DNA from: Promethearchaeota archaeon
GTDB taxonomy: Archaea; Asgardarchaeota; Lokiarchaeia; Sigyniarchaeales; SOKP01
Direction of reading: 5' to 3'
DNA length: 55,902 bases
Assembly: GCA_048938025.1 (NCBI GenBank)
Contig: JBHLMP010000016.1
Location: 3,428 to 59,329, forward strand
The stretch's first letter is position 1. Every line of letters begins with the position of its first letter. Below the pieces are notes generated by a model that was not told where the DNA came from, searched no databases, and saw only the letters and a list, made by a program, of their open reading frames with translations. Made by a program: the position numbers and the translations under genes. Shown here one piece after another: positions 1 to 55,902 of this stretch.

Positions 1-689
1 AATTGCTAAATTTTTCTTTTCCATTTCCATATTGAATTTGCTTAATGATTTTTAATTTTCTTTAAAAATTTTTTTTAAAAATTTTTTTTAGATTTACGGA
101 TAAATATCTTTTTAAATGTGTACACTTATTATTTTTCACATCTAAATTTAAAGAAATTCATTTCAGGTTTGATATGTCGGTAAATTTTGACATTTTTTAA
201 ATCAATGTATCTTCCTGATGCAAAACTAATCTGGTTATTAAATTAAAAATTTTGAAATTTTATAAGCCATATATATAAATTATTTTTGATAAAATTACTA
301 CATAACAAGAAATTATAATGTTTTTAAATCATTTCAAAAAAGGTTAATAGGTCCATTTCCAAGTAAAATTGAAAAAAATAGAAAAGGTATTATAGCTATC
401 CACGCTTTTGTTAAAGCGAATAAAAAATTCCACGTTTTTCTTATATATGAATCTTTATTATCATTCAGTTCTTAACGTATTTCAATTATAAAAAAAGAAT
501 TGCACCAATTTTTAATAAGAAATTATAATTTATTCATTTATTTATTATGACCAATAACTAGAAGTGAATAAATTAACTCTAGATGTAAACCAGGCTATTA
601 TTGAATTTTTGAAAGATAAAAAGTAATATTGAAAGTGAAAATATTAATAATATTTTTCTAATTTAATAATTAATATCGAGTTGAACAGA

Positions 690-1754
690 ATGTCTGATGA
701 TGCTTACATAAAATTGAGAGAATTTTTGGATCAATTTCCTTTAGGATACCCAAAAACCTCATCGGGCATTGAATTAAGGATTTTAAAAAGACTTTTTTCA
801 GAGGAGGAAGCCAAAATTGCTGTGTATCTGACTCCAATCCCAGAGGAAGTTGCCAAAATTGCTAGTAAAATAGGGATGGACTTAACAAAACTAGAAAAAA
901 TCCTAGAATCGATGGCTAGAAAAGGTTTAATTTTTCGAACTCGACGAGATAACAAAACTACCTTTAATTCCGTGCCATTTATGATTGGATTATATGAATA
1001 TTCTGTAAAGAAAATAGATAAAGAGCTTGCTAAATATTATAAGGAATATTATGATACCGCCTATCAAAAAGAAATGGGTCTAAGCAATGTTCCTGGGTTT
1101 AAAGTAATTCCAATTGAAGAAACTATTGAAACAGATACAATCCTATATCCATATCAGAAGTTAAAGGAAAGTATCAAAAGTGCTAGGGTAATTGCGGTAT
1201 ATGATTGTATTTGTCGTAAAGAAGCCAGATTAAATGGAGAAGGATGTGATTATCCAATTGAGACGTGTTTAAGCTTTGGAGTAGCCGCAGAATATTATAT
1301 TGAAAATGGTTTTGGACGGGAAATATCTGCTGATGAAGCGATAAGAATCATTGAGGAAGCGGACAAAGCTGGTTTAGTACATGCAGGAGCTAATTCTAAA
1401 CATCTATCAAACATATGTAATTGTTGTCCCTGCTGTTGTGCATCAATGAAGGGGATTACAAAAAAGGGACTTGATAAACATAAATTTATGAATGCGATAT
1501 TTGAATCTATTATTGATGAAGAAATTTGTATTGGATGTGGAACTTGTATTGATCGATGCCCAGTTGGAGCTATAACTTTAGAGGATTTTGCTACGGTATC
1601 AAGAGATAAATGTTTAGGATGTGGATTATGTGCTAGTGTATGTCCTGAGGATGCTATAATTCTACATTTAAGAGAAGATCGTGAAGAACCTTTTAATAAA
1701 GTAGGTGAAATGTTAATGGCGGTATTAGAAGGGAAAAGAAAAAGTTTGGAATGA
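690..1754 (+). CDS. 4Fe-4S ferredoxin-domain protein with N-terminal HTH-like region
   Basis: Two CxxCxxCxxxCP motifs at the C-terminus ([24 protein letters not shown]), plus CICR and ICNCCPCCC motifs. ATG at 690 preferred over TTG at 681. Confidence 0.8.
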
Positions 1755-1778
1755 TAATTATACTGAATTGATGCTATT

Positions 1779-2606
1779 TCATAAATCCAAATGTTCTTGT
1801 ATGAAATTCCAAATTAGATTGTTGACTCTTTCAGCATCCTCAATTAAGATGCTTCCATGTCCGAATCCTTCGAGGATGACTAATTTTGAGTTAGGAATTT
1901 TTTTATCCATAAGATGAGCGTCTTCTACAGGTATAAATTTATCCTCTGTACCATGTATTATTAACGTAGGTTGGGTAATTTTTTGTAAACTGTCGCGGGT
2001 ATCATGCTTTTGTAGCGCAGCTCCCCGATTTTCTAGATTTTGCCAGGTTGCATTACTCGCGCTTTTTATCATCAAGGTATCGAAAAGCGCATTACGAAGC
2101 ACTTCCTCCTCATTTACCCTTTGAATAAACGATTCTGAAAACATTAAATCAAGTTTTCTTTTGAATCCTTCTTCTAAATCTAGATCCTGCATTATTGTCC
2201 TGTATTCCTCGTTTATGGGCTGAACAAATTCTTCTCTTAAATACGGGGTAGTAGCGAGTAAAATTAAGGTTTTAACCCTATCAGGGTATTTTAAAACAAA
2301 ATTTTGAGCAATCATTCCTCCCATGCTGATACCGCATAGATGAATCTTTTGCTGGATACCTAGAGAGTCAATTAATGCTTTAGTTTCATCCACAAACATA
2401 TCCATCTTGTAAGGATAATTTGGTCTTGAACTTCCTCCGATTCCTCTATTATCCAATGCTATAACCATCATATCTTTCCTAAAAAATGGGATTTGAAATG
2501 CCCATCCATCGAGAGTAGTTGCCCAGCCTTGAATTAATACAAGTGGCTCCCCTTTACCTTTCTTCACATAATTGATTTCGATATCATCATAATTGAAAAT
2601 TGGGAT
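1779..2606 (-). CDS. alpha/beta hydrolase fold protein
   Basis: GISMGG nucleophile elbow, DNRGIG, IIHGTED and GFGH motifs. The frame extends 13 codons above the GTG at 2567 to an ATC at 2606 (IPIFNYDDIEINY), preceded by GGTGA. Confidence 0.85.
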   Translation of the reverse strand: MPIFNYDDIEINYVKKGKGEPLVLIQGWATTLDGWAFQIPFFRKDMMVIALDNRGIGGSSRPNYPYKMDMFVDETKALIDSLGIQQKIHLCGISMGGMIAQNFVLKYPDRVKTLILLATTPYLREEFVQPINEEYRTIMQDLDLEEGFKRKLDLMFSESFIQRVNEEEVLRNALFDTLMIKSASNATWQNLENRGAALQKHDTRDSLQKITQPTLIIHGTEDKFIPVEDAHLMDKKIPNSKLVILEGFGHGSILIEDAERVNNLIWNFIQEHLDL

Positions 2607-2950
2607 TTATATCACCTTTGTTATAGAATCTTCCATCACTTAATAATAAAATAATAATTATAACTAAATATCATTAGGAAGTATAAAAATTTTGGTAAAG
2701 CTTTTACATAAGGTATTTGAGATGTCCACTTTTTTTAATTATTATTTTAGTTAAATAAAGAGAAAGTTAATCGGATTAGAGTTTTGTAGAATTTAAAATA
2801 TTAATATCAAATTATGATAAGGATCAGCCAAGATACTAATCAAAAGTAAGGAAAATAATATGTGAAAGAGGCAGAAAACTATTTATAGAAGGTTAAATTT
2901 ACCATTAAAAAATCAATTATTTCTAAACCAATTAGGAGTGTAAAAAAAAA

Positions 2951-3544
2951 ATGAAACTAAAATGGTCTTTAAGTTGTTATGCTGGTATATTAGTAATAGT
3001 TCTCTATTGTGTGTTTACATTTACAGCCCTAGCGTTATTTCCACCTCCTTTTAATGCTTTTGATAATTGGTTAAGCGATCTTGGAAATTCGAGCTACAAT
3101 CCGAATGGAGCAGTTTTTTATAATTTAGGCTGTATCTTAACTGGAATAATGTTATTCCCCTTCTTTATTGGCTTGTCTAAATGGTATAAGGATGATATGT
3201 GGCATAAAGTACTTATAATAATAACTCAGATTATTGGATGTTTCTCTGGATTTGCATTAATAATGATTGGTGTTTATTCTGAAGACTTTCCATCACCACA
3301 TGTATTTTGGTCGGAGGTATTTTTTAACGTTAATCTCATGGTTTTGATCTTAGCATCAATAGCATTATTCTTTCATCCTGATTTCATTAAATGGATTACC
3401 TTGTATGGAATTGTAGTGGCAGTAATTAATTTATTATTTGTGTTCTTTTTAGGTACTCCAATTTTAGAGTGGTTTACAGTATTTACAGCACTTGGTTATG
3501 TAGGACTAATTGTATATAATATGTATCAAAAATTTCAACAATGA
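2951..3544 (+). CDS. DUF998-like multi-pass membrane protein
   Basis: About 6 TM segments, NWLSDLG motif, His in TM4. Confidence 0.7.
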   Translation: MKLKWSLSCYAGILVIVLYCVFTFTALALFPPPFNAFDNWLSDLGNSSYNPNGAVFYNLGCILTGIMLFPFFIGLSKWYKDDMWHKVLIIITQIIGCFSGFALIMIGVYSEDFPSPHVFWSEVFFNVNLMVLILASIALFFHPDFIKWITLYGIVVAVINLLFVFFLGTPILEWFTVFTALGYVGLIVYNMYQKFQQ

Positions 3545-3615
3545 GTAGAAGCAAATTTTTCGATATCCTATTTCTTTAAACAATAACAAATTTTTTCATG
3601 AGTTTAAATCTACGC

Positions 3616-3984
3616 TTATGTGATACCCAATTTCTTTCTATTTTCTTCAGTATCTTCATAAATATGCCATTCAGTGACAAGATCGTCCTCAATTATAGCC
3701 GTCCAGATTGCATGATCCTCTTCTGAAGAGTTTTTAGACCATCTGGCATAGCCAATTAGTATTACTAAATTATCTCTTGATTCAACTCTAGTAAAATAAT
3801 TTTTATAAGTTGGGAAATTATTGAAAAATTCCTTCCACCCATTCACCATATCTCCATAGCAACCTCCTTTACGATCAATAAAAATGTGATCTTCAGTCAT
3901 TAGATTAGAAAGTCCGTTAATATCTTGATTATTTATGTATTCATTAAATTGTAGAGCAATCAATTTTGGATCCTTTAAATTCAT
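3616..3984 (-). CDS. SnoaL/NTF2-like protein
   Basis: FNEYINNQDINGLSNLMTEDHIF N-terminal helix pair and C-terminal W..YED pattern of NTF2-like folds. Confidence 0.75.
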   Translation of the reverse strand: MNLKDPKLIALQFNEYINNQDINGLSNLMTEDHIFIDRKGGCYGDMVNGWKEFFNNFPTYKNYFTRVESRDNLVILIGYARWSKNSSEEDHAIWTAIIEDDLVTEWHIYEDTEENRKKLGIT

Positions 3985-4315
3985 AATAAAACACTCGTAA
4001 GTTATTAAACTCTATTGAATTAAAATATTTTGTTTGTTCTATTTAACTCGTTTTTAATTATTAAAGTCTTAAAATATTCGAAAAGTTTATTTTAATAAAT
4101 GCCTACTAATATGAATACTTATTATTTTAAAGAAAACAAACCCTATGGGTTTTTGTCGGATTGCAACATTAATTACTAAAAATTAACACACTCTATTATC
4201 TTTATAGAAATATTTGGTTTTTTGGTTTATGCTTAAAGTTCAGGAAAAATTTAAATATACATTAAAGTTTTAGAAAGAATTGCCTTTGAAAAATGCCTTC
4301 TAATGGAATTGTTAT

Positions 4316-5074
4316 ATGACATCTAATAGTGAATATCAAGGATATAATAATGTCATTGAAAAAAGATTAGCTGAAATTGCATATCGCACAAACAATTTCA
4401 ATAATATACCACCAATTATTGGAATTATTGTCTCAGATCAATATGGAAATACGATAATGGTTCTTGATTATGATTCTAAAGATAAATCTCATTATGGTCC
4501 AATTAAGTCTTATCTCATAGAAAATGATGAGAAACTTTTGGAAATTGATTTGATTTCAATGTACTTTAGTTCATTTAGAACATTTGCAGAGCAAACAAAT
4601 ATAAAAAACTTATCTCATCTTGAAATTCATGGATCCAATATAAAGGTCCAGATATATTTTGTACATGAAAAATACATGATTATAATCTTTCTTAATACTA
4701 ATACTGGTTTAAATTCAAAAGAGAAAACTGAGATTATCCAATATTTTGAGGACTTATTAGCTAAGTATGAATATGAATTCACTAATTTTAATACTACAGA
4801 TTCTAGAAGAACTATTACGATATTGGAAAATAAGGGAAAAAACTGGCTCAAAATGTTTAATAGATTTTATCTTAAAACTTATAAAGAAATTTATCTAAAG
4901 AAACATGAAATCGTTGAGGTATTAATGAAAAAAATAGGTCCTTTAATTCAAAACGAGTTACATGAATATTTGGAACATGTGCCAGAAGATATTTTGAGTA
5001 ATATAGCTAAAGAAATAAAGAATAAAATTCAAGATAAACTATTTGAATTTAATTTAAACTTATCTGAGGAGTAA
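4316..5074 (+). CDS. longin/roadblock-like domain protein
   Basis: IIGIIVSDQYG beta hairpin, DLISMYFSSF helix, three strands, then a helix: the topology of Asgard longin/roadblock-like domains. Confidence 0.55.
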   Translation: MTSNSEYQGYNNVIEKRLAEIAYRTNNFNNIPPIIGIIVSDQYGNTIMVLDYDSKDKSHYGPIKSYLIENDEKLLEIDLISMYFSSFRTFAEQTNIKNLSHLEIHGSNIKVQIYFVHEKYMIIIFLNTNTGLNSKEKTEIIQYFEDLLAKYEYEFTNFNTTDSRRTITILENKGKNWLKMFNRFYLKTYKEIYLKKHEIVEVLMKKIGPLIQNELHEYLEHVPEDILSNIAKEIKNKIQDKLFEFNLNLSEE

Positions 5075-5075
5075 A

Positions 5076-5528
5076 CTAGTATTTTCTAATATCTATTAAT
5101 CTAACTCCCTCTTTAGCTCGTTTTTCTTCTTCCTCTAAGTGTTTTTCAAAACCAATCTCTTTTACACGATAATAATGACCGATAACAAAGGGGTATCTAT
5201 CTCTTTGATATTCTGTTCTTGGACAATTTAAGAATTCTTCACATAATAGACAGCTTTTCAATTTTTTATGAATTATTTTTTCACACTTTCTTACTTCACA
5301 CCAAGGATTAGAAATTTTGAGGCAGGTTGGGCATTCTTGTTTACTAAACCATTCTAAACCTTTTAAGAAGTTAGAATAATCAAATTCTTCGACTAGATTA
5401 TCAACCCAATCATAATCACCAATGATAAGTCTTTTTAAATCTTTAGCTAACGTATTAACTTTTTCCTTAGTGTGGCACTGACCACAATAGACGCCACAAA
5501 TGCCATAAAGTTTATTATCATCATTCAT
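5076..5528 (-). CDS. DUF3795-family Cys-rich protein
   Basis: CGVYCGQC, CPTC, CEVRKC and CLLCEEF..C motifs. Confidence 0.75.
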   Translation of the reverse strand: MNDDNKLYGICGVYCGQCHTKEKVNTLAKDLKRLIIGDYDWVDNLVEEFDYSNFLKGLEWFSKQECPTCLKISNPWCEVRKCEKIIHKKLKSCLLCEEFLNCPRTEYQRDRYPFVIGHYYRVKEIGFEKHLEEEEKRAKEGVRLIDIRKY

Positions 5529-5686
5529 TATAACAATCCTCTTTCTATAATTCTTAAATTTATGTTAATAATGTTGAATACCGTTTACACAAATATTATT
5601 TTCTATTTAAATTATATTTCTTCTTAGTTTTTTTTTGGGATACAAGAAAGTAAGGTTTAAAGTGTAAGTTAACCCATTTATATAAT

Positions 5687-5980
5687 ATGCCAATATATAT
5701 ACTAGCAACTAAACTTCAAAATCCTGATCTTGTGGAAAAAAGGAAAGAGCAGGGTGAAAAGTTTTTAAAGTTAGTTAGAGAGAAAGTTTCAGGTATTAAA
5801 TGGATTGCACATTATGCCATACTAGGTCCTTATGATTTTCTTGATATTTTCGAGGCAAAAAATGAACAAGAAGCTGCTAAAGTTTCATTACTATCTCGTT
5901 CTTTTGGAGCTAACTTTGCGGAGAGTTGGACAGCTATTCCATATGCTGAATTTCTTGAATTAATTGGGGACCTTAAATAA
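5687..5980 (+). CDS. GYD domain protein
   Basis: 97 aa with LGPYDFLDIFEA motif. Confidence 0.8.
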   Translation: MPIYILATKLQNPDLVEKRKEQGEKFLKLVREKVSGIKWIAHYAILGPYDFLDIFEAKNEQEAAKVSLLSRSFGANFAESWTAIPYAEFLELIGDLK

Positions 5981-6062
5981 ATCAACTAATTTAAAATAGT
6001 ACTGATCAAATAAGAAATAGAAAGAGAAGATTAAGTCAAAATCATACATAAAGTTATCATAT

Positions 6063-6251
6063 TCAAAGTTTGCTTATTTTTTCAGATGCTTCTATATTAT
6101 CATTAATTTCTTGGACGAGCTTTTTAAACATTTCTTTGTAATATTCTTTAGGACTCAAATTTTGCATTTTTTCATTTATTTCCAACCATCTTCTTCTTCT
6201 AATTATATTAATTTGACATGACCTCCTTTCGTAAGAAAAATGTATGTACAT
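6063..6251 (-). CDS. small hypothetical protein (start uncertain, possibly ATT at 6212)
   Basis: Short helical ORF. A strong SD (GGAGGTCA) lies inside it, 6 nt before an in-frame ATT. Confidence 0.35.
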   Translation of the reverse strand: MYIHFSYERRSCQINIIRRRRWLEINEKMQNLSPKEYYKEMFKKLVQEINDNIEASEKISKL

Positions 6252-6356
6252 TTTTTTATAATTATCCTTGTTTGATTATATTCATTGTTATTATATAAAG
6301 GAAATGGTAAATTTCAATAAGAATCTATTCTATAAGATAATATAATAATTAAAAAA

Positions 6357-6782
6357 TCAAAATCCTTCAGGTAAAGACATTATCTCCTTATCCTTGATTT
6401 TTAACTTAATTGGTCTTTTCAAATACCCTTTACCTAAAAGTGAGATTATCTTTTTGCACACTCTTCTACATTCTAAGTATACAAATCCTAGATTAATATC
6501 AAGAGATGTAGAAACAGCAAAAACAGTATTTATATCTATCGAAAACACTAATAAGTTGCCTTGCGTTCCTTTAATATAAATATAGTCGAACTCTCCTTTA
6601 TTTATTTTAGAGTATGATATCTTAGCTACAGACCATAGGGCAGCCATCATTGCTGAAATTTTTTCTTCATCTTTATCATTAGGTAGAGCGGTTGATATTG
6701 GTCCACCCTCTATTGAAGCAAGAATCGCACCATTGATTTCTTTAGGTAATTCGATCACTGTCAATGACTTTATCGACCTCAA
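6357..6782 (-). CDS. roadblock/LC7 domain protein
   Basis: INGAILASIEGGPIS, ISAMMAAL, YIYIKGTQG and NLGFVYLE roadblock signature. Confidence 0.85.
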   Translation of the reverse strand: MRSIKSLTVIELPKEINGAILASIEGGPISTALPNDKDEEKISAMMAALWSVAKISYSKINKGEFDYIYIKGTQGNLLVFSIDINTVFAVSTSLDINLGFVYLECRRVCKKIISLLGKGYLKRPIKLKIKDKEIMSLPEGF

Positions 6783-6880
6783 TTTTACTTTATGCTAATT
6801 AAATATATATAGATTTTCTAAATCTCATTTTTTTATTCGTTGAAATTTTGTTTCTCCAAAGATTAATACTTTCAAAATTT

Positions 6881-6945
6881 TTTTCACTTTAGTGCGTCAG
6901 TTCAAACTTAGTTTAAACTTCATCTGAACTTCTATCTAATGAACT
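6881..6945. promoter_or_regulatory. candidate operator upstream of MFS gene
   Basis: TTTTCACTT (6881), TTCAAACTT (6901) and AACTTCATCTGAACT (6916-6930), the last 13/15 identical to AACTTCATTTGAAGT at 12096-12110. Confidence 0.35.
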
Positions 6946-6981
6946 ATTTATGGTATTATGAGTATCACTAAATAAAATAAA

Positions 6982-8301
6982 TTGGAGAAAAAGCAGATGG
7001 ATGACATAACCAATAAAAAAACGTTTAGGCATTATTTATATTTTTTATTTGGTCAGCAATTTTCATTATTAGGCTCGATGATAGTTGGCTTTGTCATAAC
7101 ATGGTGGCTTACAATAGAAACAGGAAGTGTGATAATTCTTTCAACATCTGTGTTTTTGATGGTTATACCACAAATAATAATTACTCCCATTTCTGGAGTA
7201 ATTTCAGATCGTTGGAGTCGAAAAGCTATAATAGCAATTTCAGATTCTCTTCAAGCTGTTGTAACGTTTATTTTGTTTTGTTTTTTTCTTTTAGATATCC
7301 CAAATGTTTGGTTTGTTTTAGGCATAAATACACTTCGCGCCGCACTTTTTGCATTTCAATTACCTGCCGTATCTGCTCTTATTCCTGCCATGGTTCCAAA
7401 AGAAAAATTAAGCAGGATTAATGGCGTTAATTTCTTGTTTTCAAGTTTAGTTTTTAGTATAGGTCCAATGGTAGCTGCAGTTCTATACGAATTTTTCCTA
7501 ATAGAAGAAATAATGCTACTTGATATATCTACCTTCATAATTGCCCTAATACCACTTTTATTGATAAAAATTCCATCAATAAAAAGTATTAGAGAAGAGC
7601 ATACAAAAAGTTCATTTACAAAAGATTTCAAAGAAGGTTTATCGATAATTAAAGCTATTCCTGGATTATTTGCGATGATTGCATTTGCGATGATTTTTAA
7701 TTTCATAAATAGGCCTTTCAATGTTTTATTGCCCTACTTTGTAAAATTTATACACGATGGAACTGCTTTTAATCTTGCGATTTTAATATTTTCATTTCAA
7801 ATTGCATCCATGATTGGTGCTTTAATTACTTCAATTAAAAAAGAGTGGAAACACAAAATTAAAATCAATATAATCGGGGCAACATTGTATTTTGCGGGGT
7901 ATTTCGCATTTATTTTTGCGCCAAAGGGGAATTTCTTATTTATGATTATTGGTAATTTTTTTGGTGCTATAGTTCTTCCCATAACAGTAGCACTTTATTT
8001 AGAAATTTTACAAACAAAGGTCTCCAAAGATAAAATTGGAAGAATTATGTCAATAGATCATATGATATCAATGGCGATTGCTCCAATTGGAGCACTAATT
8101 GCGGGACCATTAGCAGAACTTCTTGGAGTTGTATATTTATTCTATATTTGCGCTTTAATAGGAGTAATTTTCCCATCATTGACATGGCTTCTTTCAAAAA
8201 TTCGATATCTTGAGTATGAGAAAGATAGAGAAGAAGTAAAAGAAGTTGAGGAATTAATAAAACTATCTGAAATTCCAGAGATAGTAGAAACAATAGAATA
8301 A
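6982..8301 (+). CDS. MFS transporter (Mef/MFS_3-like efflux family)
   Basis: About 12 TMs, GVISDRWSRK motif A, GQQFSLLGS N-terminus. Confidence 0.85.
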   Translation: MEKKQMDDITNKKTFRHYLYFLFGQQFSLLGSMIVGFVITWWLTIETGSVIILSTSVFLMVIPQIIITPISGVISDRWSRKAIIAISDSLQAVVTFILFCFFLLDIPNVWFVLGINTLRAALFAFQLPAVSALIPAMVPKEKLSRINGVNFLFSSLVFSIGPMVAAVLYEFFLIEEIMLLDISTFIIALIPLLLIKIPSIKSIREEHTKSSFTKDFKEGLSIIKAIPGLFAMIAFAMIFNFINRPFNVLLPYFVKFIHDGTAFNLAILIFSFQIASMIGALITSIKKEWKHKIKINIIGATLYFAGYFAFIFAPKGNFLFMIIGNFFGAIVLPITVALYLEILQTKVSKDKIGRIMSIDHMISMAIAPIGALIAGPLAELLGVVYLFYICALIGVIFPSLTWLLSKIRYLEYEKDREEVKEVEELIKLSEIPEIVETIE

Positions 8302-8348
8302 TTTTTCTTTTATTTTTTTATCTTTAGTTATTTGTAAAATTCATTCAT

Positions 8349-9020
8349 TTAGAACATATAAATAACTTTAAATGGAATATCTTTAAGTATTTCTTCAAGT
8401 AATTTTTTAAATTTATCTGAAACGGGTTTAAAACCATCAAGAGTATAATTACTAATAGAATAATAATCTGGCATAACTTCTAATAAGAATTCCCTTAAAT
8501 CTTCTATATTTTTTATATTATCATTAATACCGCTCAAAAACATAGTGTAGATCCCTAATTTTCCTTTGAATTTGTGACTAAATTCTTTAATTCCCTCTAA
8601 GACCTCTTTAGATTTTGTAGATTCAGGACATTTATTAATTTTTGAAAAATTCAAAGGATCAATACTATTCAGATTAATTGCTACTAAATCACATCCGTAG
8701 AAATTTTCTCTGACAATTATATCTTGAAAGATCGCACAATTTAAATAAACACCAATTTTTTGATATGGATAAGACTCCTTAATCATTTCGATAATTTGTT
8801 TAGACTTCGAATATTTTGTAGAATCCCCTATCCCTTTAAACCATATTAAATCAGGAATTCCTTGATTTTTAACACTATCCTTAATTTCATTAATTATCTC
8901 TTCATTAATATTATACAAGTTAGATTCTTCACAACATGAGCTGAAATCAACTGCTATTAATGTTCCAAAATTAAAATTAAATTCAAGTGTTTTTATAAAT
9001 CTGTAATCCATCAAGACCAC
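8349..9020 (-). CDS. degenerate radical SAM (COG0731-like) protein lacking CxxxCxxC
   Basis: PDLIWFKGIGDST (cf. PDYITFSGxGEPT), FSKIN, LEGIKEF..KFKGKL and FLSGIND, but no cluster-binding triad. Confidence 0.6.
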   Translation of the reverse strand: MVLMDYRFIKTLEFNFNFGTLIAVDFSSCCEESNLYNINEEIINEIKDSVKNQGIPDLIWFKGIGDSTKYSKSKQIIEMIKESYPYQKIGVYLNCAIFQDIIVRENFYGCDLVAINLNSIDPLNFSKINKCPESTKSKEVLEGIKEFSHKFKGKLGIYTMFLSGINDNIKNIEDLREFLLEVMPDYYSISNYTLDGFKPVSDKFKKLLEEILKDIPFKVIYMF

Positions 9021-9038
9021 ATTTTATAATTCACTTTT

Positions 9039-12017
9039 TTATTTCTCTTTTGACTGTTCCATTAGTGATTTAATTTCTGAAAGGTATTTATCAACATCAT
9101 ATTCGTAACATTTTGTATCTGTAGGATACAATTTCTCTGCCATTTTTTTCGCTTTTTCATAAATTTCAAGTGCTTTATCATAATTTCCGAGTTCTTGATA
9201 ACATTTTCCCATTTTTATATATGACCAATATGCAAACCATCCTGTTGGTTGAACTTCTATAGCCTTTTTATATTTCTTTATCGCATCTTCGTATTCTTTA
9301 AAAGTCATCATAATTTCACCATAAGTATCATAAGAATTTCCTAATTTTGGGTTAAGACTTAAAAGATATTCAGCAGTTTCTATCGCTTCCTCTTTTCTAT
9401 TTAGATAAGCTAAAGTAATAGCTTTATTATTTACAAAACCAATATCATCAGGGTAAAGTTCAGTTAATTCTTCTGAAATCCTATAAGCCTCTTGGTATTG
9501 TTTTTCTTCGAAATAAATATATGTTTTTACTAATAGTAATCTCTTCTTTAATAGTGGATCCTTATCTATGCATTCATCAATTGCTTCTAATGCTTCGAAT
9601 AGTTTTTTAGCACCTATCAGAAACATCACCTTTATAAGGTAATAGTTATATTGATTAGGGATTATGTTAATAGCACGATCGATAGCTTCGATAGCATCAT
9701 CATATTGCCCAATTCCCTGTAAAACATATGCTTGTAATAAACGAAATTTTGTTTTATTATAATTTATTTCTTCAAGTGCAATTGCACGTTCAATTAACCC
9801 AATAAAAGTATCAACATTTGGCTCATGTAGCTTAAATTTATAAATCAAATTATAACCTAATACTAATGCTTTGGTGAGATATGAGATTGGATGATTCGGA
9901 TATTGATCCATAATATTTTTTACAATTCCTAAAGCTTTTTCAAACTTTCCGCGAGCAATGTAGGAATATGTCAAAACGAATAAACCAGCGGTGTCAATTC
10001 TAGGATTCTTTTTGATGTAATTAAAAATAATTTCATCTGTTAGAACTCTTTTTGCTTCTTTGTAATTATGAATGATACAATAGTAAATACTTTTTAAAAT
10101 TATAAGTTCCTTATCTTTTGGTTTCAGTTTTATAGCAGAATTGATAATTTCTAGGGGATCTTCAGAAGTTCTTTCAAGAATCATACAATCTTTTAGATAA
10201 ACTATAAATTTTATCTGTAATAATGGAATACTGTTAGGATAATTAGAAATTATCTCATCGATAATCTTTAAAGCTTTCTCAGCCACATTTGTCTTAATTA
10301 ATAATTGAGCTTTTTGAACCTCTAGTAGAAAACATGGAGCTTTTTCTAAACCTTCTTCAATAATATCAAGGGCTTCTTCATACTTACCAATAAGAAAGTA
10401 AGTTATTGATTGCAACAAATATCCGATATACTTTTCAGGAAATTTTTTAATAATTTCTGTTGTTGTTTTAATTGAATCATCAAAATTATTATTAGTAGTG
10501 AGTACTAAATCTTTTAAAATAAGAGCCTCAATTTTATTAAAGTTGATATTACTACTCTCTAATGTCTTTTTAGCATCTATAATTTTCCCTTTATATAAGG
10601 AATTTTCAATTTTATCGAAAATATCTAATTTATTAAGATTAAAACCTTCCTTAAACTCACTTGTATTAATTAATTTCAATTTAGTGATATAGAAGATATC
10701 TAATACATCAAATATCTTGTCATCCAAAGTATAATAAGTTTGTATATCTTCACCATCTCCCACTTGTCTACTAACAGGTTCAAATGTTTGAAACTCTTCA
10801 AAAATATTCTGCCATACAAAACCCTCCAATTTTGCTTCACTGTCAACTAAGCTTTTCTCAGTTCCGATTTTATAAGCTAAATATTTAATATACTCCGGTA
10901 AAAACGCCTTTAATGCCGGTTTTAAATTATTATTGAATAAATTATCACAAACATCACTCAGGATATTCTCTAACAACAATTCTAAATCTATTACATGATC
11001 AGTTTGTAGAGCACTTTCTTTGAACTTATTAAGATAAGTGATTTTTGTGATATATTTCTCAATGGTTGCATTCAAAATTTTCTCAGTTGCCTCATTTTTC
11101 TGGAAGTAATACAACCCTCCCTGCTCATCCTTTAACGTGAAAAATTTTATTTGAAATAATTGATTATCTACAATTTCTTGGATATAATAGTTTAGTGTCG
11201 TAAGATCAATACCGTATTTTAAAGAAAACTCATCAGGTGATAAGTAATCAGGATACTGATTTGGATGATTTATCGAGAGAAATAATAGAATTTTGTTAAA
11301 ATCCTCTTCACTTTTTAACATATTTTCGACTTTTGAGTAATTAAGCTTTAGAACATGATTAAGAAACCGATATTTTAATTCATCATCCTCAATCTTATAT
11401 TTATCAAAAAATTTACTTGTCTTTTCTGTAATCTCTTCGATTCTCTTACTTTCTTCTTCTAAAATCGATTGACGATCCAAATCATATAATTTCAAAATCC
11501 TAAGATATTCCACCTTTCCCAGAGGGCTAATAATATATTCTTTATTATCTCTTGATACAAAACCATTATCTATTAATGAATTCAAATTATTAGATAAAGA
11601 TGATTGATTAATTGAAAGTGGTTCGTGCTTAAAATCAGACCATTTACAAGAATAATTATTACTTAACATCCATAAAATCCAATGATCATAATTTCTCCTC
11701 TTCATGATCACTTTTGGGGGATATTTCAATCTTCTTTTTCCTGACTTTTTATCGTAAGATAATTCGCTAATTCTTTCTCTTCCTGCAGATGTAATTTGAT
11801 ATTTACCTTTTTCTGGTTTTTCAATGTAACCTTTATTCTTTAGTTTCTTTAAATGCCCCGATAAAGTTGATTCTCTTATTTCTGCTGTAAAATCTGACCA
11901 TTCACATAGATCATTGTTATTTAACATCCATAAAATGACATATTCGTAATCTCTTTTTCCCATTATTGGATTTAAAATTTCACTAGGTGGATATATTATT
12001 TCTTCTGATCTACTCAT
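9039..12017 (-). CDS. tandem winged-helix + TPR repeat protein (putative regulator)
   Basis: Two repeated units Y(P)P..DY..ILWML.NN..C.WSDF..STLS..L..L...G(Y/F), a third wHTH-like segment, then about 500 aa of TPRs. ATG at 12017 (TTG alternative at 12029). Confidence 0.8.
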   Translation of the reverse strand: MSRSEEIIYPPSEILNPIMGKRDYEYVILWMLNNNDLCEWSDFTAEIRESTLSGHLKKLKNKGYIEKPEKGKYQITSAGRERISELSYDKKSGKRRLKYPPKVIMKRRNYDHWILWMLSNNYSCKWSDFKHEPLSINQSSLSNNLNSLIDNGFVSRDNKEYIISPLGKVEYLRILKLYDLDRQSILEEESKRIEEITEKTSKFFDKYKIEDDELKYRFLNHVLKLNYSKVENMLKSEEDFNKILLFLSINHPNQYPDYLSPDEFSLKYGIDLTTLNYYIQEIVDNQLFQIKFFTLKDEQGGLYYFQKNEATEKILNATIEKYITKITYLNKFKESALQTDHVIDLELLLENILSDVCDNLFNNNLKPALKAFLPEYIKYLAYKIGTEKSLVDSEAKLEGFVWQNIFEEFQTFEPVSRQVGDGEDIQTYYTLDDKIFDVLDIFYITKLKLINTSEFKEGFNLNKLDIFDKIENSLYKGKIIDAKKTLESSNINFNKIEALILKDLVLTTNNNFDDSIKTTTEIIKKFPEKYIGYLLQSITYFLIGKYEEALDIIEEGLEKAPCFLLEVQKAQLLIKTNVAEKALKIIDEIISNYPNSIPLLQIKFIVYLKDCMILERTSEDPLEIINSAIKLKPKDKELIILKSIYYCIIHNYKEAKRVLTDEIIFNYIKKNPRIDTAGLFVLTYSYIARGKFEKALGIVKNIMDQYPNHPISYLTKALVLGYNLIYKFKLHEPNVDTFIGLIERAIALEEINYNKTKFRLLQAYVLQGIGQYDDAIEAIDRAINIIPNQYNYYLIKVMFLIGAKKLFEALEAIDECIDKDPLLKKRLLLVKTYIYFEEKQYQEAYRISEELTELYPDDIGFVNNKAITLAYLNRKEEAIETAEYLLSLNPKLGNSYDTYGEIMMTFKEYEDAIKKYKKAIEVQPTGWFAYWSYIKMGKCYQELGNYDKALEIYEKAKKMAEKLYPTDTKCYEYDVDKYLSEIKSLMEQSKEK

Positions 12018-12060
12018 AAAAAAACACAATCTTTTACTATTATATATAGATAATTCGTTT

Positions 12061-12130
12061 AATTATATAAACTTTTCACTTCGGAGTAAAGTGTGAACTT
12101 CATTTGAAGTGCGAAGTGTGAATCTATATA
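12061..12130. promoter_or_regulatory. divergent promoter with BRE/TATA and repeated AAGTGYGAA sites
   Basis: Minus-strand AAAAGTTTATATAA (BRE-TATA-like). AAGTGTGAA at 12089 and 12114, AAGTGCGAA at 12107, TCTATATA at 12123. Confidence 0.55.
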
Positions 12131-12183
12131 TGGAAGTCAGACTTACTAAAAATTAAGAAAAAAAAAAAAAAGGTTAAAAAAAA

Positions 12184-12399
12184 ATGGTTCAAATATTAGA
12201 AAAGCAGGAATTAGAGAAGCTAATTATAATAATTCCTGCGAAAGAGGAAAAAGTTGAGAAGAAAGCAGAGGTTAAGCAAGTAAAGAAGAAAGGACTACTT
12301 ATGAGACATGCTAAGCAGCATGAGGAGCTAATTAATATCCAGAAACTCAAGAATAAGGCTTATGGAAACATATTTGGGATGAAAAGCTTAATTTATTAA
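12184..12399 (+). CDS. small Lys/Glu-rich protein divergent from the wHTH-TPR gene
   Basis: 71-aa ORF with AGGT SD-like motif and A-rich leader, followed by a T-tract. Confidence 0.6.
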   Translation: MVQILEKQELEKLIIIIPAKEEKVEKKAEVKQVKKKGLLMRHAKQHEELINIQKLKNKAYGNIFGMKSLIY

Positions 12400-12458
12400 A
12401 TTAAATTTTTTTTAATTAATATTGCTTAAAAACAAAAATTAAAGAAGAGGTAACGAGA

Positions 12459-12593
12459 TTGAGCAAACCGAAGTTAAGATGTATGAAGTGTGGTAAAGAA
12501 ATCAAGTTAGATTTTTCAAGTGCGGTTGCAATTTGTAGAAAATGTCGGAGAAATTCCCCTAAGGTTCACATATATCGCGAGGGAATTGTATAA
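12459..12593 (+). CDS. zinc-finger microprotein (44 aa), not in ORF track
   Basis: SD GAGGT, TTG start. MSKPKLRCMKCGKEIKLDFSSAVAICRKCRRNSPKVHIYREGIV. Paralogue at 14501. Confidence 0.75.
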   Translation: MSKPKLRCMKCGKEIKLDFSSAVAICRKCRRNSPKVHIYREGIV

Positions 12594-12624
12594 AGACTAA
12601 AAACTAAAAATTAAGAATTTTTTT

Positions 12625-12643
12625 ACACTTATTTTTCCATTTC
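12625..12643 (+). repeat. 19-bp dispersed repeat, copy 1
   Basis: ACACTTATTTTTCCATTTC, identical to 14355-14373. Confidence 0.75.
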
Positions 12644-12660
12644 CATATTAATTCACAGAG

Positions 12661-12690
12661 AAAGGAGCTTTTATTGAATGCTCCTTTTTT
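12661..12690 (+). terminator. hairpin + T-tract
   Basis: AAAGGAGC (12661-12668) pairs with GCTCCTTT (12680-12687), followed by Ts. Confidence 0.55.
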
Positions 12691-12802
12691 ATGGATTATT
12701 TATATTGGATCTATATTTACCATTTTTTAAAGTCGATAAATCACTTCGCACTTTCTCTCTCGATAAATTTAAAAACCGAGAGTATTATTAATACTTAGGA
12801 AG

Positions 12803-13696
12803 ATGGAAAATCAGCACCTAAAAGAGTTTGTAATATATAAAGGACAGAAAATTTTTGTAGAAGAGACTGGAGGAAAATTTTATTTAGATCTAAGATGTCG
12901 AAATATAGAAGATATTACTGAAATAGAAGGTCTAGCAGAACTAGAATATCTCGAAATTGTTTATTTAGACGGTAATAACATCACTGAAATAAAAGGGCTT
13001 AGTTCCCTTGTAAATTTGAAAGAATTAAATCTTGAAGGTAATCAAATTTCTGAAGTAAAGGGGCTTGATAAACTTCAAAATTTAAGAAGGTTAATGTTTG
13101 GGGGTAACCAAATCTCAGTAATCAAGGGTCTTGAAAAGTTAAAAAATTTGGAATATTTATTCTTTGCTATACCGACTGAGTCATTTGGTAATCAAATTAT
13201 TGATATTAAAGGATTAGATTACTTAAAGAATTTAAAGTTCTTAAATATAAGTAACAATAAGATCTCAGAAATCAAGGGTTTTGGCAATCTTACCAATCTA
13301 GAAACATTATACCTCCATTGTAATGAAATTTTTAAGATTCAAAATCTTGATAACCTCAAAAATTTAAAATATTTGTATCTTAGCAATAATAACATTGAAA
13401 AAATAGAAAACTTGCATGGATTAACTAATTTAAGAGTTTTAGATCTATCAAATAATAAAATTTCTGAGATCTCTGGACTTGAAAATCTCTCTAATCTTAG
13501 AAGTTTAGTCCTTGACAGCAACCAAATCAAAAATATAAAGGGGCTTCAAAATTTGCCAAATTTAGAGTATTTGTTTTTAAGATATAATCAGATTTCCAAA
13601 TTAGGAAAAATTGAGATACTAAAAAAATTAAATAGTGTCAGATTAGATGGCAATCCTATACTTGGAGAAGAATTGGTTAAATTAGGAGGGAAATGA
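12803..13696 (+). CDS. leucine-rich repeat protein (SDS22/internalin-like)
   Basis: About 11 copies of the 22-aa LxxLxLxxNxIxxIxGL repeat. Confidence 0.92.
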   Translation: MENQHLKEFVIYKGQKIFVEETGGKFYLDLRCRNIEDITEIEGLAELEYLEIVYLDGNNITEIKGLSSLVNLKELNLEGNQISEVKGLDKLQNLRRLMFGGNQISVIKGLEKLKNLEYLFFAIPTESFGNQIIDIKGLDYLKNLKFLNISNNKISEIKGFGNLTNLETLYLHCNEIFKIQNLDNLKNLKYLYLSNNNIEKIENLHGLTNLRVLDLSNNKISEISGLENLSNLRSLVLDSNQIKNIKGLQNLPNLEYLFLRYNQISKLGKIEILKKLNSVRLDGNPILGEELVKLGGK

Positions 13697-13705
13697 GACA
13701 GAAAA

Positions 13706-13740
13706 ATTAACAATATAAAAAATATTAACAATATAAAAAA
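13706..13740. repeat. short tandem duplication
   Basis: ATTAACAATATAAAAAA at 13706 and 13724. Confidence 0.5.
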
Positions 13741-13914
13741 ATAAAAAAAATAGAGATTTCTTCATTATCAAAAACCAAATGTCTTAAATTTTAAAACCAA
13801 GCTTAATGGTGCTTCCAGCTCTTTTAATAGTTCATCTAGGGATTTTCCTTTCATTTGAGAAGTAGCAACCCGCGTTAAGATAATAATCGGTCTAATGAGT
13901 TGATTTTAAGAAAG

Positions 13915-14214
13915 CTACAAAAAGCTTAATAAGACAAATATCATTATTGCCACGATACTGCCAAAGCTTACAATTATTATCCAGAAAGGAAATTGCCTTT
14001 GAGATTCTTCTGATTCGATCGATTTAATGCGTATATCTTTATAAAAGACACCTGATCCATGTGTCTTCTTTAAAGTTACACTTTTAGGTTGTAACATAGA
14101 AGTACACATATGTTCTTCAGGTATTCTGTGTTCTTCGCAATATATTAAATTGCAGAACTTACATTTAAAGGGTATAGTCTCAATAATTCGACCACAGTAT
14201 TCACACTTTGTCAT
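13915..14214 (-). CDS. AN1-type zinc finger protein with C-terminal TM helix
   Basis: CEYC..PFKCKFC...YCEEHRIPEEHMC; hydrophobic C-terminal 24 aa. Confidence 0.85.
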   Translation of the reverse strand: MTKCEYCGRIIETIPFKCKFCNLIYCEEHRIPEEHMCTSMLQPKSVTLKKTHGSGVFYKDIRIKSIESEESQRQFPFWIIIVSFGSIVAIMIFVLLSFL

Positions 14215-14354
14215 ATGATTTCAAATATAATTTTAATAATATAATTTTTAAAGATTACTTTTTTAGTATTTTTTTATATAACTAATAAAGATAAGGAATT
14301 TGGTTGAAGTGAATAACGCGAGATTTATAATTCATTAAATTATTTTATATTCAC

Positions 14355-14430
14355 ACACTTATTTTTCCATTTCGGTATTTGTCGACTTATCAAGTATAAG
14401 GGGGAAGATTTTAATACTCACCCCTTTTTT
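14355..14430 (+). repeat. 19-bp dispersed repeat, copy 2, followed by hairpin + T-tract
   Basis: ACACTTATTTTTCCATTTC at 14355-14373; AAGGGG (14398) pairs with CCCCTT (14421), followed by Ts. Confidence 0.65.
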
Positions 14431-14500
14431 AATAATGATAAGACCTTTTGACGGATTTGAAGAGGATAAATTAAACAAAAAATAGAGAGAAATAAGAAAA

Positions 14501-14644
14501 ATGAATAAACAAAAGATAAAATGTTTGAGATGTGGTAAGGAATTCAAGTTAGATTTTATTGATTGTATAGCGCTATGTAAGAAGTGTCGTTTGAGGGGTA
14601 CAAGGGAGCGGTATATTAAAAGGTCAGAATTATTTGAAAATTAA
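14501..14644 (+). CDS. zinc-finger microprotein (47 aa), not in ORF track
   Basis: MNKQKIKCLRCGKEFKLDFIDCIALCKKCRLRGTRERYIKRSELFEN. Same CxxC-x14-CxxC spacing and CGKExKLDF core as 12459. Confidence 0.75.
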   Translation: MNKQKIKCLRCGKEFKLDFIDCIALCKKCRLRGTRERYIKRSELFEN

Positions 14645-15003
14645 TTAATAATAACAATTCTTTAGTTAATAACATTTTATTCTCATCTATCTATATTTTT
14701 AATTTTAGATTTTATTAAAGATTTCAACAAGAATGTAAGATTATACCAACATAATTAAATTTTATAGAGATAAGAATACTCTTATATTAATTCATCTTTT
14801 CTCGATTTGATTACTTTTTAGGACATTAATTCACCCATTATATAGATACAAATTATCAATAAGAAGAGGTACCGAAAATTAAGTTATTTAAAACATTTTT
14901 GCATATAAATTGCTAAAATATAATTTTGTTATCATAGAACAAATTCCAGAAAACTACAAAATCTTAATAATATTGAGTCTATCTTTAAAATAAAAAAAAA
15001 TTT

Positions 15004-16398
15004 TTGGCATTTATGGTATATTTTCAAGTTAGTCATCTAGGATTTAATTGTGGGAAAGAAAAAGATACTTGTTCTTTTTATCCAGATCGTTGTAAAGAAT
15101 GCGTTACAAAGTATTTTGCCCAAATGGGGTTTGATGTCAATCAAAATATAAAAGTATCCATGATAGAATCCGAAGAAAAACGAATCCAGATGCAACAGAC
15201 CATAATTTGGCATAAATTTTTGGATGTTTTAAATATCAAGCATATAATATTAATAACTAAAGATACCGGGCTTCTTCTACTGAATTATCCTATTTCAAGA
15301 GGAGGAACCAATGTTGAACTCTTAATTGGCTTCATACAAGCAAATCTCATGTTTTCAGCATCAGGAAAAGATTTCGATAATAAAGTGGGCATCATAAAAG
15401 AAAGTGGGCATAAATTTTATGAATTACAATATGAAACATTTAATATATTGGTAAAAAATGGCAATTTCCTTAGAGTTTGCTTATTATTGGATCAAAAAGC
15501 TTCAGAAAGTCTAAAACATCGTATTTCAGAATTTTTAAACGAATATGAGCGTCTCTATTCCAAAAAAATCGAACGACTATTAAAGACCGGTATACTTGAT
15601 TTTGACGATACTATCAATTTCATTATAGAAGCATTTGATATTAAACTTGTATTTCCGATGGTCCTCACTCACGCCTTATTACCAAACGATTTGGAAGTGA
15701 TTAATAAAAATCTCATCCAAAAAGCAGTAATTGATTTTGCAAATGAGTTTCTAGCATCAAAAAAATTCTTTTTTATTAATGCTCTACTTAACAAAGTACA
15801 GAAAATAGTCAATTTATCTCCACATGTTATTCTTTATGAAATTTATCAACTTTTAGAGAAAAATATAATCATTCCTTCGAATATTGAGGCAGTAGAAGAT
15901 GAGGTTAGAAAATTCCAAGAAAATCGCGCAATGAGAATAGCTGATAATGAATTAATATCCCCCATAATTGCTAATGATGATGCTGTGAATGAGTTAAAAG
16001 AAAAAGCTCGAAATATGAATATTGAGGAAGCTAAAAAATTAATTGAATATTATTTGAAAAAGGGAGAAACTGCCGAAAAAGCGTTAGTCTACAAAGAGGC
16101 TCAAAGAGAATACGAAAAAGCTCTTTATTTAGCAACTGGTTTTAACTTTAAGTTAGCTATTGGACGAATCTCATTCATGGTTTTAGAACTGGATAAGAAA
16201 ATTAAGAACATTGAAATTGATTTTTGTCAAGAAGCCGGAGAAAAAGCAGAAAAGAGAAAAGATTATATTAATGCAATACAGTATTTTCAACAAGCAATTA
16301 CTCTTTTAAGCGATGCATCCATTTTTAAAGGAGATGAGAGCGAATCGAGAATTAAGAAATTAAAGAAAAAAGTGTCCAATCTTCAAAAACTGGTATAA
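15004..16398 (+). CDS. longin-like + winged-helix-like + TPR/helical domain protein
   Basis: IKHIILITKDTGLLL...ELLIGFIQA...FYELQYETFNILV...LRVCLLL longin pattern, ILYEIYQLLEKNIIIP wHTH-like end, C-terminal TPR-like helices. Confidence 0.6.
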   Translation: MAFMVYFQVSHLGFNCGKEKDTCSFYPDRCKECVTKYFAQMGFDVNQNIKVSMIESEEKRIQMQQTIIWHKFLDVLNIKHIILITKDTGLLLLNYPISRGGTNVELLIGFIQANLMFSASGKDFDNKVGIIKESGHKFYELQYETFNILVKNGNFLRVCLLLDQKASESLKHRISEFLNEYERLYSKKIERLLKTGILDFDDTINFIIEAFDIKLVFPMVLTHALLPNDLEVINKNLIQKAVIDFANEFLASKKFFFINALLNKVQKIVNLSPHVILYEIYQLLEKNIIIPSNIEAVEDEVRKFQENRAMRIADNELISPIIANDDAVNELKEKARNMNIEEAKKLIEYYLKKGETAEKALVYKEAQREYEKALYLATGFNFKLAIGRISFMVLELDKKIKNIEIDFCQEAGEKAEKRKDYINAIQYFQQAITLLSDASIFKGDESESRIKKLKKKVSNLQKLV

Positions 16399-16462
16399 AA
16401 TGGAAGAGATAGATATTAAAAATAAATGATTATCTTATGGGCTTATTATCTTAATTTCATCC

Positions 16463-16480
16463 AGTGTGAAATTTCACACT
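16463..16480. promoter_or_regulatory. perfect 18-bp palindrome (candidate TF operator)
   Basis: AGTGTGAAATTTCACACT, 95 bp upstream of the FrhB-like gene. Confidence 0.6.
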
Positions 16481-16574
16481 AAAGTAAACCAACTTTAAAA
16501 GACATGTTTAATTTAACTAACCAAATAATTTTAGTTTTATATTCGTATTTACTAATAAAAAGTGTCCTAAACAG

Positions 16575-17516
16575 ATGAAAGTAGAAAAATCTAGTCAAGA
16601 TCTCGAAAATGAAGTAATCTACTCCGGTCTTTGTATTCATTGTGGTAGTTGTAATGCTTTCTGCCCTCATATGGATTTCAACCAAGAGACTGGAGAGGCA
16701 TATGTGGTTGATGAATGTTCTGAAACAGTAGGTCTCTGTTATAACGCTTGTCCTAGAACTTTCCTACCAATTTCAGAAATTGAACAGGCATTATTTGGTC
16801 AAACCCGCGTTGATATAGGTGTTGGTGTTTATAAAGATATTATTCAAGTAAAATCCGGTAATAAAGATGAAATTTTATATAATCTGACTTTAGCTGCTTT
16901 TAAAGCAGGTGTTATTAAACATATGGTTTTAGGTGAGCCAAAAACTAAGAAACCACCTTTAGCTTTCCCTGTTGTAGTTGATAATGCTAAAGACGCTAAA
17001 AAATATATACCTAAAGGCTCTATGGATAATGCAGGTCCATTAATTACTGGTATTGGAAGAGCATATTTAGACAAAAAAAGAGATATTGGAATAATTGCGA
17101 ATCCGTGCCATTTACAAGGACTAGCTAAGATATTATCATCGGATTTCAACACAGGAGCAGAAAGAACATCATTACGCATCGCATATGCATGTTCTTCTGG
17201 GGGAATGAGCGGTTGTAAATATTGTACTGATTTTTCTGGTGAATTTTCTGATATTTCTTATTCGCCTTGGGGTGCTCCAAAAGGTTCAGGTGAAGCTTTC
17301 TTAATAATAAGAACGAACATTGGGCAAAAAGTTGTAGATTATGCAATAAAGAATAAATTAATTGAAGTGACAAATGCAAAACCAGATCTTAGCGAGATGA
17401 AAAGGTTCTTAAATAAAAAACGAAAGAAAAACTTCTTGAATCTTATAGGCAGAGAATTAATTACCGCAAAATATTTAAAATTAAATATAGATGAATTAAA
17501 AGATATAATGGAATAA
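16575..17516 (+). CDS. FrhB/FdhB-family (F420 hydrogenase/dehydrogenase beta subunit-like) protein
   Basis: GLCIHCGSCNAFCP, GLCYNACPRT, NPCH.QGL, GCKYCTDFSGEFSDISY and LIIRT.IG motifs. Confidence 0.8.
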   Translation: MKVEKSSQDLENEVIYSGLCIHCGSCNAFCPHMDFNQETGEAYVVDECSETVGLCYNACPRTFLPISEIEQALFGQTRVDIGVGVYKDIIQVKSGNKDEILYNLTLAAFKAGVIKHMVLGEPKTKKPPLAFPVVVDNAKDAKKYIPKGSMDNAGPLITGIGRAYLDKKRDIGIIANPCHLQGLAKILSSDFNTGAERTSLRIAYACSSGGMSGCKYCTDFSGEFSDISYSPWGAPKGSGEAFLIIRTNIGQKVVDYAIKNKLIEVTNAKPDLSEMKRFLNKKRKKNFLNLIGRELITAKYLKLNIDELKDIME

Positions 17517-17579
17517 ACTTAAAACCATCTTTTTAATTTCCTTTTTTTCTTTATTTTTAAATTATTAATACGAAAAAAT

Positions 17580-18197
17580 TTATAATGAAGATTTCCCTCT
17601 TCTTTTTTCAATTATCGCTTTAGTCAAGGTTTCAAAAATAATATTATTATTTAATCCTGATTTTGATGACGTTTCAAATACATAAGCAATATTATACTTG
17701 TTTTTAAATTCTATTGCTTCAACAAATTCAACAGATCTTCTTTGATCAGCTAAATCATGTTTTCCTCCAACTAAAATAAAAACTGGATCAGTAGCATTAT
17801 TTTTTACAATATCATACCATTCTGTTAAATGATCAAAGCTTGTATGTCTTGTTATATCATAACACAGTAAACAGCCACTAGCACCTTGAGCATAATTTGG
17901 AAGGAAAAATCTAAAGCGTTTTTCTCCTGCAAAGTCCCATATCTGGAGCATAACAGTAGTGTTTTCATCTATTTTAAAGTCACAAGTTGCTAGATCTGTT
18001 CCTATAGTGATCTTTTGCTCAAGATAAAGTCCTGTTAATAACCGCTGAACCATAGTAGATTTACCGATACCCCCATCCCCCACTATAACTACTTTATATA
18101 AAAGGTGTTGAGTTTTAGTGTTTTTTTGAAGCATTTTACTAGTATTTAAAAGATTTTTAATATAATATAGATTCAAGTTTAATAAATTTTTATTCAA
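17580..18197 (-). CDS. Rab/Ras-like small GTPase
   Basis: G1 GDGGIGKS, G2 TIG, G3 WDFAGE, G4 GKHD, G5 TSSK. Start may be the ATG at 18134. Confidence 0.9.
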   Translation of the reverse strand: MNKNLLNLNLYYIKNLLNTSKMLQKNTKTQHLLYKVVIVGDGGIGKSTMVQRLLTGLYLEQKITIGTDLATCDFKIDENTTVMLQIWDFAGEKRFRFFLPNYAQGASGCLLCYDITRHTSFDHLTEWYDIVKNNATDPVFILVGGKHDLADQRRSVEFVEAIEFKNKYNIAYVFETSSKSGLNNNIIFETLTKAIIEKRRGKSSL

Positions 18198-19083
18198 TTT
18201 TTAATTGGTCTTTTATTTTATTACTTACTGCTTTTAGGTTTTCAATAATTTTAATTTGAATACTATTTGGTAATGGTTTAAGAATTTCGTTTAATTTGTC
18301 TGTATTGATATAATTAATATTCCTATAAGTAAAAACCAAAAATATAGCACTTAATGTTGGTGAAACAATAAGAATTATGTAGGTGATAAAAGAAATAGTA
18401 ATTGGTTCAGAACCCTCTGAACCTGTTCCCGGCAAGTGGTAGTCTATACCGGGAATAAGGTTATTTTGTATGAGTGTTATGGATAATAAGTTTATTATAT
18501 TTAAAATTAATAAATTTAAAATATTAATTAAGGAAATAAACTTAACAATTCTGATTTTGAGATAAGATAATAAATTATTTAGATTACTTGGTTGGGTTGT
18601 ATCTTTATTATGAAGATTATTAAGTTTTATATCAATTTCTATCTTAGAAAACTTCCATAAATCAGTAAAAATCCAAAAAAATCCAAAAGAATAAACAAAG
18701 ATAAAGAAAATATTGAAATAAATAAAATAATCATCAACTATATGAGGATTATATAGGGATTCCGCGCCTAACCAATACAAAAGAATTAATTGAATGAATG
18801 TAGAGAATGCTAAACGATTAGCATGTCTTTTTTCTAATCCGAGAGGATTATAAATAACTGGTTCATTTCTAAACTCGATACGCCATTTATTTGTATTAAT
18901 AGTTCGAAAGAATAATGAGAATGTGAAGGTAACTATTGGAAATAATAGTAGCAAGATATTATCCCACAATTGGGCAACTACTAGAATGAAGAGAAGACAA
19001 AATATAGATAAGTCCCGTAATAAGGGCTCATTAATTATGTCTTTTATTGATAAAAAATAATCCTCAGAATTATTATCACTCAT
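18190..19083 (-). CDS. hypothetical multi-pass membrane protein
   Basis: About 6 hydrophobic segments; co-oriented with and abutting the GTPase gene. Confidence 0.6.
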   Translation of the reverse strand: MSDNNSEDYFLSIKDIINEPLLRDLSIFCLLFILVVAQLWDNILLLLFPIVTFTFSLFFRTINTNKWRIEFRNEPVIYNPLGLEKRHANRLAFSTFIQLILLYWLGAESLYNPHIVDDYFIYFNIFFIFVYSFGFFWIFTDLWKFSKIEIDIKLNNLHNKDTTQPSNLNNLLSYLKIRIVKFISLINILNLLILNIINLLSITLIQNNLIPGIDYHLPGTGSEGSEPITISFITYIILIVSPTLSAIFLVFTYRNINYINTDKLNEILKPLPNSIQIKIIENLKAVSNKIKDQLKIE

Positions 19084-19325
19084 TTTTAATTAAAAATTAG
19101 TTAGTAAATTAAACTTTTTTGGTTGTCTTATTAATTATTACTACTTTGTAATTAAAATATTAAATACTATTTACTATTTTTCCAAATCCTTATTTACTCC
19201 ATGTAATTATAAAGATGGGGAAAAAATTGGTATATGGCTTAAACCCTAAAAATTTAAATTAATCATACTATTTTATTCCACAATATAAATCTAATATATT
19301 AATAGTACTAAAATGGTGTAGAGTT

Positions 19326-20423
19326 ATGAGCGAGGAGATTGTTAATGTTAAGAAAACACCACTTTATGAAACACACGTGAAACATGGTGCACGAATGGTT
19401 GATTTCGCAGGATGGAAAATGCCAGTTCGATATAAGAGTGAAATTAAGGAGCATGAAGCAGTTCGCTCAACTTCAGGTGTTTTTGACATATCTCATATGG
19501 GTGAATTTCTTCTTGAGGGTAGAGATGTGATTAATTTTCTACAATACGTTATGATAAATGATTTGAATTTGCTTGAACCTTCTAAAGGGCAATATTCTAT
19601 AATGTGTTATGAAAATGGAACTGTTGTTGATGACCTTGTATATTATGAAGAAAATCCTGAGCGATTTAGAATGATTGTTAATGCTGGTAATGTTGAAAAA
19701 GACTTTCAATGGCTAAATGATCATATAGGGAATCAAGATGTTAAAATAACAAACCTATCAACATTAAGAACTCGTTTAGCATTTCAAGGTCCAAAATCAG
19801 ATGAATATCTTCAACCATTAGTAGACATCGATCTTTCCAAAGTTAACAGGTTTTATTTTGCACACTGCAACTTAAATAACAAACCCATATTCTTGGCTAG
19901 AACTGGGTATACTGGGGAGAAAGGAGTTGAGATCTCTTTTAAAAATATGTATGCTAAAGAAATTTGGAACAATTTGATAAATACTGGAGCAAGTCCTGCA
20001 GGTTTGGCAGCAAGAGATTCTTTAAGATTAGAGTCATGTTATTCTTTATATGGACATGAGATTTCTGATTCAATAACACCTTTAGAAGCAGGACTTAATT
20101 GGCTTGCCAAACCAAAAGAAGGAATTGATTATATTGGAAAAGAAGTAATTATGAAGCAAAAATCTGAAGGAACTGAAAGGATATTAGTTGGTTTAAATTT
20201 AATAGATAAGGGGATTATTAGGCAGAACTATAAAATTTTTAAGGATGGAAATGAAATAGGATATGTAACTTCGGGGGGATATTCACCAACGCTTCAAAAG
20301 ACTATTGGTTTAGGTCTTATAAAACCTCAATATAGTGAGATTGGTACAGAATTAGAAATTGAAATTAGAAATAAACTCTTAAAGGGAAAAGTAGTTACTA
20401 CACCATTTTATCGTAATGTGTAA
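19326..20423 (+). CDS. gcvT: glycine cleavage system T protein (aminomethyltransferase)
   Basis: KTPLYETH, FAGWKMPVRY, FDISHMGE, RTGYTGE, ARDSLRLE. Confidence 0.97.
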   Translation: MSEEIVNVKKTPLYETHVKHGARMVDFAGWKMPVRYKSEIKEHEAVRSTSGVFDISHMGEFLLEGRDVINFLQYVMINDLNLLEPSKGQYSIMCYENGTVVDDLVYYEENPERFRMIVNAGNVEKDFQWLNDHIGNQDVKITNLSTLRTRLAFQGPKSDEYLQPLVDIDLSKVNRFYFAHCNLNNKPIFLARTGYTGEKGVEISFKNMYAKEIWNNLINTGASPAGLAARDSLRLESCYSLYGHEISDSITPLEAGLNWLAKPKEGIDYIGKEVIMKQKSEGTERILVGLNLIDKGIIRQNYKIFKDGNEIGYVTSGGYSPTLQKTIGLGLIKPQYSEIGTELEIEIRNKLLKGKVVTTPFYRNV

Positions 20424-20446
20424 AAAATTAATATTTTAAAATATGA

Positions 20447-20851
20447 GTGAAAATTATGGACTACAGGTTTCCTAATGATTTAAAATATACTTCCACGCAT
20501 GAATGGGTAAAAGTTGAAGATTCAGAGACTACAGTCGGGATCACTGACTATGCTCAATACCAATTAGGAGATATTGTTTTTGTAGAACTCCCAGATACAG
20601 GATTGGTATTTGAAAAGGGAAGTAATGCTGGGGAAATTGAGTCAGTGAAAGCAGTGGGTGATTTTATAATGCCTTTATCTGGAGAAATTATTGAAATTAA
20701 TATCAATCTTGCTGATAACCCAGGACTGGTAAATTCCTCCCCTTATGGAGAAGGTTGGATGATAAAAATTAAAATTAATCATGATGATGAATTTAAGGAT
20801 CTTCTATCCGTCGAACAATATAAAAAATTGGTCGAAGAAGAGGATCATTAA
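20447..20851 (+). CDS. gcvH: glycine cleavage system H protein
   Basis: HEWV, GITDYAQ..LGDIVFVELP, lipoyl-Lys ESVKAV, PYGEGW. Confidence 0.97.
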   Translation: MKIMDYRFPNDLKYTSTHEWVKVEDSETTVGITDYAQYQLGDIVFVELPDTGLVFEKGSNAGEIESVKAVGDFIMPLSGEIIEININLADNPGLVNSSPYGEGWMIKIKINHDDEFKDLLSVEQYKKLVEEEDH

Positions 20852-20902
20852 TATTTTTTTCCTTATTTTTTAAAGTAAATTATCTCTATTTGCATATATT
20901 AG

Positions 20903-22252
20903 GTGTTAAATATGGATTTTATACCCCTTGATGATAAAAACATTCGTGAAATGTTAAAAGTAATCGGTATCGAAAAATTAGAAGATTTATTTAAAGATAT
21001 TCCCAAAGATCTGCATTTGGATAAACTAAACTTGCCTTCAGGTTTATCTGAACCAGATCTTTTGCAGGTGCTTAAAAATATAGCAACTAAAAATAACCTA
21101 TACTCAAGCTCTTTCCTAGGAGCAGGTTGCTATTATCACTACATTCCTTCATTAGTCGATTTTATAATAAGTCGATCAGAATTTTATACTTCATACACAC
21201 CATATCAAGCAGAAGCTAGTCAAGGATACTTACAAGCTATTTATGAATATCAAACAATTATTTCTCGACTCACTCAGATGGATATAGCAAATGCAAGTAT
21301 GTATGATGGATCAACAGCCCTTGCTGAAGCTGCTATTATGGCAACCATTATTTCAGGGAAAAATTCAATAATTTTACTAGAAGGCATTCATCCTGAATAC
21401 ATAGAAGTTATTAAAACATATTGTTGGGGTCAAAATATAGACTTTAAAGTAGTATCAGAAGATCTTCTTGAAAATGAACTAAATGAAAATACATCTGCAG
21501 TTTTATTTCAAAGTCCAAATTTTTTTGGTGATATTGAAGATACTACAAAATTAGCTAAAATTGTTAAAAATAAGATACCAGAATGTTTAATGATTCAAGC
21601 AATGACAGATCCTACTTGCTTAGGGATTTTGATTCCACCTGGGTTAACAGATATAGATATATTTGTAGCAGAAGGACAATCGTTTGGAATAAATCCTTCA
21701 TTTGGTGGACCAGGTTTAGGGATCTTTACTGCCAAGCAGAAATATTTAAGAAAAATGCCAGGTCGATTGGTTGGAAAGACAAAAGAAATAAATGGAGACG
21801 GGATCGGATTTATATTAACATTACAAGCACGGGAACAGCACATTCGAAGAGAAAAGGCAAGTTCTAACATTTGTACTAATCAGGCATTATGTTCTTTATC
21901 AGCATTAGTATATCTTCTATCTTTAGGAAAAACAGGGTTAAAGGAAATCGCTTTACAAAACTTTCAAAAGGCTCATTTTGTTAAAAAAAAATTGAGTTTA
22001 ATCTCAGGTTATAAAATATTAAACAAAAAACCAACCTATAATGAATTCCTGGTGAGATGTCCTAATATTGATGATTTTATTAAAAAATGCAAGGAAAACG
22101 ATATATTACCTCCTCTGCGTGTTTCAAAATACTATCCTAATATGAAAGATGTTGCACTTGTATGTGTTACCGAAATGAATAAAAAATCATCAATCGATAA
22201 ATTTATTCAAATTGCTCAATCAACTTCAGAACTACAAACGGAGGGAATTTAA
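20903..22252 (+). CDS. gcvPA: glycine dehydrogenase subunit 1
   Basis: EFYTSYTPYQAE, NASMYDG, LQAREQHIRREKASSNICTNQAL. Confidence 0.97.
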   Translation: MLNMDFIPLDDKNIREMLKVIGIEKLEDLFKDIPKDLHLDKLNLPSGLSEPDLLQVLKNIATKNNLYSSSFLGAGCYYHYIPSLVDFIISRSEFYTSYTPYQAEASQGYLQAIYEYQTIISRLTQMDIANASMYDGSTALAEAAIMATIISGKNSIILLEGIHPEYIEVIKTYCWGQNIDFKVVSEDLLENELNENTSAVLFQSPNFFGDIEDTTKLAKIVKNKIPECLMIQAMTDPTCLGILIPPGLTDIDIFVAEGQSFGINPSFGGPGLGIFTAKQKYLRKMPGRLVGKTKEINGDGIGFILTLQAREQHIRREKASSNICTNQALCSLSALVYLLSLGKTGLKEIALQNFQKAHFVKKKLSLISGYKILNKKPTYNEFLVRCPNIDDFIKKCKENDILPPLRVSKYYPNMKDVALVCVTEMNKKSSIDKFIQIAQSTSELQTEGI

Positions 22253-22254
22253 TA

Positions 22255-23691
22255 ATGCAATCTAATAATACATTAATATTTAATAAAGGTAGTGGTAATG
22301 CTCAAAGAAATTTTATTCCAAAAATGGATATTGAAGAAGTAGAACTAAAAGAGATAATTCCAAAATCATTGCAAAGGATTGATTTACCACTTCCAGATAT
22401 ACTGGAAGTTGAGATTGTTCGCCATTATATAGATTTGAGTAAAAAGAATTATGGAGTTGATGATGGATTTTATCCCTTAGGCTCATGCACAATGAAATAT
22501 AATCCTAAAATTAATGAAATTGTAGCTCGTATTCCTAAATTTTCACAAATTCACCCTCTTCAAGATGAAAATCAAGGTTGTCTTGAATTAATGTATAATT
22601 TTTCAAAAGCATTAGAAGAAATCACTGGTATGGACGGATTTACATTTCAACCCGCTGCTGGTGCTCATGGTGAATTAACAGGATTGCTAATCATTAAGAA
22701 ATTTTTTGAAAGTAAAAACATGAAAAAGAATAAAATATTAGTTCCTGATTCTGCACATGGAACAAATCCTGCTTCTGCCAAAATGGCAGGTTTCTCAATA
22801 GTTGAATTACAATCAAATACAGATGGTGAAGTACCACTTGATCATTTAAAATTTGCTATGCAAGAGGGTGATGTAGCAGGTATAATGTTAACAAATCCAA
22901 ATACTCTGGGTGTTTTTGACCGACAAATTAAAGATATTACTCGAATTGTACATGAAAATGGAGGATTATGCTATTATGATGGTGCTAATTTAAATCCAAT
23001 GTTAGGAATCTGCCGTCCTAGAGATATGGGGTTTGATATAGTTCATTTAAATTTACACAAGACTTTTTCTACTCCACATGGAGGTGGTGGACCAGGTTCT
23101 GGTCCAATCGGTGTGATAGAAAGACTTATCCCTTATCTTCCAAAACCATATATAATTTCTCCTGAAAAGGTAGTTAATTATAGAGAAAATAATGATAATT
23201 CAATTGGTAGAATTAAAGCGTTTTGGGGGAATTTTGGGGTCATAATTCGAGCTTATGCTTATATCTTAGCGTTAGGTGCTGAAGGTTTAAAGCGAGTTGG
23301 TCAAATGGCAGTTCTAAACGCAAACTACTTGAGAATTTTACTAAAAGAGAAATATAATCTACCATATGATAGAATTTGTCAACATGAATTTGTTCTATCA
23401 GATAAAAACTTACCAAATGATATTACTACGGAGGATATTGCTAAACGTATTCTAGACTATGGATTATATGCTCCCACTATTTATTTTCCACTCATAGTCA
23501 GTGGGGCGATAATGATCGAACCTACAGAAACCGAGTCAAAAACCTCACTCGATTACTTTGTTGAAATAATGGAGAAAGTTTATCAAGAAGCTCAAAATAG
23601 CCCCGATCTTTTAAAAAATGCCCCAAGTAGTACGCCTATAAAACGCCTTGATGCTGTCCTTGCTGCTAGAAAACCGAAATTACGTGATTGA
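22255..23691 (+). CDS. gcvPB: glycine dehydrogenase subunit 2
   Basis: PLGSCTMKYNP, QPAAGAHGE, PLP-Lys HLNLHKTFSTPHGGGGPG, EPTETE. Confidence 0.97.
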   Translation: MQSNNTLIFNKGSGNAQRNFIPKMDIEEVELKEIIPKSLQRIDLPLPDILEVEIVRHYIDLSKKNYGVDDGFYPLGSCTMKYNPKINEIVARIPKFSQIHPLQDENQGCLELMYNFSKALEEITGMDGFTFQPAAGAHGELTGLLIIKKFFESKNMKKNKILVPDSAHGTNPASAKMAGFSIVELQSNTDGEVPLDHLKFAMQEGDVAGIMLTNPNTLGVFDRQIKDITRIVHENGGLCYYDGANLNPMLGICRPRDMGFDIVHLNLHKTFSTPHGGGGPGSGPIGVIERLIPYLPKPYIISPEKVVNYRENNDNSIGRIKAFWGNFGVIIRAYAYILALGAEGLKRVGQMAVLNANYLRILLKEKYNLPYDRICQHEFVLSDKNLPNDITTEDIAKRILDYGLYAPTIYFPLIVSGAIMIEPTETESKTSLDYFVEIMEKVYQEAQNSPDLLKNAPSSTPIKRLDAVLAARKPKLRD

Positions 23692-23797
23692 GCTAAACTT
23701 ATACTTTAATAAATAAATTTTTATACCCTATACTAATATAAACTTTTAAAAAAATAGTTTTTTAAGTTATTTTTTATCCCACTTTTGGTGTATAAAC

Positions 23798-25768
23798 ATA
23801 GATTATCAAACTTTTTTTCCTTACAGACAATTTAGAGAAGATCAAGAAAAAATTATTAAAGAAATCGAATTAAATTCAAAATCTAAAAAAAACATTTTAT
23901 TAGTTGCTCCCAATGGTACAGGTAAAACCATAATTGCTTTAAGTGGACTTCTTCCTTTAGCCTATGAGAAAAACTTAAAGATAATTTATACTTGTAGAAC
24001 ACACTCTCAAAATACAAGAATAATAAAAGAACTGAATAAGATCTCTCAATTTCTAACAAAAAATAATACAAAAGTAAAATTAAATGGTCTCTCCATTAGA
24101 GGAAGAAACGAGATGTGCTTAAATAAAACCTTGTTATCTTTAAAATTAAATCCAAGGGAATCTATGTCAGTATGTAATGATTTAAGAAAAAATGCTAATT
24201 GTCTTTATTTTTTAAATTTACTAAAAAAAAAGGATAGAGTGGATAACTCTTTATTATTAGCCCCAGATTTGTTCAATAAACCTGTTGATGCAGAAGATCT
24301 CATAAAATTCTGCAAGGATGAGAAGCTTTGTCCTTATTTTCTTAGTAAATTCCTCCTTAAAGAAATGAAAATTATCATATGCAATTATCAGTGGATTTTT
24401 AGCCCTTTTATTCAAGAATCTTTCTTAAAATTTATTGATCAAGAACTTCATAACTTTATTTTAGTCATTGATGAATGTCATAATTTAATTAACACAGCTA
24501 CAGAGGTAAATTCAGAAAAAATCTCACCTTATTCCTTAAGATTATGCTTAAAAGATTTAGAAATGTATAGATCACCCATTCTTATGCAAAGTTTTGTTAA
24601 AATTTTAATGGATCTATTAAAAATTAAAAAAGAATACTTTAAGGGTGAAGAAGAAGAAGTAAAACCAGATATTCTCTTAGAAGTAATATATAAAAAATTA
24701 GGATTTTGTGATTTAGTTGAATTTAAAAATTTTATAAAAGATCTTTATGAGTTCAGTATTTCGATTCATGAAGAGAAAATAGCAAACGGTGACATTTCAA
24801 GAGACTTTGTTGGATCTTTGGCAGAATTTTGGCTAAAGTGGTTAAAAACCTATCTCTTAGATAGTTATTTTTTTTGTTATAATTTAAAGGAGAAGAAGGG
24901 TAAAAGATCAATATCGCTTGAAATTGTGGCGTTAGATCCAAGAGAGATTACTATACCAATCCTAAAAAATGTATATACTTGTTTAAACCTATCTGGGACA
25001 GCTAACCCTTATGTGTATAACTATTTAATCGGGTTAAATGAGAGCGGAAAAAGTTATAAAGGAATCATAGCAGATTCCCCTTTTAAAAAAGAAAATATTA
25101 AAGCATTTATCATAGAAGGGGTTAATACTAAAAATAATAATAGAAATCCAGCTATGTTTAAGAAGTTGAATGAAAAAATAGATGAGGTTCTATATTGCAC
25201 TCCAGCAAATTCAGGGATTTTTTGTGCTTCCTACAAAATTTTAAAAGGTTTAGTTTCAAATGGATTAGAATTAATAGTAAAAAAGAACAATAAAAAGCTA
25301 TTTTTAGAAGAATCAGGTTTATCTGCATCAGAAAATGCTAGTATGGTTGAAGATTTTAAATCTATGTCCCAACCACCTAATAATGGTGCTGTATTAGTAG
25401 GTGTTTGTGGTGGTAGAAATTCTGAAGGAGAAGATTATCCTGGAGATTTTATGAATTCTGTTGTAATCGCAGGATTCCCTTATCACTTGCCAACTCCACG
25501 GGTAGAAGCGAAAATTGGATACTATGATAAAGTCTTTAATAAACAAGGATGGAATTTTGCTTACCTCTATCCTGCGATTCAAAGGGCTAATCAAGCTTCA
25601 GGACGTCCAATAAGAAGACTATCTGATAAAGGAAGCTTAATTTTTATGGATAACAGATTTAAAAGCAAATATCAATGGATCTCTGAATGGGTAAAGAAAG
25701 AATTAGAATTAGTTCCAGATAAAAAAAATGCAATCATTCAGAGATTATATCCTTTTTGGAATTCATAG
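23798..25768 (+). CDS. XPD/Rad3-family Fe-S DNA helicase
   Basis: Frame is open 105 codons above the tracked ATG (24113) and encodes the Q-motif FPY..FR.DQ, Walker A APNGTGKT and RTHSQ. Downstream: Fe-S cysteines, DECH, SEGEDYPG, QASGRPIR. Confidence 0.9.
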   Translation: MDYQTFFPYRQFREDQEKIIKEIELNSKSKKNILLVAPNGTGKTIIALSGLLPLAYEKNLKIIYTCRTHSQNTRIIKELNKISQFLTKNNTKVKLNGLSIRGRNEMCLNKTLLSLKLNPRESMSVCNDLRKNANCLYFLNLLKKKDRVDNSLLLAPDLFNKPVDAEDLIKFCKDEKLCPYFLSKFLLKEMKIIICNYQWIFSPFIQESFLKFIDQELHNFILVIDECHNLINTATEVNSEKISPYSLRLCLKDLEMYRSPILMQSFVKILMDLLKIKKEYFKGEEEEVKPDILLEVIYKKLGFCDLVEFKNFIKDLYEFSISIHEEKIANGDISRDFVGSLAEFWLKWLKTYLLDSYFFCYNLKEKKGKRSISLEIVALDPREITIPILKNVYTCLNLSGTANPYVYNYLIGLNESGKSYKGIIADSPFKKENIKAFIIEGVNTKNNNRNPAMFKKLNEKIDEVLYCTPANSGIFCASYKILKGLVSNGLELIVKKNNKKLFLEESGLSASENASMVEDFKSMSQPPNNGAVLVGVCGGRNSEGEDYPGDFMNSVVIAGFPYHLPTPRVEAKIGYYDKVFNKQGWNFAYLYPAIQRANQASGRPIRRLSDKGSLIFMDNRFKSKYQWISEWVKKELELVPDKKNAIIQRLYPFWNS

Positions 25769-26948
25769 AGTTAATTTTAGTTGGTTTAAATTTCACAAAA
25801 ATGATAAGAGAAGAAATTACTGGAAATATTATCATAAAATACATAGCGATATAATAATCTGAATTAAATGAAAATAATAATAAACTGAATAAAATTCCTC
25901 CTGCAAAGCTTCCTGAAAAAACACTAGTATTCGCATATCCTATATATCTACCTTTATTTTTAGGTATAGTATTTTGAGCTATATACGTTATAGTCGCTGC
26001 CCAATGCAAGGAATAACTGAAAGAAACTAAAAATTGGAAAAATAAATAACTCAAAAAGTTGGTTGATATAATGTATCCAAAAACCGTAATGGCGCTTAAC
26101 AAATAACCAATAATCATGAAGGATTTAATATTTTTATTGGAAATTAACTTCCCTATTAACAACATCTGAGGAATTTGCAGTAAAAAATTAATTCCTATTA
26201 GAAATCCAATCTCTATACCAGAACTTAAATGAAAACTCATAATAATGAAAAGAATTGGCATGAGCGGCTTGATACTAAAGTTTCTAAAAAATAAACCATA
26301 ATAGACTGAGTGAAAAATTGGATTTTGTTCTTCAGTAATAATTAAAATTGAGTCATTAGTGCTATTATCTATTCTATTTCTATACCTTTCTAATATCAAA
26401 GACCTATTTTCCCTTATAAAAACAACGAAAATTATAGTGGGTAAAGAAACTAATAATGTAAATAATATTATCTTCTCTATTCCATAAATATGAATAAAAA
26501 TACCACCAGATTGAGCTCCAACGAACCAACCCGCTACTATTGTAGCGTTAAAATAAGAAAGGAGTTTTTTATCATCTTCTACCAACTCAGCAAACAGTGT
26601 CATAAATAAATTTGATGATGCCATAAAAAAACCAAAAAAAATTAGCACAATTACTATTAATATTAAATCTTGAGTTAAGAATAAGAAGAAATAACTAAAA
26701 GTAGTACCAATCGTTCCGAATACTATAAATACAAATCTATTCTGACTTTTATCTGAGAGATATCCATATAATGGAGGGAAAAGAAAAGCAGTTAGAGGAA
26801 AAATTGTGATTATAAGTTGCGTTATTGGTATTTCTGCGCCCAAATACACTAAATATCTGGGTGCATAAGTATAAACTATGATAGATGCCGTATTAATAAA
26901 AAAAACAGAGATTAAAATAAGAATTGTTGATCTTCTTGAAATTATCAC
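25734..26948 (-). CDS. MFS transporter
   Basis: About 12 TMs; GYLSDKSQNR motif A. Confidence 0.85.
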   Translation of the reverse strand: MIISRRSTILILISVFFINTASIIVYTYAPRYLVYLGAEIPITQLIITIFPLTAFLFPPLYGYLSDKSQNRFVFIVFGTIGTTFSYFFLFLTQDLILIVIVLIFFGFFMASSNLFMTLFAELVEDDKKLLSYFNATIVAGWFVGAQSGGIFIHIYGIEKIILFTLLVSLPTIIFVVFIRENRSLILERYRNRIDNSTNDSILIITEEQNPIFHSVYYGLFFRNFSIKPLMPILFIIMSFHLSSGIEIGFLIGINFLLQIPQMLLIGKLISNKNIKSFMIIGYLLSAITVFGYIISTNFLSYLFFQFLVSFSYSLHWAATITYIAQNTIPKNKGRYIGYANTSVFSGSFAGGILFSLLLFSFNSDYYIAMYFMIIFPVISSLIIFVKFKPTKINSMNSKKDIISE

Positions 26949-26965
26949 TTAAATACACCTTTTAT

Positions 26966-28759
26966 TTAGTGTATTGTATGTGGGTTTTTTATTCTTTCAT
27001 AAAGCCCCACTAATTTCTTAGATACAATTTCCCATCTAAAATTATTTTTTACTCTTTTATAACAATTCTCTCTAATTTTATTATAATAATTAGCATCTAG
27101 TAAGACTCGAGATTTAATTACTTCATCAGGAATCTGATTTACAATTTTAAAGGTCTCTGTTTCATAAATTGATCCTATGTTTTTAATTTTCTCTGAAATT
27201 TCGGCTAATTTAAGGAGAGAAATTAAAGCATTTGAAAATTGAGAAATTTTTTCTTTTTCAATTAAAATGCCCGTGCCGATTTCTGGGTATTTCCTCATAT
27301 CGATAATTGTTTCTTGAAATCCTCCTACTTGAGTAGCAATTATTGGGACTTTTAATGCCATCGCTTCTAAGGCGTTAATACCAAATGGCTCCCATCGAGA
27401 TAAAGCACAATATACATCTGAAGCGATATGAGCTAAATAATATATTTCTGGAGCTACACCAAATATTATTCTTATATTATTGGGATATTGCTTTACAAAT
27501 TTAGCATATTGTATTATTTCATTTAAACTATAATCAGTAGGTAAAATAAGGAATAAAAACTTAATATTTGGAATAACTTTAAGGACTTCTGGAATTGCTT
27601 CAAATATAGTTTCAAACCCTTTCTGAGGAGAAATTCTGCCTGTTGTGATTACTAGAGGTCCTGATTCAAAAAAGGGTTTAATTGTACCATTCTTTATAAA
27701 AGGATTTCCATTGGAAATTTTATTGATTGCAGAGAGTACTTTAGTTGAATTTATTAATGGACTCTGACTTAAATGCCCAATTTTATACTTTAATAAATAT
27801 TCCTTTAAATCAGTATGGGATATTTCATTTTGTAGCGGAATATTTAATAAATCTTTGATTTCTTTTCCGAAAGATTGAATTACGTTTCGATAGATCTCAT
27901 AATATTCCCAATCACATCCGTCCCAAATAAAATCAGACTTAAAATCTATTAAGTCCTTACCACAATAAGGTATAATATCTGACTTTAAATAGGATTGACT
28001 AACTGTAGTAACGAGATCACATATAACAGCACCAACTTTTTCAACCGAGGGGGGTTGTTGCAAACTTGAATCTGAACAAAGAGAAAATATTTCATCTATT
28101 GTAAAGGATTTAAACCCTTCTTTTAGAAGTATCTTAATTGGGATTTTACTGATACCACAAGCTCTATAAAAATCAATAGGATACCTTGGCCATGTTAATA
28201 AATGTATAGTCATTAATGATGGTACATCTAATCCATTTATAACTAATCTTTGCTTAACTCCTATAAATGGAAACACTACATGATAATCATGTAAGTGAAT
28301 AACATCTGGTAAATCATCTTTTCTATTTTCAATTAAAAAGTCAATTAAACAGCGGATTCCAAGGCTAAAAAGGCAAATTTTTACGTTTATAGTATCAGGA
28401 TTATAAATATCCTTATCGTCTAAAAATCTTTTTGTAAATGAGTTTTCACCTGTTAATAAAAACACACTGATATTGTTAATTATTAACTTATAAAATGAAA
28501 TATTATACTTCCCTGTAGGTTCATTAATTCCTAAAATCTGGGGATCTATTTTTCCAGTACATTTAAATGGTAATTTCTCCCAGGTATTTTCCATTTTTAA
28601 ACGATCAATTTGACCATGAGAGGGAATAAAAACAGTAATATCATATTTATCCTTTAAGTGCTTAGCTTGGTTTGCGGGTACTTCTCCAAGACCCCCCATC
28701 TTTGCAATTCCTGAATATTCAAAAGTAAATATCCAAATTCTATTTTTTTTTTCGATCAA
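26966..28759 (-). CDS. glgA: glycogen/starch synthase (GT5)
   Basis: KMGGLG, IHLHDYH, TIH, TTVS, GRISPQKG, SRWEPFGINALEAM. Confidence 0.85.
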   Translation of the reverse strand: MIEKKNRIWIFTFEYSGIAKMGGLGEVPANQAKHLKDKYDITVFIPSHGQIDRLKMENTWEKLPFKCTGKIDPQILGINEPTGKYNISFYKLIINNISVFLLTGENSFTKRFLDDKDIYNPDTINVKICLFSLGIRCLIDFLIENRKDDLPDVIHLHDYHVVFPFIGVKQRLVINGLDVPSLMTIHLLTWPRYPIDFYRACGISKIPIKILLKEGFKSFTIDEIFSLCSDSSLQQPPSVEKVGAVICDLVTTVSQSYLKSDIIPYCGKDLIDFKSDFIWDGCDWEYYEIYRNVIQSFGKEIKDLLNIPLQNEISHTDLKEYLLKYKIGHLSQSPLINSTKVLSAINKISNGNPFIKNGTIKPFFESGPLVITTGRISPQKGFETIFEAIPEVLKVIPNIKFLFLILPTDYSLNEIIQYAKFVKQYPNNIRIIFGVAPEIYYLAHIASDVYCALSRWEPFGINALEAMALKVPIIATQVGGFQETIIDMRKYPEIGTGILIEKEKISQFSNALISLLKLAEISEKIKNIGSIYETETFKIVNQIPDEVIKSRVLLDANYYNKIRENCYKRVKNNFRWEIVSKKLVGLYERIKNPHTIH

Positions 28760-29062
28760 AGCAACTCAATACTTCTCTAGCACGCAGTTAATAGTCAAAA
28801 ATTAATTTTAAAATTAGTCATTTAAAAATAACTAGGTTTAAGTCTTTAATATAATGTTTTTATTAAAACTTAATTAAAAATACATTTGTATGATACAATT
28901 GCGACAAAAAAATTTGATGGAGTAGAGTTATACTATTTTCTCATATAAGTGGAATTAAAATTATTTTTTCTTAATTTTCTCATTAAAACTTAACTATAAT
29001 TTTGATTTTTACTTATATTAATTACTAAATTTAAATATAAGCAATTTAAGGTTGTAAATAAG

Positions 29063-29446
29063 ATGGTAGATATTAAGATAATTGACACAGGAGCTCCAAA
29101 AGCAGGTCCTTATAGTCTTGGTCTAAAAGCAGGTAATCTAATCTTCATATCGGGGCAAGTACCTGATCAAAAGGCCAAGAACATAAAAGAACAGACTTTC
29201 AGTGCTCTTGAAAAAATTAAAAAAGTTCTAGAAGCTGCAAAGGCAAATGTTAGAAACATAGTTAAAATTGGAGTATATCTAAAAAGCATGGATGATTTTA
29301 AGGAAATGAATGAAGCTTATAAAGATTTTTTTGAACAGAATGGAGTATCAGAAAAATTCCCTACACGAAGCACTATAGAAGCAGTTTGTCCACTACCAAC
29401 AGCACTAATTGAAATTGATGCCATAGCAGTAATAGAACCTAAGTAA
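29063..29446 (+). CDS. ridA: RidA/YjgF family protein
   Basis: GPYS, FISGQ, F..MNEAY, PTRS, IEIDAIA. Confidence 0.88.
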   Translation: MVDIKIIDTGAPKAGPYSLGLKAGNLIFISGQVPDQKAKNIKEQTFSALEKIKKVLEAAKANVRNIVKIGVYLKSMDDFKEMNEAYKDFFEQNGVSEKFPTRSTIEAVCPLPTALIEIDAIAVIEPK

Positions 29447-29536
29447 TTTTCTTTATAAACTTTTCTTTATATCTTCAGAAGATACTTTAAATAGATAATT
29501 ACATTTTCACTTTTATTAAGAATCATAAAATAACTC

Positions 29537-30766
29537 GTGAAAATAATGGATAATATGGAAAAAGCTATTATAGAAAAAATAGATGAGATGAGAGCTGAGA
29601 TAATCCGATTTCTTCAAGAATTAATTCAGATTCCTTCCGAAGTACCTCCCGGGAAGTATAAAGAAATATCGAAATTTGTTGAATCTAAAATGAACGAATT
29701 TAAAATAAATACAAAAGTTAAAAAAAAGAATCTTATTGGAGAAATAGGAAATGAAAATGGACCATCTTTAATTTTTAATGCTCATCTTGATACAGTTGCC
29801 ACGTATGATGGTTGGACGAAAGAACCGCATGGAGGAGAGATTATTGGAAAAAAAGTATATGGACGTGGAGCTGCTGATGATAAGGCATGTGTAGCAGCAG
29901 AAATTTTCGCTACTAAAGCCTTATTAGATCTAGGAATAATTCTAAATGGAAAATTAATAATAACTGCGGTAATTAACGAGGAAATCGGCGGTATATTGGG
30001 TTCTGAATATCTTGTAAAGGATGAAGTTATAACTGGAGATGCTTGTTTATTAGGTGATGTTTGTTGTGATTATCCAATTGCTTATCTAGGTGGAACCATG
30101 CAAATTAGTTTTATTATTAAAGGAATACGTCGCCAAGCACAAGCCTATCCAGATTTACCTCCACCTAATCGCAATAAATATTCAGGAGTAAATACTATTA
30201 ACAAAATGGTGAAAATTATGAATTTCCTAATAGGTTTACAAGAAGAAATAATACAAAAGGAAACTAAATATCCAATCCCTCCTGAACTTCCATCGAAAGT
30301 AAGTTCTGTAAATTTTACAATGATAAATGGAGGAAATTCAGCCCTCACAATTCCAGATAAATGTGTTTTGCAATGCTTAATTAGTGTCATTCCAGAAATG
30401 GATCTAGAGAGTATTAAGGTAAGAATCTTTAATTTTGTAGAATCTCTTGAAAAAGAAGATGCAGACTTAAATATTACTGCTCAAATAGGAGCTTATATAA
30501 AACCACATATAACAGATACAAACTCTATTTTTGCACTCGCAGTGAAAAAAGCATTCAAAACTGTATTCGAAGAAGATAGAGATTTTAAGACGTCTATACC
30601 AACTACTGATGCTCAAATATTTCGAGAAAAAGGCATAGAAACTATTTTAATTGGACCTCTTAGGGGAGAGAATAATTATCACGCTCAAGATGAGTTTGTC
30701 TACATAGACGATTTAATAAACGTAACCAAAATCTATGCATTAACCGCATTGAATTATCTTAAATAA
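29537..30766 (+). CDS. M20 family metallopeptidase (ArgE/DapE-like)
   Basis: AHLDTV, GRGAADDK, NEEIGG, HAQDE. Confidence 0.88.
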   Translation: MKIMDNMEKAIIEKIDEMRAEIIRFLQELIQIPSEVPPGKYKEISKFVESKMNEFKINTKVKKKNLIGEIGNENGPSLIFNAHLDTVATYDGWTKEPHGGEIIGKKVYGRGAADDKACVAAEIFATKALLDLGIILNGKLIITAVINEEIGGILGSEYLVKDEVITGDACLLGDVCCDYPIAYLGGTMQISFIIKGIRRQAQAYPDLPPPNRNKYSGVNTINKMVKIMNFLIGLQEEIIQKETKYPIPPELPSKVSSVNFTMINGGNSALTIPDKCVLQCLISVIPEMDLESIKVRIFNFVESLEKEDADLNITAQIGAYIKPHITDTNSIFALAVKKAFKTVFEEDRDFKTSIPTTDAQIFREKGIETILIGPLRGENNYHAQDEFVYIDDLINVTKIYALTALNYLK

Positions 30767-30817
30767 TTAGAAAAAATATTTCTTTTTACTAACTAAAATT
30801 TTTTAAAATGAGAAATA

Positions 30818-31966
30818 ATGTGTGACACTCTCGTTGCTTTAGGGAATTCGACAAAAGATGGTAATGTTATCTTTGGAAAAAACTCAGATCGCCCTTCCAA
30901 TGAAGTTCAATTAATAACTTATGCCCCAAGCACTAAACACTCAATGGGAGAAGAAGTAAAATGTACATATATTTCGATTCCTCAAGTTTCTGAGACTATA
31001 GCAGTTTTATTAAGTCAACCGTGGTGGATGTGGGGGGCAGAAATGGGCACTAATAAGTATGATGTCGTAATTGGAAATGAAGCCGTTTATACATATGAAC
31101 GCTTGAGGAACACTGGATTATTAGGGATGGATTTACTGAGGTTAGGTCTTGAAAGAGGAAAAAATGCAAAAGAAGCCTTGGATATAATTACTAACTTATT
31201 AGAAGAATTTGGACAAGGTGGAGGTTGTTCATATGATGATCCAAGTTGGATGTATCATAATTCTTTTTTAATTGCGGATCCAGAAGAAGCTTATGTTTTG
31301 GAGACTGCTGATGAATGGTGGATTGCTGAAAATGTAAAAAGTGTAAGATCTATATCAAATGAACTCTCTATTAGAGGAAAGGGTGATATCAGGAGAAGAG
31401 GCATAATTCAGCATGCTATTGAAAAAGGATATTGTAAAGATGATGATGATTTTGATTTTGCTATAACTTTCTGCGGTTCACCTCCATCAATAGTACAATA
31501 TTCAAGAGGAGGAAAGGCAACATATTTACTTAATAATAGTAAGGGAAAAATCACTTCTAAGATGATGATGGAATTTTTAAGAGATCATCAGGCAGGAATT
31601 TGTATGCATGGAGGTTTTGAATCGACAGGTTCTCAAGTATCCCATTTAAAAAAAGAAAAAAAATCAATTCATTGGTTTACAGGCACAACACTCCCTTGCT
31701 TGAGTACTTATAAGCCTTATACATTTCCAATTGGTAAAAAAAAATCTTATAAGCCTGGACCTTATATAAAAGTTAATTCTGACTGGGTATGGTATAAAAA
31801 CGCATCCAATAAACTATTTAGTAAGAAAAATGAGTTATTAAATATAGAAAATGAGATTATTTTAGAAGTAAATGAATTAGTTGCTCAAGAAGGCAAATTG
31901 TCCAAAGAAGATTTTGATAATGAAATGGAATTAATAAATCAAAAAGCATGGGAAAAGTTTTATTAA
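30818..31966 (+). CDS. C69 family peptidase (secernin-like Ntn hydrolase)
   Basis: N-terminal nucleophile MCDT, FGKNSDRP, WMWGAEMG.N, GMDLLRLGLERG. Confidence 0.9.
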   Translation: MCDTLVALGNSTKDGNVIFGKNSDRPSNEVQLITYAPSTKHSMGEEVKCTYISIPQVSETIAVLLSQPWWMWGAEMGTNKYDVVIGNEAVYTYERLRNTGLLGMDLLRLGLERGKNAKEALDIITNLLEEFGQGGGCSYDDPSWMYHNSFLIADPEEAYVLETADEWWIAENVKSVRSISNELSIRGKGDIRRRGIIQHAIEKGYCKDDDDFDFAITFCGSPPSIVQYSRGGKATYLLNNSKGKITSKMMMEFLRDHQAGICMHGGFESTGSQVSHLKKEKKSIHWFTGTTLPCLSTYKPYTFPIGKKKSYKPGPYIKVNSDWVWYKNASNKLFSKKNELLNIENEIILEVNELVAQEGKLSKEDFDNEMELINQKAWEKFY

Positions 31967-32053
31967 AAACTGCATTTTAATTGAAAAAACTTAATAGTTT
32001 TGGAATATTTTGCAAAAAATAGATAATAAAAGCTTATCAATGGGTTTTATTAA

Positions 32054-32347
32054 ATGGCATCAAATAAAATAGAATTATTGGGATTGGAAGGAGTTATCTC
32101 CAATTATAGGAGAGGACGCCATACAGTTCATCCTAAACAATGTATTTTAGTATTTCCAAATATTAAAACTAGAAAAGAAGCAAATAAGTTGATAGGAAGA
32201 ATAGTAATCTGGACGAGTCCTACTGGTAAAGATTTAAGGGGCTTAATAACACGAGCTCATGGAAATAGTGGTGCTGTAAGAGCCCATTTTAAAAAAGCAG
32301 GTGTTCCTGGACAAGCACTTGGTACTAAAGTCAGAATTCTTAAATAA
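32054..32347 (+). CDS. rpl35ae: 50S ribosomal protein L35Ae (eL33)
   Basis: NYRRG, ITRAHGNSGAVRAHF, PGQALG. Confidence 0.93.
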   Translation: MASNKIELLGLEGVISNYRRGRHTVHPKQCILVFPNIKTRKEANKLIGRIVIWTSPTGKDLRGLITRAHGNSGAVRAHFKKAGVPGQALGTKVRILK

Positions 32348-32555
32348 AGTTGTTAAAACACTATTTAAAATAATATCATTTAACTTGTTTTCAAAATTAA
32401 AATAGTCAAACTTACCTTCTTAATTAATTATTCTTGACTTTGCATAGGTATTACATCAATATTATACTTATTTTTGATAATAAGATAATATTTCTTTTTT
32501 GATAATAGTTTATTTAAGATTTTTTTATATTATTAGGCTGGGTTTTGTAATAAAA

Positions 32556-34652
32556 ATGTCAGAACAAATGTGCCGATTTTGTCATAATTATGTTAAAGTA
32601 GCTTATTATTGCCAAGACTGTGGTACATCTAGTTGTTCTGATTGCTTACATGAGAATAAATTCGAGTTTTTTATCTGTCAAGATTGTAAGTCTAGAAATA
32701 TTGAAACTTTAGATTCTGAAAAAAAGAAAGTGTGCAGAGATTGTGGTAAAGAAAATATTGTCAAAGTAAATCAAGTTTTAAAATCTTGCCCAAAATGTAA
32801 TTCACATCAAATAATAAATATTTATGAAAAAAAAGAAGAATTAGAGAAGAAATTTTTAGAAACAATTAAAGATGTACGTTTATTCATTAACCCTATTAAT
32901 GAAATACTGAAAAAATTATATAAGCTTCGCCAAGAAGTCTATAGAGCCAGAGATCCCCCTATTAAATGCTATCATTTCCCTAAAATGGAATCAGATTTAT
33001 TAGCTCTTTTTAAATTATTTACCTATATAAAAAATACTTTATATGAAAAAACAAATCACCATTTCCACCAATTAGATCAGAATAAAGAGTACTTTTTTGA
33101 TATCTATTCTCAACCTAATTCTAATTTAACTATAATTGAAGGGATTTTAGAAAATCTATTGAGAAATTATAATTCAATCAATGAGTTCATTAATACTAAT
33201 GTTAAAACTTTCAATGAAAGTATGGTTCCTTTTGAAAAGAATCTGAACTTCATTGACAGGATCAGCTTCTATTTTTCAACTTATAAGAAATTTCTAAGTT
33301 TAGCAGAAAATGAGAAACCAGTCTATGCAATTTATGCAAAATTGATTAATGGATTAAATACTCAAGATAAATTCAAGAAAAATAAGGGTATTTTATTTAT
33401 ATCCAATTTAGATCTCTCATTTGTTCATAAGTATGGAGTAGGAAAAAAAAAGGAAGAGTTAACTTTTAAAGCACCAGTTCGTGATTTAACTCGGATTAGA
33501 GAAAAAGGTAAAGTATTCAAAAAATTATATTTAGAATTTGAATATGGAAAATATGAATTTAATCTTCCTCCTAATGCTATTTCAAGAGTAATTGAATATA
33601 TACTTTTAGCAAGAACCTTTGATGAGTCTACTATTATAGATAACAAATCAACTACACAACTTCAAAACATTGATATTGAGTTAAATGATTTGATAAATTT
33701 TATTGAAGAAAGTATCAACTCTTTCTTTAGCTTAAAATGTCAATACAATAAAGGATTTGAAAGTATAAGTAATTATAATAAAGGAATAGCTCAACGCATT
33801 AACTACCAAGACAGTCTAATAAATTATCATTCTAATCAAAATCTTCCTCAATATCCATATCATCAAAACCAAAATTTACAGCAATTGTGGCCTAAAAAAC
33901 AATTTTTAACTAATTTAAATAGCAACTTTTTTCCAGAAAATTTAAAAATTTATCCAGGTTTTACTTATCCGTCTTATGTGAGAAACCCAGCTACTCAATT
34001 ACCCGAAGATCTAAATTATTATTCAAACCCTTTACATCAGTATTTAGCATCTAACCAAGATAAAAACGAATATTTTATTCAGGATCTTCATAATCCTAAT
34101 AGATTTCAAAACTATCGCCCTCAAAGGGTAAACTTATATAATGATGAGTTTTCTGATTTTGGACATAAAAATCTTTTGATGAGAAAATTAGGGCAAGCAC
34201 AAAAATTTAATCTCCCAACTCCAGATCACCCGAATTTCATAAATCCTGAATTCTATAAATCAGCATATACAAATGGTTATTCAGATCCTATATTTGATTA
34301 TACAGATTATAATAGAAATCATTTATCTGATTTATTTAATCCAGAAAATCTTCCAACAGAAAATACTTATAAAGGCAATAGGAAAATATTTAAACTTAAT
34401 AAAGAAAAACGTGAAAAGTTGTTTGAATTAAATAAAGATAAATATAGTCTAAATGAAACATTAAAAACACTCGATGCGAAATTTGATCAAGGAATTATTT
34501 CAGAGATTGATTATTTTAGAACTTTTAAGAATCTACAAAAAGAAATATATTTAATTGAAAAAAAAATTGAATCTATAAAAGAAGAATTAGAAGAAATCGA
34601 GGCGATAAAGAAAAATAATAGAAGTTTTGATACAAAAAGATACTTCACTTGA
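32556..34652 (+). CDS. multi-zinc-finger / PH-like / steadiness-box protein (ESCRT-I-like candidate)
   Basis: Six CxxC pairs, helical stalk, PH/GRAM-like domain (GILFISNLDLSF..LYLEF), N/Q/Y/P-rich linker, C-terminal Vps23/TSG101 SB-like hairpin. ATG at 32556 preferred. Confidence 0.6.
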   Translation: MSEQMCRFCHNYVKVAYYCQDCGTSSCSDCLHENKFEFFICQDCKSRNIETLDSEKKKVCRDCGKENIVKVNQVLKSCPKCNSHQIINIYEKKEELEKKFLETIKDVRLFINPINEILKKLYKLRQEVYRARDPPIKCYHFPKMESDLLALFKLFTYIKNTLYEKTNHHFHQLDQNKEYFFDIYSQPNSNLTIIEGILENLLRNYNSINEFINTNVKTFNESMVPFEKNLNFIDRISFYFSTYKKFLSLAENEKPVYAIYAKLINGLNTQDKFKKNKGILFISNLDLSFVHKYGVGKKKEELTFKAPVRDLTRIREKGKVFKKLYLEFEYGKYEFNLPPNAISRVIEYILLARTFDESTIIDNKSTTQLQNIDIELNDLINFIEESINSFFSLKCQYNKGFESISNYNKGIAQRINYQDSLINYHSNQNLPQYPYHQNQNLQQLWPKKQFLTNLNSNFFPENLKIYPGFTYPSYVRNPATQLPEDLNYYSNPLHQYLASNQDKNEYFIQDLHNPNRFQNYRPQRVNLYNDEFSDFGHKNLLMRKLGQAQKFNLPTPDHPNFINPEFYKSAYTNGYSDPIFDYTDYNRNHLSDLFNPENLPTENTYKGNRKIFKLNKEKREKLFELNKDKYSLNETLKTLDAKFDQGIISEIDYFRTFKNLQKEIYLIEKKIESIKEELEEIEAIKKNNRSFDTKRYFT

Positions 34653-34781
34653 ATTTTATTATAACCCAGCTAAATAATAATATAATAAGTTTCAAATCGA
34701 TTATTGTACTAAAAGAATTTTAAATAAAATTATTTCAGATTTAATTAATTTTATAAGAAAGCTTTGTTTAAAATTACTGAC

Positions 34782-35429
34782 TTAGCTTTGTAATTCTTTG
34801 CGTAGTTTATCGATCTCATCCTTAAGCTTTTCTTTTGATTTCATTTCTTCTTCTTCAAGTTCTTCGTATTCAGGAATATATTGTAAATCATCTGCGGGAA
34901 CTTTTGGCATAGTACCTCCTTGATCAAGGAGCATTTCCGTTTCCAATTGATTTAATTCTTCTGTAACATCAATTGCAAGATCTATCTCAGGATCTCCTGC
35001 TAAAATATCTGCTGCTTCTTCAATTTCTGATACATATGCTTCAGAATCTTCTGCAATTTCAGCAACTTTAGCGGGGGAAGCTTTAGTGGCAATATATTCC
35101 AACTCATCTCTTATCCCTCCAAATATATCACCAGTTTGCGATATTAAAACACCCTCTTCTATTGCTTGAATTTGTCTTTCGATTTTTGCTCTAATATTAT
35201 TGGATCTATCAACCTTGGTTTGATAAGCCTTGTATTGAATAAGATAATTCTTCGCACGATCTTTCTCTCCTCGCTTCAATGCAATTTTGGCATTTTTACG
35301 ACTAATCTCAGCACGTCGGCTATAATTTTTATTCATTACATTCAATCTGTGAATATGACCTTTTGCTTTAGAGACTAAATCATCTTTTTCTTTACTTTTC
35401 CGGGGGAATAATTTTTTCTTGAGTCCTAT
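34782..35429 (-). CDS. ESCRT-III (Snf7 family) protein
   Basis: Basic N-half (AKIALKRGEKDRAKNYL) and acidic C-half, ELNQLE, MIM2-like MPKVP, terminal amphipathic helix. N-terminus extends to ATA at 35429 ((M)GLKKKLFPRK). Confidence 0.8.
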   Translation of the reverse strand: MGLKKKLFPRKSKEKDDLVSKAKGHIHRLNVMNKNYSRRAEISRKNAKIALKRGEKDRAKNYLIQYKAYQTKVDRSNNIRAKIERQIQAIEEGVLISQTGDIFGGIRDELEYIATKASPAKVAEIAEDSEAYVSEIEEAADILAGDPEIDLAIDVTEELNQLETEMLLDQGGTMPKVPADDLQYIPEYEELEEEEMKSKEKLKDEIDKLRKELQS

Positions 35430-35580
35430 AAGCGTCTCATCTCCATTTAAAAGTTTATTTTAATGTTATCTATTTTATGAAATATATGATTTTTCTAGCT
35501 TAAAAATTTAATATTATTTAATATATTATAATAAAAGAATTCTCATCAAAAAAGTTTTCATAGACCGATTTTGAAAAATT

Positions 35581-36696
35581 ATGAAAAAAATTATAATAAA
35601 TTTTGAAACAAGAAACAGCAATTTCAAAGAATTAGTTCAAGAAGCATTCAATAAAGATTTTCTAAATTTTTTTGTTACACAATCTACTTTTTCTGAATTC
35701 GAGGGAATCAAACGTATCAATTTATTTACAAAAGATCTTACAATACCCGTAAAATATACGATCTATGAAAATAAAGGAGAATTAGAAAAGAAATTAGTAG
35801 AAAAAGGAATTCCTGAAGAAAATATAGGTTATTATAAACAATTGAAATCAAAGGAAGATGAGCAGGAAGTAGTAGAACTCTCGAAAACAGGAAGAATTGA
35901 TCTGATTATTATTTCTGCAAAGAATTGGAAAATTATCCCAATTGAAAATCTTATTGCAGAAATGCATTCAAATGAAATAGAGCTGATTGCTGAAGTGGAA
36001 AATGTTGAAGAAGCTGAATTAATGTTAAAAACACTTGAAATTGGGGTTGATGGAGTTTTGATTAAACCTAATACACCAAATGATTTGGTTGATTTAAAAA
36101 AGTTATTATTTACTTCATTCAAAATTGATTTGACAAGAGCGAGAGTTATTAATATTAATAATATTCCAGAAAGCGATAGAGTATGTGTTGACACAACTTC
36201 AATCCTTAATTTAGGAGAGGGTTTTCTTGTGGGCTCAACCGCAACTGGCTTCTGCTTAATTCATTCAGAAACTATTGAATCTCAATTTGTAGCAATTAGA
36301 CCCTTTCGAGTGAATGCAGGTGATGTATCTGCGTACATTTTAGTACCTAATGATGATCCCGAGAAGATATATCGTACTAAATATCTGAGTGAATTGAAAG
36401 GTGGGGATAGAGTATTAGCAGTTAGCAGTAATGGTGATGTTAGAATTGTATCAGTAGGAAGAGTAAAAATTGAAACCCGCCCAATGTTGAGGTTTGAATT
36501 GGAGGCTTTTGAAGGGAATAAAAAAATAGTCCTTAGTTGTATATGTCAAAATGCTGAAACTATACGATTAGTCGATGTTAACGGGAAAGCTAAATCCGTT
36601 GTTGATATGAAAATAGGAGATGAAGTTTTAGTTCATATTGGACCTAAAGCAACGCATTTCGGTACACCTATAAAAGAAAAAATTATTGAAAAATAA
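35581..36696 (+). CDS. aroB': 3-dehydroquinate synthase II
   Basis: WKIIPIENLIA, DRVCVDT, RPFRVNAG, YLSELKGGD, GRVKIETRP, QNAETIRLV. Confidence 0.92.
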   Translation: MKKIIINFETRNSNFKELVQEAFNKDFLNFFVTQSTFSEFEGIKRINLFTKDLTIPVKYTIYENKGELEKKLVEKGIPEENIGYYKQLKSKEDEQEVVELSKTGRIDLIIISAKNWKIIPIENLIAEMHSNEIELIAEVENVEEAELMLKTLEIGVDGVLIKPNTPNDLVDLKKLLFTSFKIDLTRARVININNIPESDRVCVDTTSILNLGEGFLVGSTATGFCLIHSETIESQFVAIRPFRVNAGDVSAYILVPNDDPEKIYRTKYLSELKGGDRVLAVSSNGDVRIVSVGRVKIETRPMLRFELEAFEGNKKIVLSCICQNAETIRLVDVNGKAKSVVDMKIGDEVLVHIGPKATHFGTPIKEKIIEK

Positions 36697-36746
36697 AAAT
36701 CTTAAAAGATTTTTAATAATAAGAAAATTAAATTCTTATATTTTTA

Positions 36747-37025
36747 TTGTCTGAAATAAAACCTGGTGAAATTTCTGAGGAAGAAGTAACATTTTTCCGG
36801 GAGCAAAAAATTTGCTTAGTTTGCAAGGGGGTAGTTAAAGGATTTAATTATATTTGTTCTGAATGTGATGCTTTATATTGTGAAAATTGTGCTAGAACAT
36901 TAACTGATTTAGAAAATGCATGTTGGGTTTGTAATGCTCCATTTGATAATACCAAACCTACAAAACCTTTTACCAAGAATAGAGAGCGTGGAGATATTAA
37001 AAAACCAAATGACTTCAAAAAATAA
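36747..37025 (+). CDS. small C4C4 RING-like zinc finger protein
   Basis: CLVC-x9-CSEC-x4-CENC-x10-CWVC. Confidence 0.65.
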   Translation: MSEIKPGEISEEEVTFFREQKICLVCKGVVKGFNYICSECDALYCENCARTLTDLENACWVCNAPFDNTKPTKPFTKNRERGDIKKPNDFKK

Positions 37026-37100
37026 ATTATGGAAACCTTTTAATTGTATTTTTTTATTTAATAATATTAATATTCAAGTTGTAATTAGAAATAACCAGAT

Positions 37101-38375
37101 GTGATTGATTTGACTACCTATTGGGCACCATTACTTCACATTTATCAACCTCCCACTCAAGATCTTAATGTTTTAAAAAAAATAGATAAGGAATGCTATA
37201 AACCGCTGTTCTCCATAATTGATGAACATGAAAATGCCAAATTTTGCTTAAATCTTAATGGAGTTCTTATTGAATTGCTTTATGAATATGGATTAGGTGA
37301 TACTATGGATTTAATAAAGAATTTAGTTGCAGAAAATAAAATAGAAATTCTTGGAACAGCAAAATTTCACCCTATCCTTCCTTTAATACCAAGAAAGGAA
37401 GCTCAACATCAGATACAAATGAATGAAGAAATTAATAGAAAAGAATTCGGTCGTTGGGAAAGAAAAGGTTTTTTTCCGCCAGAACTAGCAATCTCAGGAG
37501 GGGTTGCTAAATTCATACGAGATTTAGGTTATAAATGGGTGATTGTAAGTGGAATTGCTTGTCCTATTGAGTGGCCATATGATAGGATATATAAATCTCC
37601 AAATGGGTTACAGCTTTTTTTTAGAGATGAAATTTTGAGTAACAAAATCGCTTTTAAGTCTATTAGTACTAAGGAATTCGTTAAGGATTTAAATATTATG
37701 TATAAAGATAAAAAACAGGATTCTGAAAATAATACTTATATAATTACGGCTATGGATGGTGAAACCTTTGGATATCATATAAAAAATTACGAGAAGACTT
37801 TTTTAGGTAAAATTCTAGACATAATTAGTAAGAATAATGATATTGAATCAGTGTTTATTTCTGATTTGGATAAATACTTTCCTATTGCAGAGAAAAGAAT
37901 TGTCCCAAAGGAGTCAAGTTGGAGTACTACTATTGAAGATATAAAATTAGGTATTCCGTATCCTTTATGGAACCATCCCGATAACAACATTCATAAATAT
38001 TATTGGAAAATCATGCGAAGTATGAATAACCTTATTGATTTAGTAGATGATCTCGATATAACTCAAAATTGGGAAATTGAACATTATTATACAACAGCTC
38101 GGTGGTTCTATGATAGATGTCTTTATTCTTGTCCTACTTGGTGGGCAAATCCAGAAAAAGGGATGTGGAGTCCTAATTTAATATATAAAGGCGTAGAACT
38201 TATAATGAAGGCGGCGCTTAATGCTCAAATTGCTTTAGTTTATGCCGGCAAGTCTGATTTAGGAGAGGGTTATTTTGACTCAATCACATATTATCAGGGA
38301 TTATTGTTAATGGAATTATATAAGATAACTAAAAATAAATTGAAAATACATACTGAGAAAAAGAATAATGAATAA
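37101..38375 (+). CDS. glycoside hydrolase family 57 protein
   Basis: HIYQP, CYKP, HPILPL, FFPPE nucleophile, MDGETFGYH acid/base. Confidence 0.88.
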   Translation: MIDLTTYWAPLLHIYQPPTQDLNVLKKIDKECYKPLFSIIDEHENAKFCLNLNGVLIELLYEYGLGDTMDLIKNLVAENKIEILGTAKFHPILPLIPRKEAQHQIQMNEEINRKEFGRWERKGFFPPELAISGGVAKFIRDLGYKWVIVSGIACPIEWPYDRIYKSPNGLQLFFRDEILSNKIAFKSISTKEFVKDLNIMYKDKKQDSENNTYIITAMDGETFGYHIKNYEKTFLGKILDIISKNNDIESVFISDLDKYFPIAEKRIVPKESSWSTTIEDIKLGIPYPLWNHPDNNIHKYYWKIMRSMNNLIDLVDDLDITQNWEIEHYYTTARWFYDRCLYSCPTWWANPEKGMWSPNLIYKGVELIMKAALNAQIALVYAGKSDLGEGYFDSITYYQGLLLMELYKITKNKLKIHTEKKNNE

Positions 38376-38383
38376 TTGGAATC

Positions 38384-38764
38384 TTATTTATTGATTAGTT
38401 GATTTAATATTTCATTCCAATGATCTAAATTGCGTACATACCAAGCAGCTGAATCAACTTCATTATTCTCATTCTTGAATATTACTTTTAAAAGTGGTTT
38501 AAACACAGATCTATGCATGTGTGATTTTGAGTTTGTAATTTCAATGATAGATTTAATAGGAATCAATAGCTCTTTTTTTGGTTTCCACATTTCAAAAAAT
38601 AACTCTTCTTCTGTGAGAATTAAAACCCCATTTCCACGTACTTTCAATACTCCTAAGGATTCTTGTCCAAAAAAATTAGACATTTCATCAATGATTAGAA
38701 CATTTTTATCATTATATTTCTCTGATATTTCATGAATTCGTTTTTCAAAAATTTTTTTTAACAT
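38384..38764 (-). CDS. stand-alone PH/GRAM-like domain protein
   Basis: GNGVLILTEEELFF..IPIKSI..LKVIF beta sandwich plus C-terminal Trp helix. Confidence 0.6.
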   Translation of the reverse strand: MLKKIFEKRIHEISEKYNDKNVLIIDEMSNFFGQESLGVLKVRGNGVLILTEEELFFEMWKPKKELLIPIKSIIEITNSKSHMHRSVFKPLLKVIFKNENNEVDSAAWYVRNLDHWNEILNQLINK

Positions 38765-38922
38765 ATTTCTTCCCTTCTTTCCTTATTCTACTCCTTTTAG
38801 TTATTTAATATATAAACATAAATTATATAATTCTTAGTTTATATATTTTACAAAATAAAATAAAGAAAAAATATTTTTATTAGATTTTATTGTTGATTTA
38901 ATCTTTCTGAATACAGTAAATA

Positions 38923-40002
38923 ATGTCTGAAGATAACGAGAAGAAAGTAAAATATTGTGTCTTTTGCGGTGCCAGTATAGAAGAAGAAAGAATTTATTGC
39001 CCTAATTGTGGTAAGTTAGTTGTGAAAATAAAACCTGAAAAAAAACAAGTTAAACAGCATATTGTAGGAGCACCTGTTATTCGTGAGAAAATACAAATTA
39101 CTCGTAAATGTTCTGGTTGTGGTTCTATAATTACATCTAGTGTTTTAGATCAATGTCCAATATGTAATACTATGTTAGAGAAGATACCTGAGCAAAAAAA
39201 ATTAATGATTCAAAAGAAACCTGGTTTAGTTTTTACTAATAAAAAATTTGAAATTGAACAAAAATTCATATTAAAGAAAGATAAATGGAATTTGAAAGAA
39301 GGTATTAACCTTTTTGGAAATTGCTTATATATTTTAATCATCGTTTATTTTCTAATTTATACAATTATAGCGTTTCAAGTAGAATCTACTGATATAGAGC
39401 TCAATATGAGCATTATTCTATTAAGTCAAATTCCTGAATTATTATTTGGTATATATCCTTTATGGTATATCTATTCCAAAAAACATAGTTATAAAAAATT
39501 AGGCTTAATTTCAGAATCTAAAAAATTTCTATTTGCACTGTTAATTGGTGTTTTAGGTGGATTATGTTTATTCCTAATTAATTATTTTTCAGGTTATTTA
39601 ATTAAGATTATATCTGATGCGGGTCTAGATTTTTTTAAAATAAAAGAAAAAATTGATGAACAAAATTCAATTATACAAAATGCTGATTTTCTATTAATTG
39701 CATTACTTACAATTCTTTTAAGCTTAGGTGGTTTTTCAACTGAAATTGTATTTAGAGGAGTTCTACATAACACCCTAAAAGAGAGATTTAGGAATGAGTT
39801 TAAAGTTATTCTTTTTGTTGCATTGATATATTCTGTTGTAATGTTATTATTTTCTTTTCCTATAGGATTAGGGTATTTTTTCGTAAATTTTATAATCTTC
39901 ACGATTTTAGGATTATTATATGAAATAAACAATAATTTATACAATACAATTATAGCAAGTGTTTTTTACAATCTTCTAATGGTAATTTTTCTAGTCCTTT
40001 AA
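38923..40002 (+). CDS. zinc-ribbon + degenerate CPBP (Abi/Rce1) membrane protein
   Basis: Four CxxC pairs, TM region with TEIVFRG; catalytic His residues absent. Confidence 0.7.
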   Translation: MSEDNEKKVKYCVFCGASIEEERIYCPNCGKLVVKIKPEKKQVKQHIVGAPVIREKIQITRKCSGCGSIITSSVLDQCPICNTMLEKIPEQKKLMIQKKPGLVFTNKKFEIEQKFILKKDKWNLKEGINLFGNCLYILIIVYFLIYTIIAFQVESTDIELNMSIILLSQIPELLFGIYPLWYIYSKKHSYKKLGLISESKKFLFALLIGVLGGLCLFLINYFSGYLIKIISDAGLDFFKIKEKIDEQNSIIQNADFLLIALLTILLSLGGFSTEIVFRGVLHNTLKERFRNEFKVILFVALIYSVVMLLFSFPIGLGYFFVNFIIFTILGLLYEINNNLYNTIIASVFYNLLMVIFLVL

Positions 40003-40130
40003 AAGAAGTATTCATTATCCCTTAAATATAAAATTTTAATAATAAAAAAATTAATAAACTCTAGTGTTATTATTTAAGACCATAACTATACCTATTAGGA
40101 TATAATCTTCGCAGTTTGGAGTAAAAAAGA

Positions 40131-40841
40131 TTGAGCAAAAGAATTTATAGAAATAAAACCAGTAAAGACAATATTATTATCTCTATTGCAGGAGCACATG
40201 GAGTTGGTAAAACCTCTATATTTAATCTTCTTAAAAAAAAAGTTTTAGATGATAATAAATTTAAATTTTTCCCAGAAAGATATGTAAAAAATCCTCCTTT
40301 TCCCTTTGGTTCTTCAGATAAGCAAATTGGATTTAGAAGTGAACTTCATTTTCTTCAACAATTAATTAGAAGAAATCAAAGTATCGTGAATTATGATAAT
40401 CGATATAATGGTAGAGTAATATTTTTAGACAGAACACCTCTGTGTGTATTAATATACTCTAAAAGTTTAAATTTAAAAGAAAAAGACTATAAGCTTATTT
40501 TAGATACCTATAACTCTATCAAATGGAAAGAGGATTATATAATTTATTTATATGCTAATCCAAATACAATTTTACGACGTATAATTCAAAGAGGATCAAT
40601 TGAAGCTATTAGATTAGAATGGAATGAAGCTGATAAAGAATACCTTATCAAAATTCTTTCTTATTATAATCAATTTTTATCAAAAAAACAAAATGTTTTC
40701 AAAATAGACACAGAAAACTTAACTGTTGAGGATGTAATCGACAAAATAAAGATAATTATAACGGATTTATCAGGGTATTCTTTTGATAAGCTAGAAAAAT
40801 CTGTAACAACTCAAATGAATTTAAATAAGTTTTTAAAATGA
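40131..40841 (+). CDS. deoxynucleoside/thymidylate kinase-like P-loop protein
   Basis: GAHGVGKTS, FPE, FLDRT, lid RIIQRG. Confidence 0.75.
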   Translation: MSKRIYRNKTSKDNIIISIAGAHGVGKTSIFNLLKKKVLDDNKFKFFPERYVKNPPFPFGSSDKQIGFRSELHFLQQLIRRNQSIVNYDNRYNGRVIFLDRTPLCVLIYSKSLNLKEKDYKLILDTYNSIKWKEDYIIYLYANPNTILRRIIQRGSIEAIRLEWNEADKEYLIKILSYYNQFLSKKQNVFKIDTENLTVEDVIDKIKIIITDLSGYSFDKLEKSVTTQMNLNKFLK

Positions 40842-40926
40842 AATAGTGATAAAATATATTAAAATAAACTTGCTATTAATACATAAAATCATAAAAAATA
40901 ATACTTTTCAATAGGAAGTTAACTTA

Positions 40927-41901
40927 GTGAAGGTAAAAATGTCATCAATCGCGGAAGATCTCAGAAAAAAAATGATGTTTGTTTTAAAAGAAGAAGAAGA
41001 GAAAACAGATTTAGAAAATCTTGCCGTTTTATCTAGAGTAGGAATGAAGGTTGCAAGTGCTATCTCATCAGAATTAGATGCTGATGCAACTTCTGCCTCT
41101 AGTACTGCACTTATTGATTTAGGATTACGATTAAATCAAGCTACTGTTCATGGGGCATTAACAGAAATTATATTACACAATAAAGCGGGATATAGTATCT
41201 TGATGGCAATTAATGATGAATACATTGTATTTGGGGGATTAAGAAAAAGTTATAGAATTGGATTTTATCTAGGATATTTACGCGAATTAGCTAGAAAATT
41301 AAATAGATTACTATCTGGAGATAAAGAAACTGAAATGACACTTTCCTTAGAAAAACCGGAAGTTGAGAAAATAAAGCCTGAAAAAGTTGAAGCAGAACCA
41401 GAAATTCTAAAAATTCCTTCAGTTGAACAAGACAAGGAAGCTTTAAGTGATTTATTAGGATTTTTGGATGATTGGGAAAAAGAAGGAGAAGAATTCGAGG
41501 AACTAGAAGCAGAAAGTGTCGATCATATAGTAACAATTCCAAAATCAGTTGGGTTAGATTTTGACAAAGAAGTTAAGCACATATCCGAAGAAATGCCCAC
41601 TGATACTTTAATATCAAAAGATCAAACTCAATTTAAAGTGTATAATGATGAAATACCTCCAGTTCCACTTGAGGATTATACTCCAATGGAAATTGAAGAA
41701 GAACCGGTATTAAAAGAAAGAGCAATTACAGAAGAAATGCCTCCTCTCGATAAATTACCTTCATTTGAAGATTTGGCCCCTCCTGATTTTGACTCGGGGT
41801 ATGAGGCCACTGAATATGACACGGAATTTATTTTAGAAGAAGAATCTGGAGCGATAGATTCTATATTAAAAGATCTCGGTTGGGATGAAGAAGAGGACTA
41901 A
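40927..41901 (+). CDS. roadblock/LC7 protein with long acidic disordered tail
   Basis: LAVLSRVGMKVAS..ATSASSTAL..EIILH..GY..IGFYLG roadblock, then about 190 aa rich in E/D/P. Confidence 0.75.
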   Translation: MKVKMSSIAEDLRKKMMFVLKEEEEKTDLENLAVLSRVGMKVASAISSELDADATSASSTALIDLGLRLNQATVHGALTEIILHNKAGYSILMAINDEYIVFGGLRKSYRIGFYLGYLRELARKLNRLLSGDKETEMTLSLEKPEVEKIKPEKVEAEPEILKIPSVEQDKEALSDLLGFLDDWEKEGEEFEELEAESVDHIVTIPKSVGLDFDKEVKHISEEMPTDTLISKDQTQFKVYNDEIPPVPLEDYTPMEIEEEPVLKERAITEEMPPLDKLPSFEDLAPPDFDSGYEATEYDTEFILEEESGAIDSILKDLGWDEEED

Positions 41902-42054
41902 AAGAGTTTTTTAAAACTTCAATTACTATTTCGTATTTTGTTAAGTTCTCGCTTATATACTTATTTTTGATAAACTTTTATATTAATTCATTGTTAATCT
42001 ATATTTAAATAAAATTTATCTAAAACGTATTAAATACTTAATTCGTGAATTAGA

Positions 42055-43434
42055 ATGAGCGAATCAGATGAGATAGTGAGGGAAAGAACTAGTAATTTTA
42101 GAAAAATTCTCTTTGGATCACCAAGATTAGGGACATCAATTGTACTTGGTATCGAAGGATGGGCTTTATTTACTCTCTATACTTCCGGCTATAGATTACC
42201 TCCATTTCAAGCTGGTTTCATAATTTGTATGGGCTATTTGACTATTGCCCTGTCCCAGTTTTTATTTGGATGGCTAAGTGATGCTAAATATACACGTTGG
42301 GGGCGTAGAAAACCATTTATCATAATATTTGCCCCAATCTTAGGATTGTCCACCATTTTCTTATTGTTACCTGGTGCTATGATTGACCTTAATGATAAAA
42401 AAATCCTATTTATATGGATGTTAGTATGGGAGATTCTATTTAGGTTTTCTTACTCTGTTACTACCCCTTACCAGGCGTGGATGGCAGAAGAATTTCCAGT
42501 AGAAGAAAGACCTAAAGTTTCTCAATTTCAAAACACTTTCAATTACATAGGAAATGGAATTATGGCTCTTTTTTCATTACTTATACTAACAAGTTATGTA
42601 GATGATTTAAAAGAAGCTTATATATCAACTTTGAACCTAAATATCGATATTCCATTAGATCTAAGTATTCCAATAATAATTTTCGGAATTTTGACAATTG
42701 TATTATTTTACATTATTGCTTTTAAAATGCCAACAGAGCCACATTACAAAATAGAATCAAATCTTATTGAAAATCTAAAAACTATTGTTAAAAACAGGAA
42801 TTTTATGTTCATTGTTCTTATGGTAGGAATCAGTGGATTAGGTTGGTCAATGATAACAACCGCTATGTTAAAATATCTTGTTGATGCTTTAAATTTGAGT
42901 GATACTGATTATATCATTGCAGCAGTTTCCTTGTTACTAACAATTTTCATATTTTTATATCTCTGGAGAAGAACCATTCAAAAAATTGGTAAAAAACAAG
43001 CTCTGTTATACGTTTTTCTTCTTGCTATAATATTTCTTCCTATTACCCTTTTCGGATTTTTAGAAATGGAGAGTTATTTAATTTTGGGAATTATATTCAT
43101 TGTAGGGATTGGTGCTATCTTGGGAGGGTGGTATTTGTTCCCATATATTGTCTATGCTGATGTTGCTGAAGATGATGAAAAATTAACTGGGGAATTAAAA
43201 GCAGGAATATATTCAGGATTTCCTTCTATCATTCTTAACCTTTTTCAAGCATGTGGTGCATTTTTCATTGGAGCTATATTATCTTTACCTGAATTAACAA
43301 GAGATGGAGCAGAACCATATGAATTCTCAATTGGGCTACTCATATTCGGACCAATTGTTTCAGTTATATTGCTTATTTCTTATTTCTATACGAGGAAATA
43401 TGTCCGACTAGATTTTGAATGGGAAAAAAAATAA
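42055..43434 (+). CDS. MFS transporter (GPH/MFS_2 sugar-cation symporter-like)
   Basis: GWLSD..TRWGRRKPF, PYQA, YADVAEDDE..G..AGIY. Confidence 0.85.
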   Translation: MSESDEIVRERTSNFRKILFGSPRLGTSIVLGIEGWALFTLYTSGYRLPPFQAGFIICMGYLTIALSQFLFGWLSDAKYTRWGRRKPFIIIFAPILGLSTIFLLLPGAMIDLNDKKILFIWMLVWEILFRFSYSVTTPYQAWMAEEFPVEERPKVSQFQNTFNYIGNGIMALFSLLILTSYVDDLKEAYISTLNLNIDIPLDLSIPIIIFGILTIVLFYIIAFKMPTEPHYKIESNLIENLKTIVKNRNFMFIVLMVGISGLGWSMITTAMLKYLVDALNLSDTDYIIAAVSLLLTIFIFLYLWRRTIQKIGKKQALLYVFLLAIIFLPITLFGFLEMESYLILGIIFIVGIGAILGGWYLFPYIVYADVAEDDEKLTGELKAGIYSGFPSIILNLFQACGAFFIGAILSLPELTRDGAEPYEFSIGLLIFGPIVSVILLISYFYTRKYVRLDFEWEKK

Positions 43435-43514
43435 ATTAGGATCTAATTTTTAAACTTTTTTTTTAAATTTTTTTTAGAAGTTAAAAATAAAAAATAAAGA
43501 TGGCACTTTAAAAC

Positions 43515-43748
43515 TTAATATCTTCTGTCTTTACTTGTTACTCTTACATTAAGTGCTTCAGGACCTTTGCCTTCTTTTGATTCGTTTATTTCAAACTCTA
43601 CCTCGTCTCCTTGTTCTAGTTTACGAAATCCGTCCATATTTATGTTCGAGAAATGCACAAATACGTCCTCTTGTTCATCTTCACTATCCATTGTAATAAA
43701 ACCATAGCCTTTTTTATTGGAAAACCATTTAACGTATCCTTTTACCAA
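43515..43748 (-). CDS. cspA: cold-shock domain protein
   Basis: GYVKWF, KGYGFI (RNP1), DVFVHFS (RNP2), KGPEALNV. Confidence 0.92.
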
Positions 43749-43889
43749 ATGAAATCACATTATCAATAATACTATAGGAAACTAAATAATGAAATTAAAT
43801 AGAAAAATAAATTTTTAATTTTAAAGTTTTTTTAATGAATTTTCTTTACTTGAATAAAATCAATAAGCAGTGGATTATTAATTTTAATA

Positions 43890-45251
43890 ATGATGATCTT
43901 CCATAAAGTTCTTGAAATTTATTCGAAGTACTACATTTGTCTTCATTGTGTAGGGCGTATGTTTTCTTTACTAGGTACAAGTACAACGAATAAAAAAAGA
44001 GGATATTCTTTATTACTTTCATTAACTATGGAAAACCATCATAAATATTTATCCAATAATGATGATCAACAAGAAGAAGCATTGAAGCATTTAAAAATCC
44101 TAGCTGAAAACGCTCATTTTCTACCCGCTCAAAAAGTTCTGGAAAATGAAGGACTTGAGTTTTCAGAGAAACACCAATATCAAGCTTGCCACTTGTGTCA
44201 TGATATATTTTCCAATATTGATAATTATGTAAATGAAGCGAAAGATAAACTTAAAGGGATTGAATTTAATAATTTCTTGGTCGGGTCAAGTCCAGATTCA
44301 CAGATAATTAATAACGAAGATAAATTTAAGACTGAATTTAACCTCTTAGAAGCAGAAGCTTTTAAAAGTCATTTCAATCGTGTTATTGGAAAAAAATTAA
44401 TGGTTATGCTAAAAAAGCCTCCCGAATTTAATAACCCGGATGTTTTAATTATATATTCTTTGAGTTTTGATTCTTTTAAAATAGATATAATAATTAAATC
44501 GCTTTTTATTTACGGGACATATAATAAATTGATAAGAGGAGTCCCACAAACTCATTGGTTCTGCAAAAATTGTCTGGGAAAAGGATGTGAACAATGTAAT
44601 TTCACTGGAAAGCAATATTTAACTAGTGTAGAGGAATTAATTAGTCCTGAATTTGTCAAGGAATCGGAAGCTACTGATTCTAAATTTCATGGAGCTGGAA
44701 GAGAAGATATTGATGTAAAAATGCTAGGTACTGGAAGGCCATTCATTCTTGAATTAAGAAATCCAAAAGTTAGGAACTTAAATTTAGGAGATATAGAAAA
44801 AATAATTAATAAATCTCTTAAAAAAAAAGTAAAAGTTTCTAATTTAAAATATAGTAATAAAAGAGAAGTTATTAAACTTAAAGCTGAATCAAAAAATACA
44901 AAAAAAACATATAAGGCAGTAGTCCAAGTGCAAAATAGGATTACTAAAGAATTTTTTGAAGAAAAACTAAGAAAATTGAAAACGATCTTTGAAAATCAAA
45001 AAATACATCAAAGAACACCAATTAGAGTTTCTCATCGTCGTGCTGATAAGGTTAGAAAAAAAATTATCTATAAAATAACGGGAAAATATATTAAATCAAA
45101 TTTATTTGAATTTACTATTGAAACACAAGGGGGTACATATATTAAAGAGCTTATTAATGGTGATCAAGGGCGAACATCTCCATCTTTTTCAGAAGTTTTT
45201 GAGCTTTCTTTAGTTTGTAAAGAGTTAGATGTATTTAACATCTCACTTTAG
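43890..45251 (+). CDS. pus10: tRNA pseudouridine(54/55) synthase Pus10
   Basis: FHGAGREDIDVKMLGTGRPF, QRTPIRVSHRRAD, GGTYIKEL. Confidence 0.95.
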   Translation: MMIFHKVLEIYSKYYICLHCVGRMFSLLGTSTTNKKRGYSLLLSLTMENHHKYLSNNDDQQEEALKHLKILAENAHFLPAQKVLENEGLEFSEKHQYQACHLCHDIFSNIDNYVNEAKDKLKGIEFNNFLVGSSPDSQIINNEDKFKTEFNLLEAEAFKSHFNRVIGKKLMVMLKKPPEFNNPDVLIIYSLSFDSFKIDIIIKSLFIYGTYNKLIRGVPQTHWFCKNCLGKGCEQCNFTGKQYLTSVEELISPEFVKESEATDSKFHGAGREDIDVKMLGTGRPFILELRNPKVRNLNLGDIEKIINKSLKKKVKVSNLKYSNKREVIKLKAESKNTKKTYKAVVQVQNRITKEFFEEKLRKLKTIFENQKIHQRTPIRVSHRRADKVRKKIIYKITGKYIKSNLFEFTIETQGGTYIKELINGDQGRTSPSFSEVFELSLVCKELDVFNISL

Positions 45252-45364
45252 AACTCCTTTTACAATAACTAATACATTTAAAATAAAAAAATAAATAAAC
45301 AATTATTCATAATTCTACTAAATTAATTGAGTAATTTTAACAATAATTATAAAGGTGAACCCTA

Positions 45365-45679
45365 ATCACAAAACACCATGGATATCGAAAAAAGTCTAGA
45401 CACAAACATAAGAAAAATGTTCGAAACAGAGGATTAGGATCAGTTGAAAAATACTTAATTGATTATAAGATTAACGATAAAGTTGATATAATAACTGATC
45501 CATCTGTTCATCGCCGTGGAATGCCACATTCCAGATTCCATGGACGTACTGGCACAATAACAGGACAAAGAGGGCGTTGTTATTTAGTCGAAGTAAAATT
45601 AGGGAAATCCTTGAAAACATTAATAATTGGAAGAGAACACTTAAGGTTAAATAGCGTTTCTATTAAAGCAAAAGAATAA
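45365..45679 (+). CDS. rpl21e: 50S ribosomal protein L21e (104 aa), not in ORF track
   Basis: (M)TKHHGYRKKSR...DKVDIITDPSVHRRGMPHSRFHGRTGTITGQRGRCY...EHL. Canonical position between pus10 and rpoF; apparent start ATC. Confidence 0.93.
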   Translation: MTKHHGYRKKSRHKHKKNVRNRGLGSVEKYLIDYKINDKVDIITDPSVHRRGMPHSRFHGRTGTITGQRGRCYLVEVKLGKSLKTLIIGREHLRLNSVSIKAKE

Positions 45680-45695
45680 GGATGAAGATGAAATA

Positions 45696-46061
45696 ATGTC
45701 TGGACGAAAAGTTGATGAAAAAATAGTTTCTATATCTGAAGTAAAAGATATTATGGAATATGTAAAAGAAAAGATATTAGAAGTTGATTCCGAAGAGGGG
45801 ATGTCACATTTTCAAGAAATAACTTATAATTACGTAAATAAATTTTCTAAAATACCAACAAAAATTGCGAATAAAATTATAAAATTTTTAGTAGATAAAT
45901 ATGATATTGAAGAAATTTACGCTATAAACGTTATAAATATTGATCCTAAATCTGTTCCAGAATTGCGGATGATTTTTGAAAAGTCTTATAACGGAAAAAC
46001 TTTAAATGATGATCAATTACAAGAGATTCTTTACCAGATCGAAGATATCAAAACATCATAA
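45696..46061 (+). CDS. rpoF: RNA polymerase subunit Rpo4 (F)
   Basis: YNYVNKFSK, AINVINIDP...ELR; conserved synteny. Confidence 0.85.
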   Translation: MSGRKVDEKIVSISEVKDIMEYVKEKILEVDSEEGMSHFQEITYNYVNKFSKIPTKIANKIIKFLVDKYDIEEIYAINVINIDPKSVPELRMIFEKSYNGKTLNDDQLQEILYQIEDIKTS

Positions 46062-46229
46062 CTAAAATCTTCACAAATATGAAATTTTTACACTAAGTTT
46101 TGAAATCCGAAGAATTTATAAATCTATGTTGTTTTAAATTTTAATGAATACTCTCTCAATATTAAGTACTTGTCAAAAAAATTTTTAGTATGATAAACGG
46201 AAAAGCAAAAATTAAAACAAAAAGTTATT

Positions 46230-46868
46230 ATGGAAAGAAGAGACCAATACAGAAGGACAGCTCGAAGAAAACCCTATCGAGGTCCAAGACAGAAAAAGCA
46301 ATTCATAAAGAGATTTCGAGATGTAGTAATCCTAGATTTATTACTACATGGTCATCCAGAGGAAGATAGGCCAAGTTGGGCAAAAACTCCGTTAGCTCAA
46401 GTACTTACATTTCCTGATTTTGTACTATATGAAGTTAAAGTTAATAAAAATTCTGATATAAAGGTACAAGAACAGAAAACTTATGAAGATTTCCTGAGGG
46501 AAGAAAAGTTAAAAGATGTTTTAAAAAAAATTGATTATAATGATTTAACTAATACCTCAAAAGCTTTAATTCTACCAATTCTAGAAAAGGAGGTATTAAA
46601 ATATGAGGAAGAATTTATAAATTTCTTCAATAATTCTACTTCAATTACTCCTAGAATGCACGCTTTAAAATTGTTACCTGGTATAGGACAGAAACATATG
46701 TGGGAAATTCTAGAGGCAAGAGAAAAACAAAAATTCACAAAATTTCAAGATATTGCAGATAGAACTAGTATATCAAATCCTGCTAAATTGATTGCCCAAA
46801 GAATTATTAAAGAACTTCAAAGGGATGCAAAATACTATCTTTTCAGCAAAACTCAAAAATATGAATAA
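46230..46868 (+). CDS. DUF655 putative RNA-binding protein
   Basis: FINFFN...ITPRMHALKLLPGIGQK, KYYLF; synteny. Confidence 0.9.
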   Translation: MERRDQYRRTARRKPYRGPRQKKQFIKRFRDVVILDLLLHGHPEEDRPSWAKTPLAQVLTFPDFVLYEVKVNKNSDIKVQEQKTYEDFLREEKLKDVLKKIDYNDLTNTSKALILPILEKEVLKYEEEFINFFNNSTSITPRMHALKLLPGIGQKHMWEILEAREKQKFTKFQDIADRTSISNPAKLIAQRIIKELQRDAKYYLFSKTQKYE

Positions 46869-46873
46869 ATATT

Positions 46874-47737
46874 ATGAATTTAAAAGAGATAAGACTTATC
46901 CTTAAGGAGTTAAACTTAAAACCTAAAAAACATCTAGGGCAAAACTTTCTAGTTGATGATAACATCTTAAACAAGGTTATTTCAGAGTCGCATATTACAA
47001 AGGATGATATAATATTAGAGATCGGCCCAGGGTTAGGAGCTTTAACAGAGAAATTAATAGAAAAAGCGAAAAAAGTATATGCTATTGAAATTGATCCTAT
47101 TCTTTATAAATATATTTCAGAAAAATTCTCAAATCATAGAAATATTGAGATCACAAATGGAGATATCTTAAAAGTGAACATTCCTTTTCATAATAAAGTT
47201 GTTTCTAATATTCCTTACAAAATAACTGGTCCAATTTTTGAAAGAATTTTTTTTAAAGAAAAACCTCCTCAAGGAATCCTAATAATAGAAAAAAATATTG
47301 TTGATAGAATATTTTTCGAAGGAGATTATAAAAAATATTCTAGAATTACGATTAGTTTTAATTCTTTTATGAAACCAATTTCAAAATTCACAATTCCTCG
47401 GAATTCTTTTTATCCAGTTCCAAAAATCGATCTTGCTTTGATAAATATAACACCTAAAGCCCAAATAAACCAATTTTTATTAAAAAATGATGGAAAGGAA
47501 TTCTACTTAAAGTTTTTAGCCGGAATTATGCCTTACAAGAATAAAAATATTGTAAATGCAATTGAATTATTTTTAAGACAAAAAGGAATAAGTAAATTGG
47601 AAAAAAAAGAAATTTTACAGATTTTTAAAAAAAAAAAAATTAATAATTACAAACTTTTTAGCTTTAAAATAGAAGAATTAATAGAATTAAGTAAAACAGT
47701 TTTCAATTTCTATAACTTAAAAAAAAATAGTGATTAA
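46874..47737 (+). CDS. rsmA: 16S rRNA m6,2A dimethyltransferase KsgA/Dim1
   Basis: KHLGQNFL, LEIGPGLGALT, SNIPY. Confidence 0.93.
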   Translation: MNLKEIRLILKELNLKPKKHLGQNFLVDDNILNKVISESHITKDDIILEIGPGLGALTEKLIEKAKKVYAIEIDPILYKYISEKFSNHRNIEITNGDILKVNIPFHNKVVSNIPYKITGPIFERIFFKEKPPQGILIIEKNIVDRIFFEGDYKKYSRITISFNSFMKPISKFTIPRNSFYPVPKIDLALINITPKAQINQFLLKNDGKEFYLKFLAGIMPYKNKNIVNAIELFLRQKGISKLEKKEILQIFKKKKINNYKLFSFKIEELIELSKTVFNFYNLKKNSD

Positions 47738-48425
47738 GATCAATTCTGTCCCTGATCCAATAATAGAATATGATTTTGAGAATGTATATCCTCCATCTGA
47801 TGATACTTATCTCTTAATTGATTATTTCAAAGAATCTGTAAATGAAAAATACTTTGACGGAATAAACATTAAATATGTTAAAAACATATTAGATTTAGGG
47901 ACTGGAACAGGTATTATAGCAATATTTTTTCAATTAGTTAAACAAAATTTTGTTAATTTTAATCCTACGATTTATGCTTCTGATATTTTAGAAGAAGCTT
48001 TAATTTGTGCCAAGTTAAATGAAAAATTAAATGGTATTAAAAAAAAAATAACATTTATAAAATCAGATCTGTTTAAATCATTTCCTTTAAATTTGAAAAA
48101 TACTTTTGATATAATTATTTTCAATCCTCCATATTTACCATCTCTGGATGATCTCAATGAGAAAGAGAGAGTATTAAATATCGATTATAGCTGGAATGGA
48201 GGGATAAAAGGCTACGAACTAGTTCTTAAATTTATTGAACAAGCAAGACAGTTTCTCAATTTAAACCATAAGTGCTACATATATTTCATTAATTCAAGTA
48301 GAATTAATTTAAATGATTTTAACTATATATTAAAGCAAAAAGGATATGAAAATAAGATTTTGAATAAAAAACATATATTTTTTGAAGATATCATTTTAAA
48401 CAGGTTAACTTTAAGGAAAAATTAA
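47730..48425 (+). CDS. HemK2/Mtq2 protein-glutamine methyltransferase
   Basis: VYPPSDDTYLL, LDLGTGTG, FNPPY, WNGG. Confidence 0.88.
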   Translation: MIKINSVPDPIIEYDFENVYPPSDDTYLLIDYFKESVNEKYFDGINIKYVKNILDLGTGTGIIAIFFQLVKQNFVNFNPTIYASDILEEALICAKLNEKLNGIKKKITFIKSDLFKSFPLNLKNTFDIIIFNPPYLPSLDDLNEKERVLNIDYSWNGGIKGYELVLKFIEQARQFLNLNHKCYIYFINSSRINLNDFNYILKQKGYENKILNKKHIFFEDIILNRLTLRKN

Positions 48426-49702
48426 AACGGTCTTCTATTTCTTCTCTTATCTAATAATGATATCCCATATTTATTTAGAGTCCTAATTAAATTATTAAAT
48501 AAAAGACTTATTTCACTATTCTTAAAAACAGCTCTTCTATGAGCTTCAATTTGTGGGATTGGCAATCCATAATGCTCATTTAAGCTTGAGATTGGTAACA
48601 ATATTGAAGAAATTAAATTAGCTTTTTCAGAGGCTTTTTTAAGAGAATGTTTTTCATTCATAAAAAATTCAATTCTGCATGGTGTATCATACAAAGCAGT
48701 TTTAAGATAAAAAGCATAAAATGAAAGAGGAAAATAGTATGGAATTTCTTTTTTTATTCCAGTATCTCTAATTTTATCGATTTCTCTTTTACAATTAAAA
48801 ATACAACTTCTTTCAGATTTTTTTAATAATCGATTAAATAAATCTAAATCAGAGAAATAATTCATTATATCTCTGTAATTAATTTTAATAAAATCATTTA
48901 AATTTGATTTACTAGGTAATAATAATTGGATAGATTCACTTAATAAATGTGTTAAAGCAGAAGTCCTTGTATCTTTAATTGAACCAATTAAAATAATTCC
49001 TTTTTCTTTACAGGTTAAATATAAATTATGATACTCTTTTAATAATAAATCATACTTCTTAGATATTTCAGGATCTTTAGAGAAAAGTAAATTAATAGGC
49101 ATAATGACAATTGAACCGTCGATAATAACAATATCAATATCAGTAAATCTATTAATCATATTGTTAAGTAAATTAATTTCCATGAATTTCATATCAATTG
49201 AGATCTTAGCTTCAACTGTGGTGTCATCACGATTCAAATAATTTCCCTGCACAGTATAATTATTAAATCCATTTAAGTCCGGAAAATATGCAATATTTGC
49301 TGAGTGATTTTTGTAAAATAAATATTTAACTGCTATAGCTTTTAAAAATGAAAAGTCCACATTCATAAATTTTTTAACAACTGAACTTCCATCTACACTA
49401 ACGACATTTAATCCTCTAATATTTGAGGATTTAACTTGTTGTTTTAAAAAAAATTCTTTAATATAATAATTAGAATAATTAATTAACCCAGAAAAATCCA
49501 AATCATCGAGATTTTTCATTATTATTTCTATAAATTCAGTTTTTATTTTTTCAAGCTCAATATATTCATTCGCAATAGCTTTTAGATCTTTCAGTAGAAT
49601 TTGTTCTTTTGTAAAACTTGTATGAGATAAATTTTCTTTTTCTTTTAACAAATAATTTGTATGTTTACTATTAGACTTTAACGAATTATTCTCAATTGTC
49701 AT
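48422..49702 (-). CDS. nurA: NurA family nuclease
   Basis: VSVDGSS, ME, IIDGSI, GSIKDT, YGLP.PQIEAH.RA. Confidence 0.85.
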   Translation of the reverse strand: MTIENNSLKSNSKHTNYLLKEKENLSHTSFTKEQILLKDLKAIANEYIELEKIKTEFIEIIMKNLDDLDFSGLINYSNYYIKEFFLKQQVKSSNIRGLNVVSVDGSSVVKKFMNVDFSFLKAIAVKYLFYKNHSANIAYFPDLNGFNNYTVQGNYLNRDDTTVEAKISIDMKFMEINLLNNMINRFTDIDIVIIDGSIVIMPINLLFSKDPEISKKYDLLLKEYHNLYLTCKEKGIILIGSIKDTRTSALTHLLSESIQLLLPSKSNLNDFIKINYRDIMNYFSDLDLFNRLLKKSERSCIFNCKREIDKIRDTGIKKEIPYYFPLSFYAFYLKTALYDTPCRIEFFMNEKHSLKKASEKANLISSILLPISSLNEHYGLPIPQIEAHRRAVFKNSEISLLFNNLIRTLNKYGISLLDKRRNRRPF

Positions 49703-49795
49703 TTAGAGTATTTAAAAATAGGATAAAAATAATAATAATGAGATATTTAATTTTTTGATTTCTTGAAATTTTAAGAACATATATATCTCAGATAA

Positions 49796-50449
49796 ATGTC
49801 CATCCAAATTGGGAGAAACCCATGGATTTTAATTGGGCTATCATCTCTTGAAATTTTATTCATCATTTTACCAGCATTCATCACTGGAAAAATTGAGAAA
49901 AAAGGAGTTAGAGAAGAACTAGCTGAGATGGGTTTTAAAAAAAATCAAGATTCATTGATAGCAAATCTATTAAAAATCTTCACTGGTATTGGAATTGGAA
50001 TTTTACTTTTTGCAACTAGTGGTTTCATTATTTACTTTTTCAGAGACATTATTGTTAAATTCATATTCGGAACCTCTTTCGTGCAAAATGGTGATGCAGG
50101 AGCAATTTCAACCCAACCAATTCAACCAAGTATAATTCAAGTAATAATAATCATTGTTTTACAATTTTTGATTATTGGAATTTGTGAAGAGGCCTTCTTC
50201 CGAGCATTTTTAATAAACAAATTTAAAAATAAAATGAGATTAAGATATGCTTTTATATTCTCGTCAATATTATTTACACTTTACCATGTTCCTCCCTTAA
50301 TAGTACCACTTACAACCATGATTACTTTTTTCGGATATTATTTTAGTATTGGACTTTTGTTATCTTATTTATTTATGTATTTTGATTATTCAATAATCCC
50401 TGTCTCAATTGCTCATTCTATTTTTAATATTTTAATCATTATATTATGA
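49796..50449 (+). CDS. CPBP family intramembrane metalloprotease (Abi/Rce1-like)
   Basis: EEAFFRA, FTLYH and AHSIFN catalytic motifs intact. Confidence 0.88.
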   Translation: MSIQIGRNPWILIGLSSLEILFIILPAFITGKIEKKGVREELAEMGFKKNQDSLIANLLKIFTGIGIGILLFATSGFIIYFFRDIIVKFIFGTSFVQNGDAGAISTQPIQPSIIQVIIIIVLQFLIIGICEEAFFRAFLINKFKNKMRLRYAFIFSSILFTLYHVPPLIVPLTTMITFFGYYFSIGLLLSYLFMYFDYSIIPVSIAHSIFNILIIIL

Positions 50450-50603
50450 GTAATATTTCATTTTAAAATAATAACTTTAAATTAAACAAAATTTAATTAA
50501 TACTTGGTATATTAATATTTTAAATTAAAATCTATAAAATCACATAATAAATATAAAAAATTATAAAAAAATTAACCCCAATTTCTAATTTGGATAATAA
50601 ATA

Positions 50604-51146
50604 ATGACTGATTATGATTTTACCTATAAAATATTAATGCTAGGTGATGCTAGCGTTGGTAAAACCTCACTTACAATAAGATATATCTCTGGATTTTTTT
50701 TAGAAGACCTCAAATTAACTATTGGTGTTGATTTTTATTCAAAAACTACTAATTTTAAAGATAAAAAAGTTAAATTTCAAATATGGGATTTTGGAGGAGA
50801 AGAGCGATTCAGATTTCTTCTTCATCAATATTGTAAGGGTGCTAATGGTGCTTTCTTTCTTTATGATATAACAAATTCCACTACTCTAGACCATCTACCC
50901 GATTGGACGTCAATCATCAGAGAGCATGCAGGTGATATACCCATAATGTTAATTGGTTCAAAACTCGATTTGGATGAATTTAGAGCCGTATCAAGAGATG
51001 ATGGAATACTTTCGGCAAGGAAATATAACCTTGCCTCATTTGCAGAATTATCTTCAAAAACAGGGCAAAATGTAGAAAAAACATTTGAAGTTTTGACAGA
51101 AATTTTGTTTGAAAGATATTCAACTGAACAAAAGACTATTGTATAA
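50604..51146 (+). CDS. Rab-like small GTPase
   Basis: GDASVGKT, TIGVDF, IWDFGGEERFR, SKLD, SSKTG. Confidence 0.92.
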   Translation: MTDYDFTYKILMLGDASVGKTSLTIRYISGFFLEDLKLTIGVDFYSKTTNFKDKKVKFQIWDFGGEERFRFLLHQYCKGANGAFFLYDITNSTTLDHLPDWTSIIREHAGDIPIMLIGSKLDLDEFRAVSRDDGILSARKYNLASFAELSSKTGQNVEKTFEVLTEILFERYSTEQKTIV

Positions 51147-51245
51147 TTCAATACGATCTTTGAATTTAAAATATTTTAATAAAATCATGTCTTAATTACT
51201 TTAATAATCCAATCAATAACATATTAGTTAATTAAGGTACATTTT

Positions 51246-51617
51246 ATGATAGAAGTATTAAATAAAAAAGATAAGCTTGAAGGATATATAGATGGAAAGA
51301 AATATTTGAATAAGAAAAAGAAATTACTAAGCTATATAGAGAATAATGAATTTAAGGAAAAATCAGGTTATACTCTTTTAATTCTTACAGAAAATCGAGA
51401 TATAACTTGGAATGAGGGAGAAAAACAAGGATGGCTCGAAGATGGAAAGATTTACTCTTCATTTGATAATAGACTTATTTTCGAGTTTAAAGAAGATAAA
51501 GGACAGATTCTTGATTCTGAGGGTACTGTCGTTTTATATCTTAAGGGAGATTTTGAAAAATTAGATGATTTAGATTTCTTTGGAATTGCTGGACAATATC
51601 TTGAATTATTTGCCTAA
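51246..51617 (+). CDS. hypothetical beta-repeat protein
   Basis: 123-aa ORF with repeated beta-hairpin-like (G)YI-D/E-GK units. Confidence 0.55.
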   Translation: MIEVLNKKDKLEGYIDGKKYLNKKKKLLSYIENNEFKEKSGYTLLILTENRDITWNEGEKQGWLEDGKIYSSFDNRLIFEFKEDKGQILDSEGTVVLYLKGDFEKLDDLDFFGIAGQYLELFA

Positions 51618-53557
51618 GTACCATTAATTTTATTCCAGACTTGCATCTTAGTTGGTCCATGATTATTCCAAGCATAGTATGGTATAGCATTAAATACCTT
51701 ATTAGAGGTTAATGCACCTTTAATAATATTTATACCTCCTAAAAGGTCAGGTTTGTAAATCACTTTTAATTCTTGATTTCTATCTATTTCAGCATCAAAT
51801 ATATTAAAATCTTTATTATTAATTTGCTCTAAACAATAAATCAAAGGTCCATTAGATATTGTCACTTTTCCCCGATTAGCTTTAATTCGAGGATCAGCCC
51901 TTTCAAATATAGGTTTCATTTTAAAATTAAGTTCAATTATGTCACTATTAGCCCAATTCCTGATTATTTTTATATACTTTCCTGGAGTCAAATTGTTTTG
52001 ATATTTGACTTGATTGATAACAATTTCTGTTGCACCACTCCATTTTGGAATTCTAAGAAATAGAGAAAAATTTTGATTATTCTTCAATTGAATTCTAATT
52101 TTAACAGATCCATTCCAAGGTAATTCGCTTTCTTGGATTAATCCTAATTCATTTTTCTCAGTCAAATCTGTATTCATTTGACTTCCAATATATTGATGAA
52201 TCCAAATCCCATTTTCTGTGATGCTATAAATATATTGACCTATAGAAGCAAGTGTACGAGCAATATTCGGAGGACAACAAGGACATATAAACCATTCCTT
52301 TCTCTCATCATCACCTTCTGATATCAATGAATTTGAATAAGTATATTTTTTACCATCTATAGATTGCCCCACTAACATAGCATTATAGAGTAATTTCTCG
52401 ATCAAATCAGCATATTTACAATTTCCCGTAATTTGAAGCATTCTCCAGTTCCACATGATATTACCAATGGCCGCACATGTTTCTGAATAAGAGTCCTCAT
52501 TCTTAAGAGAAAAATCTTTTCCGAATCCTTCAAAGGCTTTTACTGAACCTATACCTCCTGTTATGTAAATCCTGGCTTTTACCATCTTTAACCAAATTTT
52601 CCTTAATGCCCATAATAATGATTTATCACCTTTTTCAGAGTAAAGATCTGCCATCCCGCAATAAAGATACATTGCTCTAACTGCATGTCCTACAGGTTCA
52701 AAAACATCCCAAACAGGTAAATTTAATTGTAGAAATTCCCCATTAAGATGTACCTTAGCTAATTTTATCCAATCCCTTATAGTGAGATTGCCTAACCATT
52801 CATCTATCTCACTTACTTCCCTTATATCACTTTTCTCTTTCATTTTTTTTGACATATTTAACATCAACATCATGTCAAAATATTGATTAAGCGCATAGGT
52901 CTTAAAACTTGCAATATTGCCCCTCCGATTAATGAAATCTTCAGCAAGATCTAAATACTTACTATTTTTAGTTATTCTATATAATTTAATAAGAGCTAAT
53001 TCTATTTCAGGATGGCCAGGAGCACCTTTTCGCTTTTCTCCTAAAAAAATCTTAACAAGTAAATCTGCAAACTTTTTAGCAATATCTAATAATGCTTTTT
53101 GACCTGTACCGTTATAATGTGCTATCGCTGCTTCAATAAGATGCCCTGCACAGTATAGTTCTTCCATTAAATGTAAATTAGTGAATCTTTTATGTATAAA
53201 GTGAGGAAAGTAAAATGTGTTTACATACCCATCTTTCATCTGGGCTCGTTTTATTAAATCTATAATTTCATTAACTTTTTCTTCCAATTCTTTATCTTCA
53301 TTAATCTGTAATATATAACACGCAGATTCAAGCCATTTATATAAATCTGAATCATAATAAAATTCACCCCTTTTAACCCCTTTTTTAAGTCCTACTGCTA
53401 CTCTAAAATCATCAATATGCTTATCTTTAAGTTTCTCATACTGATGAAAAATTGATACTTCCCAATTAATTCTCTGTCTTTCAGCCCAAAATTTATCTCT
53501 AATTTCTACGTTCTCAAATGGAATTGGTTGAAGTTTATTAAAAGGACTTTTATTCAT
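51614..53557 (-). CDS. glycoside hydrolase family 127 (beta-L-arabinofuranosidase-like)
   Basis: DSDLYKWLE, ELYCAGH, GHPEIELAL, GHAVRAMY, YSETCA, CPCCPPN. Confidence 0.92.
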   Translation of the reverse strand: MNKSPFNKLQPIPFENVEIRDKFWAERQRINWEVSIFHQYEKLKDKHIDDFRVAVGLKKGVKRGEFYYDSDLYKWLESACYILQINEDKELEEKVNEIIDLIKRAQMKDGYVNTFYFPHFIHKRFTNLHLMEELYCAGHLIEAAIAHYNGTGQKALLDIAKKFADLLVKIFLGEKRKGAPGHPEIELALIKLYRITKNSKYLDLAEDFINRRGNIASFKTYALNQYFDMMLMLNMSKKMKEKSDIREVSEIDEWLGNLTIRDWIKLAKVHLNGEFLQLNLPVWDVFEPVGHAVRAMYLYCGMADLYSEKGDKSLLWALRKIWLKMVKARIYITGGIGSVKAFEGFGKDFSLKNEDSYSETCAAIGNIMWNWRMLQITGNCKYADLIEKLLYNAMLVGQSIDGKKYTYSNSLISEGDDERKEWFICPCCPPNIARTLASIGQYIYSITENGIWIHQYIGSQMNTDLTEKNELGLIQESELPWNGSVKIRIQLKNNQNFSLFLRIPKWSGATEIVINQVKYQNNLTPGKYIKIIRNWANSDIIELNFKMKPIFERADPRIKANRGKVTISNGPLIYCLEQINNKDFNIFDAEIDRNQELKVIYKPDLLGGINIIKGALTSNKVFNAIPYYAWNNHGPTKMQVWNKINGT

Positions 53558-53726
53558 AATTTTGAAAAATATAAACCTCTAAATAACTTTTTTATATTAT
53601 TATTTTTATTTAAAAGTTCAATTAAAATACTACATTTCACCTTTATACAGAAAATAGTTGTATAAAACAAGCAAGATTTTTATCTCCTAGAAGTTTTTTA
53701 GTAAATAGGCAGAAAAATTTCACCTA

Positions 53727-53893
53727 TTGATGATGAATGATCAACTGAATTAGAAATGATCGTATCATTTGATAACAAAATTTGATCATTTCTAAATAAC
53801 TGAATTCACTAGTAAAAAATTTGTTAATTTTTTTCATCAATTTTTTTTGTCGACTAAAAGTGACCGATCAGATTACTCGGATTAACTAAGATC
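53727..53893. other. structured intergenic element upstream of histone gene
   Basis: 12-bp inverted repeat (53750-53761 / 53784-53795), direct repeat AACTGAATT (53743, 53798), five GATC sites. Confidence 0.4.
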
Positions 53894-53992
53894 AACCAAC
53901 ACATTTATATATTAGTAATACTAATTTACATTTAAATACACTTTAAAAATTAAAAAATCATTAATTAAACAAATTTAGTGGAGGAATAAAAA

Positions 53993-54199
53993 ATGGCTGC
54001 ATTTGCATGGAGTCCTCTTAGGTCTCTAATGAAGAAAGCCGGAGCTGAAATCGTAAGTCGTGCTGCAGTTGATAAATTAATGGATTATTTAGAAGAATAT
54101 GCTAAAAGTCTAACTGCATGCGCCCTAGATATCGCAAAACACTCCGGTAGAAAGAAAGTAACCCAAGCAGACATGAAAATCGCAATTAACTTAATTTAA
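53993..54199 (+). CDS. archaeal histone (HMf-like)
   Basis: PLRSLMKKAGAEIVS, AKHSGRKKV..DM; SD GGAGG; TTTATATA upstream. Confidence 0.93.
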   Translation: MAAFAWSPLRSLMKKAGAEIVSRAAVDKLMDYLEEYAKSLTACALDIAKHSGRKKVTQADMKIAINLI

Positions 54200-54234
54200 A
54201 GCGATTTCTTGAAAGCTTAAAAAATTCTTAAAAC

Positions 54235-54253
54235 CTTTTTATTTTTTTTTTTT
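54235..54253 (+). terminator. oligo-T terminator after histone gene
   Basis: Long T-tract about 35-55 nt after the stop codon. Confidence 0.45.
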
Positions 54254-54339
54254 CTTAAAAAAAAGTTAATCTTTTTTGTTTAACATATCTCACGATTGAA
54301 TAGAATTAAGTAGATATTAATTGAGAATACTCTCCAATT

Positions 54340-54570
54340 TCAAGATTCATATAATGAATTTCCAATGACAAATATAGCGTATCCTACAGAAAAGAGGATA
54401 ATCGAACCTATAAAATAAGCGAATTCAACAGAAGTTGGTAAGAAAAAAATGAGATGTCTATCACCAATACCATAACCAAGTATCCAAAATAAAGTATAGC
54501 CTGATAAAACCATAAAAATTATGCCTAAAGACTTCAATACTTTTTTTATTTGAATTTTATAATATTCCAT
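54340..54570 (-). CDS. small two-TM membrane protein
   Basis: Two hydrophobic helices. Confidence 0.5.
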   Translation of the reverse strand: MEYYKIQIKKVLKSLGIIFMVLSGYTLFWILGYGIGDRHLIFFLPTSVEFAYFIGSIILFSVGYAIFVIGNSLYES

Positions 54571-54667
54571 TCTTCAAACATCATTATATTCGTTTTTATT
54601 AGATAAATTTATCATTAATATTATTAAAAGATGTGTATACATAATTAATATATTTTAAGAAATAATG

Positions 54668-54868
54668 TTATGTAATATATCTCGCAATCAAATAGGTTCC
54701 TATACACACTAATAGAATAGAGGTTAAAACATATATTAGACCATAAAGCAGTTGAATAAATATTACCTCCCACCAATTTATTGTAATAAATAATAATATT
54801 ATACCAACTAAAATCATACTGAATCCTATTAAAATTACAGATAAACTTACTTTTGCGTTCTTTTTCAT
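54668..54868 (-). CDS. small two-TM membrane protein
   Basis: Two hydrophobic helices; SD GAGGGTGA. Confidence 0.6.
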   Translation of the reverse strand: MKKNAKVSLSVILIGFSMILVGIILLFITINWWEVIFIQLLYGLIYVLTSILLVCIGTYLIARYIT

Positions 54869-54963
54869 TATAATATCACCCTCTCTACTTTTCTAGAGCA
54901 AATAGGGTATTTAAAAGCACTGAATTTATGAGGAAAAATAACTGGTTTTGTGAAATGCCGATA

Positions 54964-55449
54964 TTATCTTAATTTCTTGGCAAATTCAATAATTGTGTGT
55001 CCCAACCATTGTGTTGTTTGTCCTGTTTTTTTATATCCATTTTTCCTATAGAATTTTTGAGCTCTTTGTAGAATTTCTGTCGTGTCTAAAGTCATAATTT
55101 TGCATCCTTCAGAACGCGCTTCATCTTCTACACGTTGTAATAGGGAGGTTGCCGGGCTATTGATCCCCTGTTTTTTCGGATGTACTGCCATCCCTCGTAT
55201 ATGACCTTCTTCCATTTCTATTTTCTGCCATCCAATAGTTCCAATTATGTATCCATCATGATCAATTGCTACATACACTTTCATTTGTTTTAGACGCTCC
55301 TTAGCTGTTTCATCGTTAGATAATATTGTATCTGTAAAAGCTTCTGGAGTATAGAAATCACGGTATTCCTCAAATGCGGCTAACAAAACTTCTTGGATAG
55401 GTTGAATATCATTAATTGATGCTCGACATATTGAGTATTTATTCTTCAT
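54964..55449 (-). CDS. GNAT family N-acetyltransferase
   Basis: MAVHPKKQG, LDTT..L.RAQKFYRKNGY. Confidence 0.88.
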   Translation of the reverse strand: MKNKYSICRASINDIQPIQEVLLAAFEEYRDFYTPEAFTDTILSNDETAKERLKQMKVYVAIDHDGYIIGTIGWQKIEMEEGHIRGMAVHPKKQGINSPATSLLQRVEDEARSEGCKIMTLDTTEILQRAQKFYRKNGYKKTGQTTQWLGHTIIEFAKKLR

Positions 55450-55483
55450 TGATATCTCAATTCTTTGATTGCAATTACATTAT

Positions 55484-55902
55484 TTACAATTTAAACTGGA
55501 TAATATCCTCCATTTTATCAGCATAGAAATATCTACCTGACCCCATTACATCTACATGCCGAAAGATAATTTTAGAAAATTCAATTTTTTGAATCTTTAT
55601 CCCTTCTCTTAATTTTGCTTCTTCAAGTTCTCTTTTTGAATTCGATTCTACAATATTCTTTAACATTTTTCCTAACTCTGAGACAAGAATTTCTTCTTCT
55701 GAAGGGAAATATTGATCTGAGTCAGCTCCAATTGTAATATTTCCTTTTTGAAAACGTCCAGGATTCTTTTTGGCTTTAATTTTATATTTCTTAAAATAAG
55801 ATAAAATTATTTTTAATTTTTCAAGATTAGGTTGACCAATCTCATCAAGTATCTTAAATATATTCGTTTTTGGATATTTTAAATAATCAAAAACAGTATC
55901 GG
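55484..55902 (-). CDS. hypothetical protein, 5'-truncated by window edge
   Basis: Frame of the tracked 60-aa ORF stays open to the window end (DTVFDYLKYP...GADSDQYFPSEEE...). Confidence 0.6.
   Translation of the reverse strand, partial: DTVFDYLKYPKTNIFKILDEIGQPNLEKLKIILSYFKKYKIKAKKNPGRFQKGNITIGADSDQYFPSEEEILVSELGKMLKNIVESNSKRELEEAKLREGIKIQKIEFSKIIFRHVDVMGSGRYFYADKMEDIIQFKL

Follow-up and report, generated by a model that had tools for sequence, protein, structure and literature searches.

Dozens of genes, including those for ribosomal proteins and aIF1, appear to begin at near-cognate start codons in a genus of Lokiarchaeia

The L21e gene and its start codon

The DNA analysed here (the window) is a 55,902-nucleotide stretch of contig JBHLMP010000016.1 in the Promethearchaeota archaeon assembly GCA_048938025.1, assigned to the order Sigyniarchaeales of the Lokiarchaeia. 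A gene for ribosomal protein L21e is located on its forward strand (45365–45679), with the start predicted from Pfam and orthologue alignment at ATC 45365–45367, and comprises 104 codons and the stop codon TAA (45677–45679). A Shine–Dalgarno (SD) box, GGTGA (45354–45358, forward strand), precedes the ATC with a spacer of 6 nt. The TGA contained in this box (45356–45358) is an in-frame stop codon, and four further in-frame TAA codons are found just upstream of the box. The first-pass annotation of the window had proposed that rpl21e has no canonical start codon, and this arrangement, with the ATC 6 nt downstream of the box and five stop codons before it, confirms the proposal. The earliest in-frame ATG, GTG or TTG is codon 52 when counted from the ATC; the first-pass annotation had given codon 53. 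The Ribosomal_L21e domain (PF01157) spans residues 2–95 of the ATC-initiated protein, corresponding to positions 2–98 of the 101-position profile.

Orthologues of the window genes were collected from 40 relatives. In 22 congeneric genomes, the codon aligned with the L21e start is ATA in 10, ATC in 5, ATT in 4, TTG in 2 and CTG in 1, and nearly all of these orthologues carry GGTG about 7 nt before the aligned codon. The same position is occupied by ATG (four genomes) or TTG (three genomes) in seven genomes of the sister family. Among 57 public records from Promethearchaeota, a set that overlaps in species with the relatives' set and from which two contig-edge loci were left out, the codons were ATA (17), ATC (7), ATT (8), CTG (4), TTG (11), GTG (2) and ATG (8). 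Of 21 non-Asgard records, 15 have ATG at the site itself and 5 have it one codon further upstream; the remaining record was unclear. Contigs from two other studies cover positions 45294–45944 with approximately 98.8% identity, showing eight differences; among those listed, none lies at 45365–45367, and the comparison is not counted as confirmation of the ATC.

Three other sites in the window

The arrangement of an SD box followed after 5–7 nt by ATA, ATC or ATT (collectively ATH; AUH in mRNA) had also been reported at positions 23798, 35429 and 2606. All three sites were upheld, except that the spacer at the second of these is 11 nt. The first site belongs to an XPD/Rad3-like helicase gene on the forward strand (23798–25768), for which Pfam and orthologue alignment predict a start at ATA 23798, 7 nt after the SD core GGTG (23787–23790, forward strand). 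From this ATA, it is 105 codons to the next canonical codon, whereas the ResIII domain is matched from residue 12 and the DEAD_2 domain at residues 64–245. Among 20 congeneric orthologues, the aligned codon is ATA in 17, ATT in 1, ATG in 1 and another codon in 1, the last of these having canonical codons upstream. At more distant helicase loci, canonical codons are present at or upstream of the aligned site.

The alpha/beta hydrolase gene on the reverse strand (1779–2606) has its predicted start, on the same two lines of evidence, at ATC 2606–2604, 5 nt after a GGTGA box (2612–2616, reverse strand). A TAA directly precedes the ATC, GTG at codon 13 is the first canonical codon to follow, and the Abhydrolase_1 domain covers residues 21–254. 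The 15 loci with at least 41% identity, a count that omits 15 more distant paralogues, have ATC (3), ATA (2), ATT (4) or ATG (6) at the aligned position. A mini-frame of 10 codons beginning with GTG ATG and ending in TAA (2607–2640, reverse strand) abuts the ATC; in close orthologues, it is reduced to the GTG of the SD box, one codon and the TAA.

The third gene, also on the reverse strand (34782–35429), encodes a Snf7/ESCRT-III protein with a start predicted in the same way at ATA 35429–35427. Its SD sequence GGAG (35441–35444, reverse strand) lies 11 nt before the ATA, which is equivalent to an aligned spacing of 8 on the full SD sequence. The next canonical codon is codon 28, and PF03357 covers residues 29–181. 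The 24 Snf7 loci compared within the genus have ATG (15), GTG (2), ATC (5) or ATA (2) at this position. Two codons before the ATA, the window has ACG (35433–35435, reverse strand), where the nearest relative has an in-frame ATG. A contig from another sample, likely of the source study, is identical to the window over 35042–35658. Judging from the aligned loci, the Snf7 start may have shifted recently. As far as these alignments indicate, ATH is interchangeable with ATG or GTG at a single predicted start position in all three genes.

Genome-wide relationship between start codons and SD spacing

The source assembly is a metagenome-assembled genome of 3.52 Mb in 88 contigs with a G+C content of 29.3%; no 16S rRNA was found in it. 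It was scanned for GGTG in front of frames that are open for at least 100 codons and have a stop codon at most 15 codons upstream, with no canonical codon in between. At spacings of 6–8 nt, the 271 codons comprised 102 ATG/GTG/TTG, 78 ATH, 3 CTG and 88 others, whereas the 424 codons at spacings of 12–21 nt comprised 23 canonical codons, 36 ATH, no CTG and 365 others.

A stricter test was based on 2941 non-overlapping ORFs of at least 100 codons and considered only codons located at least five codons before the first canonical codon, the criterion being an SD 4-mer at an aligned spacing of 6–8. ATH codons were preceded by such a 4-mer in 92 of 2192 cases (4.2%), compared with 176 of 12139 (1.45%) for the other codons that served as controls (odds ratio 2.98, p = 6e-15). 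The signal was present for each codon separately: ATT (46/1075, p = 2.5e-9), ATA (33/880, p = 4.5e-6), ATC (13/237, p = 7e-5) and also CTG (7/56, p = 1.9e-5). Ranked by enrichment, ATT, CTG, ATA and ATC were the top four among the 61 sense codons; GCA (p = 0.003) and CAA (p = 0.011) ranked next, and ACG was found with the 4-mer in 3 of 37 cases (p = 0.03). In six other spacing classes examined with the same SD words, the ATH frequency was 1.2–2.0%, equal to that of other codons, and no excess was observed. An expectation-maximization model of start sites with a free motif and 61 codon classes was also tried and was dropped, having collapsed onto A-rich coding sequence.

The ATH excess corresponds to about 60 genes, or 2.0% of the ORFs, and this number is a lower bound that leaves genes without an SD sequence and ATH codons near a canonical codon uncounted. 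The recurrence of ATH starts noted in the first-pass annotation therefore extends to the whole genome, although the frequency given there (four genes in about 60) somewhat exceeds the lower bound found here, about 2% of the 2941 ORFs. An SD word was found at 452 of 2940 first canonical codons (about 15%), a proportion that fits the rarity of SD boxes in Lokiarchaea described in passages of two published studies (PMC7531240, PMC12993045).

The geometry of the two kinds of start differs. When GGTG-led starts with spacings of 5–10 were compared, spacings of 9–10 accounted for 4 of 73 ATH starts versus 15 of 68 ATG starts (p = 0.006), whereas the length of the SD sequence was alike (mean 5.6 for ATH and 5.8 for ATG). 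ATH starts thus require a tighter SD geometry than ATG starts, and the trait is limited to genes led by an SD sequence within a narrow range of spacings. In the source assembly, ATH starts follow SD sequences that contain GGTG and are rare after GGAGG or GAGGT without GGTG, whereas ATG follows both.

Other genes with predicted near-cognate starts

Dozens of genes in this genus, including those for ribosomal proteins and aIF1, appear to begin at AUA, AUC, AUU or CUG. In the ATH- and CTG-initiated proteins, Pfam domains start at residues 2–13, far upstream of the first canonical codon. Such N-terminal domains were identified in the products of genes with an ATT start (L34e, a ThiF-family protein, a Ras-like GTPase, IscU and HpaB), an ATA start (aldehyde ferredoxin oxidoreductase, AOR) and a CTG start (GatB/E, a ferredoxin–ETF fusion and a hydrogenase small subunit). 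The apparent ATT start of the L34e gene behind an SD sequence is in contig C48 of the source assembly (12889–13155, reverse strand). The apparent CTG starts are those of the genes for GatB/E (C27, 30267–31727), the ferredoxin–ETF-alpha fusion (C88, 1858–3048) and the hydrogenase small subunit (C87, 27576–28331), all on the reverse strand. Two further genes on forward strands have an apparent ATT start behind an SD sequence: that for TFB (C14, 29692–30660), in which the zinc ribbon occupies residues 21–61 and the first canonical codon is codon 75, and that for L7Ae (C3, 6763–7131), in which the domain is matched from residue 27 (profile position 12) and the first canonical codon is codon 34. 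The Pfam test did not discriminate between possible starts for the hydrolase of the window, the hydrogenase large subunit, GpmA and PPAT.

aIF1, initiator tRNA and other initiation factors

The gene for aIF1 (SUI1), which lies outside the window (C24 of the source assembly, 2575–2913, reverse strand), has a predicted ATT start; a canonical codon first appears in frame at codon 43, after the part that encodes the zinc knuckle. Every one of the 22 genomes of the genus with a readable locus has ATT at the aligned start; one further locus is N-masked. In these genomes, a conserved 20-nt block precedes the ATT, a stop codon lies one to three codons upstream of it, and canonical codons are absent upstream. 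A TATA-like run is located approximately 25 nt upstream, and the mRNA may therefore be nearly leaderless. In seven genomes of other genera in the order, the aIF1 start was TTG or GTG in four, ATA in two and ambiguous in one, with ATG in none.

The encoded protein aligns with the solved Methanocaldococcus jannaschii factor (E = 8e-25). Residues important in aIF1 of Pyrococcus abyssi are given in a published work, according to which Sulfolobus aIF1 promotes discrimination against start codons other than the canonical ones (PMC6237735). In the protein comparison, loop 1 was as basic as in other archaea and contained no genus-specific change.

An initiator tRNA gene was found by its similarity to the sister-family gene (C55 of the source assembly, about 10639–10780, forward strand). 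The A1:U72 pair, the three G–C pairs of the anticodon stem and the anticodon CAT were all retained in the source genome and three congeners. In these four genomes, the gene contains an intron after position 37, because of which simple anticodon-arm patterns had missed it; a second intron, in the T arm, is present only in the source genome. The sister-family gene has an insert in the D region instead. ARAGORN predicted 14–32 tRNAs without an initiator, including a tRNA-Ile with anticodon TAT, and Rfam gave 25 tRNA matches, the tRNA set of the assembly being incomplete. Inspection of the initiator tRNA and aIF1 for substitutions had been suggested in advance as a check; neither the tRNA nor loop 1 of aIF1 displays an obvious change, and thus nothing seen in them accounts for relaxed stringency.

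The genes for aIF1A, aIF2-alpha and aIF2-beta start at ATG. In the aIF2-gamma gene (C39 of the source assembly, about 14876–14918; L378), the P-loop is split between GHVDHG and KTTL by a frame-shifting 29-nt insert, which may represent either a short mRNA intron or an error of assembly. The open frame of this gene is 403 codons in the source genome, 400 in G001 and G003, and 515–549 in the other 21 genus genomes with a full-length match.

Distribution among related lineages

The ATH excess was 3.0 and 1.5% of ORFs in 400-kb samples from two other genomes of the genus (G006 and G023, respectively). In the sister family, it was 0.3% in an 800-kb sample (G032) and 0.9% in a 400-kb sample (G038), neither being significant, and the contrast with this family rests on samples of these sizes; a few convincing single cases of an ATH start were nevertheless found there. 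A 400-kb sample from a third family with 53% G+C (G033) gave –0.3%. The expectation that ATH starts would be more frequent here than in other archaea is consistent with these values, 1.5–3.0% in three genomes of the genus against 0.3, 0.9 and –0.3% elsewhere. Near-cognate initiation would accordingly be a quantitative trait that is strongest in this genus, as judged from small samples.

Near-cognate initiation and alternative explanations

Because the ATH and CTG codons occupy orthologous start positions, follow a well-spaced SD sequence and provide the only way to encode the N-terminal domains, we infer that initiation takes place at near-cognate codons. The genus very probably uses AUA, AUC, AUU and, more rarely, CUG as genuine start codons of SD-led genes. 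The simplest objection, namely that the true codon is ATG and has been lost by sequencing or assembly error, draws on the nature of the source, a metagenome-assembled genome of 88 contigs. However, all four window sites align with the starts of their orthologues, so that the sister genomes do not point to such an error: 19 of 22 independent congeners have a codon of this class at the L21e site, as do 18 of 20 at the helicase site, and the Snf7 site is covered by the identical contig from another sample. The probability of this explanation is negligible. Translation might instead begin at the next downstream ATG, GTG or TTG, as gene finders call it, with the conserved upstream residues remaining untranslated. 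Such a start is conceivable for GpmA and PPAT, where it would be codon 4 and codon 6, respectively, and for the hydrolase, with its GTG codon 13. L21e, however, would lose half of its length, the helicase its Walker A region, TFB its zinc ribbon, aIF1 its zinc knuckle and the GTPases their first strand. Conservation of the upstream residues at the protein level and the lack of an SD sequence before the internal codons also speak against a downstream start, which is highly unlikely as a general explanation.

Two other alternatives accept the position of the start and differ in how it is read or reached. If AUH were decoded by an isoleucine tRNA or by a second initiator, the proteins would carry N-terminal Ile rather than Met, and the use of ATA, ATC and ATT roughly in proportion to their abundance would be in line with this. 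CUG would then require yet another tRNA, whereas the enrichment of CTG together with TTG and GTG fits a single tRNA that tolerates one mismatch; among the tRNAs found (25 Rfam matches from an incomplete set), one is initiator-like and has a standard anticodon arm. We regard initiation by another tRNA as very unlikely, although a second initiator may be missing from this set. Termination–reinitiation, in which a ribosome stops in or near the SD sequence and restarts at the next codon without AUG, is suggested by the TGA of GGTGA, which falls in frame at a spacing of 6, and by the 10-codon mini-frame that ends in TAA just before the hydrolase ATC. This process is extremely unlikely to explain the trait: L21e has five in-frame stop codons upstream and no upstream frame to be translated, starts within 20 nt of an upstream ORF on the same strand are less common for ATH (15/84) than for ATG (27/73), and ATG and TTG starts have the same geometry.

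For near-cognate initiation by the initiator tRNA, the following mechanism can be proposed. The SD duplex would set the near-cognate codon in the P site within a narrow working window, 6–8 nt after GGTG or 6–7 nt after GGTGA. Decoding would presumably fall to the ordinary initiator tRNA (anticodon CAU), which would tolerate a mismatch in the third or the first position of the codon; the proteins would thus start with Met, and initiation would be efficient enough for ribosomal proteins. Proofreading by aIF1 would be set low in this lineage, a state that may arise via the AUU start of the aIF1 gene itself. The earlier suggestion of relaxed start selection with SD-guided initiation is supported by the orthologous starts and by the restriction of the excess to SD spacings of 6–8; its narrower form, relaxation at the third codon position, agrees with the use of ATH, whereas the use of CUG shows that not only the third position is affected.

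One tentative extension, by analogy with bacterial infC, is a convergent circuit in which the conserved AUU start sets aIF1 at a level that accepts AUU, AUA, AUC and CUG, while AT mutation pressure makes the AUG codons of core genes drift. The core genes that would have drifted from AUG to near-cognate codons in such a circuit are those for L21e, L34e, L7Ae, TFB, ESCRT-III and XPD. We consider this circuit possible, although rather unlikely.

Effects on gene annotation

Traces of these starts are present in protein databases. Five clusters of L21e fragments of 50–52 residues, derived from JGI and Logan sources, were found in a large protein collection; they begin at the internal Met of MPHSRFHG and are 81–88% identical to the window protein. 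An 85-residue form that starts at an internal GTG also exists. Four NCBI entries for L21e (loci L050, L037, L047 and L048) begin with M at an ATH codon, which is the aligned codon in one case and lies 1, 2 and 14 codons upstream of it in the others. The NCBI pipeline thus already accepts ATH starts but places them inconsistently. It had been anticipated that many genes would be missed or truncated in annotations; truncated L21e is indeed held in Prodigal-type databases, whereas NCBI calls some of the ATH starts. Many Asgard ribosomal protein genes are described as 'partial' or 'hypothetical' in a section of one study, where assembly is blamed (PMC10833476). Gene finders restricted to ATG, GTG and TTG truncate or lose genes with near-cognate starts, with distorting effects on catalogues of Asgard proteins, on comparisons of N-termini and on calls of gene presence or absence.

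Comparison with known systems and significance

In animal mitochondria, AUA, AUU and AUC serve as initiation codons on leaderless mRNAs, a single tRNA-Met with a modified C34 functions in both initiation and elongation, and AUA is read as Met. The genus resembles them in using all three AUH codons as starts in an AT-rich genome; it differs in having SD-dependent starts and a separate initiator tRNA with a standard arm, as far as the gene indicates (modifications are not visible in sequence). Eukaryotes initiate at near-cognate codons such as CUG, GUG, UUG, ACG and AUU, among others. The likeness here is that codons with one mismatch would be read by the initiator tRNA and that stringency in eukaryotes is set by eIF1, the homologue of aIF1; the AUU start of the aIF1 gene can also be compared with the poor-context AUG of the gene for eIF1 itself. 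However, initiation in the genus involves neither scanning nor a Kozak context, there is no clear use of codons that deviate at the second position (ACG, 3/37), and the near-cognate codon would determine the main proteoform and not an extension or an upstream ORF.

According to statements in reviews, archaeal starts are AUG, GUG or UUG, with aIF1 guarding fidelity (PMC4705826, PMC7531240). The rare starts of translation table 11 (ATT, ATC, ATA and CTG) are likewise near-cognate codons that follow an SD sequence and align with the Met of orthologues. Elsewhere, they are isolated exceptions: in 36 prokaryote groups with 61,358 ancestral AUG starts, there were 363 switches to GUG, 113 to UUG, 2 to CUG and 1 to AUU (PMC5622118). 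In contrast, near-cognate starts in this genus account for about 2% of ORFs, with 78 ATH against 102 canonical codons among GGTG-led starts, and they include genes for ribosomal proteins, TFB and aIF1. The bacterial infC gene has an AUU start through which IF3 is autoregulated, as outlined in one of these reviews (PMC4705826), and the conserved ATT of the aIF1 gene in the genus is similar in that the gene for a proofreading factor itself has an AUU start. The factor is, however, aIF1, which has the SUI1 fold, and not IF3, feedback is only proposed here, and the infC loop of Escherichia coli does not bring about genome-wide use of AUU.

A literature search of article passages found no description of AUH or CUG starts as a trait of Loki-type archaea or of non-AUG aIF1 genes. 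Near-cognate starts as such, the rare starts of table 11 and the infC loop are already known. What appears to be new is the frequent, SD-spacing-dependent use of near-cognate starts across an archaeal genus, their occurrence in genes for ribosomal proteins, TFB, ESCRT-III and XPD, and the conserved AUU start of aIF1. The genus would thereby be a natural system in which to study the control of start-codon stringency and its evolution towards the eukaryotic state.
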